Assembly (NCBI RefSeq): GCF_018350175.1 | Contig: NC_058372.1 | Coordinates: 30,566,001 to 30,630,000, forward strand | Reading direction: 5' to 3' | DNA: 64,000 nt | Source: Felis catus | Taxonomy: Eukaryota | In this document: one piece after another, positions 1 to 64,000 of the stretch | Numbering within the stretch: position 1 is the first letter of the stretch | How the letters are laid out: each line of letters opens with the position of its first letter | Position numbers and translations under genes: made by a program | The notes under the pieces: model-generated | Told to the model about the DNA's origin: nothing | Seen by the model: the letters and a program-made list of their open reading frames with translations, nothing else | Database searches by the model: none

Positions 1-1277
1 TCTAACTCTGGCTGTAATCATTTCTAACCTTGGGCATTGTATTCACCTTCAGATTGGTCTCTGTGCTTTGAATCTCTTCTTTTTCCAATCTGTCCTTCGT
101 TCTAAAATACTTGTCATTCCACAACAGAGATCTGAGCATGTCACTCCACTTTTTTTTTTTTTTTAAACCTTAAGTAAAAACAAAATAACATAAACCTCAG
201 ACTTCCCTGTTCTCCGTGGGATGGAGATTAACATCTTTAGCAGTATGATGTTCAGGGCCCCTCCCATTCACCCCAATTTAAACTTCCATGATTATTTTCC
301 CAAGCCTTTCTTAAATCCATCCTTACTGGATCTGCCCTATAGTCCAGTCATTTGGGCCACTTTCCATCATGGAAATACACCATGCCCATGTTTATGCAGT
401 TCCCTCTGGAAAGTTTTTCCCTTGTTCTTCACCTGTCAGAATCTTACATCTTCTTCAAGGTACAAGCCAACTATCACCTTCGTGGTGAAACTTTCACAGG
501 CACCCATAAGGAGACTGACACACACCTTCCCATTTGCTCTCACGTTGCCTGTTTGTTTTCTAGTTGCACTGTCACGTCAGGTTGGAGTTAGCGGTCCGTG
601 AATCTGCTTGTTCTCATAGCCGTGAGCTCCGTACAGCGGTCATTCCTGTTACCTCAGTGCCTGGCACATGGCCTTGTATGTAGTAGCACCGAGTGAGTGA
701 GTAGGTACACAAATGCAAACACATTGGTCACGTCATCTGTACAAACTCAGAGCTGAAACCTTTGCTAGCCTACAGGTGCGCAATCCTTTACCCACCTCAC
801 CTGCCCTGCACTGTGTGTCTTTTAGAGGTTAATTTAGGATAATCTGAGGTCATCTCCAGGTAATTGGGATGCCTTCATTACCCACGCATTCTACAGGTGC
901 AGATCTCTAATCTCAACCAGGGATGAGAGAGAAGGAATTCTCAGGGGAGAAGAGATCAGCATTAAAGGGGAGGGGAGGAATGCAGATCCCCCCAGGTAGG
1001 ATCCAGCGGGGCATGGAATCACAACTTGAATCATGAACTAAGGACCCAGTTGGCCTCCAACTGGACAGGGCACCAGGAAGGTGACTGAATGTCACATTAT
1101 GCTCTAAAGAGCACTGTGCTCACAGTCTGGAGACCTGAGTTTGAGACCCAGCTCTAGATTTTGGACAAGCTGCTTGTCTAAGGGCTTCATTTCCTCAGCT
1201 ATAGAATTAGGAGGTTTAGCTTGACTAAGATTTCTCCTGCCACTAGCAGTACGTGAGTCAGAAAAACCTAAGTATTT

Positions 1278-2523
1278 TTTTTAATGCTTATTTATTTTTG
1301 AGAGAGAGAGCGAGAGAGAGAGAGAGTGCTAGTGTGAGCACAAGTGGAGGAGGGGCAGAGAATCCAAAGTGGGTTCTGTGCTGACAGCAGAGAGTCCAAT
1401 TCAGGGCTCAGACTTGCAAGCCGCAACATCATGGCCTGAACCAAAGTCGGATGCTTAACTGACTGAGCCACCCAGGCGCCCTGAAAAACCTAGGTATTTT
1501 ACAAGAAAGTCTGCTTGTACTCTCCAAGGTGGGGAAGGGTATTCACAGACTGACCTACACAGCTGCTGGTGGAGCTCTCTGTGGCTAAGGAGCAGAGGTG
1601 CCTAAAACCTACCCTCGAATCCAGCCTAATTCTCCACTTTAACCTGGGGTGTTCTAACCCAGGGTAACTGGCCATAGACTATATAGTGTGAGATACATAT
1701 CCTCGGGCCATAGTGTCTCCATAGGTTGGTTCTTTATATAAAGTAGCATGCCTGGGGTGGCTGGGTGGCTCAGTCCGTTGACTTTGGCTCAGGTCATCAT
1801 CTCACAGTTTGGGGATTTGAACCCTGCATCGGGCTTTGCGCTGAGAACTCAGAGCCTTCTTTGGATCCTCTGTCTCCCTCCCTCTCCGCCCCTCCCCCCA
1901 AAATATATAAACATTAAAAAAATAAATAAAGTAAAATAACATGCCTAATGGCTTGCTCTAATACAGAAAATAATTCATGGGCTCACAGGTCCTTGCAGAG
2001 TCTCACACTCTTCATAGCCATAGAGAAGATAGGGGCACCCAGAATTAGGCAAACACAGAAGAAACATTTATTACCGTATACTAATTTATTAGGAAATACC
2101 TCAGGCACACAAAATGTGGAAGTAATAATAATACAAACGTCTATGTTTGCACGAACAAATTTAAGAATAAGGCAATGTTTTTGAAGGGGCGCCTGGCTGG
2201 ATCAGTTGGTAGAGCATATGACTCTTTTTTTAAAACATTTTTTTTTAATGTTTTTGACAGAGAGAGAGACAGAGCATGAGCAGGGGAGGGGTAGAGAGAG
2301 AGGGAGACACAGAAGCCAAAGCAAGCTCCAGGCTCTGAGCTGTCAGCACAGAGCCCGACGCAGGGCTTGAACTCACAGACTGCGAGATCATGACCTGAGC
2401 TGAAGTCGGACGCTCAACTGACTGAGCCACCCATGCACCCCAAGCATATGACTCTTGATCTTGGGGTCATGAGCTTGAGCCCCAGAGTGGGTATAGAACT
2501 TACTTAAGAAAAAAAAAAAAAAG
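1278..2523. mobile_element. Can-SINE cluster: 1278-1482 (-), 1750-1935 (+), and a short + SINE at 2186-2522 interrupted by a - SINE at about 2235-2441
   Basis: GGGGCGCCTGGGTGGCTCAGTC-type heads, (CT)n bodies and A tails. Target-site duplications GAAAAACCTARGTATT and AGCATATGACTCTT. Confidence 0.9.
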
Positions 2524-3028
2524 ACAATGTCATTGAAGCCTCTTCAGTATCCTTCCCAATCCTTCTCTGCAGAGATGACCATTATCATGAATTGAGGATT
2601 ATCACTCCACATGGAATGGTTATATACTTTTACAGAACAACAAGAAAAGATGAACGTGTGTGCAATTACACCCAGAGACACTTTCAAAGCTAAATGCAGA
2701 TAAACTCACGCTGACTCACCGTCTCCTACTCAGCTGCAGAGAGAACTAGAGTGTTGGCACACAAATACCTCAATACGCTACACTCCCTCTAAATATTGAC
2801 AAGCTCCATTACATATCCACATGGAATGACACATGGTTACATCCATCAAAACCATGATAAACAGAGTCGTGCTCACATGCAGAGATTTTTAGTAGATCTG
2901 TGTAAACACGCCCGCATAGATAGGACACTGTACTTGCCAGTACAGATACTGATTACCACAATCCCCAGGGACTTCCAGACACACATTTTCACAAACTGGG
3001 ATCAAGACAATAACGAGAACAGATGTAA

Positions 3029-18684
<15,656 letters not shown>

Positions 18685-18807
18685 GAGTCCTTCCTTGGCT
18701 TTCCTCCACTTCCCAAGACCCCAGCGAGCTGCCATGCCCTGTCTCTTTCCTGGTCTCCCTCAGGCCCAAAATTCTCAATTTTCCTGGAAATTCTGTTTCA
18801 CGTTAGG

Positions 18808-18813
18808 AATAAA
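18808..18813 (+). terminator. MSH5 polyadenylation signal AATAAA
   Basis: First AATAAA, 124 nt after the stop codon, followed by T/GT-rich sequence. Confidence 0.75.
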
Positions 18814-18938
18814 GTTTATTTCAGAGCAAGGTATTGTTTCTTTAGAGCAGCCATCACAAAACAATAGGAAAGACATGAAGCACCAAGCAGAAGTCCACAG
18901 AGGGGCCTGCCCTGCCTCATTAAGAACACAGTGACACT

Positions 18939-19050
18939 GGGGCACCTGGCTGGCTCAGAGGAGCGTGTGCCTCTCAATCTTGGGGTGGTGGGTTGGAACT
19001 CCATGTTGGGTGTAGAGATTACTTTAAAAAAAAAACAAGCTTAAAACAAC
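18939..19050 (+). mobile_element. Short Can-SINE (tRNA head plus A tail) between MSH5 and SAPCD1
   Basis: GGGGCACCTGGCTGGCTCAG head; direct repeat AACACAGTGACACTG at 18925-18939 and 19051-19065. Confidence 0.88.
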
Positions 19051-19187
19051 AACACAGTGACACTGCTGTAGGGGGACCCTTGGGTTCTACCCAGCGGACT
19101 TCATGAGAACCAGCTCTTTCAACAGACCCTACAAAAGCAGATGAGAAGGAAGACAGAAACCCAATGGAGGTTGTCTCTTCCCCTTAA

Positions 19188-20788
<1,601 letters not shown>

Positions 20789-21043
20789 AGCCTCCTCTCG
20801 ATTTCCTCAGTTGGTGACAGGGGAGGCTGAGTCAGAACCCCCAGTCTCCTTATCCTGCTTCTTGACTTAACAGATAAATGGCTCCAGGTGGTGGGCCAAC
20901 TGAAGTCCTAACATCTTGGTGTAAAGTTTCTTCTCCACAACTGAAAACTTCATTTCATTTGCTTGGTGTCTTATGCCCTCACTCGCCCTTAAGTGATCTG
21001 CATAAATGATCTTTCTTTGAAATCCCTCTGTAGAGAAGACATG

Positions 21044-21049
21044 TTTATT
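21044..21049 (-). terminator. Probable VWA7 polyadenylation signal (AATAAA on minus strand)
   Basis: TTTATT on the + strand, about 430 nt beyond the VWA7 stop; the first one I found. Confidence 0.6.
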
Positions 21050-21480
21050 GAAACTGTCCTTCAGCTTTAAATACAAAAATAAAATAGAAGCTTCCTCAGA
21101 ATTTCAAGTAAGAACAATTCTATAAATAAACCCCCCACTCTCAACTTTAGTCTCCTCCCCATATATCTTTCCTTCTACCTGAGCTTAGGAAAGCATGAAT
21201 AAATAGTGGAGTAAAGAGATTTTGCTACAGAGAAATAGAGGCCAATTTTCTCCAAAAAGGAGTATTTGCTTTGGTTCCCAGCAGGGTTGGGGAAAGTGCA
21301 TTGTGGGAAAGTCCATTGCCCTCTATCCCAATCTCACAAAGAAAGAGAGGGACAAGTGTGTGAGAAGGAAAACCTCCATCCCAGCTGGGAGAGGTCGGGT
21401 CCCAAGGCCCGGCTGCCTTCTCACCAGTGGGGCCAGACTGAAAATAGCGCTGCAGGCACATCCCTCTAGGGGTTCTGGTG

Positions 21481-24400
21481 TCACCAGGAGGCCAGGCCTA
21501 GCAGAAGCAGCACCCCTCCAACTGTGCCCCACCAGGGGTTGCCCACCAGCCCTCCCCCAGCCCTTCCCCGAGTCACCGAAGTGGAGGCAGGGCTGGTGGA
21601 GGCGAGGATAGGGCCAGATGAGTGGGCAGGGGCAGCCAGCGGGTCCTAGGGAGAAGAGGGAGAGCCGGTCAGCGTGTCTGCACCCAAATTAAGCCTGCAC
21701 CTACCACCCCTTACACTGCTTATCCTGCGATGGAAAGTGGGGGTGCCTCACCTGCGGGGTGGGGGCCAGCACCAGGAGCCGGAGGAAGGCATGGGTCGGG
21801 GGCACTGGGCTGGCTTCTGGACCTGTCGCAGTCACAGTCACCATCACCACGGAGTCTGGAGCCGCTGAGTCCGGGATCTCCAACCACAGGCGCCCCCAGG
21901 CGGACTCATTTGGTTCCAGGCGAACCCTGTCGAGTACGGACGCCGGGCTGAAGGCCGAAGCTCTCGAATAGTTGAGAGCCCAGGGTCCGCGCCCAAAGCT
22001 GGAGGGGAGGGGAGGCGAGAATCTGAGGGCCAAGCGAAAGTGGCTGCTGTGGGCGGGGCTTAAAGTACCAGCTCCCACACCGGAGAGTTCAGGGGCAATA
22101 CCTGGAGAGGTTGGAGGTGAGAGCGAAGCTGGGCTTGACAGATGTCCTAAGATCGAGATCCTGAGGGTCCGAGAAGCTGGCGATGCGGAGGCTGAGCGGG
22201 GCCTTGCTGCCTGGAACCAGGAATCCCGGGGAGCCGCTGAGCTACGGAGGAGCGCGGGTCAGGCGAGGAGGAGCCGCTGCAGCTCTCTCCAGCCCTACCT
22301 GCACCTTCCTCCTGCGTCTCACCTCCAGAAGGACAGGGACCACGGTGCAGGGCTGGGGAGCAGCTCGGTGCAGGCTCTGCCCCTCTCCGTCCCGGCCAAT
22401 CAACTCCAGAGAGAAAGGTCCCGCAGTGGACAGAAGTGCAGACGGTAGCGAGGCTGCGAGGAAACCTCGCTCCAGCGGTCCCGTGGGCTCCAAAGGCACC
22501 CGGCCCAGCTCGGCACCTTCCGGGACCCCTCGTAGGACGACGTGAGAGAAATGCGGCAGAGGAGCTCCAGGGTTGCCTCTGGAGCCCAGCCCTGTCACCT
22601 CTACCAGCAGCTGGGTCTGGAGGCCTGGGACAGGGGAGGGGAGGGGAGAACACTGGTCCACATGAGATTCAGAGACAAGGAGAAAGGAATGATCAGCTTT
22701 TGGAATAGGGGTTACCTCTGGAGATGAGTATGAATGGAGAAAAGGGGTTACCTCTGAGGGCTATTGTTGGGCAGGGTCGGGAAAGATTCTGGGATGCTGA
22801 AAATGTTCTAAATCTTGAGTCGAGTGATGGTTACATGAGTGCATTATATGAAGTCCACCCAGCTGTATACTTAAGTTTAGTGCACTTCATTATATGNNNN
22901 NNNNNNNNNNNNNNNNNNNNNNNNNNNNNNNNNNNNNNNNNNNNNNNNNNNNNNNNNNNNNNNNNNNNNNNNNNNNNNNNNNNNNNNNNNNNNNNNNNNN
23001 NNNNNNNNNNNNNNNNNNNNNNNNNNATATATTAATGGACAAGTTGGGGGGGTGGGTAGACCTACCTGCAACTGGCTGAGTCAGGGGGTAGAGGCCAGGG
23101 TGGGGGCCATCCTCCACAGGGATCCCAAAGTAGAAGAGGAAGTCCAGGGATGTCTGGGCTGAGGAGGGCCAAGGCAATCAGAGACCTTCCTGAGATGAAT
23201 GTGATTGATACTGCTCTCTGAGCTCTGCAGCCTTCCCGTCCCTTCCCTTCCCAGCAATATCTCCCACCTTACCTTGCACTCTCACCCGGGGTATGCTCTC
23301 GGCTGTGACCAGGATCACCCAGGTCCCTGTCTGTGGGGGATCACTGATGGTAACTATCCAGAACTGCCCAAAGCGGCGAGTGTGACCTAGAGGTCCCTCG
23401 CCTTCCTCCTGGCCCTGGGAGACCCCTGGTGGGGGTGGGGGAGCAAGAGATTGGCACATGAGCTAGCTCCTGTCCCTTAGGATGTCACCCTTCATTCTCC
23501 ATTCTTCCCTCTGCCTTGAGACACACACGTGGAAATACCTGCAGGGTTCCTGATCCAGAAGCTGCTGACCTCCCCATGGATCCGGACTGTGACCCTCTGG
23601 AGCAGTGCATCCACGCTGAACACAAGTGGCCTTCCAGACACTACAACAGGAGGTTCCAGGGGAAGGGTAACCTAGAGGGATGGGCAGAGCCAAAAAATAG
23701 GGGAGAAGATGAGGCATTGAATGAAGTGGGAACAAAGACAGGAGAAAGGTGGAGTCAGAAAGAAACTAAGTCACACATGGAGAAGGGATACCAGTGAAAG
23801 AGGGGCCCAGGACCAGGGATGAAGTTACGGTCAACAACAAATTGGAGGCAAGGGATTAAGGGTGAGGTGATTGCTTCTTGTCCCTCCTTAAAAGATGGTA
23901 GGACTTCCGAGGACAGACTACTGGAGGCCAAGACTGGGGGACAGGGGGCAGTGCTAATAGGGAAGGAGCAACGTGGAAGTTGGGTAGCCATGGATCTCAG
24001 AGAGAGAGAGAGAAACTTCCTTTCCCACCCTTCTGACTGCAGTGGCAACACAGCAAGCAGTGTTAAACTATTAACCTATGAGAAAGAGCAGTGCCGTGTT
24101 ACCTGTACCCTCAGTTCTGAGCCAAAAGCATTAGTCCCTCCGGCCCTCATACTTACCAGGTCAGCCATGCTGTCCCCAACAACAGCTGCCACATCCTGAA
24201 TGTGCTGGTCTTTGGTGAAGATTACCTCTCCTCCTGAGGCCAAGGCCACAGCTTCATAGGGCTCAAAACGCAGAGGGGACAAGACCTCACGCCGAGCTCG
24301 GCCCTGAACCCTCGATGGGTCCTCGGTCACTAGGAATGTTACCTGTGCCCAGAAAAAGAGGCCAGTACTGAGTACTCCAAGTGCTGTCTACCATTGTCAA

Positions 24401-27400
24401 TGAGGATCTGTGCTCAAGTGTTCTGCGGAGCTGATGAGGAGGAGTAAGGTCTTGGTCTACCCTCTGACTGTTCCTGCAGGGTCTCCCAATGACACAGCCC
24501 CAGGCCTTCAGTTAGTAGTTGCCACTCCCTGTAACTGTCTCCATTTGTCATCCACAGCGGATTGCTGGCAACTAGATCTCCAGTTCTTCAAATGGTTTAT
24601 TGGAGACCAGTTCAAATATGCACTCAGCATCATGTAAGGGATCAGGATGTGTTATACTCATTGTCTGCTTCTCCCACCCCATGCCAAGGCTGGTTCAACC
24701 ACCAGAGTGTGGTGTGATCCTTGTTATGAGATAGTCGTCAACAAGGTATGGGAAACCCCATATCTCTGGGTGGCTAACATCGGATGTCCCATCAGCTGTG
24801 CTCACTCTGCAGCGCCGCTCCTGAGTCAGGGACTCCACCCGGTTGGTGAGAAAGGCATCCTTGGGGGAGGCGTCGGTGAAGACAAAGATGTCTGAGAGTG
24901 GAGGTGTGTGCAGCAGAGCCAGCTGGCAGAGAGGGAAAGTGCTCGTGTTAAAAATGGCAGCAGCAGAGGAATGGGTAGAGGAAGGGAGGGCAGAATAGAA
25001 AGAAATATGGCCCTGGAACCCTGGAGTGAAGCTAGTGGACCTAGGCTCTGAAGGTAGGGTGGAGGGTGGAGGTCCCAGGAAGCCTCTAGTTCCCCTTGGT
25101 GGTGGGAACTGGAAAGGAAGGGGGAAGAAGGGAAGGGGGAGGGGGAGGGCAGACCTCCAGGGCTGACAGACACATCTCAGGCTCATCTCCACCCCCCAAG
25201 GCATGGATCTCATTGAGTTGTTGCCAGAAGCTATCAGGGTCACTGGTGGTAAAGACAGGGCCAAACCCTGGGGAGGAAGAAAGAAGGTTGAGATGAGTGA
25301 CGAGAGGGCTCCCCTCATCCCTACCCAGGGCCACCTCTCACCCCCCAGTCAAGAGGCCTCGCTGTGCTCCTGGGGTGAACAAGTATTGAAATAATAATAT
25401 TCTCTGATATTTCTATAGGCAGGGCTGGGTAAGGGCTAGTTACCTTTGCGGGGAAGTGGACCTCATTTCCTTAACAAAATGGCAGCATTTCCTGTGGTCC
25501 TGAGAGAGCCGTTATTGGATATGTGCGTAAGTATAAAAAAACACCTGGGGCCTCAGATTCCTCACCAGAAAAATCAGAGAAATAATGGTACCTACCTCAG
25601 AGTGTCATTAGAAGGACTAAATGAGTTGATTTTGTAAACCTTAGAATAGTGACTTGACATATAATTAATGCTAAACTCAAAGCTTCATCAAATATGTGAT
25701 AAACCAGGGCGCCTGGGTGGCTCAGTCAGTTAAGCGTCCAACTTCGGCTCAGGTCATGATCTCTCACTCTGTGAGTTCGAGCCCCGCGTCAGGCTCTGTG
25801 CCAACGGCTCGGAACCCGGAGCCTGCTTCAGATTCTGTGTCTCCCTCTCTCTGACCCTCCCCTGTCCATGCTCTGTCTCTCTCTGACTCAAAAATAAATA
25901 AACATTAAAAAAAATTAAAAATAATATGTGATAAACCCCTGTTAAATTCCAGCTACTATGAGATTTATGCAGGTAAATCAGACTCAACGCTTGCCTTTAG
26001 GGAATTCTCAGCGCTGTAGCTATTTTATTTGATGGCCATTTCAACCCTAGAAAATCCTGCCTATCTTCTAGGGTTGAAATGGCCATCAGATAATATAGGT
26101 CAAGTACTGACTCATTTTATCGATGATGAAACTGAGGCAAAAAAAGTCTAAATGATCAGCCTAAGCATGCACAGTGACTGGTCAACCCGGGTCAGTCGGT
26201 CTAACTTCCAATCTGTCTCAGAGGCTTCACAGAGGCCTGGACCCATCCTCATCCCAACCTCTGTGTACAGAAAATGGGGAGAATTGAAAATCACTGATTA
26301 ACATGGAAGCCTAAGAAAGCAGAGGCCCCTGGCTAAGCACAGATCATGATTAACCTCATATGGAAAGTGCTGCCATTTTGGAAACAGAGGAAGAAGTAGC
26401 CGATCGTACACACAGAGGTACCAGTAAAGGCTCAACCATAGGAAACGTCACCATTTTAAGGAAGTGGAGCCATGAGGCCCTTTCCCCCACCAGTGGCATT
26501 TACCCCTTGCCCTAGACTTTCCTTCCTTCCGCTATCCTCACCAGACCACAGTTACCTGGATCATGGAAAGGGACCAGGATGTAGTGGACAGGCTCCATGG
26601 GGCTGCCCCGTCGCTGTTCCACAATGTGGCGAGCCTGGATTTTGGCAGCATTGATCTCCTCACCCATACTGCCTGTGGTGTCTAGGACGAAGCTCAGACT
26701 GGAGGCTGGGCTGATGTCCAGCAGCCTGGGGAGCAGGCCAGAGATACGGTGAGGAGTCTGCACATTTGTCCCCAGCCCCCATTTACTCAGCTCCCCTAGG
26801 AGCACATGCGCATTAAGGAGCACATCGCCCAGAGGCCACTCACCTGGAGAAACCCCTGTCTCCCAGCCGGTTTCGCAGGAGACTGAGGGCCTGGATGGAG
26901 GCCAGAAGGGCCAGTTTTGCTGCCTGGAGGTGCAGCATGTGATGGGGAGAGAAGCCTGGGGATGTGCTATCCTTGTTGATGCCTCCCCGTGGTGGCTGGG
27001 AGCTGCTCTGGTCAAAACGGCCCCCATGGCTACATTTCCCTGGTTTGGGGAAAGAGATCTGGAGGGTGGAGGTAAAAAACCCACTGCCTCCTAAGAAAAT
27101 GAGGCCCTTTTTGACCTGGCCTGACCTCTCACTCTTCAGCAAAGGATCAGCAAGAAAGATGACATTTGTGGAGGGCCAATCTGGAGTAAATCTAGAGGGG
27201 TCAGTCATCACAGTACATGGTGGATCCCCTAATCCCTCCAGTCCATCCCCCAAAGCTACCCTTGGGTAATGGAGAAGTCTTACTGGTTGAATAAGAAGCT
27301 ATTCCCCCACCCAACAATCATGGCCACCTCAGTGGGCCTCCATCCATCTACCCCATCCCCAGCATCCACTCCTTCCAGAAGTGATGCCATAGGAAATGGG

Positions 27401-29842
27401 ACAAGGGCCTACAGTTCTGAGATCCCTAGGGAGAGGGTCAGGGGAAAGGAAGTGACTTTCTCCCCTTACTTCTGCCTGGTACCTGGAGGTTTGGAGGGAT
27501 GAGTTCCAAAGTAGCCAGAGGTGAGGAGTGTAAAGCCCAGCAAATTCCCGGGGCAGCTCAACTCCTCGCAATCAGAGCAGGTAGGATCGTCCACTGGGAA
27601 GAGAGGATAGGGGTCTAGATCCCAAGATCCTGCCACCACTGACCTTTATCCCCATCCATCCAAACTTTGGCTTTTCCCTGAGCTGGCAAAAGCCCAAATG
27701 TACCCTTCTAGGATTTCTGAACAAAAACCTAGAGGTCATCTAGTGATGAGACTGAATATGTGAGACCGGGACTGTGCTAGGAAACCCGGAAGCGTGAGCT
27801 GTGGACAGGAAGTGAACTTGTAATGGACAGGAGGCTGCGTCATAGCTCAGGTGGAAGGATGAGGGGACTGTGAGGAACAGCCCTGTATGTTCCATCCCAT
27901 GTTGGGGGAGGAAGCCACACGAGAGAGAACTCAGCTGAGGTCTGCAGACCTTGGTCCTGGCTCTGTCCACCCCTGTGACCTTGGGGAAGCTATCTAACTG
28001 ACCTGGCCTTTGGCTGGACTGGGGGACCTCACAGGTCGTTCCAGAGAAGAAGCCATGTCACATCCTATGTGACCTGAGGATGTGACACAGTGTCTGGGGA
28101 GGCTGAGGGCTGAGAGGACATGGCTTTAGTGGGCTTCCCCCATCCCCCAGGGTCATGGCCGTACCTTGTGCCAGGCTCCGGAGCTCCTGCCTAGGCCAGA
28201 GGAGGTGAGGGTGTGGCTGCTGCTGTCCCAGTTCCACCCAGTTGCTGTGACTGTAGAAATCCTGGGGGGAGGGAGGGCGAAGGGGAATGAGGCGCTGTCT
28301 GACCATTCTCACAATCTCCAGCGCTTATTCTTCCTCTTGGAAAGCCTCCTCCTACCCCCGCTGCCGCTGTCAGATACCCCAAGTGCCCTCCACACCCTCT
28401 GCCTGTCGCCCAGAACAGAGCTCTCCCCAGGTGGGAGCCTCCCGGTCTTTCCTCCCATCCCACTCAGAGTTCAACCAAAGGCCTTCCGGTGGCCTTCAAG
28501 GCCCACTCCCAACCTCACGCCTCCTCGCTTTTCTCCAGCCACACTGGCCTCCTGGCTCTTCCCACAGGGAGAGCTGCCAGTTTGGAGGTGGGGGAACTAG
28601 GGACCAGTCTCAGGGCACTGGCAAGCAGTGCCCCATCACTTCTTGAGTTGGGGGAGGTGTGATTAAGAAGGCACCATGAGGGGGCGCCTGGGTGGCTCAG
28701 TCAGTTAAGCGTCAGACTCTTGATATCTGTTCAGGTCCTGATCTTGTGGTTGGTAAGATCAAGCGCTGATGGTGCAAAGNNNNNNNNNNNNNNNNNNNNN
28801 NNNNNNNNNNNNNNNNNNNNNNNNNNNNNNNNNNNNNNNNNNNNNNNNNNNNNNNNNNNNNNNNNNNNNNNNNNNNNNNNNNNNNNNNNNNNNNNNNNNN
28901 NNNNNNNNNNNNNNNNNNNNNNNNNNNCTGTATCTGGGGGACGGGAAGACCTGGGGTGAAGAAACCCCTGCCCATTTTATGCAGTTCTCACCTGCAAAGC
29001 ATGAAGTGCAGCCCCAAGGCGCTGGCGGGCCAGGGTGTGGTCAAGAGCTCTGGCTGCCACCAGGGCCTCCCGGAGAGCCCCCACTAGGCGTGTGCGCCCC
29101 TGGCCCAGCCGCTCAGCATCAAAGTGCAGGTCAGGGTCATTCCTGGATGTTGGCAGAAAGTCCTGGGCTGCGTTGGCACGGGAGACCTCACCTAAGGCTG
29201 CTCGGAACCTCCGGGAAGGAGACCCAGGTCCAAAGTAGGCAGCAAAGAGGTCGTCAGCAAGAAGGGTGTGGCCCTGGAGAGAGTGGGTTAGGGGACAGGG
29301 GACCCTTGGGTTGCACCATTGCCCACGTTTTCTTAGCAACTGGCACTCAGGTTGGGTGTGCAGGGAATTGAAGGTCCTGGGCCCTACGAAGGAAGGGCAA
29401 TTCTGGACCTTTCTAAGGAGGAGGGAGGGAAGGACTCCTGATTTTAGGACCAGGACACTTGGGTATTGTTACTGCAAGGGGTAGAGGTGGGGAGCCAAGG
29501 AAGAGAAGGATGTCCCTCCTCTTGGCCAGCAGGGCCCTGAAGAAGTAGAAGTCCCAGGGAATTGGGGAGTCCAGCTGGGATGTGACAGGACCTGGGGAGG
29601 CTCACCAGGAAATCCTCAAGACGAAGCGGGGGACGGCCTGGGGGTGGCTGATCCAGGAAGAGCTGCAGGGTGACATTGAGCGCCGCCTCCTCGGTCAGGT
29701 CCTGGTGGGTGACGGACCCGGGGGCAGCCAGGAGGCTCCAGATGTTGGGGAAGAAGGAGGATGCAGGGGGCAGCAGCTGCAGTAGCAGCAGCAGCAGCAG
29801 TGAAGGATTCAGGTGGGCCAGGGGCACGTCTGCAGGGAGCAT
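21481..29842 (-). CDS. VWA7: von Willebrand factor A domain-containing protein 7 (G7c), 889 aa
   Basis: 16 coding exons (-): 29842-29606, 29273-28992, 28261-28165, 27593-27483, 27039-26844, 26725-26556, 25267-25155, 24922-24806, 24342-24157, 23671-23539, 23425-23273, 23158-23066, 22624-22323, 22241-22102, 21926-21752, 21645-21481. Total 2670 nt, frame-consistent at every junction. Poly-Leu signal peptide, [13 protein letters not shown], vWA motif [13 protein letters not shown], hydrophobic C-terminus [10 protein letters not shown]. Confidence 0.96.
25707..25920 (+). mobile_element. Can-SINE in a VWA7 intron, next to a MIR remnant at about 25540-25680
   Basis: Full consensus; TSD AATATGTGATAAACC. 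Confidence 0.9.
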
Positions 29843-30178
29843 GGCTGGGACATGGACCTGAGGGACAGAAGGCTCTCGAGAGCAGGAAGCAGCAGCGGGT
29901 CCAGGGCAGGCCCAGCTCTTTAGCTGTCTCCACCGGCACCTGCTTTGGGCCCTTCCTCTGCTTTGCCTGAAGCACCTGGATCTGCCCCAGCCTGGCCTCC
30001 CCTCTCAGTTGCCTAGACAACCTGAGGGCCTTAATGGGCTAATGGGGACATACACCTGCAGGAAGGAACTGAGGCTCCTTCCCCAAGACCCCCTTCCCCA
30101 CCCCCAGACCGACACCCACACCCCCAAACACCCAGCACAGAAAACCTGATGAATCTCCTCTCTAGGCCTCTCCCCTAC

Positions 30179-30253
30179 CTGGTTGCTGGGTCTCCCGCAG
30201 CGCCGCTGGGGCGTGGTGTCACAGGGCACTTAGGTCAGAGTTATAATTAACTC
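30179..30253 (-). promoter_or_regulatory. Putative VWA7 TATA element and short non-coding first exon
   Basis: TATAA on the minus strand at 30241-30245, within the near-palindrome GAGTTATAATTAACTC. Donor CAG|GTAGGG at 30179/30178. Acceptor TTCTGTCCCTCAG| at 29858/29857, 15 nt before the ATG. Confidence 0.55.
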
Positions 30254-30604
30254 AGGACGAGTGGAGGGGGAGGGAGGCCCCGGCAGGATGGGGGCAGGCC
30301 AGACAGCCCCTGGCCCCTCTACTTGTGCCCGCCCAAGGCCACAAGCGGCTGCCGGCACCAGGGCGGGGCTCCCTCAGCAGCAGTGCAGAGGTGAGTGGAG
30401 AAGAGCTGGGAGGAGGAATGAGTGAGCAACATGACTCAGGCCTGGCTCAGCGCCAGGGACAGACCCAGGCAGATGCACCTCTCTGCCCACCCGGCGCCTC
30501 TTGCTCAGCCTGCCGCCCTTCCACTACCTTCCCAGGCACGGGCCCTCAGTGCCCCTCCCCGGCCCCACCACACACAGACAAGAGATGATTTTGTGGCAAA
30601 ATAT

Positions 30605-30610
30605 TTTATT
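30605..30610 (-). terminator. VARS1 polyadenylation signal AATAAA
   Basis: TTTATT on the + strand, 55 nt past the VARS1 stop. Confidence 0.75.
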
Positions 30611-30664
30611 GCTGCCACCCCCATGGCGGACTGCTGGGGGTTATGAGGATCAGAGTCGGGTGCA

Positions 30665-46500
<15,836 letters not shown>

Positions 46501-46988
46501 TGAGAACTCATCTGTATAGAAAACTCCTATTTGCTGAATCAGCCAGTTAAGAATTCAGTTAATTCCCAGTTACAACTCTCCACAATAAAAATTGTCACTT
46601 ATGTTAAATCTCTATAGATATTCAGGAAGCGTGTAGTGATTTGGCTGGGTTGAGGCGGCATGATAGAGCAGCATCAAATGCATGTTGGTGTCTCATTAAC
46701 TGTCAGGTTAACAGAAGGACAGAGATGGAAGGGCAGCAAGTACTCGTTGTGGGTATAAGCAGAAGACCACGGTAGGCAGGGGCATGTTCAAGAAACATGG
46801 TGTAGCCAGGTGAGGTATTATATGGTTTACGCCAAGAAGAGGGGTTAGGCAATGCTGGGAAGTTGGGCTGGATTCTTGGCTGAGGTGATGAGAGTAGCAG
46901 GGCTTGGATGAATGCAACATCCCTTTCCCACCCTCCAGGCTCCTTCCCCAAACACACACAGAACTAGAACTCAAATGTGCATCATAAG

Positions 46989-46994
46989 TTTATT
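46989..46994 (-). terminator. LSM2 polyadenylation signal AATAAA
   Basis: TTTATT on the + strand, about 370 nt past the LSM2 stop. Confidence 0.7.
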
Positions 46995-47366
46995 CCCGAT
47001 GCGGGACAGATTCCTTCCATCCCCAAAACGAATCACATGGTGCCCTGGAGAAATCTAGGAGATTCTTCCACCAGAATCTAGGAGATTCTTCCCACTCCAG
47101 GGAAGGAGTGAGAAGGACAGATGCTGAGGACAAGGCAGACTTTGCAGTTCCCCAGCCTACTTATCCTCCCCTCCTCAACAGAGGAGAGCTGCTCCACACT
47201 ATTTCCTCTCATCCACTCATCGCTGAAATAATAGGGAAAAAAAAAAGGCTCCACTATTTAAAAAAAAAAAAGACAAAAAATCCTCAATATGGGGAGGGAG
47301 GGGTCCTGGCTGGGACTTGAGGTTAAAGGTCACCAACAGAAGAGGGACAGGGAGGAGAAGGAACCA

Positions 47367-50300
47367 TCACTGTTTCTGCTGCAGGGCCTCCTTCCTTGCT
47401 GCGTCCTGTAGCAACTGTGTGTCGACCTCATCTGCCGGCAACTGCACATAGCGGACCACTGAGCCCCGGATGAAGCAGTTCTTCACTGATAACTAGACCA
47501 AGATAGACAAATGTGAAAACACCCTTAAAAATATCTGCTATCCACCCGGGAGCATGCTGCTTCTGTTTCCTCTTCACCATCGCCAACTCACCATGTGAGG
47601 GTATTTCTCAGGGTCTGTGACACTGATGTCAGTTAGTTTGATGTTGAGATACTAAGAAAAGAAGATGAATAGCATCATCAGCTCTAGAGAAAACATGCAA
47701 GTACCCAGCACCAAAACTCTCCCGTCTCCTTCCCCAAGACCCGATTCTAGGCTCCTACGATATCTCACCTGATCCACAGAATGGAGGGTTCCACAGATGC
47801 TGTTGGGGGAGATGGAGGAGAGAACCAAATCAGTTTAAACCAAAATAAACAGAGATGTCTTCAGAGCATGGATAAGAACATGGTTGGGGGAAGTCAAGGA
47901 CTTAAGGAAGCCAGAAAACGCAGAACCAAAAGGGGGCATTCCTAAACCCAGGAGCAAGAAAGACAATGCTTTTACTGCAATATGTTATTTTACTTATTTA
48001 GTTTTTAAATGTTTATTTATTTTTGAGAGAGAGAGAGCGTGAGCGCATGAGCGGGGGAGGGGCAGAGAGAGAGGAAGACACATAATCTGAAGCAAGCTCC
48101 AGGCTTTGAGCTGTCAGCACAGAGCCTGACTCGAAGCTTGAATTCATGAACTGTGGAATCATGACCTGAGCCAAAGTCAGACACTTAATCGACTGAGCCA
48201 CCCAGGTACCCATGCAATGTGTTATTTTAGATCTCATGTCTCCTCTCCTAGAACCAACTCACTTTTTAAATTTTTTTTTTTATTTTTGAGAGAGAGAGAG
48301 TGTGAGCAGGGGAGGAGCAGACAGAGAGGGAGACACAGAATCCGAAAAAGGGTCTAGGCTCCAAGCTGTCAGCACAGAGCCCGACATGGAGCTGGAACTC
48401 ACAAACTGCAAGATCATGACCTGAGCCAAAGTTGGCACTTAACCGACTGAGCCACCCAGGCGCCCCCAAACCAACTCACTTAACAGCTACCATTAAACAA
48501 CTGTCATGCACTAGACCTGTATTCCACATATTTGCAGTCTTTCTAGCCACTTTGCAAGATAGCCATTACCCTCTAGGGACTCAGAGATTGTGTAAGGTGC
48601 CCAAGTTTAGGACAAACGGGGACTTGAGTCCAGGTCTGATTCCCCAAACCATCAGCTATTTTCAAACATTTCTTGCCTTGGAACCAGAGCCCCATAGGTA
48701 AAGTAGACAAAATAGCTTAACATTGTTCTTGATGCAGGCACAGGGATGTCCTGTCCCTTCCTCAATCCCTGGGCCCTCTGAAATGTAAATGAGGAATGCT
48801 ATCAGAACACCAGTACTCCAAGTCATGCTACCTCTCTTTCCCAACCTCTTTAATTTCTGTCAATGGCTTCAACAGTCTTACAACCTCAAATCCTGAGTAG
48901 TACTTCACCATCCTCCATGACCCATGTCCCCATCATTTGATGACATTTTTCTAACATTTCCATAATTCTCTTTCCAATTTGACTTCTACAAACCAAGGTC
49001 TAATTACACCTCAATCCAGGTCAGCTTCCATCCTGGCCGCCCCGCATGTCATCACAATTCTATGTTCCTTAGGACTGTGGTTCTCAAACACTGATGTGTG
49101 CTCAAAGGTTTCTTAAGTCTGTGACAAAAGAAACACAGGTTGGGGCGCCTGGGTGGCTCGGTCAGTTAAGCGTCTGACTTCAGCTCACGATCTCACTGCT
49201 TGTGAGTTGGAGCCCCGAGTCGGGCTCTGTGCTGACAGCTCAAAGCCTGGAGGTTGCTTCAGATTCTGTGTCTCACTCTCTCTCTGCCCCTCTCCTGTTC
49301 ACGCTCTGCCTTTCTCTCAAAAATACACATTAAAAACAAAACACAATTAATATAGCGTGTGTTGAGTGTGTATGTAGTGTGCTAAAGATTACCAATATTC
49401 TTCCCTAAGAATAACTCTTTAATTGCCCTTACTTTCTGGTATGAACAAAAATTTTTAATAAAAATGATTATAATAAATGGTAATTTTAGAAATGTCCTTG
49501 CCAAAAATAAATTGGCAGTTCTCTGTGGACCCCAATTTTTGTTAAATTCTAAGTCTCTGAAATCCAGAGACATACTGCCTCAGTGGTGGCTTCCCCACAT
49601 CCCTGGCTGCTGAAACACCTTTGAGGGCACCCTACTACCATCTGCAACAGCGAAGTAACTTTCAGGAATTGTGTAAGGTGGTGTCATTTCATTCAGTCCT
49701 TTAACAGTATCTGGCAGAAAAATAGTATGACATCAAGCATGAGAGAAACAAGCTCTTCCCCCAACCCAATGGACTACTTTCAAATCTTGTAAGTCCCTGT
49801 CATAGGGCATGGGACATATTATTGCCATGTAGAAGACCCAGGAAGGAGAGAAGAGGAAAACCAAAAACAAATCATCTCACAGGATTGCCTAGGGTGGTTT
49901 TGGCTTCCACACTTGTCTCTCTATATGGCCCCAACCTGTATACCATCAATACCATATGCATCACTAGTGCCATAAATGGGAATCTCTGATCTAAAAGGCA
50001 AGTCAAGGGTGCCTAGCTCACTCAATCGGAAGAGCACGCAACTCTTGATCTCGAAGTTATGAATTCAAGCCCCACATTGGGTGTAGAGACTACTTTAAAA
50101 AATAAAATCTTAAAAATAAATAAAGGCAAGTCCCTCTCTTCATCATTCCTTACGACATCAACATTTCCCCAACTAAGAAATTACCTCACGAAGAAACATG
50201 GAAGGTATTGTTGGGAGTGGGGAATACACTGATTCAAAGTTTCTAAAAGAGGGACGCTTGGCTGTCTCAGTAGAGCGTGTGACTCTTGACCTTGGGGTTG

Positions 50301-53096
50301 TGGGGTTGAGTCCCACACTGGGTGTAGAGATCACTTAAAAATAAAATCTTAAAAAAATTTGAGGGGCACCTGGGGTGTTCAGTTGGTTGAACGTCTGACT
50401 TCGGCTCAGGTCACGATCTCGCAGTTCGTGAGCTCAAGCCCCACATCAGGCTTGCTGCTGTCAGCCTGTCAGCACAGAGGCTGCTTTGGATCCTCTGTCC
50501 CCCTCTCTCTGCGCCTCCCCTGCTTGTGCTCTCCCCAAAATAAATAAATATTAAAAAAAAAAAGTTGGGTATTAAGGAGGGCACTTGTGATGAGCACTGG
50601 TTGTATGTTAAGTGATGAATCACTAAATTCTACACCTGAAGCGAATATTACACTGTATGTTAGCTGGAATTTAAATAAAAACTTGGAAAATAAAGTTAAA
50701 AAAATAAAGTTTCTAAAGGAGAGTCAGGTAATAAGTAATGATACTTTAAATGTACACTTCATTCAAAGGATTTTTTTTCCTAAAGAAAGAGATGGGAACA
50801 AAGATGCATGCATGAGGATGTCCAGGGCAGCATGATTTATAAAAACAAGGGACTGGAAACAGCCTAAATGTGCAACAGCAAAGTCGGTTAAAGTAGTTCC
50901 AGCCAGCGAATAAAAATGCCATACAGACATTAAGAATGTTAAAGATCAACTTTATTGACATGGAAAATATCCACAACATACTGTCAGATGAAAAGCAAGT
51001 TTCACAACTGCATAAAGAATATGACCCTTTTTTTCAAGTTTTTATTTAAACTCTAGTTAACATATAGTGTAATATTAGTTTCAGGTGTGGAATTTAGTGG
51101 CTCAGCACTTACATACAACACACAGTGTTCATCACAAGTGTCCTCCTTAATATCCCTCACTCATCTAGTCCACTCCCTGCCCACCTCCCCTCCAGTGATC
51201 CTCAATTTATTCTCTATAGTTAAGAATCTATTTTCTGGTTTGCCTCTTTCCCACCGCCTATGTTCATTTGTTTTGTTTCTTAAATTCTACATATGAGTGA
51301 AATCATATGGTATTTGTCTTGCTCTGTTTTTAATTTAAGGGAGCGTGCACGCACGTGTGCACACACCAGACAGAACTGGACTTTAGTTCTGACTGTGTCA
51401 TTCACTAACTGTGTAGACTTGAGCAAGTTTCTTAACATGTATGTCTATGCTTCAGTTTCCTCATGTGTAAGACGGCAACAATAGTGTATGTCATATGGAC
51501 ATGTTATGAGAATTAAATAAATTCATACATACAAAGTATTCAGAATAGTGCTTAGTTGATAGAAGGTTCTCAAATGTTAACTATTTTTCTTTCTTTCGGC
51601 ACACAGCGATTAAGCACCTACTATATACCAAGCCTATGCTAGATACACAATGGTGAGCTGAGGTTCTGGCCCTGTAGGAAGGACAGGACATAAACCATAA
51701 ACATTTCGATGAAACCACAATTTGAGAAGCACCCACTAGGAAGAAAATTAGACTATATGACAGACTTTATATGGCTAGACGGACCAGGAAAAAGTGTCTC
51801 CAAGGATACAGCATTTACTCCAAGTCCTGAACAGTAATTAGGAACTAATGATACAAGGGGGTAGAGGATGTAAAAGCAGCATAGACATAAGGGATTGCAT
51901 TGGTCTTTGGCTTACCCTTTACATTTTCTTTAACAAAAGGAAGATTGTGCCATATATAGTATTCTGCAACAGCTCTCCATATCAATGCATCATATTCCTC
52001 TGTGACAGCTGTATAATATGGAAGTACCACAACTCAATCAACCCATTCCCTGTAACCAGCTATTTGTTTCCAATTTGGGGCTATTGAAAGTAAAACCACA
52101 AACCTCTTTGCACATACATCTTTACCTGTGGCACTGATTCGTACATTTCTGTAAGCTGGGTCAAAGGAGTCTATGATTTAGTCAGAAAAAACCAAAACTA
52201 TGTTCGTTTCGCAAAGAAGGAAAAAATGTTATTGATGCCTGCGCTGCCCTCTTTCTAGTACTTTAAAGTTAAGGCACTGGTCATTTATTTCTTCTGTAGC
52301 TCTCCCACTGTGCCCAGCCCTCAAATACTTGTCAAAGAGGTTCCAGAGCCCTGCATATCTTCGCCTCCTACAGAATGGGTACCTACCTCAGGTCATTCTT
52401 GAGTTCCACGACCACATCCTTGCCCACGAGGGACTTGAAAAAGGAATAGAAGAGCTATTGGGCGAGAGGGGGAAAACCATCATATGGGAAGGCACACAGT
52501 AGGGAGGAGTGCTCCTTTGCCAGTATCCCCAAATACTGGTATTGGGATCCCCACCACATCTCTGGCAAGTTCTCAAAACTTCACAGGAAAGAATACTGAT
52601 AGGGACGACCACCTGAAGCGCAAATGATTCTGCACCCTTCACTGAGCCCCTGACTGAAAGCCCCAGAGAGACGCTCTGCCCTGCACTCCTCGGGCTCTCC
52701 GGGTGCGTCTCTCAATCCCCCACCACTCCTGGGGCCCTGCCCACTCGCCCTAGTGAACAGAATTGTACAAAGCATCCCATTCGCACCCTCCCAAAGCCTC
52801 CTGAGGTCTCGCTTTTTCCCTCCCCTTGTTTCCAACTCTCTCCCGCGTTTGTTTTGTTTCCCTCTTAAGTTTAAAAAAAAAAAAGAAAGAAAGAAAAGAA
52901 GGAAAATCCCCATTTGCTCCCAGGTGTCTTCCCCCGCACCCCAGAATTTGAGGCGTGAGAACTAAGGATGGAGGCAAGACCCCTGGGCCCAACTCCGACC
53001 CCGCGGGTCAAAGCCTAGACGCCACCCCGACTACTATCCGCCGGCACGCCCGCGCTCCGCCCGGGCGCCCCCTTGTGACGTCACGGTACCTACCAT
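47367..53096 (-). CDS. LSM2: U6 snRNA-associated Sm-like protein LSm2, 95 aa
   Basis: Exons (-): 53096-53094 (ATG only, then GTAGGT), 52454-52387, 47799-47769, 47651-47592, 47492-47367; total 288 nt. Translation MLFYSFFKSLVGKDVVVELKNDLSICGTLHSVDQYLNIKLTDISVTDPEKYPHMLSVKNCFIRGSVVRYVQLPADEVDTQLLQDAARKEALQQKQ*. Confidence 0.97.
48010..51580. mobile_element. LSM2 intron 2 repeats: Can-SINEs (48010-48465 -, 49142-49340 +, 50007-50560 +), L1 3'-end fragments (50564-50700 +, 51035-51320 -), MIR at about 51370-51580
   Basis: SINE consensus; carnivore L1 3' UTR motif TCACTAAATTCTACACCTGAA and a near reverse complement of it. Confidence 0.82.
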
Positions 53097-53420
53097 GGTG
53101 CTCAAGCCGCTGCCGGCCGGGCCGGGAAAGCGAGAACCGGGAACCGCGGGACTGGGGCCGGACGGCAACCGAGACGCTAGCCCGCGCGTGGGAATGGGCG
53201 GGGTCGCGCAGGCGCCACGAGAAGCTCGGAGGAAACTCCGAGCAAGCACTACGGCACGCGGCAGGGTAGCACCGCCGGGAGCGCTAACAGGGAAGAGCCG
53301 AGGGGGCGCTTGAGCCGGGAAAGGGGCGGGTCTTCCTGCCTTTCCACTTCCTCCCGAGTGGCGGGCTTCCAAACACGCAGGCGCGGGCCCCAGCTGTTTG
53401 AAGAGGTACACCGCCTCTTA
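52940..53420 (-). promoter_or_regulatory. LSM2 CpG-island promoter
   Basis: CpG-rich. Palindromic CRE GTGACGTCAC at 53075-53084, GC box GGGGCGGG near 53323, ETS-like CACTTCC near 53345, NRF1-like GCGCAGGCGC near 53206. Confidence 0.8.
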
Positions 53421-54149
53421 GAGGTTTTTTTCACTGACAGTGCCATCACGACTGCTCACACCTTACATTCTGCTGACAACTGTGGAGGAATTTGCGAAAA
53501 CTCCTGATCTGTACACTTTTCTATATCTGTCACACTTCGATAAAAAGTTTAGAAAATAACATGGTGCAGAACCCCCGAAATCAGGAGCCTGAGCACTCCT
53601 TGATTCTATCAAAGGCTCCCAGTAACATATTTCTCCCAAGGACCCAATCTCAGTCCATATTTCTCAGACCCTTTTGCCTGTAAAGGACTGAGTAAAACCA
53701 AACAGAAACTTGCTCAGGGCTAGAAATTCCCATTGTAACATTTCACTTAAAACACAAAGGGACACAAGTGCTGTGACACATACTTCTATGCTCCTGTCCC
53801 CAAGGGTTTTTATAAATATGGGATATGACACAATAGGTGAAAATATTTTTCAATAAGACTACAAATCCTCCATTTCTCATCTTGCACGAAAGTACCCATT
53901 TGTCAGCACTTGTTGTAGAAATGTTTTCTGAATGTAAAAGATGTAATAATCGACTCTGAATACACAGATCTTGGATCTTCTGACCCCACTATAAGTATCA
54001 TAAGGATATCAAGCAGAAGTTTGTCCCCACCCCCCGCCCCCCAGCTGAACCCTAAGCACCTAAACCACTCTATCACTGAGTACAAGCATAGCAACTGCTC
54101 TACCTGGAGCTAAAGGAGGCTGATGATCAAAAGTTATTTTCCTGCTTCA

Positions 54150-54691
54150 GGGACGCCTGGGTGTCTCAGTTGGTTAAGCATCTGACTCTTGATTTCAGCT
54201 CAAGTCATGATCTCACAGTTCCTGGGTTCGCACCCTGCATAAGGCTCTGCGCTAATGGCACAGTGTGGAGCCTACTTGGGATTCTCTCTCTTCTCTTCTC
54301 TCTCTCTCTCTGCCTCTCCCTGTGGTCGCTCACTCTCAGAGTGAATAAATAAATAAACTTTACGAAAAGCTATTTTCCTGCTTAAAACAATTAGCTCATG
54401 AAAATTCAAATACTTTCCACTTACCAGTTTAATGATTCACAATGAGCTCACAATCAGACCACACACTCTCTCTCTTCATTGATTCTTCTTTTCCTATTTT
54501 CAAGGTACAGTAACAGTCTAAAGATACCAGAAGAGGGGCACCTATCTAGCTCAGCAGGAAGAACATGTGACTCTTCATCCTGGGGTCATGAGTTCAAGCT
54601 TCACGTTGGAGGTAAAGATGACCTAAATGCACTTAAATATATTTTAAAAAATAAAAATAAACTTTAAAAAGGTAAAAAAATAAAAAAAATA
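54150..54691 (+). mobile_element. Two Can-SINEs between LSM2 and HSPA1L (54150-54360; 54535-54691)
   Basis: SINE consensus; TSD AAAGATACCAGAA flanks the second element. Confidence 0.85.
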
Positions 54692-55019
54692 AAGATACCA
54701 GAAAAAATTTTTGTTTTAGGAACAAATTTACTGAGTGACAAATAACCATCCACACAGGAAGAAGAAAGTTGGGAAGGTTGGAAATAAATAACAGACATTC
54801 AAATTCATCAAATGGCTCAAAGAGGGGCCTAGTTTTCCTAAGAGTCAGAAACAGGGATTGTGAAGTGAAAAGGTGGTATACAAGACTCTTTTGTCAGAAT
54901 CTGAAAGGGATGGTAACAGGTTCAGGTCCAGTCAATTCAAGAATCATAACAATGTTTGAAGATGAGGGGAACAAAATTCACCTTAGAGGCACCCTAGAGC
55001 CCTCCAGCTCCAGATAAGA

Positions 55020-56945
55020 TTAATCTACTTCTTCGATGGTGGGGCCTGTGGCAGCCCTTCCAGGAGTATACCCTGTCCCACAGGTAGGCCCAGCGCATCC
55101 TCCCTGGTAGAGTTTGGTGATGACTGGGTTACACACCTGCTCCAATTCCTTTCTCTTGTGATCAAACTCTTCTTTCTCAGCCAGTTGATTGGCCTCCAGC
55201 CACGAAAGGACCTCATTGCATTTATCCAGTATTTTCTTTTTATCAGACTCACTAATCTTGCCCTTCAAGCCCTCATCACTCACAGCACTCTTCATGTTAA
55301 AAGCATAAGATTCTAAGGCATTTTTTGCAGTGATTTTCTCTCTTTGGACCTCATCCTCAGCTTTGTACTTCTCAGCATCCAGGACCATGCGTTCAATCTC
55401 CTCCTTGCTCAGCCGGCCCTTGTCGTTGGTGATGGTGATCTTGTTGGCCTTGCCCGTGCTCTTGTCCATGGCTGTTACATTGAGAATACCGTTGGCATCG
55501 ATGTCAAAGGTCACTTCAATCTGAGGCACTCCCCTGGGTGCAGGAGGGATTCCAGTCAGGTCAAAGCGCCCCAGCAGGTTGTTGTCTCGGGTCATGGCCC
55601 TCTCGCCCTCATACACCTGGATCAATACCCCTGGCTGGTTATCTGAATAGGTGGTGAAGATCTGCGTCTGCTTGGTGGGGATGGTAGAGTTGCGCTTGAT
55701 CAGGACAGTCATCACACCCCCGGCTGTTTCCAACCCTAGGGACAAGGGAGCCACATCCAGCAAAAGCAGGTCCTGTACCTTTTCAGATTTGTCCCCCATC
55801 AAAATGGCTGCCTGTACAGCAGCCCCATAGGCCACTGCCTCATCTGGATTGATGCTCTTATTGAGATCATGACCATTAAAGTAGTCCTGTAGCAGCCTCT
55901 GAACTTTAGGGATGCGGGTGGAGCCCCCTACTAAAACAATGTCATGGATCTTAGCCTTATCCATCTTGGCATCCTGAAGAGCCTTCTCCACAGGTTCCAA
56001 CGTGCCTCTAAACAGGTCTGCACACAACTCTTCAAATCGGGCTCTGGTGATGGACGTGTAGAAGTCGACACCTTCATAAAGTGAATCAATTTCCAAGTTG
56101 GCCTGGGTGCTGGACGACAGGGTCCTCTTGGCCCGCTCGCAGGCGGTGCGCAGCCGCCTCACGGCTCGCTTGTTCTGGATGATGTCCTTCTTGTACTTCC
56201 TCTTGAATTCCTCCACAAAGTGGCTCACAAGCCTGTTGTCAAAGTCCTCTCCACCAAGGTGGGTGTCCCCAGCTGTGGCCTTTACTTCAAAGATTCCATC
56301 ATCTATCGTCAGGATGGACACATCAAATGTTCCTCCACCCAGGTCAAAGATCAAGACATGTCGCTCTCCCTGACCTGCTTTATCTAAGCCATATGCAATG
56401 GCAGCAGCTGTGGGTTCATTGATAATTCTTAGCACATTGAGACCCGCAATCACACCTGCATCCTTGGTGGCTTGACGCTGAGAATCATTGAAATAAGCTG
56501 GCACAGTTATCACAGCATTGGTGACAGGGTGGCCCAAAAAGGCCTCAGCAGTCTCCTTCATCTTTGTCAGTACCATAGAAGAGATTTCCTCAGGATAGAA
56601 AGCTTTTTTCTCCCCTTTGTAGGACACTGTTACCTTGGGCTTGCCTCCTTCATTGATTACTTGAAAAGGCCAGTGTTTCATATCTGCCTGCACTACAGGA
56701 TCATTAAATTTCCTGCCAATCAGACGTTTGGCGTCAAAGACAGTGTTCTGGGGATTCATTGCTACCTGGTTCTTGGCCGCATCCCCAATGAGCCGTTCCG
56801 TGTCAGTGAAGGCCACATAGCTGGGGGTGGTGCGGTTGCCCTGGTCGTTGGCAATGATCTCTACCTTACCGTGCTGGAACACCCCCACGCATGAGTAGGT
56901 GGTGCCCAGGTCGATGCCAATGGCCATTCCCTTAGCAGCAGCCAT
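55020..56945 (-). CDS. HSPA1L: Heat shock 70 kDa protein 1-like (testis-enriched Hsp70-Hom), 641 aa, single coding exon
   Basis: Intact [23 protein letters not shown]...[20 protein letters not shown] with Hsp70 signatures and the HSPA1L-type Cys-containing C-terminus. Splice acceptor TTTTCTTCTCAG| 13 nt upstream of the ATG (56959/56958). Head-to-head with the HSPA1A-type gene. Confidence 0.97.
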
Positions 56946-57025
56946 GGTCTTCCCAGGCCTGAGAAGAAAAAAATGAGATAAAGTTTTGGCAGAGTGCTTT
57001 TTTTTTTCTTTTACTTTATTACTTT

Positions 57026-57700
57026 TTTTAATTTAGAGAGACAGAGATGGAGAACACGAACGAGCAAGGGAGAGGGGCAGAGGAACAGAGAGAGAATCTT
57101 AAACAGGATTCACGTTCAGCATGGAACTCAACACAGGATTGATCCCACAATCCTGAGATCATGACTTGAGCTGAAAAAAGAGTTGGATGCTCAATGGAGT
57201 GAGCCATCCAGGCGCCCTTATTACTTTCCGTTGTACTAAAATACACATAATGTGAAATTTACCATCCTAACCATTTTTTAAGTGTACTGTTTAGCAGTAA
57301 GTTCATTCACATTGCTGGCCAAACAACCTCCAAAAATCTTATCTTTCAAAACTGAAATTCTATATTCACTAAACAAACCTCCATTCCCCTTCTCTCTCCA
57401 GCCCCTGACAACAACTATTCTATTTTCTGTCTCTATGAATTTGATTACTCTAGTTCTTCACAATAATACAATTATACAGTAGTTTCTTTTTGTAACTAGT
57501 TTTTTTTTCACTTAGCAAGATATCCTCAAAAGTTCAAGTATGTGTTACAGCATGTGTCAGAGTTTACTTAAGCCTGAATAATATTAATTATATACATATA
57601 GGGGCATTATATATGGGGCACATTTTGTATATTCATTCCTTCCTTGGACACTTGGCCTGCTTCTACCTTATGGCTATTGTGAATAGTGCTGTCATAAACT
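57026..57700 (-). mobile_element. Can-SINE (57026-57217) and an old L1M 3'-end fragment in the HSPA1L 5' UTR intron
   Basis: SINE with TSD TTATTACTTT. L1M-like motifs TTCTGTCTCTATGAATTTG and GGCTATTGTGAATAGTGCTG. Confidence 0.8.
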
Positions 57701-58343
57701 CCATGAACAAGTTTATTGCTAGTGTACAAGTATTCCAGTCTCTTCTCTCACGGAGAGTGCTTTTTGGACTAAAGTATTCTTAGCGAATTGGAAGTAAGAG
57801 GGAGGACAGTTGGCATATATTCTGTTTAATTTTCACAGTGTTAACTTCATTGTCCTGTTTCTTTATCTGTGATATTTTATTCTGAGATTGTAACTGTCTC
57901 CTGCTGAACTAAGATTATCTTATGTTCTGGTCCCTTCACCAGACATTAATCTCCATCTTTCGGTTTAGCTACCTTCCACAACTCCTTTACCCTCCATTAG
58001 GCATTAGTTGGCATACTATTGGGCTAGTCTGAAAATGGCTACTAGGAACCTAATCTAACCCTCACAAACTTTCTCAGACGAGATAGAGCGTGACAAGCAA
58101 TCTCTCCAATCTTCTCTGGAATAAAACTATCTGAAGACATTAACAGATCAGCTCCTCCACTTCTTTCCAGCAGCTCTGACAAATCCCACCCACCTTGACT
58201 CCTTACCAAAGGATTCCCCCTTCCCTGATTAGTCAATGCACCCCATAGATTGAAACTACAGAACTTTCCAGCACTTTCTCAAACATGGATCTACTAGTCT
58301 TGCCTATTGTCATTCCATTTCAATCAGAGCCCTCCTGGCTCAC

Positions 58344-58600
58344 CTATTGTCCCGCCGCCTTCGATCCAGTTTAATAATGTTCCAACTGCGGAGCCCCTGT
58401 GCGTGGGGGCTCCTTTAACATCCAAACGGCGCAGCCGGTGTTCCCCCACCCCCCACCCGCCCCGCCCTACAACTTTGAGCGGACTCCGGACCTACCATCC
58501 CCTACCATCCCGATTCCTAAATAGCCCATGAGGTCAGAGGCAGCACCCCCATTGTAACGCGTCTGGGGAGCCAGCGTCAACATACCCACCCCCGCCCTGC
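58344..58600 (-). other. Probable non-coding first exon of HSPA1L (5' limit uncertain)
   Basis: Strong donor TAG|GTGAGC at 58344/58343, at the edge of the CpG-rich bidirectional promoter; pairs with the acceptor at 56959. Confidence 0.45.
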
Positions 58601-58676
58601 CTCCGGCCCTGCCAGCCCCTCCCACCTCCTCGCGCCGACCCCCGCCCTCCTCGAAGCTTTGCAAGCCCAGCAAGCC

Positions 58677-58851
58677 CCAGAAGAGTCTGGAGAGTTCTGG
58701 GAGGGGCGGCACCCAGAACGCTGATTGGTCCCAGAAAGCCTGGAGGCAGGACGCGATGCGAAACCGCTAGAATATTCCCGGCCTGGCAGCCCCGCAGAGC
58801 TCCGTGATTGGCTGAGGACAGAAAAGGTGGGGCTCGATGAGGCGTTATAAA
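58677..58851 (+). promoter_or_regulatory. Heat-inducible Hsp70 promoter, shared bidirectionally with HSPA1L
   Basis: Distal HSE CCAGAAGAGTCTGGAGAGTTCTGG 58677-58700; GC box 58703-58709; inverted CCAAT boxes (ATTGG) 58724-58728 and 58807-58811; proximal HSE CTAGAATATTCCCG 58767-58780; TATAAA 58846-58851. This is the canonical mammalian HSP70-1 layout. Confidence 0.92.
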
Positions 58852-59067
58852 CACAGAGCCGCCCCGTCCCGAAAAACAGCAAGCCTGCGGAGAAGCCTTC
58901 GGGGTTCAGGCGGTGACCGCTAGCGCAATTTCCACAGACCGGCTGAGTCGGGCTCCCCGCAAGTTCGAGTTTGCAGCTTCGGAACAGACCGAGTTCCTCG
59001 TCGCGTATCCCGACCGACGCTCACGAAGGCTGAACCTCAGCGCCGGGTAAGGGAGCAGGACACCGAC

Positions 59068-60993
59068 ATGGCTAAAACCGCAGCCATCGGCATCGACCTG
59101 GGCACCACCTACTCATGCGTGGGGGTGTTCCANNNNNNNNNNNNNNNNNNNNNNNNNNNNNNNNNNNNNNNNNNNNNNNNNNNNNNNNNNNNNNNNNNNN
59201 NNNNNNNNNNNNNNNNNNNNNNNNNNNNNNNNNNNNNNNNNNNNNNNNNNNNNNNNNNNNNNNNNNNNNNNNNNNNNNNNNNNNNNNNNNNNNNNNNNNN
59301 NNNNNNNNNNNNNNNNNNNNNNNNNNNNNNNNNNNNNCCTTTCCGGGTGATCAACGNNNNNNNNNNNNNNNNNNNNNNNNNNNNNNNNNNNNNNNNNNNN
59401 NNNNNNNNNNNNNNNNNNNNNNNNNNNNNNNNNNNNNNNNNNNNNNNNNNNNNNNNNNNNNNNNNNNNNNNNNNNNNNNNNNNNNNNNNNNNNNNNNNNN
59501 NNNNNNNNNNNNNNNNNNNNNNNNNNNNNNNNNNNNNNNNNNNNNACGCGGGGGTGNNNNNNNNNNNNNNNNNNNNNNNNNNNNNNNNNNNNNNNNNNNN
59601 NNNNNNNNNNNNNNNNNNNNNNNNNNNNNNNNNNNNNNNNNNNNNNNNNNNNNNNNNNNNNNNNNNNNNNNNNNNNNNNNNNNNNNNNNNNNNNNNNNNN
59701 NNNNNNNNNNNNNNNNNNNNNNNNNNNNNNNNNNNNNNNNNNNNNNNNNNNNNNNNNNNNNNNNNNNNNNNNNNNNNNNNNNNNNNNNNNNNNNNNNNNN
59801 NNNNNNNNNNNNNNNNNNNNNNNNNNNNNNNNNNNNNNNNNNNNNNNNNNNNNNNNNNNNNNNNNNNNNNNNNNNNNNNNNNNNNNNNNNNNNNNNNNNN
59901 NNNNNNNNNNNNNNNNNNNNNNNNNNNNNNNNNNNNNNNNNNNNNNNNNNNNNNNNNNNNNNNNNNNNNGTTCGAGGAGCTGTGCTCGGACCTGTTCCGG
60001 AGCACCCTGGAGCCGGTGGAGAAGGCTCTGCGCGACGCCAAGCTGGACAAAGCCCAGATCCACGACCTNNNNNNNNNNNNNNNNNNNNNNNNNNNNNNNN
60101 NNNNNNNNNNNNNNNNNNNNNNNNNNNNNNNNNNNNNNNNNNNNNNNNNNNNNNNNNNNNNNNNNNNNNNNNNNNNNNNNNNNNNNNNNNNNNNNNNNNN
60201 NNNNNNNNNNNNNNNNNNNNNNNNNNNNNNNNNGGACCTGTTGCNNNNNNNNNNNNNNNNNNNNNNNNNNNNNNNNNNNNNNNNNNNNNNNNNNNNNNNN
60301 NNNNNNNNNNNNNNNNNNNNNNNNNNNNNNNNNNNNNNNNNNNNNNNNNNNNNNNNNNNNNNNNNNNNNNNNNNNNNNNNNNNNNNNCAGGTGTACGAGG
60401 GTGAGAGGGCCATGACGCGGGACAATAACCTGCTGGGGCGCTTCGAGCTGAGCGGCATCCCCCCGGCCNNNNNNNNNNNNNNNNNNNNNNNNNNNNNNNN
60501 NNNNNNNNNNNNNNNNNNNNNNNNNNNNNNNNNNNNNNNNNNNNNNNNNNNNNNNNNNNNNNNNNNNNNNNNNNNNNNNNNNNNNNNNNNNNNNNNNNNN
60601 NNNNNNNNNNNNNNNNNNNNNNNNNNNNNNNNNNNNNNNNNNNNNNNNNNNNNNNNNNNNNNNNNNNNNNNNNNNNNNNNNNNNNNNNNGCTGGAGTCGT
60701 ACGCCTTCAACATGAAGAGTGCCGTGGAGGATGAGGGTCTCAAGGGGAAGATCAGCGAGGCCGACAAGAAGAAGGTGCTGGACAAGTGCCAGGAGGTCAT
60801 TTCCTGGCTGGACGCCAACACCTTGGCCGAGAAGGACGAGTTTGAGCACAAGAGGAAGGAGCTGGAGCAGGTGTGTAACCCCATCATCAGCGGACTGTAC
60901 CAGGGGGCGGGTGGCCCTGGGGCTGGTGGCTTTGGGGCTCAGGCCCCCAGAGGGGGCTCTGGGTCAGGCCCCACCATTGAGGAGGTGGATTAG
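59068..60993 (+). CDS. HSPA1A: Inducible heat shock 70 kDa protein 1 (HSPA1A position), intronless, 641 codons, mostly N-masked
   Basis: Visible islands translate in one frame: [80 protein letters not shown], ...[29 protein letters not shown]. The A versus B assignment rests only on adjacency to HSPA1L. Confidence 0.88.
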
Positions 60994-61282
60994 GAGTTCT
61001 TCCCCAGATTGCTCGTGTTTGTTGAGGAGACGGTTGGGATTCATGCCTTTTGTATTGCCTCATATATCTGCATTTCATCACCTCTCAACTTTGCAACTTG
61101 TTTGCCAAGTTTCGACTGTCTCCTTTGGTGAAATGATGAAGTTCCTTTTTTTTTTTTTTTTTTGTAGAGTCTAAACCTAGCAAGAATTTATACTGCCATC
61201 TTTTGTGCATTTTCTTTTTTGTAATATTCATCCCAAACTTAGGCCTTTTTGTTTTGTTGTTTTAACTGTTTTCTGTAGAGTA

Positions 61283-61288
61283 AATAAA
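61283..61288 (+). terminator. Probable HSPA1A polyadenylation signal
   Basis: AATAAA about 290 nt after the stop, in a U-rich 3' UTR, followed by T/GT-rich sequence. Confidence 0.6.
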
Positions 61289-62183
61289 CTCAATAATTTG
61301 ATTTTCTTGACTGTTTCTGTGTTTTATTTTGAGGTTAGAATAATTTGCATAGGTTGTCTTGTTAGTCTAAAGTTGAATGGTAATTTGTATCTTAGATAAA
61401 GGTCAGGGATCTGGAGAAGTACGTCTGTATATTGCCTTGTGATCTATTTCTTTCAAGCGAAAGAACTCTCCTTGGGAGAGTTGAAACAAATGCTTGGTAT
61501 GAGTGGATTGGGTCTGTGGATGCAGAAAAAATTACAGGCTACTGACATAGTGGTGTCAAGTTGGTGAGGGGGTTGACCTTATGTAAGGGTGGCCTCAAAA
61601 GAGGGGGGAATGGGGATGTTACTGGAGAAGCTGACAAAAAGGAGAGGCAGTTAGGGAGTAAGGCCATGTCTGCCTGTTCCTGTAAGTACACCTGATATGT
61701 CAGAGCAATGATATATAATCTGGTTTCAGCATGAAAGAACAGGTGAGTCCTAAATTGGTAGTGAGGAAATGTGAGTTCAGGCACTGGCTTGCCCAGTTAT
61801 GCATATGCCACCCTGATCTCTAGTTCTCATGTGTTAAAATGAAAGGGTTTTTTTGTTTGTTTTGCCTGGTGCCTCAGCCTTTACTTCTCATTTCCGAGAG
61901 GTTACTTAGATAGAAATGTCACATTTCTGGCTTTGGTTATTTACATTTTAAGTATCCGGTATCTTCAAGCAGTTTGTCCTTGAGTTTGGTGCCCCAAGAG
62001 AAGGACCCAGTAGTTCAGTGCCCTTAGGTACCAGGCACCGTTTTGGGGCTATGTGTTTATTAATTCTCATTCCACCACACCAAGTTTAGGTAGTGTTTGA
62101 CTTGCACAGGTGAACATAACAGGGAGATTTAAGTTACTGATTTAACTGAAATTACTTCACTGGTTAAAAAAATTTCCAGTTCA

Positions 62184-63615
62184 CGGGGCACCTAGGTGGC
62201 TCAGTTGGTTAAGCATGTGACTTTGGCTCAAGTCATGATCTCACAGTTTGTGGGTTGGAGCCCCTCATCGGGCTCTGTGCTGACAGCTCAGAACCTGGAG
62301 CCTGTTTCAGATTCTGTGTCTCCCTCTCTCTCTCTGCCCCTCCCCTGTTCATGCTCTGTCTCTGTCTCAAAAATAAATAAACATTAAAAAAAAAAATTCC
62401 AGTTCAGCAAAGGTGTTAAACCTGGATTCCAGCTCCGGTTTCCTCAGTTGTTGCCAGGCTGTCCCAAGTCCACAGGGCTTTTGTCTTTTACATGCCTGGT
62501 TCTGGGTTATTTCTAACCTAGGTTTCTCAGTCACTACCCATTTGCTTTTATTTTGTGCAATTCTAAACAATTCTATCAGAGAAACAATAGGATTGATAAC
62601 AAAGGTTTAGTATTTGTTAACTTGGAAGAGGAAGGACCCTGCATCCCTGTACTAAGAAGACTTACTACAGGCCTCCTTCCCACACACTACCTTCCCTTTG
62701 AGATGCTTCATATCCCAACTGCTAGCATTCTAGAAATAATTCCCCCCACAATTTCCTTGTTAGAAAATGCCTGCCCACAATTCTCTTGATAAGTGAACCC
62801 TTTTAAAAATCGATTGCGGGGCGCCTGGGTGGCGCAGTCGGTTAAGCGTCCGACTTCAACCAGGTCACGATCTCGCGGTCCGGGAGTTCGAGCCCCGCGT
62901 CAGGCTCTGGGCTGATGGCTCGGAGCCTGGAGCCTGCTTCCGATTCTGTGTCTCCCTCTCTCTCTGCCCCTCCCCCGTTCATGCTCTGTCTCTCTCTGTC
63001 CCAAAAATAAATAAACGTTGAAAAAAAAATTAAAAAAAAAAAAAAATCGATTGCACCTGGGGGTTACAAAGTTGTTTTAGAACAAGATAGAGGGGGTAGG
63101 TGGAGATAATTGCAAGCACCCCTGAATTGTGCACTTAACTTTTTTTCAGTGTTTATTTTTGAGAGAGTGTGTGAGCAGGGGAGGGGCAGAGAGAATTGAG
63201 ACAGAATCCGAACGAAGCAGGCTCTGAGCTATCAGCAGAAAGCCTGACATGGAACTTGAACCCACAGTAAGATCATGACCTAAGCTCAGGTTGGACATTC
63301 TACCGACTGAGCCACCCAGGTGCCCCTGAATGGTGCACTTTAAAATGGTTTTTATGTTTTGTGAATTTCACTGCAACAAAAAACAAAGAAAAGGTCTCAC
63401 TCTACATTCCATAAAAGCATTTTCTTTTTTGTTTTTTAAAGTTTTATTTATTTTGAGAGAGAATGAGAGCAAGAGAGAGAAAGAGAAAGAATCCCAAACA
63501 AGCTCATTGCTATAAGGTCGGAGCCCAATGTGGGGCTTAAACTCATGAACCTTGAGATCATGACCTGAGCCGAAATCCAGTCTAATGCTTAACAGACTGA
63601 GCCACCCAGGTGACC
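62184..63615. mobile_element. Can-SINEs downstream of HSPA1A: 62184-62395 (+), 62818-63041 (+, young), 63140-63325 (-), 63435-63615 (-)
   Basis: SINE consensus; perfect TSD AAAAATCGATTGC around the 62818 element. Confidence 0.9.
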
Positions 63616-64000
63616 CCATAAAAGCATTTTCTGTGTTCTTCAAAGCCCATCAAACCTTTTAGTAAATAATAGCCTTTGAAGAAAATCAGTTATGAGAATG
63701 ACACATACATGGTAGACCTTGCCCTGGAAGTATGGAAATGGAAATCTACAAGATGCTTAGGCTTCTAGACCATATTATAAAGGCACTTTTAACCTTCAGG
63801 AGAGTTGAGCTGTAGGGCTGTGGACTCTAGCCATAGTGTAAATCAATTTTGATGAGGATACGCATTTGCTACAGGACCTCATCTGCCCCTTAGAGCTGCA
63901 GTGACTGTCATTTGCAGATAGTACAGTGACTCTTCAGCAGCCACTACCACTATTTGGTGGAGAGGTGCAGGGGATAGGCAGGGCAGATTGGAAACCGGTG

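Follow-up and report, generated by a model that had tools for sequence, protein, structure and literature searches.

VWA7 is an MHC class III gene that appears in disease-association studies, and in the accounts drawn on here its product is described by its VWA domain only. What, then, does the domain that precedes the VWA domain do? From the letters of the cat sequence, it was postulated that this N-terminal domain carries the ligand pattern of a zinc phospholipase C (PLC)/P1 nuclease-type enzyme and may be an extracellular metal-dependent phosphodiesterase. Within the window (the whole stretch of 64,000 nucleotides of Felis catus DNA that was analysed), VWA7 is intact and lies on the minus strand, the 913 amino acids of isoform X1 (P0007) being encoded in 16 segments from 29842 to 21484 (Table 1). 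In exons 1-6, all six donors are GT, the acceptors of exons 2-6 are AG, and the joined frame has no stop; its translation is identical to P0007 at 364/364 residues. Exons of valyl-tRNA synthetase adjoin VWA7 directly upstream, so that VARS1 is its neighbour, as in MHC class III, and the protein belongs to the VWA7/G7c family (PF25107, VWA7_N, E 1.2e-82), with four other Pfam families also above cut-off. The motifs on which the sequence-only reading was built were all recovered on this strand where it had placed them, in exons 1-5: PPASS-FFPN (predicted cut between S29 and F30), T-H46-QDLT, ANAAQ-D117, DL-H129-FD, LGAAL-H170-ALQ-D174-FYS-H178-SNW, CS-H247-GG, and P-H275-H276-ML-H279.

Table 1. 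Features of cat VWA7 in window coordinates; residue equivalences refer to Bacillus cereus PLC.
Feature	Position	Strand	Basis or equivalence
VWA7 exons 1-6	29842-29606, 29273-28992, 28261-28165, 27593-27483, 27039-26844, 26725-26556	-	splice sites and open frame
Predicted signal peptide, aa 1-29, in exon 1	29756..29842	-	leucine-rich stretch; cleavage point judged from pattern
Exon 1, aa 1-79: signal peptide, F30 (codon 29755-29753), H46 (29707-29705)	29606..29842	-	F30 = Trp1, H46 = His14 equivalent
Exon 2, aa 80-173: N113, D117 (29162), H129 (29126), D131, E133, H170 (29003), Q173	28992..29273	-	D117 = Asp55, H129 = His69, H170 = His118 equivalent
Exon 3, aa 174-206: D174 (28261), H178 (28249), N180, E183	28165..28261	-	D174 = bridging Asp122, H178 = His128 equivalent
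Exon 4, aa 206-243: cysteine loop (C211, C214, C219), TSGY motif	27483..27593	-	
Exon 5, aa 243-308: C245, H247 (27028), D252, N264-K265-D266 (26971), H275/H276/H279, last long helix	26844..27039	-	H247 likely His142, D266 likely Glu146 equivalent
VWA domain, aa 317-485, DTTGS motif, exons 6-9	24211..26700 (approximate)	-	Pfam VWA_4, E 4e-65
Beta-sandwich and Ig-like domains, aa about 505-859	21752..23668	-	Pfam PF23560, PF23610, PF23619
Last coding exon, aa 860-913: Ser/Thr/Pro-rich linker, small residues, hydrophobic end, no cytoplasmic tail	21484..21645	-	GPI-anchor-signal-like

The family link itself is not a discovery, since it was predicted in 2012: Zhang et al. (PMC3482391) tied Het-C to PLC/S1-P1, predicting an active site of that kind, and named a cell-surface protein encoded in MHC class III as its vertebrate counterpart, so that in outline the connection of a VWA7-type domain to this superfamily has been in print since then. 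In the relevant text of that paper, the profile match is borderline (50% probability), and neither a gene name nor a residue map or structure of VWA7 is given. The Het-C domain (Tox-HET-C, PMC3482391; PF07217) has HxD, HxxxDxxxH-Nxx[DE], and [ST]G motifs in common with VWA7, although Pfam keeps VWA7_N (PF25107) apart from Het-C. The weak Het-C resemblance that had been suspected is indeed present, the PF07217 profile matching cat VWA7 with E 0.0022 and 17.1 bits, below the 21-bit cut-off; among 12 relatives, three pass the cut-off and six more match below it, and in 301 proteobacterial-phylum genomes a Het-C search yielded a single weak match, not enough to build a profile from.

An anticipated profile match to the PLC/P1 superfamily itself did not materialise. 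A phmmer search of P0007 against the PDB returned 0 matches at E ≤ 10, profile searches of the PDB gave nothing for the N-terminal domain, and hhalign against 15 S1/P1 and 6-9 PF00882 proteins, all small alignments, was not significant (probability under 1%). Neither PF00882 (Zn_dep_PLPC) nor PF02265 (S1-P1_nuclease) was matched by P0007 at E ≤ 5 or by the 12 relatives at E ≤ 0.1, and PF00882 found nothing in the cat genome at E ≤ 0.001. In an ESM Atlas feature search, the leads were all under 0.9, with one cluster 12% PF00882 at 0.82.

The AlphaFold model of the mature N-terminal domain (284 residues; pLDDT 96, pTM 0.93) was compared with 48,161 chains, and the top six matches were all PLCs or S1/P1 nucleases: the clostridial alpha-toxin N-terminal domain 1olp (Z 10.2, rmsd 3.5, 159 residues aligned), B. 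cereus PC-PLC 1ah7 (9.2, 3.5, 154), Listeria PLC 8cqm (8.6), and then 8qjl (7.1), 5fb9 (6.7), and 3w52 (6.3), with the next unrelated chain at 4.9. Such values need care: a Z of 9-10 (maximum 10.4) is in the range where the structure tool advises caution with helical proteins, and only about 150-160 of the 284 residues are aligned. A separate model of a 214-aa bacterial relative, which belongs with the VWA7 family by hhalign (probability 99.5), retrieved the same six top chains (Z 9.5-6.1; next 5.3). Furthermore, residue 1 of the mature model, F30, is aligned to Trp1 of 1ah7 and Trp21 of S1. In Foldseek, which had been suggested as a check together with AlphaFold, PLCs also rank first, but the E-values are not significant (0.06-0.85 for VWA7, 0.2-0.9 for the bacterial relative). 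GPLD1, a secreted mammalian zinc enzyme with an N-terminal domain of the PF00882 type, was not among the structural matches of the VWA7 models. Thus, the front domain of VWA7 is predicted to fold like bacterial zinc PLC, with the PLC/P1 nuclease fold that had been proposed.

A set of nine candidate ligands has been retained in relatives from mammals down to bacteria, as judged from 149 representatives of 50%-identity clusters, with the rows aligned at each column as denominators: F30 (124/127), H46 (125/129), D117 (136/142), H129 (130/140), H170 (138/142), D174 (132/143), H178 (131/142), H247 (142/143), and D266 (132/143). The Zn1/Zn3-type candidates H46, D117, H129, H170, and D174 occur in the expected order (His, Asp, His, HxxxD) and are kept in 92-97%, and other His, Asp, and Glu positions of the domain are mostly conserved in 1-50% of rows; conservation of the putative ligand motifs thereby exceeds chance. 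All nine are identical in 191 of the 213 protein matches in which all nine columns are filled, and in 54/56 bacterial loci, where D174 and H178 were fixed by the search pattern. In a minimal subfamily of 120 sequences, each of the eight equivalent His/Asp residues, like Met1, is either invariant or kept in at least 90%, and stand-alone relatives of ~210 residues retain the candidate set as well. In nearly all relatives, Phe directly follows a signal-like segment, and residue 29 is Ala in 96/120 matches and Ser in 21/120, the cut being judged by pattern. The aromatic N-terminus and the first six candidate His/Asp ligands of the sequence-only reading have, therefore, held up across the family. 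Relatives with altered candidate ligands exist, and the gene has been reported lost in the thylacine and numbat (bioRxiv 2025.03.27.645633).

The third metal site required correction. The earlier list contained H178 and H247 and ended with the PHHMLH cluster; D266 of the GINKD motif was not in it. As the third site, the cluster was rejected: H276 is kept in just 39/141 relatives, and H279 aligns to a non-His residue in the minimal subfamily. Most likely, the site consists of H178, H247, and D266, since the H247-D266 pairing is held over gaps of 6-27 residues in 73/80 loci (shuffles: 2%). D252 is disfavoured as the Glu146 equivalent because the stretch from the His to the NKD-type motif is free of acidic residues in 14/73 loci. 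An apparent covariation of H178 and D266 (8/10 H178 changes accompany a D266 change) was set aside, as 9/10 rows belong to one 15-member clade and it reflects two or three events at most. In the predicted model, residues 178 to 276 contain a single short helix, whereas PLC has several helices in the matching segment; consequently, the Zn2 assignment rests on conservation rather than superposition. H247 and D266, 19 residues apart, differ from the HxxxE of zinc PLCs, and the correspondence of H178, H247, and D266 with His128, His142, and Glu146 is drawn from conservation and pairing.

How close, then, is VWA7 to the zinc PLCs (B. cereus PC-PLC 1ah7, Listeria PLC 8cqm, and the clostridial alpha-toxin N-domain 1olp/1ca1)? 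The predicted helical fold over ~150-160 residues, the N-terminus lying on Trp1, and the order of candidate ligands, which matches that given for the B. cereus enzyme (PMC10420013), are shared, and both are secreted with a processed N-terminus (predicted for VWA7). In contrast, identity is 12-16%, Phe replaces Trp, and HxxxDxxxH stands in place of HxxxDxxxxxH. VWA7 also has a cysteine loop, and its N-terminal domain is followed by the VWA domain, the beta-sandwich and Ig domains, and a tail of GPI-like character. This tail (a small-residue site, a spacer, and a hydrophobic end, judged by pattern and conserved alongside the N-terminal signal) ends in a GPI-signal-like hydrophobic stretch in 65/69 full-length mammalian matches and 30/61 long representatives, compared with 9.6% of internal windows. 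The conserved tail suggests that VWA7 is probably tethered through it rather than simply released.

Taken together, these results have led to a model in which VWA7 would be a cell-surface three-zinc phosphodiesterase of the PLC/P1 fold, with a lipid phosphodiester of the membrane as its most likely substrate, a proposal with about an even chance of being right. That the domain is an active metal hydrolase, all substrate classes together, is considerably more probable; a lipid or glycolipid substrate, as a part of that total, is finely balanced. Lipid is favoured because PLCs outrank nucleases by Z in both models and because of the membrane-anchor-like tail, although within this superfamily the ranking by Z says little about what is cleaved. 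In this model, signal peptidase would free the amino group of Phe30, which would hold Zn3 with His46 and Asp174; Zn1 would be held by Asp117, His129, His170, and Asp174, and Zn2 by His178, His247, and Asp266. As B. cereus PLC and S1 nuclease do, the enzyme would attack phosphorus with a zinc-bound hydroxide, and stabilisation of the transition state may fall to the conserved Lys265. The VWA and beta-sandwich domains would serve as a stalk or for targeting, and a GPI anchor would take the place of the hydrophobic tail.

The same metal site could instead serve an S1/P1-type ecto-nuclease or nucleotidase acting on extracellular nucleic acid or nucleotides, possibly in defence. The candidate set of an N-terminal aromatic residue, five His, and three Asp equals that of S1/P1, in which the metals are bound by a single N-terminal residue together with five His and three Asp (PMC4144908); Lys265 could act as Lys68 of S1, an equivalence that is inferred; and Zhang et al. 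(PMC3482391) left the choice between nuclease and phospholipase open and proposed a role in defence. S1/P1 nucleases (5fb9, 8qjl, 3w52; PF02265) rank 4-6 in both fold searches, but with Z of 6.1-7.2 against 8.6-10.2 for PLCs and no profile match. In addition, nothing corresponding to the nucleoside pocket of S1 was identified in VWA7, and a nuclease is judged unlikely. Somewhat less likely again is an active metallo-hydrolase for a different kind of substrate, for example glycan-phosphate, teichoic-acid-type, or further phosphodiesters of microbial surfaces, for which the cysteine loop and the His247-Asp266 insert would make a new binding surface. Residues 179-275 do differ from PLC and S1 in secondary structure, yet their TSGY, KCSHGG, and GINKD motifs are highly conserved, and the same secreted multi-domain architecture is found in bacteria and one fungus; nothing positive, however, was obtained for any such substrate. 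A non-catalytic adhesion or matrix protein, with a structural metal site or one that binds a phosphorylated ligand without cleavage, is similarly doubtful: the rest of the protein resembles a hemicentin head (Pfam), ligands have been lost from paralogues in several animal phyla, and the literature searched for VWA7 enzymatic activity contained no test or report of phosphodiester hydrolysis, but in cat VWA7 the nine candidate ligands are all present, the Asp55 equivalent among them, and most relatives down to bacteria keep the set, even the stand-alone forms of 210 residues that have no adhesion domains.

To the 2012 prediction, the present analysis adds support for the fold from two models, a map of nine candidate ligand residues in which the third site is corrected, a likely GPI anchor, a reason to put no tag on the native N-terminus, and a bacterial relative that is small, stands alone, and should express easily. 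In an overexpression study (PMC4968443), FLAG was placed N-terminally, ahead of the signal peptide, and a diet-dependent fatty liver was reported, which is compatible with a lipid role without demonstrating one. The narrowest form of the phosphodiesterase proposal, a GPI-anchored B. cereus-type phosphatidylcholine/sphingomyelin PLC on the mammalian cell surface, is a long shot; if true, VWA7 would be a candidate gene for mammalian PC-PLC activity, listed as lacking an identified gene in a 2023 review (PMC10420013). More broadly, if VWA7 is a surface zinc phosphodiesterase, it would count among the orphan enzymes of mammals, and its active site would be of a druggable kind.

Six VWA7 exons, joined at their splice sites, encode 364 stop-free residues that are identical at 364/364 positions to Felis catus VWA7 isoform X1 (P0007), and every motif that the sequence-only reading had listed is present in exons 1-5. 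Because all 913 of the 913 residues of P0007 can be placed in the window, in 16 segments from 29842 to 21484, the gene is considered intact. Pfam assigns VWA7_N to residues 85-306 and VWA_4 to 317-485, together with three beta-sandwich/Ig families; the suspected resemblance to Het-C is indeed present as a weak, sub-threshold match (residues 157-185, E 0.0022). Immediately upstream, on the same strand, are exons of valyl-tRNA synthetase, a gene that ends (AATAAA at window 30610) some 770 bases short of the VWA7 start codon (29842). In a camel database entry (P0020) the two products are fused, probably through a gene-model artefact or read-through. The Hsp70 frame in the window, which from its start we take to be HSPA1L-like, is expected content of an MHC class III interval.

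Positions of the features in the window and in the bacterial loci (L069, L073, L080)
Feature	Position	Strand	Remark
VWA7 (alias G7c, NG37, C6orf27), coding exons 1-5	window 29842-26844	minus	region of the sequence-only reading
Last VWA7 exon, GPI-signal-like end	window 21645-21484	minus	conserved in full-length mammalian hits
Hsp70 reading frame, intronless, 641 codons	window 56945-55023	minus	
Stand-alone family, ~210 residues	L069:3938-4579		Chloroflexota
Stand-alone family, ~210 residues	L073:3938-4570		Chloroflexota
Stand-alone family, ~210 residues	L080:3953-4582		Chloroflexota

It had been proposed that the N-terminal domain of VWA7 has the fold of zinc phospholipase C (PLC) and P1 nuclease. 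An AlphaFold2 model of the mature domain, built on a 115-row alignment, has a mean pLDDT of 96 and a pTM of 0.93. With Foldseek, every listed row to rank 16 is a PLC structure, but at non-significant E-values (0.06-0.85). In an independent search of 48,161 chains, the top six are the PLCs 1olp (Z 10.2, rmsd 3.5, 159 aligned), 1ah7 (Z 9.2, rmsd 3.5, 154 aligned) and 8cqm (Z 8.6, rmsd 3.5, 153 aligned), followed by the S1/P1 nucleases 8qjl (Z 7.1), 5fb9 (Z 6.7) and 3w52 (Z 6.3); the first unrelated chain has Z 4.9, and in a repeat look PLC entries scored 8.7-10.4 and the next row 4.1. For helical proteins a Z below about 13 may reflect a common arrangement, and the aligned part is little more than half of the domain. 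A stand-alone 214-residue relative from L069 (hhalign probability 99.5 to the VWA7 family), modelled on its own 120-row alignment (pLDDT 91.7), retrieved the identical six chains (Z 9.5, 9.5, 9.0, 7.2, 6.5 and 6.1; next 5.3). The aligned ranges open with model residue 1 at 1ah7 residue 1 and at S1 nuclease residue 21, which excerpts of PMC5201275 give as the N-terminal zinc-binding Trp. The predicted PLC/P1 fold is accepted on four grounds: agreement of the two models, matches from a single superfamily, coinciding termini and a fitting order of ligands. The structural half of the proposal is thus borne out; sequence and profile methods (phmmer and profiles against the PDB, hhalign against S1/P1 and PF00882 sets) gave no link, and VWA7 falls outside Pfam PF00882 and PF02265 by profile, though it is PLC/P1-fold hydrolase-like by predicted structure.

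The candidate ligands are also largely kept. Querying 1.84 billion cluster representatives with the mature domain (residues 30-313) gave 1370 proteins at E <= 0.001. From the best 150, mostly 33-50% identical to the query, came 149 aligned rows; the counts refer to rows with a residue in the column. Conserved are F30 (124/127), H46 (125/129), D117 (136/142), H129 (130/140), H170 (138/142), D174 (132/143), H178 (131/142), H247 (142/143), D252 (136/141), D266 (132/143), H275 (129/143) and H279 (136/144), but H276 in only 39/141. Among the matches listed, a hydrophobic segment with a small-residue end stands immediately before the Phe, and the residues past the Phe vary in length and sequence. 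Named relatives include gecko, shark, crinoid, crustaceans, the fungus Orbilia and Actinoplanes. Scanning bacterial and archaeal genomes for QDFYSH[ST]N gave 601 candidate stretches, of which 537 were confirmed; 80 loci were kept, in which D174 and H178 are fixed by construction because the pattern selected them; F30 aligns in 70/80, often behind an Ala-x-Ala type site. All nine candidate ligands (F30, H46, D117, H129, H170, D174, H178, H247 and D266) are identical in 54/56 loci (D174 and H178 preset by the pattern). Of 234 protein hits with a coverage of 75% or more (shorter rows were discarded, and some hits came in through a loose core pattern), 213 have a residue in each of the nine columns, and 191 of these are identical at all nine.

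VWA7 F30, H46, D117, H129, H170, D174 and H178 follow the ligand order of the B. cereus PLC, in which His14 is a further Zn3 ligand. Excerpts of PMC10420013 list Asp55, His69, His118 and Asp122 for Zn1, His128, His142 and Glu146 for Zn2, and Trp1 and Asp122 for Zn3; the set in S1/P1 enzymes consists of one Trp, three Asp and five His (PMC4144908). Beyond H178, a His followed at a spacing of 6-27 by [ILMV][NHQS][KLM]D occurs in 73/80 loci, compared with 2% of shuffles; of the seven loci that lack it, five are truncated frames, and 14/73 have no acidic residue in between. The H247-to-NKD stretch is as short as H-x5-D in distant relatives. In a minimal subfamily (120 rows), seven residues never vary (D34, H46, H87, D91, H95, H158 and D164), and M1 and H6 are present in at least 90% of rows. 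With hhalign, H158 falls on H247 and D164 on D266, and H279 stands opposite a non-His residue. This conservation and pairing suggest that the Zn2 site is most likely H178, H247 and D266. F30 through H247 probably stand in ligand order as proposed, but the proposal was partly wrong on the third site: PHHMLH (H275/H276/H279), also named among the ligands, was rejected there on the poor conservation of H276 and the H279 alignment. A predicted cat isoform (P0006) lacks the residues of exon 5 (27039-26844), hence H247 and D266, and if real would have no third metal site.

Many bacteria and a nematode-trapping fungus have secreted proteins, 800-1700 residues long, that share the VWA7 domain order (L002-L066, P0246, P0261 and P0263). 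The Chloroflexota stand-alone proteins have no signal peptide, start Met-x4-His, keep every candidate ligand, share a gene neighbourhood and have 130 relatives; their neighbours presumably resemble YqeY, a membrane HD-type hydrolase and YbeY. A paralogue clade (P0173, P0194, P0214, P0232, P0256, P0272) from paddlefish, lizard, amphioxus, hemichordate, oyster and ribbon worm combines H178 to Asn with D266 to Glu, some members also having lost H46 and D174, and crustacean forms (P0152, P0153, P0180, P0205) carry D174 to Lys. These are likely altered-site or inactive versions.

The prediction itself is already in print. As far as the available text goes, Zhang et al. 2012 (PMC3482391) predicted the zinc PLC and S1-P1 nuclease fold and active site for Het-C, described the animal version as a cell-surface protein from the vertebrate MHC class III region, and considered it possibly a defensive toxin. 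In the whole-text index G7c appears twice and von Willebrand once, neither in the text before the references. Because these counts fit the titles of two G7c papers known from another reference list, Zhang et al. almost certainly had VWA7 in mind. Portions of other papers report that NG37 overexpression in mice causes diet-dependent fatty liver (PMC4968443), that thylacine and numbat have lost VWA7 (bioRxiv 2025.03.27.645633), and that mammalian PC-PLC has no assigned gene, sphingomyelin synthases displaying such activity (PMC10420013). A biochemical test of VWA7 was not found in literature that covers subscription journals sparsely, nor was anything on Het-C catalysis in the accessible parts of PMC12881547 or PMC6838775.

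VWA7 terminates in a linker rich in Ser, Thr and Pro, then small residues and a hydrophobic stretch that no cytoplasmic part follows. This kind of terminus is found in 65/69 full-length mammalian hits and 30/61 long representatives, compared with 9.6% of internal windows; several other relatives carry a basic tail behind a membrane segment, or lack an anchor. To judge from its sequence, this end is likely a GPI signal; partly accessible literature on VWA7 and GPI yielded only papers on other subjects.

In PLC and S1/P1 enzymes, attack of a bridging hydroxide on a phosphodiester is established. By analogy, signal cleavage would free the amine of Phe30, and the mature VWA7 domain would bind three zinc ions and turn a bridging hydroxide on a phosphodiester. 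VWA7 is probably an active metal hydrolase. A lipid or glycolipid is the leading candidate substrate, at about even odds; this weak preference reflects the higher PLC scores and the likely membrane tethering. The S1/P1 nucleases among the structural matches would allow a nucleic acid or nucleotide; they score below the PLCs, and such a substrate is unlikely. Another substrate class is slightly less likely still. A non-catalytic VWA7 is similarly improbable; some paralogues have changed ligands, and the cat protein keeps all nine.
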